From Octopus vulgaris (taxonomy: Eukaryota), in NCBI GenBank assembly GCA_951406725.2, contig OX597817.1, forward strand, positions 14,942,001-15,006,000: 64,000 bases of DNA, written 5' to 3'. This document shows, piece by piece, positions 1 to 64,000 of this stretch. The first letter of the stretch is position 1; every line of letters starts with the position of its first letter. A model generated the notes under the pieces. The model was not told where the DNA came from, did no database searches, and worked only from the letters and a program-made list of their open reading frames with translations. Position numbers and translations under genes: made by a program.

Positions 1-1455
1 ATACACTTCGACTGATGATTTAAGATTAAGATGACAACGACTGAGTGACAGTATAATCTTAAAATAAAGGAATTATGTCGGTTTTAGCTTCTTTTTTATG
101 GTCTTTTTCTGTCTCTCAAACAGCGTGCTTCCTTCCTTTCTCTCGTCTCATCCGGTCTGAACTGTGTCAAAAAGTGAAGGAGAAAAAAAAATGTTTATGG
201 CAGAACATTCAGGATAAAGGTAAAGGTCTTTGTGCAGCCGTGAGACATTAATAAAGGAAATGAGACACAGGTAGGAAGAGAAATTTATCTTCAATTAGTC
301 AGATAATTGCCTGAATAAAAGGCGATATTAAATTACTCGAACTAGCAGCAGAGTGTAGCAGTGCAGCAGGCGGCCATTCGGGTAAAAGTGGAGACGAGAG
401 AAAAAAGACTCTCGATTCGCCTGGAATTGACGGGAAAACAAGATAAATACCTACTTTGAAATAATGTCTAATGTTTTTTCTTGCTCAATGACTATCGAAT
501 AAAACAGAAAGAGGGAGATTTACGGAGTAAACTGTCTCAGAAATGTGCGGAATAAAAACGGGCATAAAATCCAGTGAAACTGCAAAAAAATTTGGACAAA
601 GAAGCTACAGATTGCAAATGGGTAAAGTTCTCAAGCAATTAAGTGTACGGGTTTTTACAAATTTACAGAGGAAAAACACTGGTAAAATATATATATGTAT
701 GTACGTTATGAAAAACGAGAGTAAATGGCGGCTGGCAAAAGTGGACGAACGGGAAATGTCGAAATCCCTTTCTAAAGAGAGGAAAAAAATGACAAGACTC
801 GGTTGGCATTTTGTGTGGAAAAGGATGGGAAAAACATAATGGTTCGAAATAAAAATTAATAGGAATAGGGTAATGGTGATAATACCTGGTTACTGTAGAG
901 TTTGTTGCTTCGTCTGTTAGCAGAGAAAACAGCAGATATTGAAAGAAATGTGGTGAGTTTTTTTTAAAGGAGGAAAAAGGAGTTTCGCTTCCTCCCGTCT
1001 GTCGAATGCCGGAACGAAATCGTTTCTGATTTACGTAAAAAAAAGCAGGCAGGAAATTATTTTATTTTTTATCTGCGATGATGGATGGATATTTTATATA
1101 TATATATAAATATATATATATATAAATATATATATTTATATATCGTTGAGCAGCAGATTTTGGATTTATTTATATTATAATCTAGCTTAGATAAACATCT
1201 AATTGATATGTATGTGTTGGTGGTTGGTTGTTTGGTCCAGAGATGAATGAAGAAATAAATTTTTTTTTGTTTCAAGTGAAGACACTCACCTTAGAGTTTC
1301 TTATCTCCTTTCCTCTCAGAATCTGACTGAATCAATTCTCGCACCAACTTCTCGAGCGAGCCTCGCTTTCACCACCAAACCTCGTCTCACACTCACACTC
1401 ACCCAAACACTCACACTCACACTCAAACACGCACAAACACAACCAAGATGGCAGC
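1..1455. promoter_or_regulatory. CpG-retaining promoter/5' region of MRPL45
   Basis: No recognisable interspersed repeat; CpGs visibly more frequent than in the introns; YY1-like motifs AAATGGCGGC (723-732) and CAAGATGGCAGC overlapping the ATG; (CACACT)n tract at about 1386-1440. Confidence 0.5.
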
Positions 1456-1513
1456 TTCGTTAAGTTTCTCAACTTCGTCAAGGCTTCTCTTTGTTGTTTG
1501 CCGGCAAACTAAG
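1448..1513 (+). CDS. MRPL45: MRPL45 coding exon 1 (probable mitochondrial targeting peptide)
   Basis: ATG in context CAAG-ATG-GCA; encodes MAASLSFSTSSRLLFVVCRQTK (Ser/Arg-rich, no acidic residues); ends AAG|GTCTGA, phase 0, compatible with exon 2. Confidence 0.8.
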
Positions 1514-1922
1514 GTCTGATACCACCACATGATGCATATATTTTATAACATTTGACGGCGATTTGCCCGTTTCACTTCTTTTTTTAACTTCTTTCATACG
1601 ATTTTGTTTAATTACCATTGAATATAAAACGGATCTACTCTGTAAAATCCTTTACTCTGTGTATCTTTTTGTTTTATATTCAACGAAAATCATTAAAAAA
1701 TAAATTGTAAAAGGGGAAAATTCAGTACAAATAGTTTCATAGATTATCAAAATAAAGGAAAACACTTATTTCTTAATTTATTACACCACATGATGCATAT
1801 ATTTTATAACATTTCACTTCTTTCACACGATTTTGTTAACTTATCATTGAATATAAAACGGATCTACTCTGTAAAATCTGTATCTTTTTTTTTATATATT
1901 CAACGAAAATCATTAAAAAATC

Positions 1923-2067
1923 ACAATTGCAGCGTGGAAGGTGTTTGTAAGTCATTTAAGAAACACACAAAAACCCATTAGATTCACTTCAACATTTAAG
2001 TTTAATTTGTCAAAATATTTTCGTCGCTAAAATCCGCGACCTGTTCACTGACAAAAATCCATGCTGC
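1923..2067 (-). mobile_element. 145-bp hammerhead-containing mini-retroelement (Penelope pLTR/retrozyme-like)
   Basis: 14-bp direct repeats ATCATTAAAAAATC at 1909-1922 and 2068-2081; short inverted ends TGCAGCGTGGA/TCCATGCTGCA; absent from the upstream duplicate. Confidence 0.75.
2006..2055 (-). ncRNA. Minimal type-I hammerhead ribozyme motif, G3-C8 core variant
   Basis: Minus strand reads UUUGUCA-GUGAACA-G-GUCGC-GGAUUUUA-GCGAC-GAA-A-AUAU-U-U-UGACAAA: 7-bp stem I, 5-bp stem II, 1-bp stem III with a palindromic loop. Confidence 0.7.
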
Positions 2068-5000
2068 ATCATTAAAAAATCTGTTGAAATAAATAGTAAA
2101 AGGGGAAAATTCAATAGAAATACTTTCATAGATTATCAAAATAAAGGAAAACACTTATTTCTTGATATATTACAAAATGTATCGTTATGTTTTAATGAGT
2201 ACAGCGATTTGATTCTATTGATAAGTGACCTTGAAAGTTTGTCTTTATTCCGAGTTCATGTTATTGTATTTATTTCATCCTACGCAAACTATATACAATG
2301 CGTTAGAACTTTATACTGCCTAATTAAATTAATTAGATATACATATACTTCGTAGTTCTGCTGAAATATTTAATTATTTGGACTATGTTCCAGTTTTGTT
2401 AGCAATGAGTAAATGACTCAACAAATTGTGACATAAAGATAATTTACTAAATAAAAAATTGAACATATGACTTTTAGGATTTAATGAATTAAAATCATAT
2501 TAAAGTTACATTTTATTTTACAGTATAAATTCACCAGATAGGTTTCAAATATAACACTAAAAAAATAGGCTTAAAGTTTATGTATTCAACCCGGGTCAAT
2601 CTTGATCGCGCGACCCTCTCTGATCAAAGGCTTTCCATCTATGACCGGTCTTTTTTGTGGGGTTACTTTATTATTTAGTGGGTGTTTTGAGCAAGATTCA
2701 GTTGACATATGTAACAGGTGAGATACTACGTAAAAGGCCAAAAGGCCCTCACGCTGGTTTGTAATTAAAGGCGTTGAATAATTGTACTTATTGACACGCT
2801 TATAAAGGAATTAAGAAATAATGTAAATAAAAACTAATCATTTTTACGTGTCTTTCTAATTTTAAAATTACAAAATTCATTCATTCCACATCGTCGTCTG
2901 CTCATAACTGCAGAGTATTAATTAATATTACTTTTTTTGCAGTAACTGAAGGTGCCAGATCCCAAGCCCACAGGCATTATATCCTGCAAAACTTGTTCCT
3001 ATTCTTCACAATATACAACATTTAAATACTCGTTTATTATTGAGGACATTCATTAACATTTCTCCAATTCACACTGAGCTTGTATTGTTACTATCACAAA
3101 CTTAATTTCCATAAAATTACTAACTCCTGATCAACTGCATCCGCACTGCCTTGATGCACAAACCTTTGCTCATTACATTACTGTCATAACCTGTCATTCC
3201 ACTTTTTCTTTCACAAATTTATGACCTTTGTGTGTGTGTTATCGTTTTAGCGTCCACTTTTCCATGCTTGCATATATTGGACAGAGTTTATTGAGGCAGA
3301 TTTTCTACGACCGGATGCCCATGTCGCCAACCCCGCCTGTTTCCTAACAATGTAATGTTTCCCCATGGCCAGACATGAGTTCGCGAAATCTTGGAAATGC
3401 TTGTACAACAGTGGCACTTATTTACAACTGTCACACAATGTCAAAACAAGAAGACATAAATACATATATGTATGTTTGAATGTATACGACAGGCTTCTTT
3501 CAGTTTCCTTCTCCCAAATCCTCACATATCTTTGGTTAGCTCAGGTACAAGTAGTTTCACATCAAATATGTAAAAACCAAAAGGGATGCATTATAGATAT
3601 CTGGTTCAAACAATAGACAGGCAAGGACAAAATAGTATTTTATCAAAGCACTATTACTTTGAAATGGTACAAACATACAACACTACTTTTACTACCAATA
3701 TTGGTGGCACGTAAAAAGCACCCACTACACTCTCGGAGTGGTTGGCATTAGGAAGGGCATCCAGCTGTAGAAACTCTGCCAGATCAAGATTGGAGCCTGG
3801 TGCAGCCAGCCCTCAGTCAAAATCGTCCAACCCGTGCTAGCATGGAAAGCGGACGTTAAACGATGATGATGATCTCATGTAAATTTAGACATACCAGTTA
3901 TCAGTGTTGATTGAATTTTTTCTTACAATTCTAAAAGCAATTTTATAAAATCTCTTCCAGTCCTATGTACTCTCCCTACAGAACTGAATCTAAACATAAA
4001 CCCTCTTGTGTACTTTCTAGAATAAATTTTTTTTCTTTATGCCACCATGGGAAACAAACGTTAAATGATGATGACATCATTTTCAGAAAAATTAAAATAT
4101 ATAAATTGCTTTCCCAAGTAATTATAAAAATAAATGAATTCTTAATTTTAGTTCTAAGCTTGTATGTTAATAGTTTCCACTCAAATTTGCTTTAAAAAAG
4201 TTTGAAAGCAAATATTAGTATATAAAACCAAGGTAAAATTAATATGAAGGAATTAATTTCAGACAGTCTTAAGTTATGTAAAAGAATTTTTTAAAATGTC
4301 TGCAAAATATAAGAATAAGGACGATGTTGAGAAATTAAGCAAATAGTGAAACTGACTTGTATGGTAGAAGAAAGTGACAATATTGTCCCTAGGCCTTTGA
4401 AACTTTTGCAGGTCTTTGTTTCATGACTATGTTTTTGTACAGAAGCCGTCTGCAGAATCCAATCTTGAAATCCTTACTGATGGCTAAAATAAAGCAGTTC
4501 AGCAAAAGAGACCAATAGAATAAGTACTGGGCTTACAAAGAATAAGTCCCAGGGTCAATTTGCTCAACTAAAGGCGGTGCTCCAGCATGGCCACAGTCAA
4601 ATGACTGAAACAAGTAAGAGAGAGAGAGAGAGCTAGAAAAAATTTTTTTTTAAAAGGTGGGGGGCTTAAGTTAGCACTACTAATTTTGATCTAATTTAAT
4701 AAGTCATTTCTTAGAGTTAATTTTGATATAATACAAAGAATCTCAGCAATGGCCTTCCTTTGCTTATGTAAACCCTAAATTTGTTAGCTATCAACTACCA
4801 ACTCAACATTTTTTATCCAAATTACTGTTTTCATATTCCCATCTTTTTGCTAGATAATTCATATCTCATATCCTTTCACATTTCATGCTTACGTCGTATA
4901 ATCATAAATTAGTTTTGACATTTACACCACCTACACAAATTTAATCACTCCTAAATGCTACTGTAAACTTTTGTTATCATTTCAACTCTGTTCACAATGC

Positions 5001-6075
5001 TATCATGTAGCTGCAAACATATCAGTGATTTTGGTACCTGAGTACATCTAGGGATGAAAACCATTATAAATCAGTACAATGAACTAGTAGTGGATGACCT
5101 CTGTTCTAAAGTTACCTGCAGATAATCCAATACTCTGTATGAATTGAGAAATATCTTTAGCTTATATATTAGAAAAGTTTTGGACAGAATAGAGCAAGTG
5201 TACCTCTGCATGGTGGCTCACTTTGCTAGAAACTGCAGCCAAATCACCCTTAAATCATACCCTACTCTCTTAACCCTCTGGTGTTTAAACCGGCCATATC
5301 TGGCCGAGATATTTCTTATGTTTTATGTTCAAACTGGTCTGATCTAACCTCTCACACCTACCCTACAATGCCATTCTAAAAATAGACAATAACAGCATCA
5401 AACTCTCAAAGTTATGAGACAATACATCATTAATTCAAAACAATATGAATAAATAAGTTTTATATTTGACAGAGTAATTTGAACCCTAAAGGGTTAAGGG
5501 AGGAAAGATCATTATTTGACACAGTCATAGATGTTCCTAAAAGATGACCTGAATCTTTTTGGTGTTTCTAACATTATATAATATAATATCCTTTCCTGGA
5601 ATGACTTTGATGAGGGTTAACCTAAGACTAAACAATAACTCACAGAATGAACTTGTATCTTCAAAAGGGCAAATTTGATAATGTGATCTGGGTCAAACTT
5701 TTTGAAAAATAAACACAGGTTGGTCATGGCCGAAAAATTTTTCATAATATGGTTGCCTCTTTGGAGCTTGAAAATTGACAATAATTCAACACAAATGATG
5801 TCCCTGAATCAGCAACTTCTTAAAGTGTTGCATTAGTTTAGGTTTTTTGAATGGCTTTTTTTTTTCCTACCTATTTCTGTAAGCTCTCTTTTAATGTCAC
5901 TTCAATTATTCTATTTTGTTCTTGAGTCAGTCAAAAATGGATAGTTATTTACTCCATGGCAAAAGTACAAAGTTGTATGTCATACACACTACAGTATATT
6001 TAAGCAGAAGTTTGCATGTTTCTTTTTAGTTCACAAAAGTAATTGTTAAATTAATATGTATTTGTTTATTTATAG

Positions 6076-6201
6076 ATGCCATGTTTGTTAACGAAGCATC
6101 CTCAACTGCCAATGTTAATGAAGCAACAAGTAATGTTTTATCCAACTTCAAAACATTACAATCCAAAATTCCGAAAAGAAAGAAGAAGAAAATTTTTGAA
6201 G
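6076..6201 (+). CDS. MRPL45: MRPL45 exon 2
   Basis: tttatttatag| acceptor; MPCLLTKHPQLPMLMKQQVMFYPTSKHYNPKFRKERRRKFLK, where KHxNPKF...KF.K resembles invertebrate mL45; AAG|GTAAAA donor; 126 nt, phase 0-0. Confidence 0.88.
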
Positions 6202-6229
6202 GTAAAACATCATCATCATCATCATTTAA

Positions 6230-6451
6230 CCCTTTAGTGTTCCCATTATTCTGCTAAAATTAATGCTTTTTCCTCCATACTGTTTTGAGCTAATCATGCA
6301 TTATTTTGTAGCTATGAGATTTTGACGAGGTAGCTGTTAATTTTTTAAAATGATATTGTAGGGTTGGTGTGAGAGACCAGATATGGCCAGTTTGAACATA
6401 AAACAGGCAGAATACTTTTGGCCGGATATGGCCGGTTTAAATGCTAAAGGG
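6230..6451 (+). mobile_element. piggyBac-type MITE family 2 (about 222 bp)
   Basis: TTAA|CCCTTTAG...CTAAAGGG|TTAA. Other copies at about 5274-5493(-), 7562-7770, 7771-7991, 15662-15850 (partial), 50850-51036(-), 55256-55810(-, interrupted). Confidence 0.88.
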
Positions 6452-8229
6452 TTAATGTCCACTTTCCATGCTGGCATGGGTTGGATGGTTCAACTGGGGT
6501 CTGGGAAGCCAGATGGCTGCACCAGGCCCAGTTTGATCTGGCAGTGTTTCTACAGCTGGATGCCCTTCCTAACGCCAACCACTCCGTGAGTCTAGTGGGT
6601 GCTTTTTACATGCCACCGGCACAGGTGCCAGGCGAGGCTGGCAAACAGCCACGATCAGATGGTGCTTTTTACGTGCCACCGGCACGGGGACCAGACAAAC
6701 AATATGTACAAAATCTTCAAATCAAAGAATAACATTAGTTTATTACAATGTTTTATCTATTGCTCTCTTTTTCACTTTATGGTCGATATTATAGAAATTG
6801 AATGTAGTACGTAGTACTATATCTGGCATATTTATTTCTAAAATAGCTTCCAGTTTTCTTGACAGTCTATTATTTGTAATTGGTTGATTGCAACCAATTA
6901 TAAATCAACCTAAGAAGGACTCAATCATTATAAGATTGCATTATCTTTGTAACTTATAGATTTTGATTATGTGATACTCATTGTTCTGATTGTCTCTTCA
7001 TCCTAATTTTAAGATTATATGACACTTTGCAAAACTATTTCTAAGAATAATTCAGGTTGGCAATATGTTTATTTTCTGCTCGTTGAAATGAATTAAGTAC
7101 AACTGGAATTCTGATAATCTGTAAACATTATTGTTCTTAATGCTTAACATATGGCGACATTATTTTGCAATTAGTAATTCTCTTGGCATGTTAACAGATC
7201 ATCAATTTGTCTTTTGATACCTTGTTTGTTATTCATTGTCATCAATACCATTTAATGTCCGCTTTCCATGCTGGCATGGGTTGGACAGTTTGACTGAGGA
7301 CTGGCAAGCCAGGAAGCTGCAGCAGCCTCTAATCTGATCTGGCAAGGTTTCAAGAGCTGGATGCCCCTCCTAACACCAACCAGTCCAAGAGTGTAGCGGG
7401 TGCCTTTTATGGGCCACTGGCAGGGGGGCCAGTCAAGCAGCACTGGCATTGACAATGCTTGAATGGTGCTTTTTACATGCCGCTGACACAGGAGCCAGCC
7501 AGGTGCCACTGGCAATGGCCACGCTCGAATGGTGCTTTTCACATTATGATAGCAAGTTAAGTCCAATCGTTCAATTATGTTACTCTAAATCCTTGCTTAT
7601 TTATTTACACAGTTTTAGAATTAATCATGCATTATCTTTGTACCTTAGAGATTTTGATCATGTGATTGTATATTTTTAGAATGAGATTGTAGGACAGGTG
7701 TGAGATGCCAGATCTGGTCAGTTTTAATATAAAACAAATAGAATATTTGTAGCTAGCTGTGGACAGTTTAACCCTTTAGTGTTCGAATTAATATGCCAAA
7801 AGTAATCTTTATTCATTTACATTTAAAAAAATTAATCTGGTATTATCTTGTAGCTTCAAGATTTGAAAGATGTAATTGTTTATTTTTAGAATGACATTGC
7901 AGGGTAGGTGTGAGATGCTGGTTCTGGCCAGTTTGAGCATAAAATGAGTAGAATATTTGAGCCGGATATAGCCGGTTTAAACACTAAAGGGTTAAAGCTA
8001 AAAGATTAATGTATTACAATGACTGTTCCATACAGTTGCTAAATATATAATAATTGAATATTGCAACATAGAATGCTTGCATAAACAACAATAAAAACAA
8101 TTTTGTCCATCTTTAAGCATTTTCTGTACAGATTCAGAAAGATTATATAAATTAGCAAAACCAAAACCTCTTCAGTTTTGTTTCTGAAACTTCATCCAGG
8201 TTTATTTAAGGCATATTTTAGTTTTGTAT

Positions 8230-8441
8230 TACTTTACTTACTTTCACTTGTTTCAGTCATTTGACTGCGGCCATGCTGGAGCACCGCCTTTTAGTCAAGC
8301 AAATCAACCCCGAGACTTATTCTTTGTAAGCCCAGTACTTATTCTATCGGTCTCTTTTTGCCGAACCGCTAAGTGACGGGGACGTAAACACACCAGCATC
8401 GGTTGTCAAGCAATGCTAGGGGGACAAACACAGACACACAA

Positions 8442-8472
<31 letters not shown>

Positions 8473-8640
8473 CATATATACGACAGGCTTCTTTCAGTTT
8501 CCGTCTACCAAATCCACTCACAAGGCATTGGTCGGCCTGGGGCTTTAGCAGAAGACACTTGCCCAAGATGCCACGCAGTGGGACTGAACCCGGAACCATG
8601 TGGTTGGTTAGCAAGCTACTTACCACACAGCCACTCCTGC
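8230..8640 (-). mobile_element. tRNA-derived SINE family A (representative of about 20 copies)
   Basis: Head GGCGCAGGAGTGGCTGTGTGG (A box)...GGTTCAGTCCC (B box), CCTTGGGCAAGT core, internal TA/TG microsatellite, (AAAGAGT)n tail. Other copies at about 9790-10163(-), 10627-11010(+), 13452-13872(-), 21316-21648(-), 22996-23389(-), 24323-24718(-), 27098-27524(-), 29682-30081(+), 32387-32728(+), 45947-46346(+), 46676-47089(-), 51098-51747(-, two nested), 56885-57285(-), 59191-59603(+). Confidence 0.9.
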
Positions 8641-8733
8641 TGTGTTTTCTTAGTTTTATAAAGCTATTAAGGAAATATAAATTTGCTATGTTAAAGGTTT
8701 ATCTAGAATGACAAAGATTTTCTTGTTGAACAG

Positions 8734-8869
8734 ATTGATTTACCTGATTTTCAAAAACACCAAAGAGAAAAAAAAATGTCACCTGATGAACTGCGGATGA
8801 AAATGAAAAAAGAAGGCAAAGTCCCACCTAGATCCCATGAGGAACGACCTATTAATATAAGCAGTACAG
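8734..8869 (+). CDS. MRPL45: MRPL45 exon 3
   Basis: aacag| acceptor; IDLPDFQKHQREKKMSPDELRMKMKKEGKVPPRSHEERPINISST(G); G|GTTAGT donor; 136 nt, phase 0-1. Confidence 0.92.
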
Positions 8870-8907
8870 GTTAGTACTATTATTTTATCAAAATTTTTCT
8901 TTGCAAA

Positions 8908-9077
8908 GGCGCAGGAGTGGCTGTGTGGTAAGTAGCTTGCTAACCAACCACATGGTTCCGGGTTCAGTCCCACTGCATGGCACCTTGGGCAAGTGTCTTC
9001 TGCTATAGCCCCGGGCCGACCAATGCCTTGTGAGTGGATTTTATGACGGAAACTGAAAGAAGCCTGTAGTATATATG

Positions 9078-9110
<33 letters not shown>

Positions 9111-9324
9111 GTTTGTGTGTCTGTTTGTCCCCCAACATTGCTTGACAACCGATGCTGGTGTGTTTACGTCCCCGTCACTTAACGGTTCGGCAAAAGAGAC
9201 CGATAGAATAAGTACTGGGCTTACAAAAGAATAAGTCCCGGGGTCGATTTGCTCGACTAAAGGCGGTGCTCCAGCATGGCCGCAGTCAAATGACTGAAAC
9301 AAGTAAAAGAGAGTAAAGAGAGTA
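8908..9324 (+). mobile_element. SINE family A, full length, inverted relative to the 8230-8640 copy
   Basis: Starts GGCGCAGGAGTGGCTGTGTGG 38 nt after the exon 3 donor; ends in the GAGTAAA tail. Confidence 0.9.
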
Positions 9325-9702
9325 TCATTCCAAAAGAAAAGATTTGATTGCAGCCTGCTTACGCAGTCAAGGAGTTGTCCAGCACAATGGATTAACCTTA
9401 TTCTACTAAAGCATGATGCTGCTGCTGACGCATCATTAATGTTCTGATGTGTTTAAGGTTTATAAAGTTTAAAGAGAGTGAGAATTAGCAAGCGATCAAT
9501 AGGATAAATGTTATGCCTTTAGGCATTAACTACAAGATGCAGATTGTCATTTTGTATTGTCAAACATTTTTATTTATATACTTTTGTGCTATGTGGGTAT
9601 AACTGTGTGTGTGTGAGTGTGTATGTATGTGTGTGTGTGATATATATAAGCACACATATACATATGTACATAATTGTGTGTAAATATTTTTATGGTTTAA
9701 TG

Positions 9703-9998
9703 CAAAGGTTCTGAATGGGGGCCATTTGGAGCTCGAGGGGGACGTTAAGAGACTTGGGGGTGCTAGGGGGCACTGGAAGACCCTTGTCTTTACTCTCTTT
9801 TACTCTTTTACTTGTTTCAGTTATTTGACTGCGGCCATGCTGGAGCACCGCCTTTAGTCGAGCAAGTCGACCCCGAGACTTATTCTTTTGTAAGCCCAGT
9901 ACTTATTCTATCGGTCTCTTTTGCCGAACCGCTAGGTAACGGGGACATAAACACACCAGCATCGGTTGTCGTGCAATGCTAGGGGGACAGACACACAA

Positions 9999-10033
<35 letters not shown>

Positions 10034-10790
10034 CGACGGGCTTCTTTCAGTTTCCGTCTACCAAATTCACTCACAAGGCTTTCGTCAGCCTGAGGCTATA
10101 GTAGAAGACACTTGCCCAAGATGCCACGCAGTGGGACTGAACCCACACAGCTACTCCTGCGCCTGTACACAATTGTGTGTAAATATTTTAATGCAAAGGT
10201 TCTCAATGGGGGCCATTTGGAGCAAAGGGGCACTGGGGGGACATTAAGAGACTTGGGGGTGCTAGGGGGCACTGGAAGACCCTTGTCTTTGGTAAGTTTA
10301 ATTTGAAATTAGCAAGTAGTAGCCATATTTTTACATCTCTGTAAAATCAAGGGACTGATTTTGTGATTCTAACTAGATCCAAGTACAATGAATACCACCC
10401 TCCACTCTGTAAAAATGTATGTGTGTGTATATATTTGTCTGTGTCTGTATGCATTTATACATAAGTTTCAGAAGATATTAGAACAATGGAATAAAAGTCA
10501 GTCATAATAAGAAATCTACCAAAAATCTATTTACCTAATTTTTAACTACTGTTTCTGGCACACGTATTTATGCAATTTTGATTTTGAAGTATTTAAAAAA
10601 ATTATTTGGAAATTATAAAGAGAAACGGGTGGCTGTGTGGTAAGTAGCTTGCTAACCAACCACATGGTTCTGGGTTCAGTCCCACTGTGTGGCATCTTGG
10701 GCAAGTGTCTTCTGCTATAGCCCCGGGCCGACCAATGCCTTGTGAGTGGATTTGGTAGACGGAAACTGAAAGAAGCCTGTCGTATATAAG

Positions 10791-10825
<35 letters not shown>

Positions 10826-12058
10826 CTGTGTTTGTTCCCCTGGTGTGTTTACGTCCCCGTCACTTAGCGGTTCGGCAAAAAGAGACCGATAGAATAAGTA
10901 CTGGGCTTACAAAAAGAATAAGTCACGGGGTCGATTTGCTCGACTAAAGGTGGTGCTCCAGCATGGCCGCAGTCAAATGACTGAAACGAGTGAAAAGAGA
11001 GTAAAGAGAGAGGTTGATTCGGACTGTCTGCATTTTAAAATCACAAATTAAAAAAAAAAATTCTGTGTGTCAAATTTTTTCTCCAGAAATTCATGGCTTC
11101 ATAGGAATAAGCTTGGTAAACAGCATCAAGATGACCAATTTACAGATTTTTTGCTGCTTTTAAAAAATGCAGATTTTATGAATGAAACAAACTAGATGCT
11201 GAATAAGAAATGAATGTTTAATCTGACAAATTTTCAGATTTTTTAATGTCATTTTAAAAGGGGGGCTGATTTTGTGACTCTAAACAAGATCCAAGTACAA
11301 TGAATAACACCCTCCACAATTTGTTACTCATATGAAGTACATATGTATTTCGACTATTTCTATCAAATACACTCTCTTTCTTGAGCATAAAAAATCCTTT
11401 TCCCAAGTGACGATAATTTATATGTCAGATTGTTGCACAAGTTCTAGCTGTTTTGATTAGGGAAATCGAAAAGGTTTGAAATGATTTCATCAGCGTTTAC
11501 TTGTACCAAAGAGCACTCTTTCAATAGACAACATGTTGATCTCGTAAGTATCATGTGGTGGAAATAAACGGAATTACCAAACTTTCAATTCATCATTTCG
11601 GTTTATTTTGCATTTCAATTTGAACATCTGTATTCCTGACTGTGGCCGTTTGCCAGCCTCGCCTGGCCTCCGTGCTGGTGGCACGTAAAAAGCACCATCC
11701 AACCGTGGCCGTTTGCCAGACTTGTCTGGCACCTGTGCAGGTGGCACTTAAAAAGCACCCACTACACTCGCGGAGTAGTTGGCGTTAGGAAGGGCATCCA
11801 GTCGTAGAAACACTGCCAGATCTGACTAGGCCTGATGAAGCCTTCTGGCTTCCCAGACCCCAGTTGCACTGTCCAACCCATGCCAGCATGGAAATCGGAT
11901 GCTAAACGATGATGATGATGATGATGATGATGTACAAGCACATCTGTAAAACAACATCCTTTACTTTTTAATCATTATCTACTGATATCAAAATAAGTAG
12001 TATTTTCTAGTGGGGGCCATTTGTAACTTCAAGGGCCAAAATAGATTGAGAACCTTTG
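9703..12058. mobile_element. Non-autonomous hAT-type element with nested SINE/LINE insertions
   Basis: Termini CAAAGGTTCT(G/C)AA ... TTGAGAACCTTTG; 8-bp flanks GTTTAATG (9695-9702) and GTCTAATG (12059-12066). Confidence 0.6.
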
Positions 12059-12786
12059 GTCTAATGGATGCAAGCATGGCCAAGTTTCCATGAAGTTTGC
12101 TTCGCAGCCAAGAGATCCTAGGTTAAATCTCACTGTGTGGCATCTTGGGCAAATGTCTTCTACCATAACCTTGATTCAACCCATGTCTTTCGAGTGAAAT
12201 TGAATTGATGGAAACTATGTGGAAGCTGTAATTCCAAGGGCCACTTTGTCGCTCATTGCATCTGTGAATTACACATTTACAATACATTTGTCTACTGAAT
12301 ACTCACCCACTTACACATTAAATAAATGAATTGGCTCTTCATTTGATTCAACAACTGGAATATTCATTGTCAAAACCAATAGAGGGTCCATTAATTTAAT
12401 GCAAGTGTTTGCATTTTGACACATAAAAAGCACCATCTGAACGTGGCCGATGCCAGCGACGCATCGACTGGCTTCTGTGCCAGTGGCACATAAAAAGCAC
12501 CATCCGAACGTGGCCAATGCCAGCGCCGCCTTGGCTGGCTTCCGTGCCGGTGGCACATTAAAAGCACCAACCGATCGTGGCCGATGCCAGACTCCCCTGG
12601 CACCAGTGCCGGTGGCACATAAAAAGCACCCACTACACTTGCGGAGTGGTTGGCGTTAGGAAGGGCATCCAGCTGTAGAAACACTGCCAGATCAGACCGG
12701 AGCCTGGTGCAGCCCCTGGCTTCCCAGACCCCGGTCAAACCGTCCAACCCGTGCTAGCGCGGAAAACGGACATTAAACGATGATGA

Positions 12787-13400
12787 TGAGGTGCATTCCA
12801 GAAGTTTTGAGACTTTTTCAAGGACATTTATTAATTTCAAATAAGAACAAAATTCTAATCCCCTTTCAAGTAGGACCCTCTGACTTCATTGCACTTGTTG
12901 TGCTCCTGCTACTTTGTGAAGGCTCTATGGAAGTCCTCCAGTGTAAAAGTTCCAGGACCCTCCTTCATCTTCTTGATCTCATCAGAAACCTCAGATTCTG
13001 CTTCAGTTTAGGGAACAATTAAAAGTTACAGCATGTAGTGTCTGGAAGGATGGGAGGGCGAGAGACAGATTTGATGCCCATCTCTATCCAGTAATTGGCT
13101 ACCAGGATGGAATTGCGGACTGGTACATTGTCCCGGTGCAGGTGCCACTGACTTCAGTGGAAGAACTCTGACCTTTTACAATGAAGTCTGTTCTTGAATT
13201 CTTTCAAAACCTCCACAGAGTACTCTTTGTTGAATGTCTGGCCAGAGGGAACCCAGTGTATAGCATTTTGGCCTAGTTTAACACAAAATTCTATTGCATA
13301 GCAAGCTTCCAAACTGTCTTCACATTCCACATCATTCTGCAAACTAATCAGCTGTGACAGCAGTGTTTAGTAGGATGTGTTCAAAGTGTTGTTACAGCCA
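12787..13400 (-). mobile_element. Internally deleted mariner relic
   Basis: AIEFCVKLG (N-terminal HTH) fused directly to GQTFNKEYSVEVLKEF..., then WHLHRDN. Confidence 0.6.
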
Positions 13401-13654
13401 TCTCTTTCGATCTAGAATTACAAAAGGTGGCAGGTCAGCTTATTAGATGTATACTCTTTACTCTTTTACTTGTTTCAGTCATTTGACTGCGGCCATGCTG
13501 GAGCACCGCCTTTAATCGAGCAACTCGACCCCGGGACTTATTCTTTTGTAAGCCCAGTACTTATTCTATCGGTCTCTTTTGCCGAACCGCTAAGTTACGG
13601 GGACATAAACACACCAGCATCGGTTGTCAAACAATGCTAGAGAGACAAACACAG

Positions 13655-13716
<62 letters not shown>

Positions 13717-14004
13717 GACGGGCTTCTTTCAGTTTCCGTCTACCAAATCCACTCACAAGGCTTTGGTCGGCCCGAAGCTATAGTAGAAGACACTTGCCCA
13801 AGGTGCCACGCAGTGGGACTGAACCCGGAACCATGTGGTTGGTAAACAAGCTACTTACCACAGAGCCACTCCTTTAGTATAGTAATGATATACTAAAAAC
13901 ACAATAATCTAGAACAGTTATAACTGCCTTTCCTTAAATAAAAGTCCTCAAAACTTGCTAAAAGTCACAGGTCTTGACCTCCTTTCTCTGATTAAAGGGT
14001 AAAA

Positions 14005-14337
14005 GGGTCAAGACCCCCTTCACTCATGAATGACCATGGGATTGCACCTAGAAAGTTACCTCTGAAGCACAAGTCCAGACAAGGCTGTTTATGGAAGACC
14101 AGCAGTTGGCCATGCATACCAGCCTCCCCCTCTCCACACCACCGATGTTATCCAAGGGAAAGGCAAAGGCCAATACAGCTTGGTACCAGTGACATTGCAT
14201 CTCATTTCTACAGCTCAATGAACTTGAGCAACATGGAACAAAGTGTCTTGCTCAAGAACATATCGCACAGCCCGGTCCAGGAATCAAACTCACTACCTCA
14301 TGATTGTGAGCTCAATTCTCTAACCACTGAGCCATGC
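14005..14337 (-). mobile_element. Older tRNA-derived SINE with CORE-like body
   Basis: Minus strand GCATGGCTCAGTGGTTAGAG...GAGTTTGATTCC...TTCTTGAGCAAGACACTTT; related fragments near 28930-29080 and 47620-47750. Confidence 0.6.
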
Positions 14338-14398
14338 AGCTCTGATTAAACCATAAGAAAACGCTGGCATCAGCATGCTGGACCATGTACAGCCATTG

Positions 14399-14784
14399 GG
14401 AGGCGCAATGGCCCAGTGGTTAGGGCAGCGGACTCGCGGTCATAGGATTGCGGTTTTGATTCCCAGACCAGGCGTTGTGAGTGTTTATTGATCGAAAACA
14501 CCTAAAGCTCCACGAGGCTCCAGCAGGGGATGGTGGTGATCCCTGCTGTACTCTTTCACCACAACTTTCTCTCACTCTTACTTCCTGTTTCTGTTGTACC
14601 TGTATTTCAAAGGGCCGGCCTTGTCACTCTCTGTGTCACGCTGAATATCCCCGAGAACTACGTTAAGGGTACACGTGTCTGTGGAGTGCTCAGCCACTTG
14701 CATGTTAATTTTGCGAGCAGACTGTTCCGTTGATCCGGATCAACCGGAACCCTCGTCGTCGTAACTGACGGAGTGCTTCCATCC
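14399..14784 (+). mobile_element. tRNA-derived SINE family C
   Basis: tRNA-like head GGCGCAATGGCCCAGTGGTTAGGGCAGCGGACTCGCGGTC; 10-bp TSD ACAGCCATTG at 14389-14398 and 14785-14794. Confidence 0.88.
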
Positions 14785-14939
14785 ACAGCCATTGATATTA
14801 GTACCATAGCCATGACTTCTGATTAACTGTAGCTTGTGTTTTTTGTTGGGCACTGTTGTTACAACAACCTGTCTCCTGTGGTTTAAGCTGTTGATTTTTG
14901 TAAGTGCAGTTTCATCAATTCCAAAGATCCTGGAATTAG

Positions 14940-16280
14940 ATTGAGTTGAGTTGGCTGAGTATACTACATTCTCACATGAGTATCACAGCAAGATTGCAGA
15001 CAACCAATCACTGCTTCATTTCAGCAGTTCTTGGAACAAACGCTCTACTGTTCATCTGGAAGCAGGATGTGTATTGGAGCTCAGCTTCTGATACAATGTC
15101 TGCATCATCCACAGGGTGAAAATGACTTCTACAGTCTTCTCTGATCGTAGCATTCTAAAATTAACAATGTTTGATCCAAGCTAACTTGTAACCCACCAAC
15201 TCACCAAAAGTATACAAACCCTATCCAAGTTTAATTTCCACAAGGCTCAATGGAAATCAATTGAGGAAGAAGCCTTTAAGATAAACTAGGTTCAGACCTT
15301 GTGTGTGAAAGATGATGACATTAAACTGCCAATGATGAAAGCCATATGCATTAAACTTGTCCCGATCAAGAAGTTCAGTGACATGCAAAGAATTTGTCTC
15401 CAGAACAGAGAAATTCTTATGAGATGATGAGAAAGGAGGATGTTTAATGGTTGGGGAAGTTGAGGAGGAATGGATGGCCAAATCACATGCATAAAAATGA
15501 GCATTGTTTGATGTGGCAGCAAGTAGGTCATTGATGTAAAGAAATAAGAGAAAGGGGGAGCCTTAGGGCAGGAGTTTTGATTGGAGATTTGCATGGCAGA
15601 CATGGTCAAAGGGTTTGCTGTCGTCTAAGGCAATGACATTGCTTTCACCAAACTTTTTTAACCCTTTAGCATTCAGATTACTCTGTCAAAGGTAATGGTT
15701 ATTTATTCAAATTGTTTTGAATTTATCATACATTACCTTGTAGCCTTCAGCTATCAATGACGTGGTTGTTTATTTTTAGAATGGCATTGTAGGGTAGGTG
15801 TGAGAGACCAGATCTGGCCTGCTTGAACCTAAAACAGGCAGAATATTTGGGTCTCTTGAAGTGAGAACCCACTAGTGAGGGGCATAATAGAATAGATATC
15901 CAGTGGGTCTGAATCTGCAGGAACTATTGGTCATTGAGAAATGAGAGAAATTCAAGTTGTTGGAGAATATCATTATTAATGGTTGTCTCCATTATCTTTA
16001 AATTTGTTAGTAGTTAGGACAGTAGGGTAATAGTTGATTGAATCAGAGGGGTAGCCTTTCTTTAAATGGTATATGGGGGTATATTGAAGCTTGCTTCCAA
16101 ATTTCAAAGTGTATCTCCATAGACAGTTTGCTGAGTATAAAGGCAAAGCCCAGGGCACATGTAATGCATGGCTGGTGGCCGTGTTAGTTTGAAGCAAACA
16201 GTGTATTTCTGCACTTGATGTGTGTGTGTATGCAAGATAGGGAGTCTAGTGGAGTGGAAGGGATTAGATGCGATGTGAGC
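14940..16280 (-). mobile_element. Highly decayed CR1/L2-like LINE (APE/RT relics)
   Basis: PIYHLKKGYPSDSINYYPTVLT resembles P..K.G....NYRPI.LT; DKFNAY resembles the APE GDFNA motif; many stops. Confidence 0.4.
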
Positions 16281-16665
16281 TGCATATTGGAGGTTTTCTC
16301 TGTGGGGATACTGCTCAAAGAACCATTATTGTTGAGAAGTGGAGGAAAAGATGACTACAAGATTCTTGTATGTGTGCATGTCTGTATGTATGTGTATATA
16401 GAAGTATGTGTGTTAGTGTACATGTGTATCTTTATAATACTAAAATTCAACTTCTGTTTGTTTGTGTGCAACCAGATTTTTGACCAAGCAAAACATTACT
16501 GTAATAAAATGTTTTGACTAACAGTTTTGTACATGAGCCCTTTTGTTAGCAAAAATTTCTGGCATGTCTCAACAAAGAAGAGGTTTGTTTTATCAACACA
16601 TTAAAGGGGCCTATAACTATTATGAATAAACCTTGTTTTACATTTCTCTCTCTCTCTACATATGT

Positions 16666-16762
<97 letters not shown>

Positions 16763-16789
16763 GATGAGAGAGTGTGTAAGTGCTTTATA

Positions 16790-17645
16790 TGTGTGTGTGT
16801 GTACGAACAGCCATGCTACATGGTAGTGAAACATGGGCTGTGACTGCTGAGGATATGCGTAAGCTCGCAAGAAATGAAGCCAGTATGCTCCGATGGATGT
16901 ATAATGTCAGTGTTCATACTTGACAGAGTGTAAGTACCTTGAGAGAAAAGTTGGACCTAAGAAGCATCAGTTGTGGTGTGCAAGAGAGACGTTTGCTCTG
17001 ATATGCTCATGTGACGAGAATGGCTGAAAATAGTTGTGTGCAAAAGTGCCACACCCTAGCAGTTGAGGGAACCTGTGGAAGAGGTAGACCCAGGAAAACC
17101 TGGGGCGAGGTGGTGAAGCACGACCTTCGAACTTTAGGTCTCACCAAGGAAATGACTAGAGACCGAGACCTATGGAAGTATGCTGTGCGTGAGAAGACCC
17201 GGCAAGACTAGTGAGACTATAACCCGTGGCCTCTACCTGGTATGTAGCCAGTCGACTTATACATACCTTTCCTTCTTGGGACACAAAACTCCACTTGTGA
17301 AGACCCGTTGAGGCAAGTGAAAATCAAAATCAAAATCAAATCAAATCAGATATCAGAAAGCAGAACCAAAATCGAAGTCGATCAACATCAATGGAAATTG
17401 CAGCTGTGATACCAGTGCCGGTGACAAGTAAGCGAACCATCCGATCGTGGCCGTTGCCAGCACCGCTTCGACTGGCCTCCGTGCCGGTGCCAGACAAGGC
17501 TGGCGAACGGCCACGCTCGGATGGTGTTTTTTATGTGCCACCGACACAGGTGCCAGACGAGGCTGGCGAACGGCCACGCTCGGATGGTGTTTTTTTATGT
17601 GCCACCGACACAGGTGCCAGACGAGGTTGGCGAACGGCCACGCTC
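16790..17645 (+). mobile_element. RTE LINE family B fragment
   Basis: CVRTAMLHGSETWA...GRGRPRKTW...VREKTRQD* followed by the same 3' UTR; in-frame stops present. Confidence 0.88.
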
Positions 17646-18339
17646 CTTAGATTCTCTGACAAAAATGGTGGAAGGGCATTGATGGTAGATATGAGAGGAT
17701 GTCCAGGGGAAAGGAGCATTCAGTGGAGAATAAAGGGGTAAGAGATGATGGTTGATGAGGGAAGTGGTTGTGAGGAGGAGAAGAATAACTGGTAGCGTAA
17801 AAGAGGATGAAATATATGTTGTTCTGCTCAAGGAGATAGTTAGAAGAGTAATGGAGGGATGGGTGTTAGAAAGGTTAGTTGTGGAGGAGGTTTGACTGAG
17901 GAAAGCACACACACATACACATATATACATACACATATCATCATCGTTTAACTTCCATGTTCTATTCTGGCATGGGTTGAATAGTTTGACAAGAATCCAA
18001 TGGGTCTAAGGACTGTCATTATGCACCAACGTTTACTTCAGGATGGCTTCTCTGGTTGGATGCCCTTTCTAACTCCAACCCCTTTACTATGGCACTGGGT
18101 GCTTTCTTTGTGCCACCAGCACTATTGAGGTCACTATGTAGCTTGCAAGTCTTCAAAACTGGAGGAGCGGGACACTACGTCCTTGATAGATGGGGGAGAG
18201 GTTGAAGTAGAGCATGTTCTTGTAGTAGAGGAGCTATATGACTACACACACTTAGAAATGAATTAGTGGTATTTCCAAAGAGATAAAGAGAGGAGGGAAT
18301 GTAGTGAATTTATGTACTTCACCACACCTATTTTATCTG

Positions 18340-18850
18340 ATAATATAGCTACTATTAGTAGTTAGAAATTAAACAATATTAGCAATTACATATGTGATTC
18401 TAATTATCCCAGGACTTTGTCTCTAGCTCTTCTGTTAATAACACAGTTTGATTCTCCTTGATACTACCATTTATTCTGCTTCTCCTCCAGCAATAACTTT
18501 AGTAATGATATTGCTAATAATTCTTCACTGGTTAGTAAACCTGATAGTGTGTTTAACTGTAGGGATTGATATAAATATCCTTTGAATAGTAAGTGCAACT
18601 GACCAAATTTAGTATATAAATGTTCTGTTTACACACCAAATAAAGTATGTCAGTGTCACAGTATCAAAATTTTGATCTAGATGGCGTAATCGCATACATT
18701 CTTTCAATAACAGATCCAGGTTACATAATACATTATTAGCAAAATTTATTTGGGAGCTCAAAGATAGAAATATTGGTTACATCAATTATACAAACCACAG
18801 TTCTGTATGCAGAGGTGAGGGTTGTTATATGTTATGTTACATGGACGTAC
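18340..18850 (+). mobile_element. Decayed Penelope-like element, Zn-linker/GIY-YIG endonuclease region
   Basis: Translates with stops to FNCRD*YKYPLNSKCN*PNLVYKCSV (from about 18552) and NTLLAKFIWELKDRNIGY (about 18727-18780), matching the PLE pattern CNCR..CPL.G.C...VY and T.LSK.IW.LK. Confidence 0.65.
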
Positions 18851-18851
18851 G

Positions 18852-18924
18852 TGTTATACTCAGGTATAACAAGTTCTTGTTATACCTAGGTATAACAAGT
18901 TCTTGTTATACCTAGGTATAACAA
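18852..18924. repeat. Alternating inverted 11-mer array
   Basis: TTGTTATACCT and AGGTATAACAA alternate six times, giving tandem 26-bp near-palindromes. Confidence 0.9.
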
Positions 18925-19149
18925 TTGGAAAATGTATAAAATGAAAAGATAAACAAATAATAGGCAAAAGATAAACAAATTCAGTGGTGGTATTTCACAG
19001 CTATAAAACGGTATAAAATTAATTTAGACTATATATAGAAATATATGATGACATTGACATCATTTTGCACTATGATGACTTTTAAGTTTGGTCTGGTTTT
19101 CAGGACCAGCCTTGCTCTTCTGTGACATTCTTTCCAGAGCTTTCTCTTC

Positions 19150-21310
19150 ATTTGAGTATGTTGGATTCCATTGCCATCATTTATACTTAGATAAGTGCCA
19201 TCAAGATCTAGATAGTGGTGTCTGGGTCAAATTTGTTGGATGATGTTGTAGTGAACTTTTCCCTCTTGAAAGTTGCTTTTGTGTACTTATCAAGTTCAAA
19301 TTCCATTCTTACATCATTGCTAACATGCTTTACAGTTGTTAAAAGTCCTTCTGATTCTTGATCATTCTTTGCATATAGTTTCGGGTCATCCATAAAAAAA
19401 AATGATTGATTTTGCTTCTCTTGTTATTTGTTACTTTATATCTGCACTTTGTGTTATTTAGTTTAGTTGCAAGTGGGAAGTGCCATACAAGAATAAGGGA
19501 TGTGAAAGAGAATCACCTTGGAAAATTCCACAATTTTTGTTTTTGCTTGATTGCACAACTCTATTGTTGCGGTTTAAAAAGGGACATTGTCCATGCCTCT
19601 ATTTTGTTAATCATCAGCTGGTTTTTACATCCGTGGGAGTTCCATTTATCTCCTTTCTGTTCTTATAATAATATAATAATGAAATTATTGTATACAGTGC
19701 TCAGGTGCACCACAACTTGTCAGAAAGTGCGTATAGAGTATATGCTGTAATGTACAAATGTCTGGAAAGCAAACAATGCGTGAGTCAGATACATGCCTGT
19801 GTGTATGGAGGGGAGAAAATCAGGTGTAGTGTTGGCGAATCTCAGAAAGCATGGAAGTTTTGAAGGATGCAGTGCTCCGACAACTGATGCCGGCAGTTTG
19901 TTCCATGCTTCAGCAACTCTCAGCGTGAAAAAATGTTTCCTTGTGGAATGATGTTTTCTTTAAGGAAAGTGGTCTTACAATAAGTGTTGAAGTTGTGGTA
20001 ATAGCATGTAATAGGTCTACAGATCATCAGTTTTTTTTTATCTTCTTCTGGGGGTGGGGGTAGGAGGTACATTGTGCTGCCTATCAACCAGTTGGGGACT
20101 TTCTCAGTAAAGTGGTAGGTGTTAGGCAGGGCATCTAGCTGTAGAAACCAAGCCAAAACACTGGAACCTGGTGCAGCTCTCTGGCATACTAGCTCCAGTC
20201 AAACTGTCTAACCTATGCCAGCATAGACAACAGACGTTAAATGATGACGATGATGACAACAATGATGCACTCATTTCATTGGTTGGTGCCAAGTATATTC
20301 CTGTAATTGTAATTAACGAATAATTTGAGGAGCAGGTTGGATCAACAGGGACAATGAAAGATGTTAAACAAACCAAGGTAGAGGTTGATTTGACAGAGCT
20401 AATGTAGCTCCTAAGCAAAATACAAATAAATGTCACCATGAGTTACTCCAAATGTTCTTCCAAAATTTCTTAACTTCATTCATATTGGATGGAGCTTATA
20501 TTTTTAATAGTTTCCTCAGTCCTCTGTAAAATTTCTTTGAGTTTGTTTGGAAAATCTTGATCTGTCTATATTGCTTTGACTTGAATGTGCTTTTTCAGAG
20601 TTGCCTTGATATTAGGAAGAAATTGTTCACTTGTTAATTTGTACAGACTTTTAACTTTTCTAGTGGTTTAAAAAGGGACAATCGACAATTTTCCTCTCAG
20701 ATGATTATTATTTTTTTTTTTCAACTTTCCAATTTTGATTGTTTGTTGACATATTTGTTCTATTTCTTTAAGTCCAATTTAATTGTTCAAAGCCTTTCCC
20801 ATTAGTATACAAGTGGCACGTAAAAAACACCATCCGATCGTGGCCGTTTGCCAGCCTCGCCTGGCACCTGTGCAGGTGGCACATAAAAAGCACCCACTAC
20901 ACTCACGGAGTGGTTGGCGTTAGGTAGAGCATCCAGCTGTAGAAACACTGCCAGATCAGACTGGGCCTGGCGCAGCCTCCTGGCTTCCCAGACCCCAGTT
21001 GAACCGTCCAACCCATGCTAGCATGGAAAACGGACGTTAAACGATGATGATGATGATGATGATGATGTTAAGTGTTTTCTTGTTTTGGAATTTTTGAAAT
21101 TTAATGGCTGCTGTTCTCTGTCCTTCACTTCAGTGCATAGGGTTATACTCAATTCTCTAACATCTTTTTTGGCTCCTGCAATTTCCCTTTTGTGTTCATC
21201 AAAAAGAGTGAGACATCATCTTAATTTTCTTGGATCTGATTGTTATTGTCTTTATTCCATTTGTTCTTTCTGATTTCATTTACTCTCTGACAAGTTTCTT
21301 TTTGAGTCAT
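19150..21310 (-). mobile_element. Old fragmented R4/Dong-like LINE (RT region)
   Basis: MDDPKLYAKNDQESEGLLTTVKHVSNDVRMEFELDKYTKATF (cf. YMDDLKLYA...FGLDKC) and ICRPITC; interrupted by other repeats; upstream extent uncertain. Confidence 0.65.
19665..19942 (-). mobile_element. CR1/L2-type LINE 3' end nested in the R4-like relic
   Basis: KHFFTLRVAEAWNKLPASVV (FF.R....WN.LP C-terminal motif), then 3' UTR and (ATT)n tail. Confidence 0.7.
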
Positions 21311-24300
21311 GTTATCTTTTACTCTTTTACTTGTTTCAGTCATTTGACTGCGGCCATGCTGGAGCACTGCCTTTAGTCGAGCAAATCGACCCCGGGACTT
21401 ATTCTTTGTAAGCCCAGTACTTTATTCTATCGGTCTCTTGCTGAACCGCTAAGTAACGGGGACGTAAACACACCAGCATCGGTTGTTAAGCAATGCTAGG
21501 GGGACAAACACAGACACACAAACACATACACACACACACATATATACGACAGGCTTCTTTCAGTTTCCGTCTACCAAATCCACTCACAAGGCTTTGGTCG
21601 GCCCGGGGCTATAGCAGAAGACACTTGCCCAAGATGCCACGCAGTGGATCTGGCTATCAACTGAATCCACAGTGAGGATTGCCCCACCTGCCTCCTTTAA
21701 CCAGGAGGGGAAGGCAGTTTTCATTCGTCCGGTGGTTGTAACAAAAGAGATGGTATAGTGGACCTATTTGAAAGGGCTAAAGTCAGACACTTTCCTCTTT
21801 GGCCAAGGCCTCTCCACCTGAAAAAGAAAGTGAGAGTAGAGAGAGAAGTGTTGTCTTCTTGCAAATTTGGTTAAAGGTGGGTGAATGTCAGGAAAATGGC
21901 TAGTATGGATGGACCAATTCTGAGATTACACTTGTAAAAGAAAAAAATGTACAAAAGGAGAAAGGGCTCTCGCCCTGTTGACTAGGCGCCCGTCTTTTAT
22001 GGGTTTTTTCCATGAGTAACCTTCAAAGCGCCTCCCTCTATTGGGAGTTTTTACTTGTTATATTATTTTCGTTATCAAATGTTTACACGGACCTTGTTTT
22101 GCAAAATCCTTTGTTTATCGTCTTGGGTTGTTCTTTAATGTTTTTTATTTTATTTATAGTAGCCATTGTGGCCAATAAAAAGAATTTTAGTATTATTTTT
22201 TTAATATCAATATAGTTGTAAATTCGTAACTATCTATTTTTTTTTGTGTCACACTAAGGGAAGTAACTCAAATAGTATGAGAAAAGCACTTGGCAGTTTT
22301 AGTTGTGATGGTGGCAGAGACGAGCAGAAGTGGTGTTGATTATGGTGAATGGGAAAAGATAGTGAGGGAGTTATAAAAGTTAGAAGTAAAATAGAGATAA
22401 AGAGAAAATTTATCTGACAGAATATGGGAGAGAGAGAGAGAGTAAGAGAGAGGCAGAAGTAGTTGAAATCAAGGAAGTATTAGCATTCACGAAAAAGAGA
22501 GATAGTAAGAGAAGACACGAGAAAAGTGAAAGAGTGGGAGAAAAGGAGGAAGTTAGAAAAAAATAATAAAAAGATCATTGTAAAATGATAGTGGTGGTGG
22601 TGGTGGTAACGGTGGTTACGTGTTGTTCGTAGTTATGGTAATGATGGAGTGACAGTGATGACGTTTGTTTGATGATGTAGAAGTGTCGGTTAGGTTACTG
22701 GGCGTGGGTGACGGCTGTTTGTTTGTTTATTGTTAGACGGTCGTGGTGGTGGTCACGGCGGCGGCGGCGGCAATGACGTCGGTCTTCGTTTACTATCTCA
22801 TGTGATTTTTTTTTATTATTTGTTCTCTTCATAGTGATTTTAAGTTTCTTATTTAAAGTTTGTTTTTTTTTTTACCTCATGGTGGTTTACATGCTGTATA
22901 AAAGTATATTTCTTTGCTAATCAACCAAGGTGTATGTGGTGGAATAAGTGAAAGGAAATATAGGTATTACTTTTAAATTATTACCATAAAATATTACTCT
23001 TTTACTTGTTTCAGTCATTTGACTGCGGCCATGCTGGAGCACCGCCTTTTTTAATCGAGCAACTCGACCTCGGGACTTATTCTTTTTGTAAGCCCAGTAC
23101 TTATTCTATCGGTCTCTTTTGCCGAACCGCTAAGTAACGGGGACATAAACACACCAGCATCGGTTGTCAAGCAATGCTAGGGGGACAAACACACACACAT
23201 ACACATATATATATATACATATATACGACAGGCTTCTTTCAGTTTCCGTCTACCAAATCCACTCACAAGGCTTTGGTCGGCCCGAGGCTATAGCAGAAGA
23301 CACCTGCCCAAGGTGCCACGCAGTGGGACTGAACCCGGAACCATGTGGTTGGTAAACAAGCTACTTACCACACAGCCACTCCTGCGCCTATATGGTGTTA
23401 TATTTTCTATTAAGTAAATCTTCTTGTGGTAATTTCACTTTGAAATCACTGATTCCATTTAACGAGAGAAACTCAATCTAAAGGAAGGGCTTGGTTAAGA
23501 AGTTCAGTCACACTACATGGCACCTCAGACAAGCTTCTTTAACTCCAGTCCAACCAAAACTTTGTCAGTGGATTTACTAAACTGAAAGAAGTGTGTGTTG
23601 TGCATATATGGTTCTGTGTCTCCTTGTCTAAGCATTGCTCTATAGTAGTCAACAAATGTCACTATTGTAGAAATGGTGCCATTCAATTTCAATCATCATC
23701 ATCATCATCATCGTTTAATGTCCGCTTTCCATGCTAGCATGGGTTGGACGATTTGACTGAGGACTAGCGAACCAGATGGCTGCACCAGGCTCCAATCTGA
23801 TCTGGCAGAATTTCTGCAGCTGGATGCTCTTTCTAATGCCAACATGTCTGGACATTATGCTGTTCAAAGAATTAGGAGATGTGCTGCCTTGCTTGTAAAC
23901 AGGTGAGGGTTGGCAACATGATGAACATTTAGCTGCAGAAAATCTGCCTCGGTGCAATTCATCTGACTTATGTAAGAGTAGAAAAGTAGACATGAAAATG
24001 ATGATGATTAAATATGATGAGAGTGGGTGATGGCAAGGTAGTGATGGATGAGAAAGAGAGGAGTGAATATAATGGATAATGAAAGGGAAGGTGAATTGAT
24101 ATGGCTGGATGGAGTACAAAGGTGGGCATTTTGAAACAAATAAAGGCACCTGTGATAAATATAAAATTGGTGATGTTATATTATGAAAACTTATGAATTT
24201 GAAGCATATAAAATTCAAAATTGCAAATATACAAGTTTTTAAAAAATCAACAAAATCTTACATTAGTCATACTGCAAACAATCTCATGACCCATTACAGC

Positions 24301-26032
24301 TAGCATACTCTCTCTCTCTCTCTTACTCTTTTACTTGTTTCAGTCATTTGACTGCGGCCATGCTGGAGCACCGCCTTTAATCAAGCAACTTGACCCCGGG
24401 ACTTATTCTTTGTAAGCCCAGTACTTATTCTATCGGTCTCTTTTTGCCGAACCGCTAAGTGACAGGGACGTAAACACACCAGCATCGGTTGTCAAGCAAT
24501 GCTAGGGGGACAAACACAGACACACAAACACATACACACACACTTACACATATATACGACAGGCTTCTTTCAGTTTACATCTACCAAATCCACTCACAAG
24601 GCATTGGTCGGCCCAGGGCTATAGTAGAAGACACTTGCCCAAGATGCCAAGCAGTGAGACTGAACCCGGAACCATGTGGTTGCTTAGCAAGCTACTTACC
24701 ACACAGCCACTCCTGCGCTTATATGTACTCTAAGTATGTGCTTTGTCTGTAATGAGGACCATACATCTAAAAAAGGATCACTGTAACATAACCTACTTCA
24801 AAAACTCTTAACCTCATCTACTCCTATAATCTCCCACTTCTTAACTAACATTAATTCTTTAGGTACTTCCCACCATATTTGTCTCTTATCCATCATACAC
24901 TCACTGTTTTTCCATTTTATGCGTTGTCCACAAACCATTGTGTTTGAAACCTTCCTACTAAAGATTTAAGATGAAACTTCAGCAAAGATGGTGAGCTGAC
25001 AGAATCGTTAGATCGCTGGGCAAAATCTTTAGCGACATTTCATCCATCTTTACGTTCTGAGTTCAAGTTCTGCCTGGGTCGACTTTGCCTTTTGTCCTTT
25101 TGGGGTCAATAAAATAAGTACCAGTAGCATGCTAGGGTCTATGTAATCGACTTGCTGGACCAATATTAAACTTCACTACACAAGTGTGACTATGTGGATA
25201 AGACGCTTGCTTCCCAGCCATGGGGCCTTGGGTTCAGTCCCACTGCACAGAACCTTGGGTAAATGTTTTCTACTATAGCCTTGGGCTGACTCATGCCTTG
25301 TGAGTGGATTTGGTAGATGAAAACTGAAAAAAGCCTGTTTTGTGTGTGTGTGTGTGTGCATTGCTTTGTCTAGACATGATCTGATGGTTGTAAATGAGCA
25401 TCATTGTCCTACAAGTGAGGTTGTTTGCAGCCCTCTGTGTAAAACATGTTTAGCTATGGGAAAATATTACCTTGCTTGGAAACAAATGAGGGTTGGTGAG
25501 TGGAAGAGCATCTGGTATTAGAAAATCTGCCTCAATAAATTCTGTCTGACCCATGCAAGCTTGAAAAGTGGATGTTAAATGATAATACATTCATACCTAT
25601 TTATCACTGTCATTCATCTTGGATTTTGTTGTTCTTATCTACTTATTTTACTATATTTTTTATTCCATTGAGTATTAATATGGTTAGATTACTTGTTAAT
25701 GTTTTTACACATATAGGCCTGTCCTTTCAGGTGCCAGTGCCACATAAAAAGCACCCTTGCCAGTGGCACTTAACCTCCCCCAACATCCCGAGCACACTCT
25801 GTTGAGTGGTTGGCATTAGGAGGGGCATCCAGCTGTAGAAAACATGTCACAATAGACAATTGGAGCCTGGACAGCTCCCAGCTGATCAGTTCCATGTCAA
25901 ACCATCCATCCCATGCTGGCAAGGGAAGCAGATGATGATGATAGATGCATATTTGTATCTCACTATATTTTGTATTTCGCAACATATAATTGGTTGTATT
26001 TCATTACTAAGTGTTCACATTCTTAGACATTA

Positions 26033-26532
26033 CTAGCAGTATCGCTCGGGTTTGTAAGGGAAATAACTATATTTTTAGAGAGTTACTTCCCTTATAGATG
26101 CCAATTCGGGCTTTCTTAGCCATTTCTGTTTTGGTGTCTTCAAGCCATAAAGTCGTTGTTCTAAAAGAACGCTGGTCTCCTTGACAACGCATTACGACGT
26201 TGATTTCCTTACACTCCCTTCCCCACAGCTTCACGAGGGAGGGAAGAAGGGGAGAAGCAAACACAGGTGCAGGTGTTTGAGCGTGGACGCCAACTCCACC
26301 GCCATCGACACACGAAAAATTATGCATTAAAATGGAATAAAAAATGATGTTAAATTATTTTAAAAATCGTAGACTCATCATAGACGCGCGCTAATAACCA
26401 GACGGGCTCGATATGAATCACGACTATAAGATACCCGAATTTGGTTAAACTGCACCGCAAAATGTGGGAGGAGTTAGGAATCAAAATCGTAGGAGACAGA
26501 CACTCACACAACTACAGTTTTATATATATAGA
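26033..26532 (-). mobile_element. Non-autonomous Helitron
   Basis: 5' A|TC start and 3' CTAG|T end on the minus strand; homologous to 63037-63545; 3' hairpin partly deleted. Confidence 0.85.
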
Positions 26533-26968
26533 TTTCCATTTAAAACAACGGTTTATATTTTAATCTGCATCATTGCCACTATCTCTCAATCCTGATGAAA
26601 TGTTACTTCTACCGCCATCATTACCATCATTGTTGTCTCATCGTTGTCGTAGTAATAGCAGCAGCAACAATTTCACACATAGTCATCTCACCCTATGCAA
26701 TGGGTTTCTTACAGTTTCTATCCGCCAGATCCACTCACAAGGTATTGGTCATCCCAGGGCTATAACAGAAGACACTCACCCAAGATGTCATGCAGTGGGA
26801 CTGAACCCAAAACTGCATAGTTGGGAAGTAAGCTTCTTAACCATACACCAATACGTGTGCCAATTGATGATAACAGAAATAAGCTGATGTAAAGACAAGC
26901 CATTACATCAGCTTTCCTTTGCATTAAAGTTCTTACATCTAAGAAAGAGATTTTTTTCCTTTTTTCAG

Positions 26969-27033
26969 GTGGAATTTTTGAAAGTTTTGTTCCTCCTGAA
27001 GGTGATGGTGTATCAACTTTAATTTCTTCTGAG
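26969..27033 (+). CDS. MRPL45: MRPL45 exon 4
   Basis: tttttcag| acceptor; (G)GIFESFVPPEGDGVSTLISSE with the mL45 motif F..(Y/F)VPPEGD; GAG|GTAATT donor; phase 1-0. Confidence 0.93.
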
Positions 27034-27300
27034 GTAATTGACAAAGTTTTTTTTTTTTCTTTTTGTCTATGTTAGTCAGTATCTGGTACGTTTTTGTTAC
27101 TCTTTTACTTGTTTCAGTCATTTGACTGCGGCCATGCTGGAGCACCGCCTTTAATCGAGCAACTTGACCCTGGGACTTATTCTTTGTAAGCCCAGTACTT
27201 ATTCTATCGGTCTTTTTTGCCGAACCGCTAAGTGACGGGGACTTAAACACACCAGCATTGGTTGTCAAGCAATGCTAGGGGGACAAACACAGACACACAA

Positions 27301-27361
<61 letters not shown>

Positions 27362-28072
27362 CGACAGGCTTCTTTCAGTTTCCGTCTACCAAATCCACTC
27401 ACAAGGCATTGGTCGGGCCGGGGCTATAGCAGAAGACACTTGCCCAAGATGCCACGCAGTGGGACTGAACCCGGAACCATATGGTTGGTTAGCAAGCTAC
27501 TTACCACACAGCCACTCCTGCGCCTATCTACCAAAAAATATAATTGGCTTTTTCTGCAAGTCACATTGCCTCAGTAAACTTGACATATCTCAACAGAAAA
27601 CAGTTTCAAACCTGACATTCCTTGACATAATCTAGATTGGTATATAGAACTGCTTTCTGGAATTTAAGAGTAATTAACAATTGAGTGGGTATATCTAATG
27701 TAAAAGGGTTAATGTAGTACGGTAAAAGAATTTAATTAATTGAAATTACATCTGAAGAGAACTCATTAGACTTGTTGATTAATTCATATCAAGAGAGACA
27801 AAAGAAACAACTTCAATATTCAAATTAATTAAAAATTGAATGGAGACGGGGGGTGGCATGAGTGAGGTGTGAGTTTGACTTCTGACAAATATGGTACCAC
27901 TTTTAAGCATGTTTTCTGCCTTATGGGATCTCACCTTGCTAGATCTCAGATGACTTGACAAAATAATAAAGATTTAGTAAAAAACTTTCACTGAGTTGGC
28001 AACTACAAATAATGGTGATGGGACAGCCACTTCTGGTACTAATAGAAAATTATGTGATTGGTATTGACTTAA

Positions 28073-28293
28073 CCCTTTCGTTACTGTATTCATTTTGAGA
28101 TGTTCTGTGTTTCTTTCAATTACTTTAAATATAACAAAGAAATTAGTAAAATAACTTAGTCATCTTTAAGCTAGTGTTAGGAACATAAATTGTGACTAAG
28201 GTTTGGTGGAAGATTTTAATTGAAACCTTAAGAAAACAAGACATTTGTACAACAGAGCCAGAGCCGGTTTCAGCCGGGTTGGTAACAAAAGGG
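28073..28293 (+). mobile_element. piggyBac-type MITE family 1 (about 221 bp, 6 copies)
   Basis: TTAA|CCCTTTCGTTAC...GTAAC(A/G)AAAGGG|TTAA. Other copies at 40362-40581, 41518-41739, 41764-41984, 43136-43356 (same orientation) and 52599-52819 (inverted). Confidence 0.9.
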
Positions 28294-30254
28294 TTAAGCA
28301 TGCTTCGGTAGTTCTTCAGTTAAGAAGATAACCTGAAGCTCTTGCATTTTCCGGAAGCTCTACAGCTTCTTTGGAACTATCAACATAAGAGTCAGCTTGG
28401 TGTTACTCGTGTTGTAGATCTTACAAAATATAAGAATGAAATCTAGGTTTCTGCCTTAGCCTAATTTTGTGCTTAGAAGTAGAGCTGATGAGACAAGGAG
28501 ATTCCTCAATTTGCTTTTGATGGCAGCAATCCAACTCTGTTTTCGTGAATCTTCAATGTAGGATCTAATTTTCTAATATGAATTTCAGTACACTCCAACA
28601 GTGTCAATGGAATTGTCACACCACCTGATTATATATTTTTTTTTTTAATATGGTCTAGGTTCAGTGATGTACTTTTTCAAATGTTGGTGGGAGTGTTGAT
28701 AGTAAATTGAGACTTCTCTTTTCTTTACAACAAAAAAAAATAATTTTGTGAATAGAGGTGCTAACAAAGAATTGAAAATATACCTTTATTTACTTATTAG
28801 ACTGAGGTCTGTCATGAGCCCAAAGTAACTCATGAGGCTGGAGATTAACCTGATTTCCATAGAGTATGTGACCAAGATCACAATCCTCTTGAATGGAATG
28901 CCAGTCCGTCCAGGGTTAACTCTTCAGATATTGTTAGAACTCATTTTTAACTGAATGAATTTGAGCAACATGAAATGAAGTGTTTTTGTTCAAAAGCACT
29001 ACTCCCCACCTGATCTAGGAATCGAAACCACGTTCTTATTATCATGAATGCAATGCCCTAACCACTAGGCCATGTGCCTTCACAACCACCCTAATTGCTA
29101 GGCTATATTCCTTCATTTTACAGCAATAAAAATATTCATTTTGTAAACTTCAACCAAATCAATTCTCTCCAGTCATTACAGCTTCTCCATATCTACTTTC
29201 CATTTTTTTTTTTGCTTGTCATTCAACATAATATATTGCTTATCTTTTGTTGCTAGCAAGGTTATCATTTCCCTAAACATTCTCCCATTTATTCTGAAAC
29301 TACAAGTTACACTCTTGCCATTAAGAGTAGAACTTGTATGACAACTGTTAGATACCTTGGACTCTGCTTTTTATTTATCTGATACTGCCAATCTAATCAC
29401 CCATATCATAAATAGGATACCTGTAGAATATTAATGGTAAAAAAGATTCAAGGCAAAAATATGTTTCTAAATATAACTTATTTGATGTGTCTGTCTCGTC
29501 TTTTTTTTTTATTAAAGGAAGGTGCAATTAAACCAAAGAATGCTATTAAAATATTGAATATAAAAACCCAAAGACTTTATGTTTGTCCCCACTACTGTCA
29601 CAATTTTGCTATGAATCCATCAGCTATAACAAAAGGATTACAATCTAAATTTGAAATATGATATATATGTATATATGTATATAGGCACAGGAGTGGCTGT
29701 GTGGTAAGTAGCTTGTTTACCAACCACATGGTTCTGGGTTCAGTCCCACTGTGTGGCACCTTGGGCAAGTGTCTTCTACTATAGCCTTGGGCCGACCAAA
29801 GCCTTGTGAGTGGATTTGGTAGACGGAAACTGCAAGAAACCCGTCGTATATATGTATATATATATATGCGTGTGTGTGTTTGTGTGAGTGTGTTTGTCCC
29901 CCTAGCATTGCTTGACAACCGATGCTGGTGTGTTTATGTCCCCGTTACTTAGCGGTTCAGCAAAAGAGACCGATAGAATAAGTATTGGGCTTACAAAAAG
30001 AATAAGTGCCGGGGTCGAGTTGCTTGATTAAAGGCGGTGCTCCTGCATGGCCGCAGTCAAATGACTGAAACAAGTAAAAGAATATATAGTGCAGGTGGCT
30101 CAAAAAAAGCACCCAGTCCATACTACGAAGCAGTTGGCATTAGAAAGGGCATCCAACCACACAAACCATGCCAAAGCAGTCATTGGAGCTTAATTAAGTC
30201 CTTGGATACATCAGATCCCGATGCCAACATGGACATTAAATGATGATGATGATA

Positions 30255-30906
30255 CGTGGTCTGATCCAATAAGTATCTGGACTGTTGCCATAGTAATGAA
30301 GCTAAAGCCCACAAAGTGAAACCGCTTGGCACAGATTGACCTTGAACTCTACTAAGCATGTGCAGTAAGTTTTAACTTTCCAGCTCATTTTCGCTGTTTG
30401 CAGCAGTGCTTGGAAGGAAGATGTGTAATGTGTGGTTGTCGCATTGACCACCACAGAGAAAGTTGAGCAGAGAATCTGCATCAAATTTTGCCAAAAGCTT
30501 GGCGATACCTACTCAGAAGCTTATGCAAAGTTTTCAAAAAGTTTTCATCATCCTCGACACAATCAAAGAGATCTTGTGCAACTGAAACCTGGTTGTTTTC
30601 TTGATCAGCTGAAAGCAGTTTTGGCGCATAAACTTGGCAGTCGTGCGTCTCATACCCAAATCTTTAGTCATAATGGACTGAATTGAACTGTAACTAATTT
30701 GCACATCGTCTGATACCTCACGGATGGTGATTCGACAATTGCCCCTCACAGCTGCATGCACATCTGTGACGTTTCTTTCAGTTCTGCTGGTTGGGGGGTC
30801 TCCCAAAATGTTCGTCAATATCAACATTTTTTCGGCCATCTTGGAAATGTCTAAACCAGCTCACACATTCCTCTCCATACACTTTCTGCAACTTTGTGTC
30901 GGCCTC
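30255..30906. mobile_element. Mariner relic with internal inversion
   Basis: TA plus TIR, + strand EQRICIKFCQKLGDTYSEAYAK; the continuation (KLQKVYG...PTSRTERNV...RITIREVS...LGMRR..AKF) lies on the minus strand. Confidence 0.7.
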
Positions 30907-31988
30907 TCAAACCTCATACATATAGGAAGGGCATCCTCATTAGGAAGGGCATCCAGCCATAGAAACATTGCCAGATCAGACTGGGCCTGATGCAGCCTTC
31001 TGGCTTCACAGACCCCAGTTGAACCGTCCAACCCATGCTAGCATGGAAAGCGGACGCTAAACAATGATGATGATGATATATATATATATATGTCTATATA
31101 TACTGGCTCCTTGTCTTAACATGATGTGATAGTTGTAAATGAGTATCACTGTCATGCAAGTGGTGTCTGTCATTTCCAAATCTGATTTGAGGGAAATATT
31201 ACCTTACTTGAAGCAGTTGTTGGTGACAGGAAGGGCATCTGGTTATAGAAAATTCACCTCAACAAATTGTGTCCAGCCCATGCAAGCTTGGAAAAATAGA
31301 TGTTGAAACAATAATAATGATGATATATATATTACATATATTGAAGGAAAATTTTAAAAACTGTGTAATGGTTATAGATAAATTTAAGTACTAAATCCAT
31401 ACACTGACTAATGAATAATTCCTGTTATATTATTACAAATGTAATCAAATTGATACAGCTGACAGAACTGGTAACATAGTCTAATACCGAGAGATTTAAA
31501 GTTGATTAATTCTAAGACAGGTTCTGGTATCATACTCTTATCTTAAAAGCAATGCATCTTGTCTCATGCCCAGCTGAAAAACAGTCTGATGGCAATAACT
31601 TTCCAATCATCAGTGTAAAAATTAGGTCAAATGTAATTGTTTCAAAAATTCTGGTTATCAGGTACTGCTGTATTTATTTTCAACTAAAAATTCAATTTTA
31701 CCCAATTGTTCAAATTTATCAGTTTCAGTCTAAGATCCAAAGAAAGATTAAAATAATAAGATTGTATTGATTAGTGATCCCTGATTGTTATTAACAAATC
31801 TTCTTGATTCTAGAGAAATGACTTTTGTTTTAATCGTCATTGTTTCAATGCCTGCCATTTTTCATTTTCTAAATTAATTAAAACAAAAGGCAGTTTCTTT
31901 CAACAGAAATATGGTAAATGAAAGGGTTAGAAGTGTTCAGTTTGTTTTTGATTGAAACCATTACTATATGTAGAATTTTTCATTTCAG

Positions 31989-32140
31989 GGTGCAAAACAA
32001 AGGTTTAGTGGACTTGAGAAAAAAGGAAAATCGTTTTTAGATTTACGGAAAATCAAGAAATATTTGGAAGAATTTGATGTAAAAGATTTTTCTCAACAGG
32101 CACAAGATATTGTTGTTGAAGCTCAGACACTATTACAAGA
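31989..32140 (+). CDS. MRPL45: MRPL45 exon 5
   Basis: tttcag| acceptor; GAKQRFSGLEKKGKSFLDLRKIKKYLEEFDVKDFSQQAQDIVVEAQTLLQ; GA|GTAAGT donor; phase 0-2. Confidence 0.93.
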
Positions 32141-32939
32141 GTAAGTGAAACTTGTTTATTCATACCTGGATTTTTATTGTTGTTTTTTTTATATTTTCTT
32201 TAGTTTCTTTCTAATTCTTTCTTAATGTTCAGAAGGTATGTGTAATTATGCTTTACTAAAATCCTCAAAACCTGCAAGTTCTGAATCAGAATTCTGTAAA
32301 CAATGCTCTATTTAGTTCAAAGTACCATTGACTCATAATATTGCTCTCATGAACTCAACACATCCTCTTTGGAAAAGAATTCTTGTGCTAACCAACCACA
32401 TGGTTCCGGGATCAGTCCCACTGCGCGGCATCTTGGGCAAGTGTCTTCTGCTATAGCCCCGGGCCGACCAATGCCTTGTGAGTAGATTTGGTAGACGGAA
32501 ACTGAAAGAAGCCTGTCGTATATATATATGTGTGTGTGTTTGTCCCCCTAGCATTGCTTGACAACCGATGCTGGTGTGTTTACGTCCCCGTCACTTAGCG
32601 GTTCGGCAAAAGAGACCGATAGAATAAGTACTGGGCTTACAAAGAATAAGTCCCGGGGTCGATTTGCTCGACTAAAGGCGGTGCTCCAGCATGGCCGCAG
32701 TCAAAGGACTGAAACGAGTAAAAGAGTAATACTATCCAATTACAATGTTTTCTTAGGAGCGGAGGGAGTGCACATTCGTACATCACATTCCCTGTAAGTA
32801 ACTAAGTGAAGAAATTTGTGTTAATTTCTCAAGTTAACTCATATCCACTTTATAACTAAATCAATAGCATAAAGACTAGACATTTTCAATAACAAAAACA
32901 GCTTTACCTGTGATTAGCTGATAATCCTTTCTTAAGAGC

Positions 32940-34060
32940 TTAAGAATAGCTTGGGCAAAGTTCAGAGAGCTGGTGACAAAAGGCCTCTCACACAGAGTAA
33001 AAGGCAGACTGTATGACGCGTGTGTACGAACAGCCATGCTACATGGCAGTGAAACATGGGCCGTGACTGCTGAGGATATGCGTAAGCTCGCTAGAAATGA
33101 AGCCAGTATGCTCCGATGGATGTTTAATGTCAGTACTCATACTCGACAGAGTGTAAGTACCTTGAGAGAAAAAGCTGGACCTAAGAAGCATCAGTTGTGG
33201 TGTGCAAGAGAGACGTTTGCGCTGGTATGGGCATGTGGCGAGAATGGATGAAGATAGTTGTGTGAAAAAGTGCCACACCCTAGCGGCTGAGGGAACCTGT
33301 GGAAGAGGCAGACCCAGGAAGACCTGGGACGAGGTGGTGAAGCACAACCTTCGAACTTTAGGTCTCACTGAGGAAATGACTAGAGACCGAGACCTCTGGA
33401 AGTATGCTGTGCGCGAGAAGACCTGGCAGGACAAGTGAGACCATAACCCGTGGCCTTCTACATGTGATGTAGCCAGCCCACATATGCATACCTTCCCTTC
33501 TTGGGACACAAAACTCTACTTGTGAAGACCTGTTGAGGCAAGTGAGGATCAGAATCGAAATCGATCAATGGAAATTGCAGCTGAGTTACCAGTGCCGGTG
33601 GCACGTAAGAGAACCATCCGAATGTGGCCATTGCCAGCACCGCCCAGACTGGCCTCGTGCCGGTGGCACATTCATTGCCAGCCTCGCCTGGCCTCGTGCC
33701 GGTGGCACGTAAAAAACATCATCCATTCGTGGCCGTTTGCCAGACTTGTCTGGCACCACCATCCGTTCGTGACTGTTGCCAGCTCCGCCCAGACTGGCCT
33801 CGTGCCAGTGGCACGTAAAAAGCACCATCCGTCCGTGGCCGTTTGCCAGCTCCGTCTGGCACCTGTGCGGGTGGCACGTAAAAAGCACCCACTACACTCA
33901 TGGAGTGGTTGGCGTTAGGAAGGGCATCCAGCCGTAGAAACACTGCCAGATTTGACTGGGCCTGATGAAGCCTTCTGGCTTCACAGACCCCCAGTTGAAC
34001 CGTCCAACCCATGCTAGCATGGAAAGTGGACGTTAAACGATGATGATGATGATGATGATG
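32940..34060 (+). mobile_element. 5'-truncated RTE-clade LINE: RT C-terminus, minisatellite 3' UTR and (GAT)n tail (family B)
   Basis: KGRLYDACVRTAMLHGSETWA..., frameshift, RLRWYGHVARMDED...GRGRPRKTW...; then a UTR with tandem GGTGGCACGTAAAAAGCACC units, GGTTGGCGTTAGGAAGGGCATCC, and GGACGTTAAAC(GAT)n. Same junction at about 16790-17645(+), 38002-38490(+), 35488-36065(-). Shorter 3' pieces at about 3702-3873, 6208-6700, 7250-7545, 11640-11932, 12415-12789, 20813-21067, 23693-23843, 30940-31076, 37632-37843, 43501-43875, 47760-48085, 55339-55675. Confidence 0.88.
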
Positions 34061-34479
34061 AAGAGCACAAATATATCTTTTGTTTGAACTTTTCTTGAAA
34101 GTCTGAGGGGTTTTAGTGTGTGTATGCATGTACATGTACACACACATTCATATAAGTTTAAAGATGCCCTCACTATACCATCCTCACTTATGTAAATGCA
34201 GTCACTGAATCCTCTCCGTATTTTAAAGCAAAGACTTTGTTCAAACTTTCTCCCTGGAAATTTCTTATATGTCCAAATCCAAACTCTTACAAAAATGGCA
34301 GTCAGTGGGTATTTCTGTTTTATCTTCAGCTTGATCTTCTGAGTGAACATAAAATCTTGAATGTTGTCGTGAGTTTTATTTTCCAAGCGGTAGATTTCTT
34401 ATTATTTATAAGCACCATTCTTGGAGAAGATAATATAAATACATATGAAATAAAGGCTTATAAGATTAATCGGATTATA

Positions 34480-35344
34480 CAGGGTGGGGCAGAGAGGATG
34501 GACGTTTTTGAAAAATTCACAAAATCATTAATTTTAGCTGCAAACAAATTTTATTAGCATCAATGAATTTGTATTGAATTAGCATTTGTCAAATGTGATG
34601 AACAACATCCATCATGTGGTGTCCAGCTTCATTGCTGCATTTCTGAAGGTGTTCTTGGAAGTTGGCCTCCACTCTCTCCAACATTGATGATTTGTGTGAC
34701 TTCCACACAAATAGCTTCCTTCAAATCATCCAATGTACAGGGCTTATGCGCATACACATGTGCCTCAAGGTTTCCCCACAAGAAATAGTCACACATGAAC
34801 AAATTGGGGGACAGTGGGGGAAGGAATATCAGTAAACCCGGAAATGAGGTGGTCACCGAAGAGAGGGTGAAGAACATCCATTGATGCCCTGGCTGTGTGG
34901 ACCGTCGCTCCATCCTGATGAAGCCACACATGCCGAATCAGCCAAATGGGATCCATTATTGTCCACACACTGTCGAAGGCGTTCACGAAAGTTGTCAATA
35001 ACTCGGCGGGTCATTTCATGTGGATTTTCTTCTCTGGGGATACCTCAAGTCAAAGGTATACATTAATCGCCCTCGATCTATTGAACAACTTAAAGATGCA
35101 ATTCATCAAGAAATTACTGCCATTCCACATGAAATTACCCGCCGAGTTATTGACAACTTTCGTGAATGCCTTCGACAGTGTGTGGACAATAATGGATCCC
35201 ATTTGACTGATTTAATTTTTAAAAAACAATGAAACAAAATGGCATTATATGTACTTTTCAAAAATAAAAACACTTTTTTGTTTCTTTACTTCATTTGCCT
35301 TTTATTTAACCTACAAATGTGTCAGATCATTTTGCCTGACCCTG
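34480..35344. mobile_element. Composite of two Tc1/mariner-superfamily 3' halves, back to back
   Basis: TA|CAGGGTG...ACCCTG|TA ends; minus strand WLHQDGATVHTA...SPNL..CDYFLWG; plus strand DFxLWGYLKSKVY..RPRSIEQLK. Confidence 0.75.
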
Positions 35345-35396
35345 TATATATATTAGTTACTAATATTTTGTTTTATTTTCTTTCTTTTAACTAAAG

Positions 35397-35451
35397 CATC
35401 AAGAAAAATGAAGACCGTTTACATGAGCTTGTCACAGAAAGAGCATATCCT
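35397..35451 (+). CDS. MRPL45: MRPL45 exon 6
   Basis: Polypyrimidine tract then AAG| acceptor; (D)IKKNEDRLHELVTERAYP with the LHxLVTE motif; CCT|GTAAGT donor; phase 2-0. Confidence 0.9.
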
Positions 35452-36289
35452 GTAAGTATAGCAAGTTTATAAGCAAGTTAATTACCTATCATCATCATTT
35501 AACGTCCGTTTTCCATGCTAGCATGGGTTGGACGGTTTTGACTGAGGGCTGGCAACCAGATGGCTGCACCAGGCTCCAGTCTTGATCTAGCAGAGTTTCT
35601 ACAGCTGGATGCCCTTCCTAACGCCAACCACTCCGAAAGTGTAGTGGGTGCTTTTTACATGCCACCTGCACGGGGGCCAGTCAGGCGGTACTGGCAATGA
35701 CCTCGCTCGAATCTTTTTGCACGTGCCACCGACACAGGTGCCAGTGAAGCGACATTGGTAACGATCACGCTTGAATGGTGCCCTTTTACATGCCACGGGT
35801 ACGGAAGCCAGTTGCCTGCTCTGGCAACGATCACAATGATCACGCTTGGATGGTGCTCTTGGCACCCTACTAACACAGACATAAATGCCAGTAAGGCGAC
35901 ACTGGTAACGATCATACTCGAATAGCCTCTCTGTCAACGATCACACTCGTATGGTGCTCTTTGCACCCCAATAGCACGGATGCCAGTCATCGAAATGATT
36001 TTGATTTGATTTCACTTGCCTCAACAGGTCTTCGCAAGCAAAGTTTAGTGACCAAAGAAGGAAAAGCTCCGGGCAGTTTTCTGCTAGCCATTTGATATTT
36101 TCACATTTGATTCCTATTTCTTATGATAGAACAAGTAGAAAAATATTTTTTTCAGCACATAAATACTGAACAGTATATATAAAGGATAAAATCCTTTTAA
36201 GAGCAGAAAAATTTGCCAGCAATTCTTTGTATAATAGTGCTCACTTGCTTACTAAATATTGCTTTCCTTATTTTATCACGAAAGCAATC

Positions 36290-37560
36290 TCTTTTTTAAA
36301 CAAACATCAAGGTAGTCCATCTACGTTTAGTGTGCAAAAAAGCAGCAGCAATCAAATAGAGATATTTTAAGACCTATAATGTATCAAATAGCCATAGCAA
36401 CAAATTCACTTGATAGTTCTTAGATTGATGGAAAGGAAATAAGTCACATGAGTTAGAAACTTCGGTAAGTTTTAATAAGTTGTCCAATATAATTTTTTTC
36501 CAGTATGTATAAACAATAAACTGAGGACATTTACACAGCGAATTTAAGTCAACAAAATACCTGATTTCCTCATCTGAAATAATGAAATAAAACTTGAAAT
36601 GAAAAAATTGCAATGAATATATATTAAGTAAATTATTATTAATGAAAACAATTAGAGGTGAGAGAGAGAGAGAGAGAGTAAGAGACTGTGTTGCAAATGA
36701 AAACAGAAAATTTCACAAGAACATAATATTGTCTATCAAATGTTAAAACCTACTCTGTAGTGAATGTAAAGCTTGGCAACAAATATCTAAATTTGTGATA
36801 TTAAATAATAACAGACCTTTGAAACTACCTTTTTATTGATATATATTAACAGAGGAATTTATAAAAACCTATAAAAGCTAATTAAAAACTATCTTGTACA
36901 GAATACTTAAATTTGTGAACTTGAAATATTCAATAATAAAAGAAAGTTCAGAGAGTAACTTTTCCTGAAAACTTCAATTTATAAAAAAAAACTCATTTGC
37001 TTAGTAAATATTTCTTTCAGTAATTTATCGTAGTTGTAATAATCTCTAATTTAAACAAACTTCAAGGTAACTCAAATACATTTAGCGTGCTAGAAATAGC
37101 AGCAATCACATAGTTATTATTGTAAGGCTTATAGTGTTCCAAACAGCCATACAAAGTCACTTCTTAATTTATTTTTTTAAAATTTTATACTGGTAAATAT
37201 CATAAGCCTCAAAGTTATACAACTATTTTGTCTAATAGCTTTCATTCATTCATTCAATAAATTCTTCTTTTGCATTACATGTATAGAATAAACTGTGGGT
37301 TTTGCAAATAGCAAATTAAAACGCATGAACTGAAAACATTGAAATGAATATATATAGAATTATCATTAATGAAAATAGAGGCAAGAGAGAGTGAGAGACT
37401 GTTGCAAATGAATAATATTGTTTATTAAACATTAAACTCTACTCCACAGTGAATGCAATGAATATTTAAATGTGTGAAAAACTTGTAGTTTAAATATTCA
37501 GTAAACTTCAGAAATCAAAATTACAGGAAATTTCTTTGAACATGAATTTATAAAAAAAAA
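36290..37560 (+). repeat. Old diverged tandem duplication in intron 6
   Basis: Collinear shared blocks (gcagcaatca, attaatgaaaa..agagg, ttgcaaatgaa, tttataaaaaaaa) at about 36290-37000 and about 37050-37560. Confidence 0.6.
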
Positions 37561-37896
37561 TTTCCAAACGGTCAAGCCTTTAATAATTGCTTTCTTTTAG
37601 TTACTGTTACATACCTAATTAATAAGCAGGGAGTCTAGGAAGCCAGGGCTGCACCAGGCTCCAGTCTGATCTGGCAGAGTTTCTACAGCTGGATGCCCTT
37701 CCTAACGCCAACCACTCCGCGAGTGTAGTGGGTGCTTTTTACGTGCCACCTGCACAGGTGCCAGGGGGGGGGTCTGGCATCGGCCATGATCGGTTGGTGC
37801 TTTTAACATGCCACCGGCACGGAAGCCAGCCAAGGCAGCGCTGGTATACATATTATTTACATTTGATGGATATTTGTCCTCATCTTGTTCGTTGTT

Positions 37897-37942
37897 AACA
37901 CAACATTTCGGCTGATACATCCTCCAACCATCATCAGGTGTC
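37897..37942 (-). ncRNA. Minimal type-I hammerhead ribozyme motif (canonical CUGAUGA core) in a short repeat at about 37845-37961
   Basis: Minus strand reads GACAC-CUGAUGA-U-GGUUG-GAGGAUGUAU-CAGCC-GAA-A-UG-U-U-GUGUU. Confidence 0.7.
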
Positions 37943-38994
37943 TTGGGGAAATTTTGAACCTAAATATATATATTTAGTGTTTTTGAATATTATCCTTTTA
38001 TTGCGTGAGAAGACTCGGCAGGACAAGTGAGACCATAACCCGTGGCCTCTACCTGGGATGTAGCGAGTCCCATACCTTTCCTTCTTGGGACACAAAACTC
38101 TACTTGCGAAGACCTGTTGAGGCAAGTGAAATCGGAATTGAAATCGAAATCGATGAAAATCAATGGAAATTGTAGTTGTGCCAGTGGCACGTAAGAGAAC
38201 CATCTGAACGTGGCCATTGCCAGTGCCGCCCCAACTGGCCTCTGTGCCGGTGGCACGTAAAAAGCACCATCTGATCGTGACTGTTGCCAGCCTCGTCTGG
38301 TACCTGTGCCGGTGGCACGTAAAAAGCACCCACTACACTCACGGAGTGGTTGGCATTAGGAAGGGCATCCAGCTGTAGAAACACTGCCAGATCAGACTGG
38401 GCCTGGTGCAGCCTCCTAACTTCCCAGACCCCAGTTGAACCGTCCAACCCATGCTAGCATGGAAAGCGGACGTTAAACGATGATGATGATATTATATATC
38501 TGAGAAAGTATGTTGCTATATCCATTTTCCCCTTCCGCTCATTCTTTTATATGTAACTATTACCAACTCCTTGCTGCCACCCCAGTACTGAACCTTTGTT
38601 TTACTCTTCCTGCTCTTCATTGAAGGCTTTGCTACTTCCAGTCTTTCTCTTTCTGTCTTACTTTTTCTATCACTATTTGTTTTTCTTTATTTTTTTATCT
38701 TCTCATTCTTACTACCTGTTTATTATCAAATCATTTTTACCTTCATCTTGCCACCCATCTTCTCTCTTTGTCACACACTTTATCTTTATTTTATCGCTCT
38801 AGTTTATCTTTCTCCCCTTCCTTCAAAAATCAATAGCAGCTAAATTCTTGATTAATGAAGAGCTGGTATTGATTAAGCAGATACATATAATTTCATACTA
38901 GCTGATTTTAAATTAAGTGGGAAGACAAATTTCATAGATGCAAATTCAAAATATGTTAATTACAAATTGTAGTCTTTTACAAAATTTAGCTACA

Positions 38995-39225
38995 TTTTCT
39001 TTACTACCCACAAGGGGCTAAACACAGAGAGGACAAACAAGGACAGACAAACAGATTAAGTCGATTATAGCGACCCCAGTGCGTAACTGGTACTTAATTT
39101 ATTGACCCAAAAAGGATGAAAGGCAAAGTCGACCTCGACGGAATTTGAACTCAGAACGTAACGGTAGACGAAATACCGCTTAGCACTTCACCCGGCGTGC
39201 TAACGTTTCTGCCAGCTCGTCGCCC
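38995..39225 (-). mobile_element. tRNA-derived SINE family D (representative)
   Basis: Head GGCG(A/G)CGAGCTGGCAGAAACGTTAGC...GAGTTCAAATTCC, body GTCGACTTTGCCTTTCATCCTTTCGGGGTCGATAAA. Other copies at about 24988-25155(+), 42463-42698(-), 48918-49040(+), 58965-59170(+), 59605-59815(+), 62416-62635(+), 62710-62900(-). Confidence 0.85.
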
Positions 39226-42200
39226 TGGGGGCCATGCACATATTTTGATCTTGTTTACAAATGAGATTCACTCCAATCAAATTGATTCCATCATATCTGC
39301 TGCCAGAGCTTTGCAAGGAGACAGAGTTCTTCAATATTGATAAAATCCACATGGTTCCAAGACCATTTGTTGAGAAGACTCAAGCAAGGCTATCTTGCTT
39401 ACAGAAAAAGGGTACCAAAGGATGTAGGCTTTAAAATCTTGGTTGGGGACAAAAGAAAGTTGTTTGTTGCCTACCCCTGACCAAGACATTGCACTTTCCA
39501 TTGCATTGTTATCTTTATTGAACTCATAAAACAAAATATGCCGAATATGCTCCTTTGTCACTTCCATTATAGCTTTGAAAATATAACTGTTGAAATGAAA
39601 CTGCACTCTTCAAAACTTGCACTAAAAATTAAGTACAAGGAAAATTTAATACCTGCTTTTATAGCAAGTTGATACATGTAGTTTATCCTGTCCCCATCCA
39701 ACTTTTAGTTCATGAAATTGAAAAAAAATGCATTATTTATGGGGTGACCCAATATATATATAAATCGTTTAAATATTCAAAGGGAGGGATCTATGAAAAC
39801 AAATGTTATTCACTAATCATGCAATTATATGAAATAATTAGAAGAATTTATGTCAGTTTATGTTGAAAGTAAACAAAATTCACTTGCTTGCTTTTCTACT
39901 TATTCAAACCTATATGCCTGTATATGTGTGTGTGTTTGCTTATGTATCTCAATGTGCTTTTGATATTAATGTCTCTCAGTGTTTAAGGCTTGTATGTATT
40001 TGAATTGCAGATGCTTAGGTCCTTGTCTTAACATGAAGTGTCATAGGTGTATGCATTATAGCTTTCTACTGTCCACACCCTCCCTCATCCTGAGTGATGC
40101 TTGAGAGAAACCATTTGCATCATCATCATCATCATCATCATTTATCATCTGTTTTTCCATGCTGGCATGGGTTGTATTGTTTGACTGGCTCTGATAATTC
40201 ACAGACTTGCATTGAGTTCCAATATCAACTTTGGCGTGGTTTCTATGATTGGATGCCCTTTCTAACACCAACCATTTTCCAGTGTGTACCTGGTGAGGTC
40301 ACCAAGTACTTTGGGAACCAGGGAAAGAGCAGGAAAAGGGAAAAGAAAGCCCCTTGATTAACCCTTTTGTTACTGTATTTATTTTGAGATTCTCTGTGTT
40401 TCTTTCAATTACTTTAAATATAACAAAGAATTTAGTAAAATATCTTAGTTTTCATTCAGCTAGTGTTAGGAACATAAATTGTGACTAAGGTTTGGTGGAA
40501 GATTTTAATTCAAAACTTATGAAAACAAGACATTTGTACTCAGATCCAGAGCCGGTTTCAGCCGGGTTGGTAACGAAAGGGTTAAATGGGGGAAGTAGTT
40601 AAGAGTGGAGCAGTGGCTTTATGCCAGGTGCTGAAATGTTAACGTTATGATAGAGGGACAGGTGCAGGTATCTTGCTCTAAAGAAGGTACATGACTGCCC
40701 TGCATTTTATAAGGTTAGGTAAGAGTAGCTGAAAAGAAGAAAAGAGAGTAATGGGCTGCCAGAGCAAACCCCTCGTGTATAAGGTGAGCATAAGAGAGAA
40801 TACATGCAGTGGATTGGCGGTGGAGGGAGGGGAGTAGTTTCATAAGAATGTGAGGGGAGATGGTTGGAAATGGTGGTAGACGCGAATGTAGCAAGTGATG
40901 AGCAAAGGTGGAGGTGCAGTTGATGAGAAAATACCAATATAAAGAGGGGTTAAGGTGAGAGGAACAGAGGTAGCTTAGGGTGGAAGAGAGAACAGATAGA
41001 TGGTAGGGAGGTGATGTGCAAGGTGTAGGAGTGGTGGGGAAGGGACATGTAAGAGTGCATGAGGGTGGCTAAAGTGAGTGGGGCACGATGACAGATAGGA
41101 GAAGGTGCTGAGATGAAGTACGACAGAGGAGAGGGATGGATGGCACAGAAACGAAGTTAATCTGTGAGAATAGTGTGGGAAGGAATGATAATGAGAATGC
41201 AAGACTGAAGGGGTGCGGGTGGGGGGGGGGGGGTAACTGGGACAAGAAAGAATAAATGGTGAGAGATGTAACATTTGCCAGTTCTGCTCTCAAAGCAGCC
41301 AAGTAGGGCTGTGGCTAGAGAAGTGATGGGTGTTAGAGGAAGTGGAGTATATAAATGTGTGTGTGTGTGTGTGTGTGTGTACATCTTTGCACTTTTACAT
41401 ACATATATAGATGAGTCAGTGTGTTTACATTTATGTCTAAAGCAAGAAATTTTTGTCCATAGCAAATTACACATATGACTTTCTTACGGGGTTTGAATAT
41501 GCCTGAAACATATTTGACCCTTTCGATACCGTATTTATTTTGAGATATTCTGTGTTTCTTTTGAATTACGTTAAATATAACAAAGAATTTAGTAAAATAA
41601 CTTTGTTATCATTCAACTAGTGTTAGGAACATAAATTGTGACTAAGGTTTGGTGGAAGATTTTAATTCAAAACTTATGAAAACAAGACATTTGTACTACA
41701 GAGCCAGAAGCGGTTTCAGCCCAGTTGGTATCAAAAGGGTTAAAAATATCATGGTGACTTGAACCCTTTTGTTACTGTATTTCTGTTGAGATGCTCTGTG
41801 TTTCTTTCAATTAATTTTAAATATAACAAAGAATTTAGTAAAATAACTTAGTTATCATTCAACTAGTGTTAGGAACATAAATTGTGACTAAGGTTTGGTG
41901 GAAGATTTTAATTCAAAACTTATGAAAACAAGACATTTGTACTCAAAGCCAGAGCCGGTTTCAGCCGGGTTGGTGCTGAAAGGGTTAAACTGGTAATAAG
42001 TTTGTATGTATAAATGTGTGTGTGTGTGTATTTATGTCTCCTTGTCTTGACATTATGTGATGGTTATAAATGATTATCCCTGTTATTCATTTCCAACAAT
42101 ATTCTGTAGGAATGATTGATTGATTGATTCTAGTTTCAGCTCATGAGCTGTGGCCATGCTGGGGCACCAGGAATGTGTTTGTCCGGAGAAAATTTGCCTC

Positions 42201-45200
42201 CATAAATTCCATCAAATCCATGCAAGCATGGAAAAATGGCCAATAAAATGACAAAAAAAAAAATGAGTGTTCACCATTTTCAGTGTCTCTCAAAACTGTT
42301 AATTTGCACTCAAATGCTTCTAGCAACTAAAGAGATGTTTTCTTTTCCCTGGATGACTTTTGCAAAACAAGTTCAAATGACGTTAAATTTTGATCTACCG
42401 TAAAATGCAAATTTTCCTGCTAACCAGACATTTTCAGTTCAGGGAAGCAGCTATCATTACCTATTTCTATTTCTTTACTACCCACAAGGGGCTAAACACA
42501 GAGAGGACAAACCAGGACAAACAAACAGATTAAGTCGATTATATCGACCCCAGTGCGTAACTGGTACTTATTTAATCAACCTCGAAAGGATGAAAGGCAA
42601 AGTCGACCTTGGCGGAATTTGAACTCAGAACGTAGCAGCAGACAAAATACCACTAAGCATTTCACCCGGCATGTTAACATTTCTGCCAGCTCGCCGCCTT
42701 TTGGATAAACTTTTATCATTACCATTAAGTGGTTTACAAGGATTGCTTTATGTATTCTGTGCTAGCTGTAAATCTTTTCGCAAACATCATCACCTTAAGA
42801 AAACCCTCAGATGTTATTGTGTAGCAATAAATCTGAATAACTGCAATCAACCTCCCCTAAAAATGCACAGAATTGTCAGTCACTTAGACTTCTTGCCATT
42901 ATCTTGTTTACAATTTTGTCAGCAAGATTGAAGAAATCTTGGTAAAATAATACAGTGAAAGGAAAGCTAGTTTTGATTAAGTAAATTCATCAGTGAAGTC
43001 ACAAATGTTTTCATCATCCTTTTCATAATTGGTACTCTATCTATTGTTACTGAAAACAAATTTTTGTGCTTCTTTTTCTCTTTCAACCAATTTAAAACAC
43101 TTGGCAGATATCTTTGCCTTTTGTCTGGCCTTTAACCCTTTCGTTACTGCATTTATTTTGAGATGCTCTGTGTTTCTTTCAATTACTTTAAATATAACAA
43201 AGAATTTAGTAAAATAACTTAGTTATCATTCAGCTAGTGTTAGGAACATAAATTGTGACTAAGGTTTGGTGGAAGATTTTAATTCAAAACTAATGAAAAC
43301 AAGACATTTGTACTACAGAGCCAGAGCCGGTTTCAGCCGGGTTGGTAACAAAAGGGTTAAATAGTATCAATTCATTCACTTCTTTTTGAGAACTTTTTAA
43401 GAATGAGTATTTCTACATTAAAAATGCATTCTGTTAAATGTTATTTACATCACATATAATTACATATACTAGAACAGAATTCATGTTTTTAATTTATTGT
43501 TCATCATCATCATCGTTTAACGTCCGTTTTCCGCGCTAGCACGGGTTGGACGGTTCGACCGGGGTCTGGGAAGCGAGGAGGCTGCACCAGGCTCCAGTTT
43601 GAGCTGGCAGTGTTTCTACAGCTGGATGCCCTTCCTAACGCCAACCACTCCGCGAGTGTAGTGGGTGCTTTTTACGTGCCACCGGCATAGGTGCCAGGGG
43701 AGTCTGGCAGCAGCCCCGATCGGTTGGTGCTTTTAACGTGCCACCGGCACGGAAGCCAGTCAAGGCGGCACTGGCATCGGCCACAGTCGAGGCGGCGCTG
43801 GCATCGGCCATGTTCGAATGGTGCTTTTTATGTGCCACTGGCACAGGTATCACAACTACTATTTCCATTGATATTTATTTCGATATTTAATATCATATCT
43901 GTTGCTCTTTGATCTTACCAAGAAAGACATTTCTTTGATAGTAATTATCATATCATTTTTGTCATTAAAGTTGGAAAATAAATAGTCAGCAATAATTAAG
44001 AACATTTCTTTCCTATAGTCTTTGTTATGAAAGTATTTCCCATAACATACAATTGTCTTTGGTACAATAAAATTAGCAAAAGTAATCAATTTTGTGTTGT
44101 AAAAAATTGCCCAAAATTAGCTCAACTCTTTTTTTATTTCTTCTCCTGTTCAAGGGTCACTCTTCTGCATTTGCCACTAACTGGCTATTTTTCAGCAAAA
44201 GAAGAGTTTTTATTCGTAAAATGTTATTCTTAGTTACTTTTTATTGTTGAAAAATCTTTCGCAAAATTTTAAGATCTATAGTAAAGCCTACTACCTCTTC
44301 AACAAAAACGTAGATCGCCATCCAATCTCTGTTGGTCTTTTTTCCATAATCAGTATTTTCTATTTTTGGTCTGACATAATTACTCTGTTATTCCATTACT
44401 ATAAAATTTTTACAAAAAGTTTATCCATAAAATTTTACTGCATAATAGTGGCAAAGAAAACAAATCACAAAAGATGTTGATCGTAAGCTCTTGGATACAG
44501 CACAAAATCATTATTGAACTACAATAAATCAATTCATAATAATCATCAGTATCAGCTTGTATGCTCCAAAAATAGTATGAGATATAACTATAAATTTGTA
44601 TCCAGCTTGTGAGTTTGGGACTTGAATTTGGTGTCTAAAAATTTTAATTAAAAAAATAAATTTTAATCCTAGATTTTCTAACAATCTTTATTTCATCATC
44701 ATGATTTAATATCCACATTTCCATTCTTGGATTGGTCAGATTTTGTTGAGGTAGATTTTTTTACAGCTGGATGCCCTTCCTGTCACCAACCTTCCTTTGC
44801 TTCCAAGCAAGGTAATATTTCCTGTGGCCAGACATGAAGACTACAAATAAACTTGTATGACTGTGATGCTCATTTTACAACCTTCATGTGATGTCAAGAC
44901 ACCCAAATGCATGCATGCACACTCACACACACACAGATAGCTTTGGTCCAAGGGTAAAACACCTGTCATCTTTACAAGAGATGTGGGTTTGAGTCCCATG
45001 GGCAGACTTTGGCTTTTTGAAGTGCAGGTATGGCTGTGGTAAGAAGTTTACTTACCAACAACATGGTCCTGGGTTCAGTTTTCCATTATTACCCTGGGTC
45101 AGCCAAATACTTGTGAGGAGATTTGGTAAACATAAACTGAGAAAACCCTGTCATATATATGTATATATATATGTGTGTATCTATGTGTGTATGTGTCTTT

Positions 45201-48200
45201 TCATATGTATTTGTCACCCACTACCACTTGGCAACCAGTGTTGGTTTGTTTACAGCCCTGTAACTTAGAAATTGATAAAATAAGTGCCTTAAAAATAAGT
45301 ACTGGGATTGATTTGGTCAACTAAACACTTCAAGATAGTGCTCCAGCAAGGCTGCAGTCCAATGACTGAAATAAGTAAAAGATAAAAGATAACAATAGAT
45401 ACAGTTTCCATCTATCAAATCCACTCACAAGGCTTTGGTCAACTTGGGGCTATAGTAGAAGACACTGGCCCAAAGTGCTACACTGAGATTAAATTTGAAA
45501 TGCAATATGATAATAAAATTATATTTTTTTAAATAATGATTTCAGCAGGTATGAATTTTTATGTCACTTTGGTGTTTGTGTGTGTTTTATTAAATTATTT
45601 AAAAGCCAAATTAGATAAAGCTAAGATGCTGCATAAGTCAATTATATACAGTGAAAAATTATTGAAGTCTTTGAGAATAATCAATAGTTACGCCTTCAAA
45701 ATAATTTCATGATGTTTTGTAGTTATAAATTATTTAATTAAAAATAAAAATTAACAAAATAAAACCAAAAACAGAAAAAGTATTAAAAATGTCCTGATAT
45801 GATCATCATATGAAAATAAATCATTAAAGTTTTTGCCAAAGCCAAACCCAAAATGAAATGAATCTATACCTGGTTGTTTGATTACCAGTAAAGGACTTAT
45901 CTTTAGAAATACTCATAAAAAAAGTTTTTATAGATCATACAAGTACGGAGTGGCTGTGTGGTAAGTAGCTTGCTTACCAGCCACATGGTTCCGGGTTCAG
46001 TCCCACTGCGTGGTACCTTGGGCAAGTGTCTTCTGCTATAGCCTTGGGCTGACCAAAGCCTTGTGAGTGGATTTGGTAGATGGAAACTGAAAGAAGCCCG
46101 TCGTATATATGTATATATATGTGTGTGTGTATGTGTTTGTGTGTCTGTGTTTGTCCCCCTAGCATTGCTTGACAACCGATGCTGGTGTGTATACGTCCCC
46201 GTTACTTAGCGGTTTGGCAAAAGAGACCGATAGAATAAGTACTAGGCTTACAAGGAATAAGTCCTTGGGTCAATTTGCTTGACTAAAGGCGGTGCTCCAG
46301 CATGGCCGCAGTCAAATGACTGAAACAAGTAAAAGAGTAAAGAGTAAGTACCTCCGAGTTTATCAGACAGTAAATACCATATTGAAAAATTATCTATTTG
46401 TATGCCCCAGGTGGTACACTAAATCTATGCCACTGATATATACAATTTCTGGCTACCAAATTCCACCAATTAGATGTAGGTCAACCCAAGGCTATGGTAG
46501 AAATGGCTTGTTTAATACGCTGAGCAGTGAGGTCAAACATAGAAATTCTTAACCACATAACCATACTTCCACTTCCATGCACTTTGCATTCCATGACACC
46601 CATTAACAATATTCTTCTTATAGACTATCTTTGCCCAAAAAGAAAAAAAATCTTTTGTTGGCAGCAGCTCTTTAAACTCTTTACTCTTTTTACTATTTTA
46701 TTTGTTTCAGTCATTTGACTGTGGCCATGCTGGAGCACCGCCTTTAGTCGAGCAAATCGACCCCGGGACTTATTCTTTGTAAGCCCAGTACTTATTCTAT
46801 CGGTCTCTTTTGCCGAACTGCTAAGTGACGGGGACGTAAACACACCAGCATCGGTTGTCAAGCAATGCTAGGGGGACAAACACAGACACACAAACATATA
46901 CACACACACTTATATATATATACATATGTACGACAGGCTTCTTTCAGTTTCCGTCTACCAAATCCACTCACAAGGCATTGGTCGACCCGGGGCTATAGCA
47001 GAAAACACTTGCCCAAGATGCCACGCAGTGGGACTGAACCCGGAACCATGTGGTTGGTTAGCAAGCTACTTACCACACAGCCACTCCTGTCCCCTATTCT
47101 TTCACTACAGCCACATCATCATTTAGCACCTGCTTTCTATGCTGACATGGGTTAAACAGTTTCACTGGAACTGGTAAGCTGGAGAGCTGCACCAAGTTCC
47201 TGTCTGATATGGCATGGTTTCTACGACTGGATGCCCTTCCTAATGCCAACCATCACCAGCACAGGTGCCAATTACATGACACAGACATCAGCCACAAGTA
47301 CAATTTCATTTGGTTTGATGGCTCTTCTCAAGCATGGCATATCACCAATGGTCCTGGAGGTATTAATTAGATCACCTGGCTAATAGAAATTATTAAGTCC
47401 ATCAAGTGAGCTGAATATTCACTGCAGGCAATAAAAATTGCTTTTTCATATGAAACTGAATTTTTCGAGTTACTCTGCACATAAAGAACCAGCTATCACT
47501 CACAAATGAGTATGGATTAATTAATTGTTTTGAGTACTTATGTAGTGGTCATGAGCAGGCATAGACACCCTCTTGACTTTCCCATCTTTTGACCTAATAC
47601 TACATTCAACATGAGAGCTGGAGGATGAGAGAGCTGCACCAGCACTTGGTTGGTACTTATTTTCAGTTGAAGAGACTGGAGGAATGTGAAATGAAGTGCC
47701 TTGCTCAAGGACATCATGAACCAAACACCCTAACCACTATGCCATGTGCCTTCACTATTTTGCTGGTGGCACGTAAAAAGCACCATCCAACCGTGTAAAA
47801 AGCACCATCCGATCGTGGCCGTTTGCCAGCCTCGCCTGGCCCCCGTGCCGGTGGCACGTAAAAAGCACCATCCGATCGTGGCCGTTTGCCAGCCCCATCT
47901 GGCACCTAAAAAGCACCCACTACACTCACGGAGTGGTTGGCGTTAGGAAGGGCATCCAGCCGTAGAAACATTGCCAGATCAGACTGGGCCTGGTGCAGCC
48001 TTCTGGCTCCCCGGACCCCAGTTGAACCATCCAACCCATGCTAGCATGGAAAGCGGATGCTAAATGATGATGATGATGATGATGATCTGTGGTCTGAAAT
48101 CCCTATTGAAAACACCACAGAAATTGATGATTGTATTTTTCTTTCATCATCATTATCATTGTCATTGTCATTTTACAACCGTTTTTCCATACCAGCATGG

Positions 48201-48281
48201 GTTGATTGGGTTTCATAGCATTTTGTTATTTACACAGTCCTTCATTTTCCATACCAGCATGTGTGTGTGATGGGTTTATGG

Positions 48282-48526
48282 GAAAGGTAAGAGAGTCCAG
48301 TTTGCTGGACATTGTTGTAGAGCTGAAAAAGAGGTAATTTCTACTCTTCTCCTCTAGAAGCCATCTACTCGCAATACCAGAGGGCGCACACTCTCCTACC
48401 CTGATGTAATCTCCAGGGATATAGGCATCCAGCAACAGGACCTCTGTAATGCCATGATGGACCGTGAAGTCTGGCGTAGCATGGTAAATTTCATTGTCTC
48501 AACCACGGTCGAACAATGATGATGAT
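48282..48526 (+). mobile_element. RTE-type LINE 3' fragment (family E)
   Basis: RVQFAGHCCRAEKEVIS...SYPDVISRD...MMDREVWR, then (GAT)n tail. Confidence 0.75.
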
Positions 48527-49126
48527 GGGTTCTTTTTTTTACAAATGGATACTCTTTTTATTACCAGCAATTTTATGACATGAACTGAGGGCATTTTTTC
48601 ATGCCACTAGCACTAACGAAGTCTGATGAAGACCAAAAGGTATCATCTCTACCCTGTATTAATTCTTAATTAGGGTTATTACTCTCCTAAACAAGTTGTC
48701 TTCAGTGTGACTTATAGACTCCTCTAGTGAATATTCACAAACTCTAAGTAAAAGAGATAAAGGAAGTCTGAAATGGGGATGGCTGAGCAACATCAAGGAA
48801 TGAACAGGGAGGAAGATGACGGCAAACATGAGATGGGCTAGTGACCAAGAAAGATGGTGGGAAAAGATTGCTTCTATTTCTGTGCATATAGAGCCACCCA
48901 CAGCTCTGGGTTTCAATTGAAATTCCGCCGAGGTCGACTTTGCCTTTCATCCTTTCGGGGTCGATAAATTAAGTACCAGTTGCGCACTGGGGTCGATGTA
49001 ATCGACTTAATACCTATGTCTGTCCTTGTTTGTCCCCTCTGGGTTTCAATTGATACTTGTATTGTTATTGACTCTATAGATTGATAATTTATTTTATTTA
49101 CATGGTTACTTATGTTCTCCATTTAG

Positions 49127-49276
49127 GAATTAACACATGGACTTGATCTGAAAACTTGTCGCTGGAAATTTGTTGGTTCCCTTGAACCTCCTCGTGTAGT
49201 TCATGTCCGTGTCACAGAATTATTAAGCAAGGAGAACCTTTATGCTCAGATTACAATCCGCTTACACACCCAACAG
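49127..49276 (+). CDS. MRPL45: MRPL45 exon 7 (Tim44-like domain)
   Basis: atttag| acceptor; ELTHGLDLKTCRWKFVGSLEPPRVVHVRVTELLSKENLYAQITIRLHTQQ; CAG|GTCAGT donor; 150 nt, phase 0-0. Confidence 0.95.
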
Positions 49277-49475
49277 GTCAGTATTCTAAACTTTTGATGG
49301 TATTTGTCTTATGCATTATTTATTTTAAAATATTGATTTTGTACTTATAGATGCCTACGTTTTAAGATTTTTCAGTTAAATGTATTGTATTTGTTACTTT
49401 CAAAATGACTGTCCTTGTTTTTACTTTAAATGACACAAGATATACTTAAATATAAGATTAATGTAATAATGTAAA

Positions 49476-49723
49476 GTATACTAGCCATATCAATATTGCT
49501 AACCACTAAGGGTGGGTGTTACTGTAGCTTTTAGCCCCAGGAGATCATCATCTCCAGCTGGCTTTAGGTACACTTTCTGTGCCCTTATGGTATTTGCAAA
49601 GGGACATACCATATGGGCACCGAAAGTGTGCCTAAAGCCAGTTGGAGACGATGATCTCCTGGGGCTAAAAGCTACAGTAACACCCACCCGTAGTGGTTAG
49701 CCATATTGAGATGGCTAGTATAC
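49476..49723. repeat. 248-bp near-perfect palindrome (foldback element)
   Basis: GTATACTAGCCAT...ATGGCTAGTATAC; arms about 118 bp with a short loop; the mirror-image ORFs 49499-49687(-) and 49512-49700(+) reflect this symmetry. Confidence 0.95.
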
Positions 49724-49896
49724 CTCACGTTGTCGAGCAGTTACTGTTTACATCTCGTTCAGAGATTTATTATTAATGTAATAATGTATTTTATTAAAAT
49801 TACACACACACACACACACTTTGTATCTTGAAGGGACTTTTTCCCTCTGCAGCTTTTAAGTGCATAAACAATCACAGACAGTATGTGACATCAATA

Positions 49897-50235
49897 ATCA
49901 TCATCATCATTGTTCGACCGTGGTCGAGACAATGGAATTTACCATGCTACGCCAGACTTCACGGTCCATCATGGCATTACGGAGGTCCTGTTGCTGGATG
50001 CCTGTATCCCTGGAGATTAATTACATCAGGGTAGGAGAGTGTGCGCCCTCTGGTATTGCGAGTAGATGGCTTCCAGAGGAGAAGAGTAGAAATTACTTCT
50101 TTTTCAGCTCTACAACAATGTCCAGCAAACTGGACTCTCCTACCTTTCACAAGAGATGACACAGGTGGTAATTTCCCATATATTTGCATTTTGGTTGGAT
50201 GGCGCTTCCACGAGAGATTTTGAGCTCTCATAAGG
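49897..50235 (-). mobile_element. Family E LINE 3' fragment, inverted relative to 48282-48526
   Basis: NLSWKRHPTKMQIYGKLPPVSSLVKGRRVQFAGHCCRAEKE; highly similar reverse complement of the upstream copy. Confidence 0.8.
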
Positions 50236-50270
50236 ATTACATTACTAGAGCTGCTTATAATTCAAAATTC

Positions 50271-50694
50271 GGATCTTTTCGGTTTGAACGGCAGTTTTTA
50301 ACATAATTTCTAAGTAACTAAAAAATTTAAAACTTCGTATACTGGTAGAATGTGTTTATAAAACATCTTTTTCTCTTGGCTTTATTGAGAAAATTTGATA
50401 GTTTGTAAGCTATTTGTTGTTTTTTCTTCAATTTCTGCAATTTCAACCAATCAAATATGTCTATTGAGGTAAAAAACATTCTGTGCCGTATGAATATGTC
50501 CCTCGTTTAAGAAACAGATTGGGTTTATTTACATTTGTGAAAAAAAAAGATACCCTTCCTCCCACCCCGAACCCTAACTAACCTTAATCCTAAAACAAAT
50601 TGAAATGCAATAGATCGATACTAGGGTCATAATTATGGGTGACAATTTCATATGACACCGCTGGAAAAAACTACCGTTCTAACCGAAAAGATCC
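50271..50694. mobile_element. MITE with GG...CC termini and 8-bp TSD (Merlin-like)
   Basis: TIR GGATCTTTTCGGTTTGAACGG / CCGTTCTAACCGAAAAGATCC; TSD CAAAATTC at 50263-50270 and 50695-50702. Confidence 0.8.
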
Positions 50695-51523
50695 CAAAAT
50701 TCAATGTTTGTGGGGGGGGAGAGTGTGTGATTGGAATCTACAAGTTAAGAATATTACGCGAGAAAAATTTTCACAATTACTTGAGTTGATTGTTATTTTC
50801 CAACATTGACATCCTAGATTTTAACCCTGGTAATTGTGGTTTACCTCAACTCTTAAGCATTTAAACTGGCTACAGATATTCTACCTGCTTTATGTTCTCA
50901 CCAGCCACCAGTCTCTCTTACCTGCCCTGTAATGCCCTTCTATAAATAAACAATCACATCATCAGAATCGCAAAGCTGAGATAATGCAGGGATAAATAAG
51001 CATTCCATCTGACAGAGTAATCTGAATGTTAAAGGGTTAGATACCCAGGTTTCCAGTTTTTGGTAAATTGCAAGCTATTCCAGAACTATATGGCACATTA
51101 CTCTTTACTCTCTTTTACTTGTTTCGGTCATTTGACTGCGACCATGCTGGAGCACCGCCTTTAGTCGAGCAAATCGACCCCGGGACTTATTCTTTGTAAG
51201 CCCAGTACTTATTCTATTGGTCTCTTTTGCCGAACCGCTAAGTGACAGGGACGTAAACACACCAGCATCGGTTGTCAAGCGATGCTAGGGGGACAAACAC
51301 AGACACACAAACACATACACACACATATATATATACTCTTTTTTACTCTTTTTACTCTTTTACTTGTTTCAGTCATTTGACTGCGGCCATGCTGGAGCAC
51401 CACCTTTTTAGTACTTATTCTATCGGTCTCTTTTTGCCGAACCGCTAAGTGACGGGGACATAAACACACCAGCATCGGTTGTCAAGCAATGCTAGGGAGA
51501 CAAACACAGACACACAAACACAT

Positions 51524-51591
<68 letters not shown>

Positions 51592-53812
51592 GACAGGCTT
51601 CTTTCAGTTTCCGTCTACCAAATCCACTCACAAGGCATTGGTCAGCCCGGGGCTATAGCAGAAGACACTTGCCCAAGATGCCTCGCAGTGGGACTGAACC
51701 CGGAACCATGTGGTTGGTTAGCAAGCTACTTACCACACAGCCACTCCCACTATATTATAGATATATTCTTCATTCTTACATTCATAGATATTTTTTGAGA
51801 TGTTTGGGTATCGTTAATAAATTTTACAATTAAACTTTTAAGAGAAGATAATGCAGCATAAGCATAAGATGACATTGCAATTAGTGAGAATTTCTTTCTA
51901 TAGAAATTGTAATTGAGTAAAGAATTCATTGAAAAAATAATGACTTGTTAACATGAAACACGTCTTTACTTCTTTTTACATGCTTTTCAAAGCCATAACC
52001 CATTATTTGACCCTCATAATTCTGGATATAATTATAAATTAGATGGAAAACTTCACAAAACTATTCAGAGTAGATTTAGTGTTGCACAATTAAACTGGAA
52101 GGAACACAAAATCCTTCTCAGAGATTTTTGCATATTTCACCATCTAACAGGTTATGTAGGTGTCCTGGTACTACTCCCATCTCTCTCTCTCTCTCTCTCT
52201 CTCACTCACACACACACACACACACACACTAGATCATTCCATATACATATCATCAGACATAAAGAAACAGGTCATTAGCAAAAGACTAAACCTCTTTCTG
52301 TCTGTCTATCTCTCTCTCTTTCAAAGACTTGTTTTGTTATGACCGTCTCTACTAACTTAATTATATAATCAATTGTTAACATGTACTGAGCATCAAAATG
52401 CTAATTAATAATTATATGGTAAACAAAAGACATTAGCATAAAGAGTCATGTTATTTTAATCATTTCGTCAAGTACAGGAGAAAACTTCCAGCATATTTCA
52501 AGTTTATTAGACCTCCTCAGCTAAGCACAACCTTCGCTCTACTTGTCAAAGTAGTGAAGATAAACATTAAGTAGATTTACCATAACGAACATGTTTAACC
52601 CTTTCGATACCAACCCGGCTGAAACCGGCTCTGGTTCTTTAATACAAATGTCTTGTTTTCATAAGTTTTGAATTAAAATCTTCCACCAAAACTTAGTCAC
52701 AATTTATGTTCCTAACACTAGCTTAATGATAACGAAGTTATTTTACTAAATTCTTTGTTACATTTAAAGTAATTGAAAGAAACACAGAGCATCTCAAAAT
52801 AAATACAGTAACGAAAGGGTTAAGCATGTATACCACCATATTAAAAAATAAACCAAGGAAATTACTCAGATGCTGTCTGCATATAGCTTCAGCTCTTTGC
52901 AGTTTCTTCCCTCTCATGCATCACTTTTTTTTCTGTGGTAATTAGTGCTTATCAATTCTTGATGCCAATATGTTTTAGAGTTCATTTGACCACCACAAAA
53001 GATGATGTTAAGTGTTTTTTATAGAGTGGCTTGGGGAAAGTTGTTAGCTATCAAGTGAAGCTAGTTATAGAATACAATTGGGTACAACATTCATCAATTT
53101 GGCAATATCCACTCTGCTGACAGCAATGAATTGTACCTTCATATGGTTTCTTTTTATAGTGAGATGGTTTTGGTCCCTGAGAGTTAAGTACCTCTGCCAG
53201 AGATACATACTACCATCATTTACCAGCACTGAAGCATTAACCCTATTGGCTCTATCTGCTGCAGTTGATCTGATTGTTTTATAATTAATGAATTAGTTTT
53301 GCAAATTACTTAGGTTCATATCACTCATGTGAAGAAAGTTACTGAGAAGGGACAATATTAAATTAAAAACATTTTCTCAATAAAAATTTTTTAGAAGGTT
53401 TTACAAGCCTTTCAATGATAAACTAGATCTCATTTTCAAACATTAATACTGCTTATATATGTAAAGTTGTCTGGTATAGGAATGAAGGTGATGAGCTCAC
53501 AATAATAAAGCCATGGGTCTGATTCCTGAACAAGGCAGCGCAGTGTCCTTGTATAGGGCACACATCATTTCACATTACTCCTGTTTTGTCAGCTGAATAC
53601 AGCCTTCTCTCTCTCACCAGCTGTTACATTTTCAGTGTCTCATCAGATAAAGGGTAGAGAGTCCAAGAGAGTATCTATGTTTATTCACTACAGTGGCACC
53701 TGAAACAAATAAGTGAAACCATGGTACAAGCTACCAAGACATATTCATTTGCAAGCGATGGTTAAGTATTTTATGTGTAAGAATTCAGTGTGTGTGTGTG
53801 TGCATGCATGTA

Positions 53813-55036
53813 TGGGTCATCCCATGAATAATGTGGGTTTTTTTATACTTTTATTTTTCAAAATTAAGATAAACAGAGTTCTTTTTTAATCTAAAATATG
53901 CTCTCTTTCATTTTCTACAATGCTTTTCTATCTATCTGGTAGACTTGCGAGGCCCCTCTCCCAAAGTTCACCTGTCCATGATGAAAACTACTTTCACTAC
54001 TGTTCTGACCTTGTCTACAGAATTCATATTTTTTCCACCAAAATGATTTTGAAGACTGCAGAATAAATGATAATCAAATGGGACAATGTCTGGCAAATAT
54101 GGTGGGTGGGGCATTATTTCCCATTCAAACTGCTCTGGTCTTTGGAATATCATCCTCGCTGTATGTGGCCAAGCATTATCCTGATGGAAGAACACCTTTT
54201 GTCTTGAAACCAAAGATGGTCGTTTTTCTTCTGGTGCTGACTTAAGCCACTCAAGCTGCTCACAGTAGATCTCCATTGTTATCATTTGGTTTGGGTCTAA
54301 AAGTTCAAAGTGGACTAAACCTTTCATATCCCACCAAACAGATAACAACACCTTACATGGGTGAAGACTTTCTTCAGCCTGGGGTGCCGGTGCTTCTCTT
54401 TTTCCTACCCACTGACTTCAGCACTTGACATTTTTATAGAGAACCCATTTCTCGTCACCAGTCACCATTCAGTCTAAAAAAGGTTCATTTGTGAGACATG
54501 ATAGCAAAGAATAACACACATTCACTCTCTGCCTGCAATTAGACTCGGAAAGTTTGTGAGGAACCCATTGACCCAATTTGCTGACCTTTTCAATGGCATG
54601 CGAGTGTCAGTGAATAGTTGAATGACCAAATCCAAGCTTCTCTGCTAGTTCCTCAACAGTTATGATGGGATTTTGTTCCACCAGAGTTTGCAGGACATCC
54701 TCGTCAAGCTCTGGAACCACCATTGACACTGGCTTACGTTTGTCCGATCCCCATATACTGCATTAATATTCCTCACACTTTCTGTTGTGTTGTTGCCTTT
54801 ATTGAACTCATAAAGTAAAATATGCTGAATATTCTCCTTGGTCACTTCTATTATAGCTTAAAAAAAATAACTGTTAAAATCGAACTGCACTCTTTGAAAC
54901 TTGCACTAAGAGTAAAATGCAAGGTAAAATTACTACTTGCTTTTATAGTAAGTTGATGCAGGTAGTTTATCCCACCCCCTCCAAGTTTTAGTTCATGCAC
55001 TTGAAAAAAAACCACATTATTTATCGGATGACCTAA
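53813..55036 (-). mobile_element. Near full-length decayed mariner
   Basis: TA-flanked TIRs (TGGGTCATCCCATGAATAATGTGG / CCACATTATTTATCGGATGACCTAA); transposase motifs WVPH, VTGDEKW, HQDNAWPH, HPPYLPDIVPFDYHLF; frameshifted. A 5' fragment of the same family lies at about 39490-39752. Confidence 0.9.
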
Positions 55037-55835
55037 TATATATAATATGAATATGTGTGAGCAAAGGCATGATTGAGTATTTAAGAAATTCTCTTCACCA
55101 TTATGAAATTTTCACTGCAATAACCTCAGGTCATCCTAGTACTGTGATTGAAATATAGTAGAAAGAAACTTTAAAAACCAATTAGATAGATTGTACCTCT
55201 AATTCAAATGGTTTACCCACACACACATGCTGATTCTCCCTAAGGATTACATTAACCCTTTAGCATTTAAACTAGCCATTTCCAGCCCAAATATTCTACG
55301 TGTTTTATGTTCATACCAGCCAGATCCAGCCTCTAACACATCATCATCATCGTTTAACATCCGTTTTTCATGCTAGCATGGGTTGGACGGTTTGACTGGA
55401 GTCTGGGAAGCCAGGAGGCTGCACCAGGCTCCAGTCTGATCTGGCAGTGTTTCTACAGCTGGATGCCCTTCCTAACGTCAACAACTCCAAGAGTGTAGTG
55501 GGTGCTTTTTACATGCCACAGGCACAGGGGCCAGGGGAAGCTGACAACGGCTACAATCGGTTGGTGCCTTTTGCATGCCACTGGCACAGAAGCCAGTCAT
55601 GGCGGTGCTGGCATTGGCCACGTTTGAATGGTGCTTTTTACGTGCCACCGGCACGGGTATCACAACTACAATTTCTACACTACAATGTCATTCTGAAAAT
55701 AAATGATCAAATTATGATAATGCATGGTCATTAAGTTAATGCACGATTAATTCAAAATGATGTTAATAAATAAGCCTTACGTGTGATTGTGGAATCTGAT
55801 TGCTAAAGGGTTAAGAATACTGTACCACTTGTACT

Positions 55836-56229
55836 GATGGATGGAAGCACTCCGTCGGTTACGACGACGAGGGTTCCGGTTGATCCGAATCAACGGAACA
55901 GCCTGCTCGTGAAATTAACGTGTAAGTGGCTGAGCACTCCACAGACACATGTACCCTTAACGTAGTTCTTGGGGATATTCAGCGTGACACAGAGAGTGAC
56001 AAGGCCGGCCCTTTGAAATACAGGTACAACAGAAACAGGAAGTAAGAGTGAGAGAAAGTTGTGGTGAAAGAGTACAGCAGGGATCACCACCATCCCCTGC
56101 CGGAGCCTCGTGGAGCTTTTTAGGTGTTTTCGCTCAATAAACACTCACAATGCCCAGTCTGGGAATCGAAACTGCAATCCTATGACCCCGAGTCCACTGC
56201 CCTAACCACTGGGTCATTGCGCCTCCTCA
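55836..56229 (-). mobile_element. SINE family C, second copy
   Basis: Reverse complement of 14399-14784; 12-bp TSD ACCACTTGTACT at 55824-55835 and 56230-56241. Confidence 0.88.
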
Positions 56230-56472
56230 ACCACTTGTACTATAATTCAATAAATAGATAGCTTAGTTGATTAAAACACTGGAATATTAATCTTCAGGCA
56301 GACAGAAGACCTATAAACTCTGTGTGTGTACATGCGTGCATGCATTCTTGTATTACAGTTGTAAGTAATATGAAAGTTATCATGCACATATCCAGTATCT
56401 ACAATAAATCTTTTTTTTTTTTTTTTTCTGCAATTCTTTTAGCTTCAGTTTTAAATTTTGCTTTTGTTTCAG

Positions 56473-56754
56473 TGCCTGGCGATTTACGACCGATTCGGTC
56501 GTCTAATGTATGGTAGCGAAAATCTTGTAAAAGATGTTTTGGAATATGTTGTATTCGAAAATCACATATCAAACATATATGGCCAGTGGAGAATTCACGG
56601 GAAGATAATTCCGGATTGGATGCCACCTAGAGACCCTATCCTTCGAACATATCAATTGCCTAAATTTGAACCCATTGAAGAGGATGTAGAAAACAATGAA
56701 GAAAACAATGAAGAGGATTCTAAAGAAAATCAACAGCAACATGCAACTGTCTAA
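56473..56754 (+). CDS. MRPL45: MRPL45 exon 8 (terminal)
   Basis: tttcag| acceptor; [49 protein letters not shown]..., where [13 protein letters not shown] and [10 protein letters not shown] are diagnostic of mL45; acidic tail; TAA stop. Confidence 0.96.
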
Positions 56755-56796
56755 TCTGAGAGACTTTCAATTAGTGACAACTTTTTTTTATGCTTT

Positions 56797-56802
56797 AATA
56801 AA
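56797..56802 (+). terminator. Candidate polyadenylation signal of MRPL45
   Basis: AATAAA about 43 nt after the stop codon, followed by T/GT-rich sequence. Confidence 0.6.
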
Positions 56803-57285
56803 TAGAATTTAATTTATTACATCTATGTTTTATGTTATTTTTAATTGCTTGATTTTAGTTTCCAGGTAAGTAAATTGTAATACCCTCTCTTTACTCTTTT
56901 ACTCTTTTCAGTCATTTGACTGCGGCCATGCTGGAACACCGCCTTTAGTCGAGCAAATCGACCCCGGGACTTATTATTTGTAAGCCCAGTACTTATTCTA
57001 TCGGTCTCTTTTGCCAAACCGCTAAGTGACGGGGACATAAACACACCAGCATCGGTTGTCAAGCAATGCTAGGGGGACAAACACAGACACACAAACACAC
57101 ATACATAAATATATACATATATATACGACGGGCTTCTTTCAGTTTCCATCTACCAAATCCACTCACAAGGCTTTGGTCGGCCCGAGGCTATAGCAGAAGA
57201 CACTTGCCCAAGATGCCACGCAGTGGGACTGAACCAAGAACCATGTGGTTCGTAAGCAAGCTACTTACCACACAGCCACTCCTGC

Positions 57286-57636
57286 GAAGGCAAAGGTATT
57301 GTTTTCAGTCATGTTCATCTGTTTGTTTGTCCGTGGACGAGATATCTCAAGACCCACTTGATGGATTCAGATGAAACTTTCGGGGATGTTTGGCCTTGTG
57401 ACCGGCATGAACTGATTAGATTTTGGGATCAATCCGGTACCGAACAAGGATTCTTGATTATTTTTCTGATTTTTTTTACTTAATTTTTGAGAGCACTTGG
57501 GTTCATTTTTAATATTCTCGTTTGTGTGAGCAGTCGAGTTTATTTCAGATATTCTTATTTTAAAAATCATTTCCAGCTAATCATTGAGGGGACATTTGTG
57601 TTGCCTTAGTGGGTGTTTGTTCTCTCTGAGTGCTCT
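57286..57636 (+). mobile_element. Helentron/DINE-1-like non-autonomous element
   Basis: GGTATTGTTTTC...GTTTGTTTGTC...GATGAAACTTT...GATTAGATTTTGGG...CTCTCTGAGTGCTCT pattern; 5' end appears interrupted by a family A SINE. Confidence 0.45.
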
Positions 57637-57667
57637 TATTATTATTATCATTATTATTATTATTATT

Positions 57668-58910
57668 CTATGTTTGACTTTTGCTTTATATTTGTACAAA
57701 GTTGGCTCCAAGTCTCACCCAGAGACCTCAAGAGACAACAGGGTTGGAAGTTCATGTTGTTGTTATGCCTAGTGTGCCATATATTTGGGGGTGGGGGTGT
57801 TGTACTAATGAATGTCTAAAAAAAAGTGTTTTTTTTTTTTTTTAAACCGAAAATTATGTTTGTTTTAAACCTTGAGATTACATAGAAAGTATTTTGCGTA
57901 GGATATGAGCAGTTCCCATGAGCACTATCTTTTGAATTTCTGCCATATTTGGGTTTCCTGGGATCTGAGTTAGGTAGCTATCAGCCCCTTTTGCTATCAT
58001 TCCCAGGGCACCTATGACAACAGGTATTGTTTTAGTCTTCAGCTTCCACATTTTGCTGATTTCTATTTCAAGATCTTTATATTTGCTCAGTTTTTGGTAG
58101 GTCTTGACAGATACGTTTATATCGATTGGGACAGTCATATCAATGAGGTGGCATGTTCTTTGTTTGAAGTCTTTCAATATGATGTCTGGCCTATTTGCAT
58201 CTATCTTTCTGTCAGTTTGAATGGTGAAGTTCCAGAGGAGTGAGATGTGGTCATTTTTAAGCACTGGGGGTGGTTTGTGTTCCCACCAGTTTTTTTCATG
58301 GGACAAATCCAGGTTTTTACAGATTACCCAGTGAATATATTATGCAGCTCTATCGTGCCTGTTGAGATACTCTGTAGGCGCTAGAAGACTGCACTTGGAG
58401 ACCACATGGTCAATGGTTTCATTTTGTTGCTTGCATACACGACACGTTGGACTGCTTCTGATCTTTAATATGTTGGCCTGGTAGTTTCTTGTTGGTAGGC
58501 ATTGATCTTGAGCTGCTATGATAAACCCCTCTGTTTCAGATTTTAAGCCAGAGGCCATTAGCCATTGATGGGTCAGGGCTTTGTCAACATCTGCATTATT
58601 TGCTCTCTTTGGGTATTTGCCATAGAGAGGTTTTTCTTGCCATTTATCATTCAGAATATCTAAGGCCGCAGATTTAGCACAGGTTTTCATGCGCTTAGCT
58701 TTTTCTGTGCCTGTTTCTTGTATGTCTATCTCTAATTCCGAAATTTGTTGTATTCGGAATTCACTTAGATATTCCTTTGCCTGTTTTGTTACTGAGTATG
58801 ATGCTTTCTTGTTTTCATGTTTTGAGACAAGTTTTAACATCCAGTCCTCAGAGTTTTTCAGGTAGGTGTCTAGGCCAATTGTAGCAATCTTCATTGTTAT
58901 TGCCAGTTGT
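57668..58910 (-). mobile_element. Young 5'-truncated R4/Dong-clade LINE (CCHC knuckle plus restriction-like endonuclease)
   Basis: SETEGFIIAAQDQ...CRVCKQQNETIDHVVSKC...RHD, a single in-frame stop, then RPDII...IDMTVP...KLSKYKDL...PVVIGALG; (TAA)n tracts on both sides. Confidence 0.92.
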
Positions 58911-58911
58911 A

Positions 58912-58965
<54 letters not shown>

Positions 58966-59356
58966 AGGTGGGGAGCTGGCAGAATCATTAACACATCAGA
59001 CAAAATGCTTCATGGCATTTGCCATGTCTTTTTATTCTGAGTTCAAATTCTGTTGAGGTTGACTTTGCCTTTCTTCCTTTCAGGGTGAATAAAATAAGTA
59101 CCAGTTGAACACTGAAGGCAAAGTAATCAACTTACGCCTACCCCTAAAACTGCTGGCCTTATACCAAAATTTTAAACTATTATTATTATATAGGAGTGGC
59201 TGTGTGGTAAGTAGCTTGCTTACCAACCACATGGTGTTCGGGTTCAGTCCCACTGCTTGGCACCTTTGGCAAGTGTCTTCTACAATAGCCTCGTGCTGAC
59301 CAAAGCCTTGTGATTGGATTTGGTTGACAGAAACTGAAAGAAGCCCGTTGTATATA

Positions 59357-59401
<45 letters not shown>

Positions 59402-60393
59402 GTGTGTCTGTGTTTGTCCCCCCCAACATTACTTGACAACCGATGCTGGTGTGTTTACGTCCCTGTAACTTAGCGGTTCAGCAAAAGGGACCGATAGAAT
59501 AAGTACTTGGCTTACAAAGAATAAGTTCTGGGGTCGATTTGTTTGACTAAAGGCGGTGCTCCAGCATGGCCACAGTCAAATGACTGAAACAAGTAAAAGA
59601 GTAAGGTAGGGAACTGGCAGAATTGTTACCATACTGGTCAAGATGCTCAACAGCATTTTTTCCAGCTTTATGGTCAAAGTTTTATTTTCACCAAGTTCAA
59701 TTTTACCTTTCATGCTTCTGGGTCAGTAAAATAAGTGCCAATAATGCACCGGGGTCAATGTAATTGACTGGCCCCTCCCCTCAAAATTTCATGCTTTGTG
59801 CCTATGGAAAGAAGAATTATTTTTACTAATATAATTATTATTATTTGAGTTTTACATTTGAATTAATTTCACAGCAAACAGAATATCTCTAATCCATAAC
59901 TTCACTCATTCTTGTACATAGACTTTCATACTTTTATTTCCCAGCCATTATCTTATTCCATCCAGTTTCTGTTTATATTAGATATTTAATTAGTTATAGC
60001 CCGTAATAACACTTAGAAAATTATGGAAACCAGAGTCTGAGTAGTGGGGGGAACTAGTGATAGGTAGTGTCAGGAAGTTCGAATAAGTCTGAAAGTTCAG
60101 AATTTCGATATTTTGAGTGTGAAGCTCTTTGTTGGGGAAGAAGGGAATTTTTCTTTTTAATTTCTATAATAATATTTAAATTACTATTTGTTTATTTTAT
60201 TCATGCACATGTTATGTTATCTGTTTCTGTCATGCAGGTTCTCTAGAAGCAAATGTTTAACTCAAAGCATTAGAGCAACGTTGAGGTCTGTGAATCAATA
60301 TTAATGGTTGGGAACATATATACATATGTGTGTGTGTGTGTCGTCTGTATGTATCTCTTTCTTTCTTTCTCCCCCTTCTCTCTCTCTCTCTCT

Positions 60394-60462
<69 letters not shown>

Positions 60463-60592
60463 AGCACACACATAATTACATATATGTAATATATATATAC
60501 ATGCACACACAATTACATATATGTAATATATATATATACGTTTAAATGTTTGTTGTGCAAGATTTTTTATGTGAAGTCGTGTGTTGAAACAG

Positions 60593-61127
60593 ATATTGTT
60601 ATATTTCGGAATGGTCATATTGCCAGTTTAGCCAATAAAAACACACGCACTATATATTTGGTGTTATTTTGCTTCAGTGTTATTTATACAAACTTACAAG
60701 CATATGTAATGATAATAATAAGTGGATGTAAACACATGAACAAAATAAGAATAAACAAAAACAACAAAAACAAAATACAAATTACATGAACGTGTATAAA
60801 CAGACGATACAAATATTACAGGCATCCCCCCACATCCACACACTAAATAAACATAGACGCACATAGAGATATAAGCATGCGCAAATGAAGACATACAATA
60901 GAAATACAAAATGGCTGACGGTTAGTAAGGAGAAACACAAATAAGAAAGAAGAAAACAAAGGACCACTGATGCGGTCACAGGAATGTGACGAAAGAACTC
61001 TGGCCGAAATAAGATTAAGATTAATGTAAAAAATAAATAACACTGAAGCAAAATAACACCAAATATATAGTGCATGTGTTTTTATTGGCTAAACTGGCAA
61101 AATGACCATTCCGAAATATAACAATAT
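60593..61127. mobile_element. Non-autonomous element with 95-bp terminal inverted repeats enclosing a hammerhead-like motif (Penelope-like)
   Basis: 60593-60687 is a near-perfect reverse complement of 61033-61127; lies in TA-microsatellite-rich sequence. Confidence 0.7.
60961..61005 (+). ncRNA. Degenerate minimal hammerhead motif
   Basis: GGACCA-CUGAUGC-G-GUCACA-GGAA-UGUGAC-GAA-A-GAAC-U-C-UGGCC: perfect 6-bp stem II, A9 replaced by C, imperfect stem I. Confidence 0.5.
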
Positions 61128-61140
61128 ATATATATATATA

Positions 61141-62363
61141 ATAATGTTCGTACTTCGGTTCGAAGATGACCAACTGACATCATCTGATGGAACTGCTGCC
61201 ATGAGACCTGAGGTGGCTGGTGAGGCCAATCCGGGCAAGGAAGCCCCTCCCAGAAGTGGGTAGGGGCCGTGCTACTGGTGCAGGCGGCTCTGGCTTTACG
61301 CATCTGACGTTTCTGCTCCGCTGACCGAATCCGTCCCTCCTCGGCTGTCCCTGCTCCCACGGTGATTGCGCTGCGCCAGGATGAGCGGTTGGCAGCAAGT
61401 GTCTCCCAGGTCTCTGTTCCGATGGAGAAGTCTTTGAGAGAGACCTTGAGACTATCCTTGTAGCGCTTCTTCTGCCCTCCGACTTTGCGCCTGCCCTGGC
61501 CGAGTTCACCGTAGAAGAGCTGTTTTGGGATGCAAGTGTTGGACATGCGGGAGACGTGGCCCGCCCATCTCAGCTGGGCCTTGCGCATGATTGTGATGGT
61601 GCTAGGGAGATCTGCCTGCTTCAGAACTTCCGTGTCTGGGACTTTGTCCTGCCAGCGGATGTGAAGGAGGTTCCGAAGACACCTGAGATGGAAGTGGTTT
61701 ATCTGGCGCTCGTGCCTTTGGTAAGCAGTCCACGTCTCGCAGCCGTATAGTAGGGTGGTAAGCACGACTGCCCGGTAGACTTTCAGCTTGGTGTTGAGGC
61801 TGATTCCTCTCCGCTCCCAGACTTTCTTTCGCAGTCTCCCAAACGCGCTGCTTGCCTTGGAGATTCTGTTGTTGGTTTCAGCATCTATGTTGGCATTGCA
61901 GGAGAGAGTGCTGCCCAGGTAGGTGAAGTTTTCCACCACTCGTAGGATCCGTCCGTTCACCCTTATCTGAGGCTCATGGTATTGTTTGCCGGGGGCTGGC
62001 TGAAACATCACTTCGGTTTTCTTGGCACTGATGGTGAGACCGAAGTTGTCACAGGCTGATGAGAACCTGTCCATCTCGAGCTGCATCTCCTGCTCATCGA
62101 TTGCATTAAGGGCGCAGTCGTCAGCAAAGAGAAAGTCTCTGACGACTGTCTCCCTCACCTTTGTGACAGCCTGCAATCTTCTGGAGTTGAAAAGTTTCCC
62201 GTCTGTCCTGTACTTGATGTCGATACCGGACTTGCAGTCCCTAAAGGCGTCGGACAGCATTGCCGAGAACATGATGCTGAACAGTGTTGGGGCCAGGACA
62301 CAGCCCTGCCTGACTCTGTTGGTCACCTGGAAGGCTTCAGATGAGTTGCCGTCTTCAAGGACG
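61141..62363 (-). mobile_element. Young 5'-truncated RTE (BovB-like) LINE, RT C-terminal half
   Basis: Open frame VRQGCVLAPTLF...FLFADD...FTYLGS...LLYGCETW...LRWAGHV...; remnant C-terminal Zn finger GRGFLARIGLTSHLRSH after a frameshift; much higher GC than the flanks. Confidence 0.93.
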
Positions 62364-63036
62364 TATATCGCATATACGTGTATATGTGAATATACATATA
62401 TATGTATATTATGTAAGGCGGCAAGCTGGCAGAAACGTTAGCACGCCAGGCGAAATGCTTAACGGTATTTCGTCTGTCATTATGTTCTGAGTTCAAATTC
62501 TGCCGAGGTCGACTTTGCCTTTCATCCTCTCGGGGTCGATAAATAAAGTACCAGTTTCGCACTAGGTCGATGTAATCGGCTTAATCCCTTTGTTTGTCCC
62601 CTCTATGTTTAGCCTACTGTGGGTAGTAAAGAAACATATATGTATATTATATATATGTATGTGTATATATATACACACACACACACATTCATATTCTAAT
62701 TTTAGCATAACACTAACAATTTTGAGGGGAAGGGGAAGTCAATTACATTGATCAATTACAGTGCTCAGTTGGTATATGTTTTATCAACCCCAAAAGGATA
62801 AAAGATAGAGTTGACTTCAGCTGCATTTGAACTCAGAACATAAAGAGCTGCAAAAAATGCCACTTGGCATTTTGCCTGGCATAGAAACAATTCTGCCAGT
62901 TTGTGTGTATATATGCTTAATTTTGTGTTGTTTTACTATTTACTTCCCATTTGCCTTCTATTGGTCTTCCTTATCAAATCTCATTAAACAGTGCACAGTA
63001 TATCTATGAATGTGTGCATATAGATTGCTGTATATA

Positions 63037-63923
63037 TCTTTATATATAAAAGTGAAGTTGTGTGTCTGTCTCCTACGATTTAGATTCCTAACTACTCCCA
63101 CATTTTGCGGTGCAGTTTAACCAAAACCAGGTATCTTATAGTCGTGATTCATATCGAGCCCGTCTGAGTATTAGCGCGCGTCTACAATGAGTCTACGATT
63201 TTTAAAATAATTTAACATCATTTTTTATTCCATTTTAATGCATAATTTTTCGTGTATCGATGGCGGCGGAGTTGGCGTCCATGGTCACACCTGCACCTGT
63301 TTGCTTCTCCCCCTTCCTCCCGCCCTCGTGAAGCTGTGGGGAAGGGAGTGTAAGGAAATCAACGTCGTAAAGCGTTGTCAAGGAGACCAGCATTCTTTTA
63401 GAACAACGACTTCATGGCTTGAAGACACCAAAACAGAAATGGCTAAGAAAGCCCGAATTGGCATCTATAAGGGAAGTAACTCTCTAAAAATGCTTATATA
63501 GTTATTTCCCTTACAAACCCGAGCAACGCCGGGCAATACTGCTAGTCTTTATATATAAAAGTAAGCTTATGTGTCTTTCTCCTACGATTTAGATTCCTAA
63601 CTACTCCCACATTTTGCGGTGCAGTTTAACCAAAAGCGGGTATCTTATAGTCGTGATTCATATTGAGCCCTTCTGGGTATTAGCACGCATCTACGATTTA
63701 AAAAAAAATTTACCATCATTTTTTTCCATTTTAATGCATTTTTTTCGCTATTATATAAGGGAAGTAACCCTCTAAAAATATCTAGGATGAGTTAACGATT
63801 TTTAAAAAAAGTTACCATAAGTTTTTTTTTCCATTTTTTTGCTATTTTTTGGCTATAACTCTCTAAAAATGCTTTATAGTTATTTCCCTTACAAACCCGA
63901 GCAACGCCAGGCGATACTGCTAG
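63037..63923 (+). mobile_element. Head-to-tail Helitron dimer (63037-63545 and 63546-63923)
   Basis: A|TCTTTATATATAAAAG...CCCGAGCAACGCCGGG...CTAG|TCTTTATATATAAAAG...CTAG|T; no TSD. Confidence 0.88.
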
Positions 63924-64000
63924 TATTTAATATGTCTATTATTATTATTATTCTGTGTGCATTTGATGTGTATTTGTAGGTTATATGTATAAAGTCAGTA

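Follow-up and report, generated by a model that had tools for sequence, protein, structure and literature searches.

The 145-bp insert described here, carried by a 64,000-nucleotide stretch of Octopus vulgaris DNA (hereafter the window), is a pseudo-LTR copy derived from a Penelope-like element whose autonomous form occurs in this genome too. We consider it highly probable that it is a short pseudo-LTR copy made by internal priming and run-off, whose hammerhead, with a G3-C8 pair in its core, is predicted to keep weak cleavage assisted by dimerisation or protein. Taken as a whole, this real insertion is an ordinary product of a known element class, with a core variant that is unusual and probably selected.

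The insertion and its predicted hammerhead

The insert lies in the second of two tandem copies of host sequence (Table 1), which exceeds the first by 169 bases: the 145-bp insert, an extra 14-mer, and 10 bases that are missing from copy 1 and sit right of the second 14-mer. The 14-mers at 1909-1922 and 2068-2081 are identical. Bases 2070-2068 match element positions +2 to +4 too, so the element measures 145-148 bp and the duplication 11-14 bp. The first-pass annotation had seen a 145-bp insert with a perfect 14-bp target-site duplication, present only in the second host copy, with the empty site preserved next door. The insert, the identical 14-mers and the absence from copy 1 stand, but three bases of the duplication overlap the element end, the size difference is 169 bases and not 159, and the neighbouring site is near-empty, only 13 of the 14 bases being kept and 10 more being missing. 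No third copy of the host duplication was found in the genome as an outgroup for the 10-bp indel and, since the duplication is unique there, the indel cannot be polarised.

No further copy of the 145-bp element occurs elsewhere in the window. The 14-mer was also considered as a terminal repeat of the element itself and ruled out, its flanks being unrelated in other copies. Among 30 solo copies 20 lie within microsatellites. Of the other 10, 6 show target duplications of 8-14 bp, compared with 1 of 90 mismatched control pairs, so the duplication in the window is typical.

Table 1. Coordinates of the insert, its predicted hammerhead and the surrounding host sequence in the window
Feature	Positions	Strand	Basis or remark
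First copy of host tandem duplication, without insert	1523..1785	+	alignment; unique in genome
Near-empty site	1689..1701	+	13 of 14 duplicated bases, then 10-bp gap relative to copy 2
Second copy of host tandem duplication, with insert	1784..2174	+	alignment
Target-site duplication, 3' side of element	1909..1922	+	
Short Penelope-like pseudo-LTR copy	1923..2070	-	begins at +2 of the inferred transcript, ends at the 'short' 3' site
Penelope-like ORF, codons 1-11	1923..1955	-	ATG at 1955; frame homologous to the N-terminus of a sister family
Predicted type I minimal hammerhead motif	2006..2055	-	sequence, fold
Stem I, 7 bp	2055-2049 with 2012-2006	-	
G12 A13 A14, palindrome AAUAUU, U17	2013..2022	-	palindrome is helix III in the dimer
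Stem II, 5 bp	2040-2036 with 2027-2023	-	loop II 2035-2028
Core G3 U4 G5 A6 A7 C8 A9	2041..2048	-	includes one extra G before stem II
Target-site duplication, 5' side of element	2068..2081	+	2068-2070 also match element
Ten bases in copy 2, not in copy 1	2081..2090	+	placement ambiguous by a few bases

The minus strand of the insert had been proposed to fold as a type I hammerhead with a 7-bp stem I and a 5-bp stem II, a reading on which anatomy, fold statistics and descriptor agree. Stems I and II and a palindromic helix III are present, as are all of the conserved core bases U4, G5, A6, A9, G12, A13, A14, A15.1, U16.1 and H17. The core reads GUGAACA (2048-2042, minus strand) with an extra G after A9 (2041), just as first noted; positions 3 and 8 form a Watson-Crick pair, here G3-C8 in place of the usual C3 and G8. 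Stem III was thought to be closed by a palindromic AUAU; loop III is indeed palindromic, but the palindrome is the 6-mer AAUAUU, itself within a 10-mer that includes A13, A14, U17 and U1.1. From hammerhead numbering, the cut is predicted between 2013 (U17) and 2012. The fold has a z of -3.5, with 2 of 200 shuffles folding as well, and a structural descriptor that admits any Watson-Crick 3-8 pair matched two places in the window and none in 20 shuffled windows. An Rfam scan of window positions 1-6000 at E values up to 10 gave three matches with no hammerhead among them, in line with the earlier expectation that standard hammerhead searches miss this motif.

Two other sequences in the window deserve mention. 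A second minimal hammerhead-like motif at 37895-37945 (minus strand), with a canonical core (CUGAUGA...GAAA) and weak stems, is probably a fragment of another Penelope-like family. Sequence similar to 3700-3870, which we take to be a dispersed octopus SINE-like repeat, recurs near 37780-37850 and in many loci.

The autonomous element and the ends of its copies

Other genomic copies, whose existence was to be checked, proved numerous: the exact complete G3-C8 core gave 7,530 matches in a pattern search of the genome, and the 145-bp insert gave 1,360 candidate matches in its own genome, 40 of which were scored. Leaving positions 3 and 8 free in a 21-nt core pattern gave 5,345 matches (control 0); among the first 100 of these matches listed, 93 were G3/C8, 7 carried single changes and none was C3/G8. 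Searches for CUGANGA would indeed miss the family, overlooking approximately 7,500 motifs in this genome. A C3-G8 subfamily within the window family was also considered and rejected: the identical pattern context with C3-G8 occurs 5 times in the genome, and only 2 of the 5 are family copies, as by chance double mutation.

Copies that extend upstream run through approximately 1 kb of microsatellite-rich 3' UTR into a GIY-YIG domain. At one locus (L131) an open frame of 1,025 codons holds RT motifs, a CX3CxxC linker and CCHH residues. Pfam detects GIY-YIG above cut-off in the element ORF (RT, then a C-terminal GIY-YIG); the RT domain was not recognised in the Pfam scan of this ORF, its motifs having been read from the sequence, and a search of solved structures with the element gave one weak RT match. 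Partial-tandem pseudo-LTRs and inverted 5'-truncated copies occur at L133 and L134, the latter in the order inverted truncated copy, partial tandem, pseudo-LTR, ORF, pseudo-LTR. The ORF begins inside the 145 bp, which consist of 5' UTR plus 11 codons and form part of an element longer than 4 kb; the window copy is identical to ORF-linked copies at 141 of 148 bases and stops exactly after codon 11. The idea of a very small non-autonomous family is not supported, and that of a retrotransposed insertion with a Penelope-type minimal hammerhead is upheld. The CX3CxxC linker points to Neptune or Nematis. A published repeat annotation of Octopus vulgaris counts 31 Penelope-like families with recent activity, and its main text is silent on ribozymes (PMC13282606). 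At L062 (1927-4365) a different Penelope-like ORF (RT plus GIY-YIG) adjoins a copy of the window family, and sequence near-identical to the element was found in sequencing runs of four organisms.

The ends of copies were surveyed in the first 45 core matches listed on contig C1, a core-selected sample in which starts beyond +16 are invisible and 7 of the 45 have one common junction. Twenty of these matches stop, like the window copy, at the short site, 19 at a tail site approximately 60 nt farther along and 6 elsewhere; 6 extend upstream of the motif AGATG, 33 start between -2 and +14, and 26 possess a head-to-head inverted arm. The seven loci in question (L109, L111, L140, L141, L144, L145 and L147) have one inverted junction and flank common to all, which points to an insertion multiplied inside another repeat or duplication. 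Among 49 head-to-head inverted pairs, 4 rows of which have a common junction, 38 join a short arm to a tail arm and none joins two short arms.

An extra 5' G before copied sequence is taken as a copied cap. When a base other than the C of the element precedes AGATG, that base is G in 81, A in 13 and T in 6 of the first 100 of 716 matches listed, and G precedes AGATG in 11 of 18 solo junctions, with the caveat that inverted copies often get this G from the other arm and one solo copy got it from the target. At one solo junction the G is outside the target duplication, at another inside. AGATG, which we take to resemble an initiator, is likely the start site, to judge by these junctions, and the extra G is likely a copied cap. 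The strong 5' truncation seen along the element length might suggest that the short copies are ordinary 5' truncations, with RT arrested by the hammerhead fold or a splice junction and with a start that is no capped 5' end; the sequence before the start also resembles a branch point, pyrimidine tract and AG (a 3' splice site), a Drosophila virilis intron end maps at helix I, and solo minimal hammerheads have been ascribed to truncated elements (PMC4209133). However, copies continue beyond the hammerhead and break off sharply 15-20 nt upstream, retain the AG of the supposed acceptor, have no upstream exon in common and gain a G where the element has C, and we regard ordinary truncation as quite improbable.

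Under the run-off model, transcription would begin in the upstream pseudo-LTR, with the A of AGATG as its first base. The element's protein would cut AT-rich DNA and begin cDNA synthesis at one or other of the 3' sites. Priming would yield copies of 145 or 205 nt if it took place in the first pseudo-LTR, and long 5'-truncated ones if in the last. Uncleaved RNA would be the usual template, because the hammerhead is intact in short copies. The window copy would then be run-off cDNA, RT having primed inside the ORF start and run off the capped 5' end. The ends and arm combinations of the octopus copies agree with what is described for an Anolis element, in which two internal RT start sites define the 'tail'; there, cleavage and extension affect both strands of the target, and the RNA that mainly serves as template is uncleaved (PMC11167929). 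They agree also with the one-sided tail and inverted copies that characterise the class (PMC8557442). The protein of a Penelope-like element needed downstream ORF sequence on its template in vitro (PMC11167929). The window copy is without this sequence and, as a monomer lacking the downstream template region, is likely an inert dead end.

The G3-C8 core among relatives and its predicted activity

Two sister families with homologous motifs reside in the same genome. Family B has C3-G8 (90 of 91 pattern matches) and an ORF fragment beside 1 of 30 loci; family C has C3-G8 with A9 changed to C, 57% protein identity and many open frames. A relative at L297 has U3-A8 and, like family C, C9. Hammerheads occur in 32 of 70 related loci taken from metagenome and viral contigs, always on the strand of the ORF; 31 of these are C3-G8 (many redundant), one is U3-A8 and none is G3-C8, the viral contigs contributing one weak locus. 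A tree of 143 columns over these relatives joins families B and C and is otherwise mostly open and weakly resolved. By parsimony over sister families and relatives, G3-C8 is likely the derived state, a compensatory swap that became fixed in a lineage that is active; the double swap would have been fixed because single changes kill the core. The original description of C3G and G8C as compensatory is thus upheld, the 3-8 pair being G-C here, C-G in the sisters and U-A in L297. Family C (L221:48-105 and 4636-4693) is itself very young, with open frames of up to 1,312 codons, and A9 is changed to C in 51 of 51 of its motif copies read. The C3-G8 motif of a further related element (L296:4950-5050) apparently varies to U15.1-A16.1, and the descriptor missed it.

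The proposed test of covariation was borne out in part. In a three-family alignment of 10 rows the 3-8 pair is G-C in five and C-G in five, and one stem II pair and one helix III pair change on both sides, three families giving approximately one event per pair; stem I, on the other hand, is only 67% paired. In 156 copies of the window family, common variants (20% or more) occupy 4 of the 8 loop-II positions and none of the 22 3'-side core and stem positions outside the pattern, and a 13% variant in the 3'-side core and stem positions retains a wobble pair.

To what degree the variant cleaves can be judged from fold models and by analogy. When engineered into the hammerhead of a Penelope-like element, either C3G or G8C by itself destroys cleavage, which is regained in part when both are combined; this ribozyme needed protein for cleavage (PMC11167929). 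Minimal hammerheads of the Penelope class cleave weakly, as dimers (PMC4209133, PMC6765202). Monomeric helix III is predicted to cost 5.4 kcal/mol, and predicted energies are -27.2 kcal/mol for the active dimer versus -26.6 for two monomers and -31.3 for a misfolded dimer. The best monomer fold is predicted to pair G3 with U17. A similar, inactive 3-17 contact has been discussed, and G3-C8 did worse with C17 (PMC3884650); the U17 found here may soften the 3-17 problem. On these grounds weak cleavage activity of the G3-C8 hammerhead seems reasonably likely.

Copies that begin at the predicted cut site are few, at most 52 exact genome matches versus 7,530 with an intact core. Of 30 matches inspected, approximately 13 were read as starting there and 5 as stem-I microhomology; this gives approximately 22 starts versus a rough expectation of 7, a comparison uncontrolled for neighbouring positions and hence a lead only. 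None of the 49 inverted pairs holds a copy starting at the predicted cut site. Two other inverted pairs (L379/L380 and G000 C32:630057-630108) have both arms beginning at that site, as expected if RNA with that 5' end was copied. Contigs from four sequencing runs presumed to be RNA showed no legible transcript start, end or circular joint and were given no weight.

The scarcity of cut-site starts, the predicted G3-U17 pairing and marginal dimer energy, and the change of A9 to C in family C and L297 would all suit a hammerhead of the same origin that is catalytically dead, G3-C8 having drifted in one master and spread as cleavage was unneeded. Hammerhead mutants left insertion in vitro unaffected (PMC11167929), and Naiad elements thrive without canonical hammerheads (PMC8557442). 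Yet two changes that restore one tertiary pair, with the other core bases unchanged, are unlikely without selection, and the contrast between loop II and the core and stems in the 156 copies and the three different Watson-Crick pairs at 3-8 within the clade speak against drift, so that a dead hammerhead appears to us possible but doubtful. The strongest form of the opposite statement, namely that a G3-C8 core fixed in an active lineage proves selected cleavage, that cut-site starts are footprints of cleavage in the animal and that the arrays described below are a retrozyme at birth, is equally tentative.

Multimeric arrays and comparison with known systems

Elsewhere in the genome the family forms head-to-tail arrays of 164-196-nt units with one hammerhead each (L246-L274 on G000 C2, L069, and L276-L292 on C22 and C28), concentrated on contig C28, and one inter-unit junction occurs 80 times on four contigs. 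The 21 array insertions examined contain from 1 to approximately 30 units each. Some open within the UTR, others at the start site or with an arm in inverted orientation; 20 of the 21 stop at either the short or the tail site, and one short match is all that their 3' flanks have in common. Two of the loci (L069 and L070) adjoin C2H2 zinc-finger frames. The arrays seem to descend from a master whose pseudo-LTR had become multimeric and to have been mobilised by the element's protein, and local tandem growth after insertion is a further conceivable source. In its sequence organisation this multimeric subfamily resembles a nascent retrozyme, retrozymes having been proposed to originate from the pseudo-LTR (preprint 10.64898/2026.07.22.740005; PMC7229834). 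The retrozyme-like reading first advanced for the insert therefore fits a separate subfamily with head-to-tail units, but the window copy is a single monomer.

Such arrays raise the question of whether the 145-bp unit is a self-propagating non-autonomous element of SINE or retrozyme type, transcribed, cleaved, circularised and re-copied alone. The one common junction of the multimeric subfamily amid unrelated flanks in the 21 insertions would be expected of such a unit, as would the 39 of the 45 core matches listed on C1 that do not extend upstream, the internal location of the Penelope promoter in the pseudo-LTR (PMC2377424), and one loop-II subtype that is ORF-linked in 0 of 30 cases, in a sample biased against it. 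Nevertheless, the ends coincide with the start site of the autonomous RNA and with two 3' sites in the ORF, UTR-linked copies include three of the four loop-II subtypes, and the arrays, which often begin in the 3' UTR and nearly always end at those two sites, point to a master reading into the ORF. Short copies also lack that part of the ORF which the template needed in vitro (PMC11167929). We find propagation by the unit alone most improbable and retain internal priming on the autonomous element's RNA as the source of the short copies.

If the strongest and tentative reading given above, which takes the fixed G3-C8 core as proof of selected cleavage, is true, thousands of solo animal hammerheads would be start-site run-off copies, and GUGANCA cores would constitute a hidden class. 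The family gives genomic support for internal priming and offers a concrete origin for solo minimal hammerheads, and its arrays provide a local example of a pseudo-LTR turning retrozyme-like. A compensatory change fixed in thousands of copies beside sisters with the standard pair is moreover a natural experiment on hammerhead function. Cleavage was unnecessary in vitro (PMC11167929), and hammerheads in EN+ Penelope-like elements may simply parasitise the element (PMC8557442); the family makes the question of their role testable.

Natural covariation at 3-8 has been reported as U3-A8 (PMC3088659, PMC4209133). In the main texts of the literature that we searched we found no natural G3-C8 hammerhead and no cephalopod hammerhead, and the available text of PMC11014351 likewise gave nothing. 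Against the minimal type I hammerheads described by Cervera and De la Pena 2014 (PMC4209133), the octopus motif has the same extra base between A9 and G10.1, the same G10.1-C11.1 pair and the same palindromic helix III region, and shares with them a preponderance of solo copies and a predicted action as dimers. It differs in its 3-8 variant, which is U3-A8 there and G3-C8 here, and in stem I, which has 4-5 bp there and 7 bp here. Compared with the non-LTR retrozymes (Cervera and De la Pena 2020, PMC7229834; Li et al. 10.64898/2026.07.22.740005), the octopus arrays are alike in being non-coding, tandem and pseudo-LTR-derived, whereas the window copy is a monomer and the motif is minimal rather than canonical.

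The closest parallels are with the Penelope-like elements themselves. EN+ elements of the Neptune/Nematis type (Arkhipova 2006 in PMC8557442) have the same single ORF with RT then GIY-YIG, CX3CxxC linker and CCHH residues. EN+ elements as described in PMC8557442 also have the same partial-tandem pseudo-LTRs, inverted 5'-truncated copies, pseudo-LTR hammerhead, one-sided tail and (TA)n targets, but the tail is 30-40 nt there and approximately 60 nt in the octopus family, where short copies running from the start to the priming site dominate. Poseidon of Anolis carolinensis (Frangieh et al. 2024, PMC11167929) has the same two 3' ends inside the ORF start, the same AT-rich targets and the same use of an uncleaved RNA template, the last of these being inferred in octopus. 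The hammerhead of Poseidon overlaps the ORF start, whereas that of the octopus family lies wholly in the 5' UTR, and the G3-C8 pair that was an engineered rescue in Poseidon is the natural state in the octopus family.
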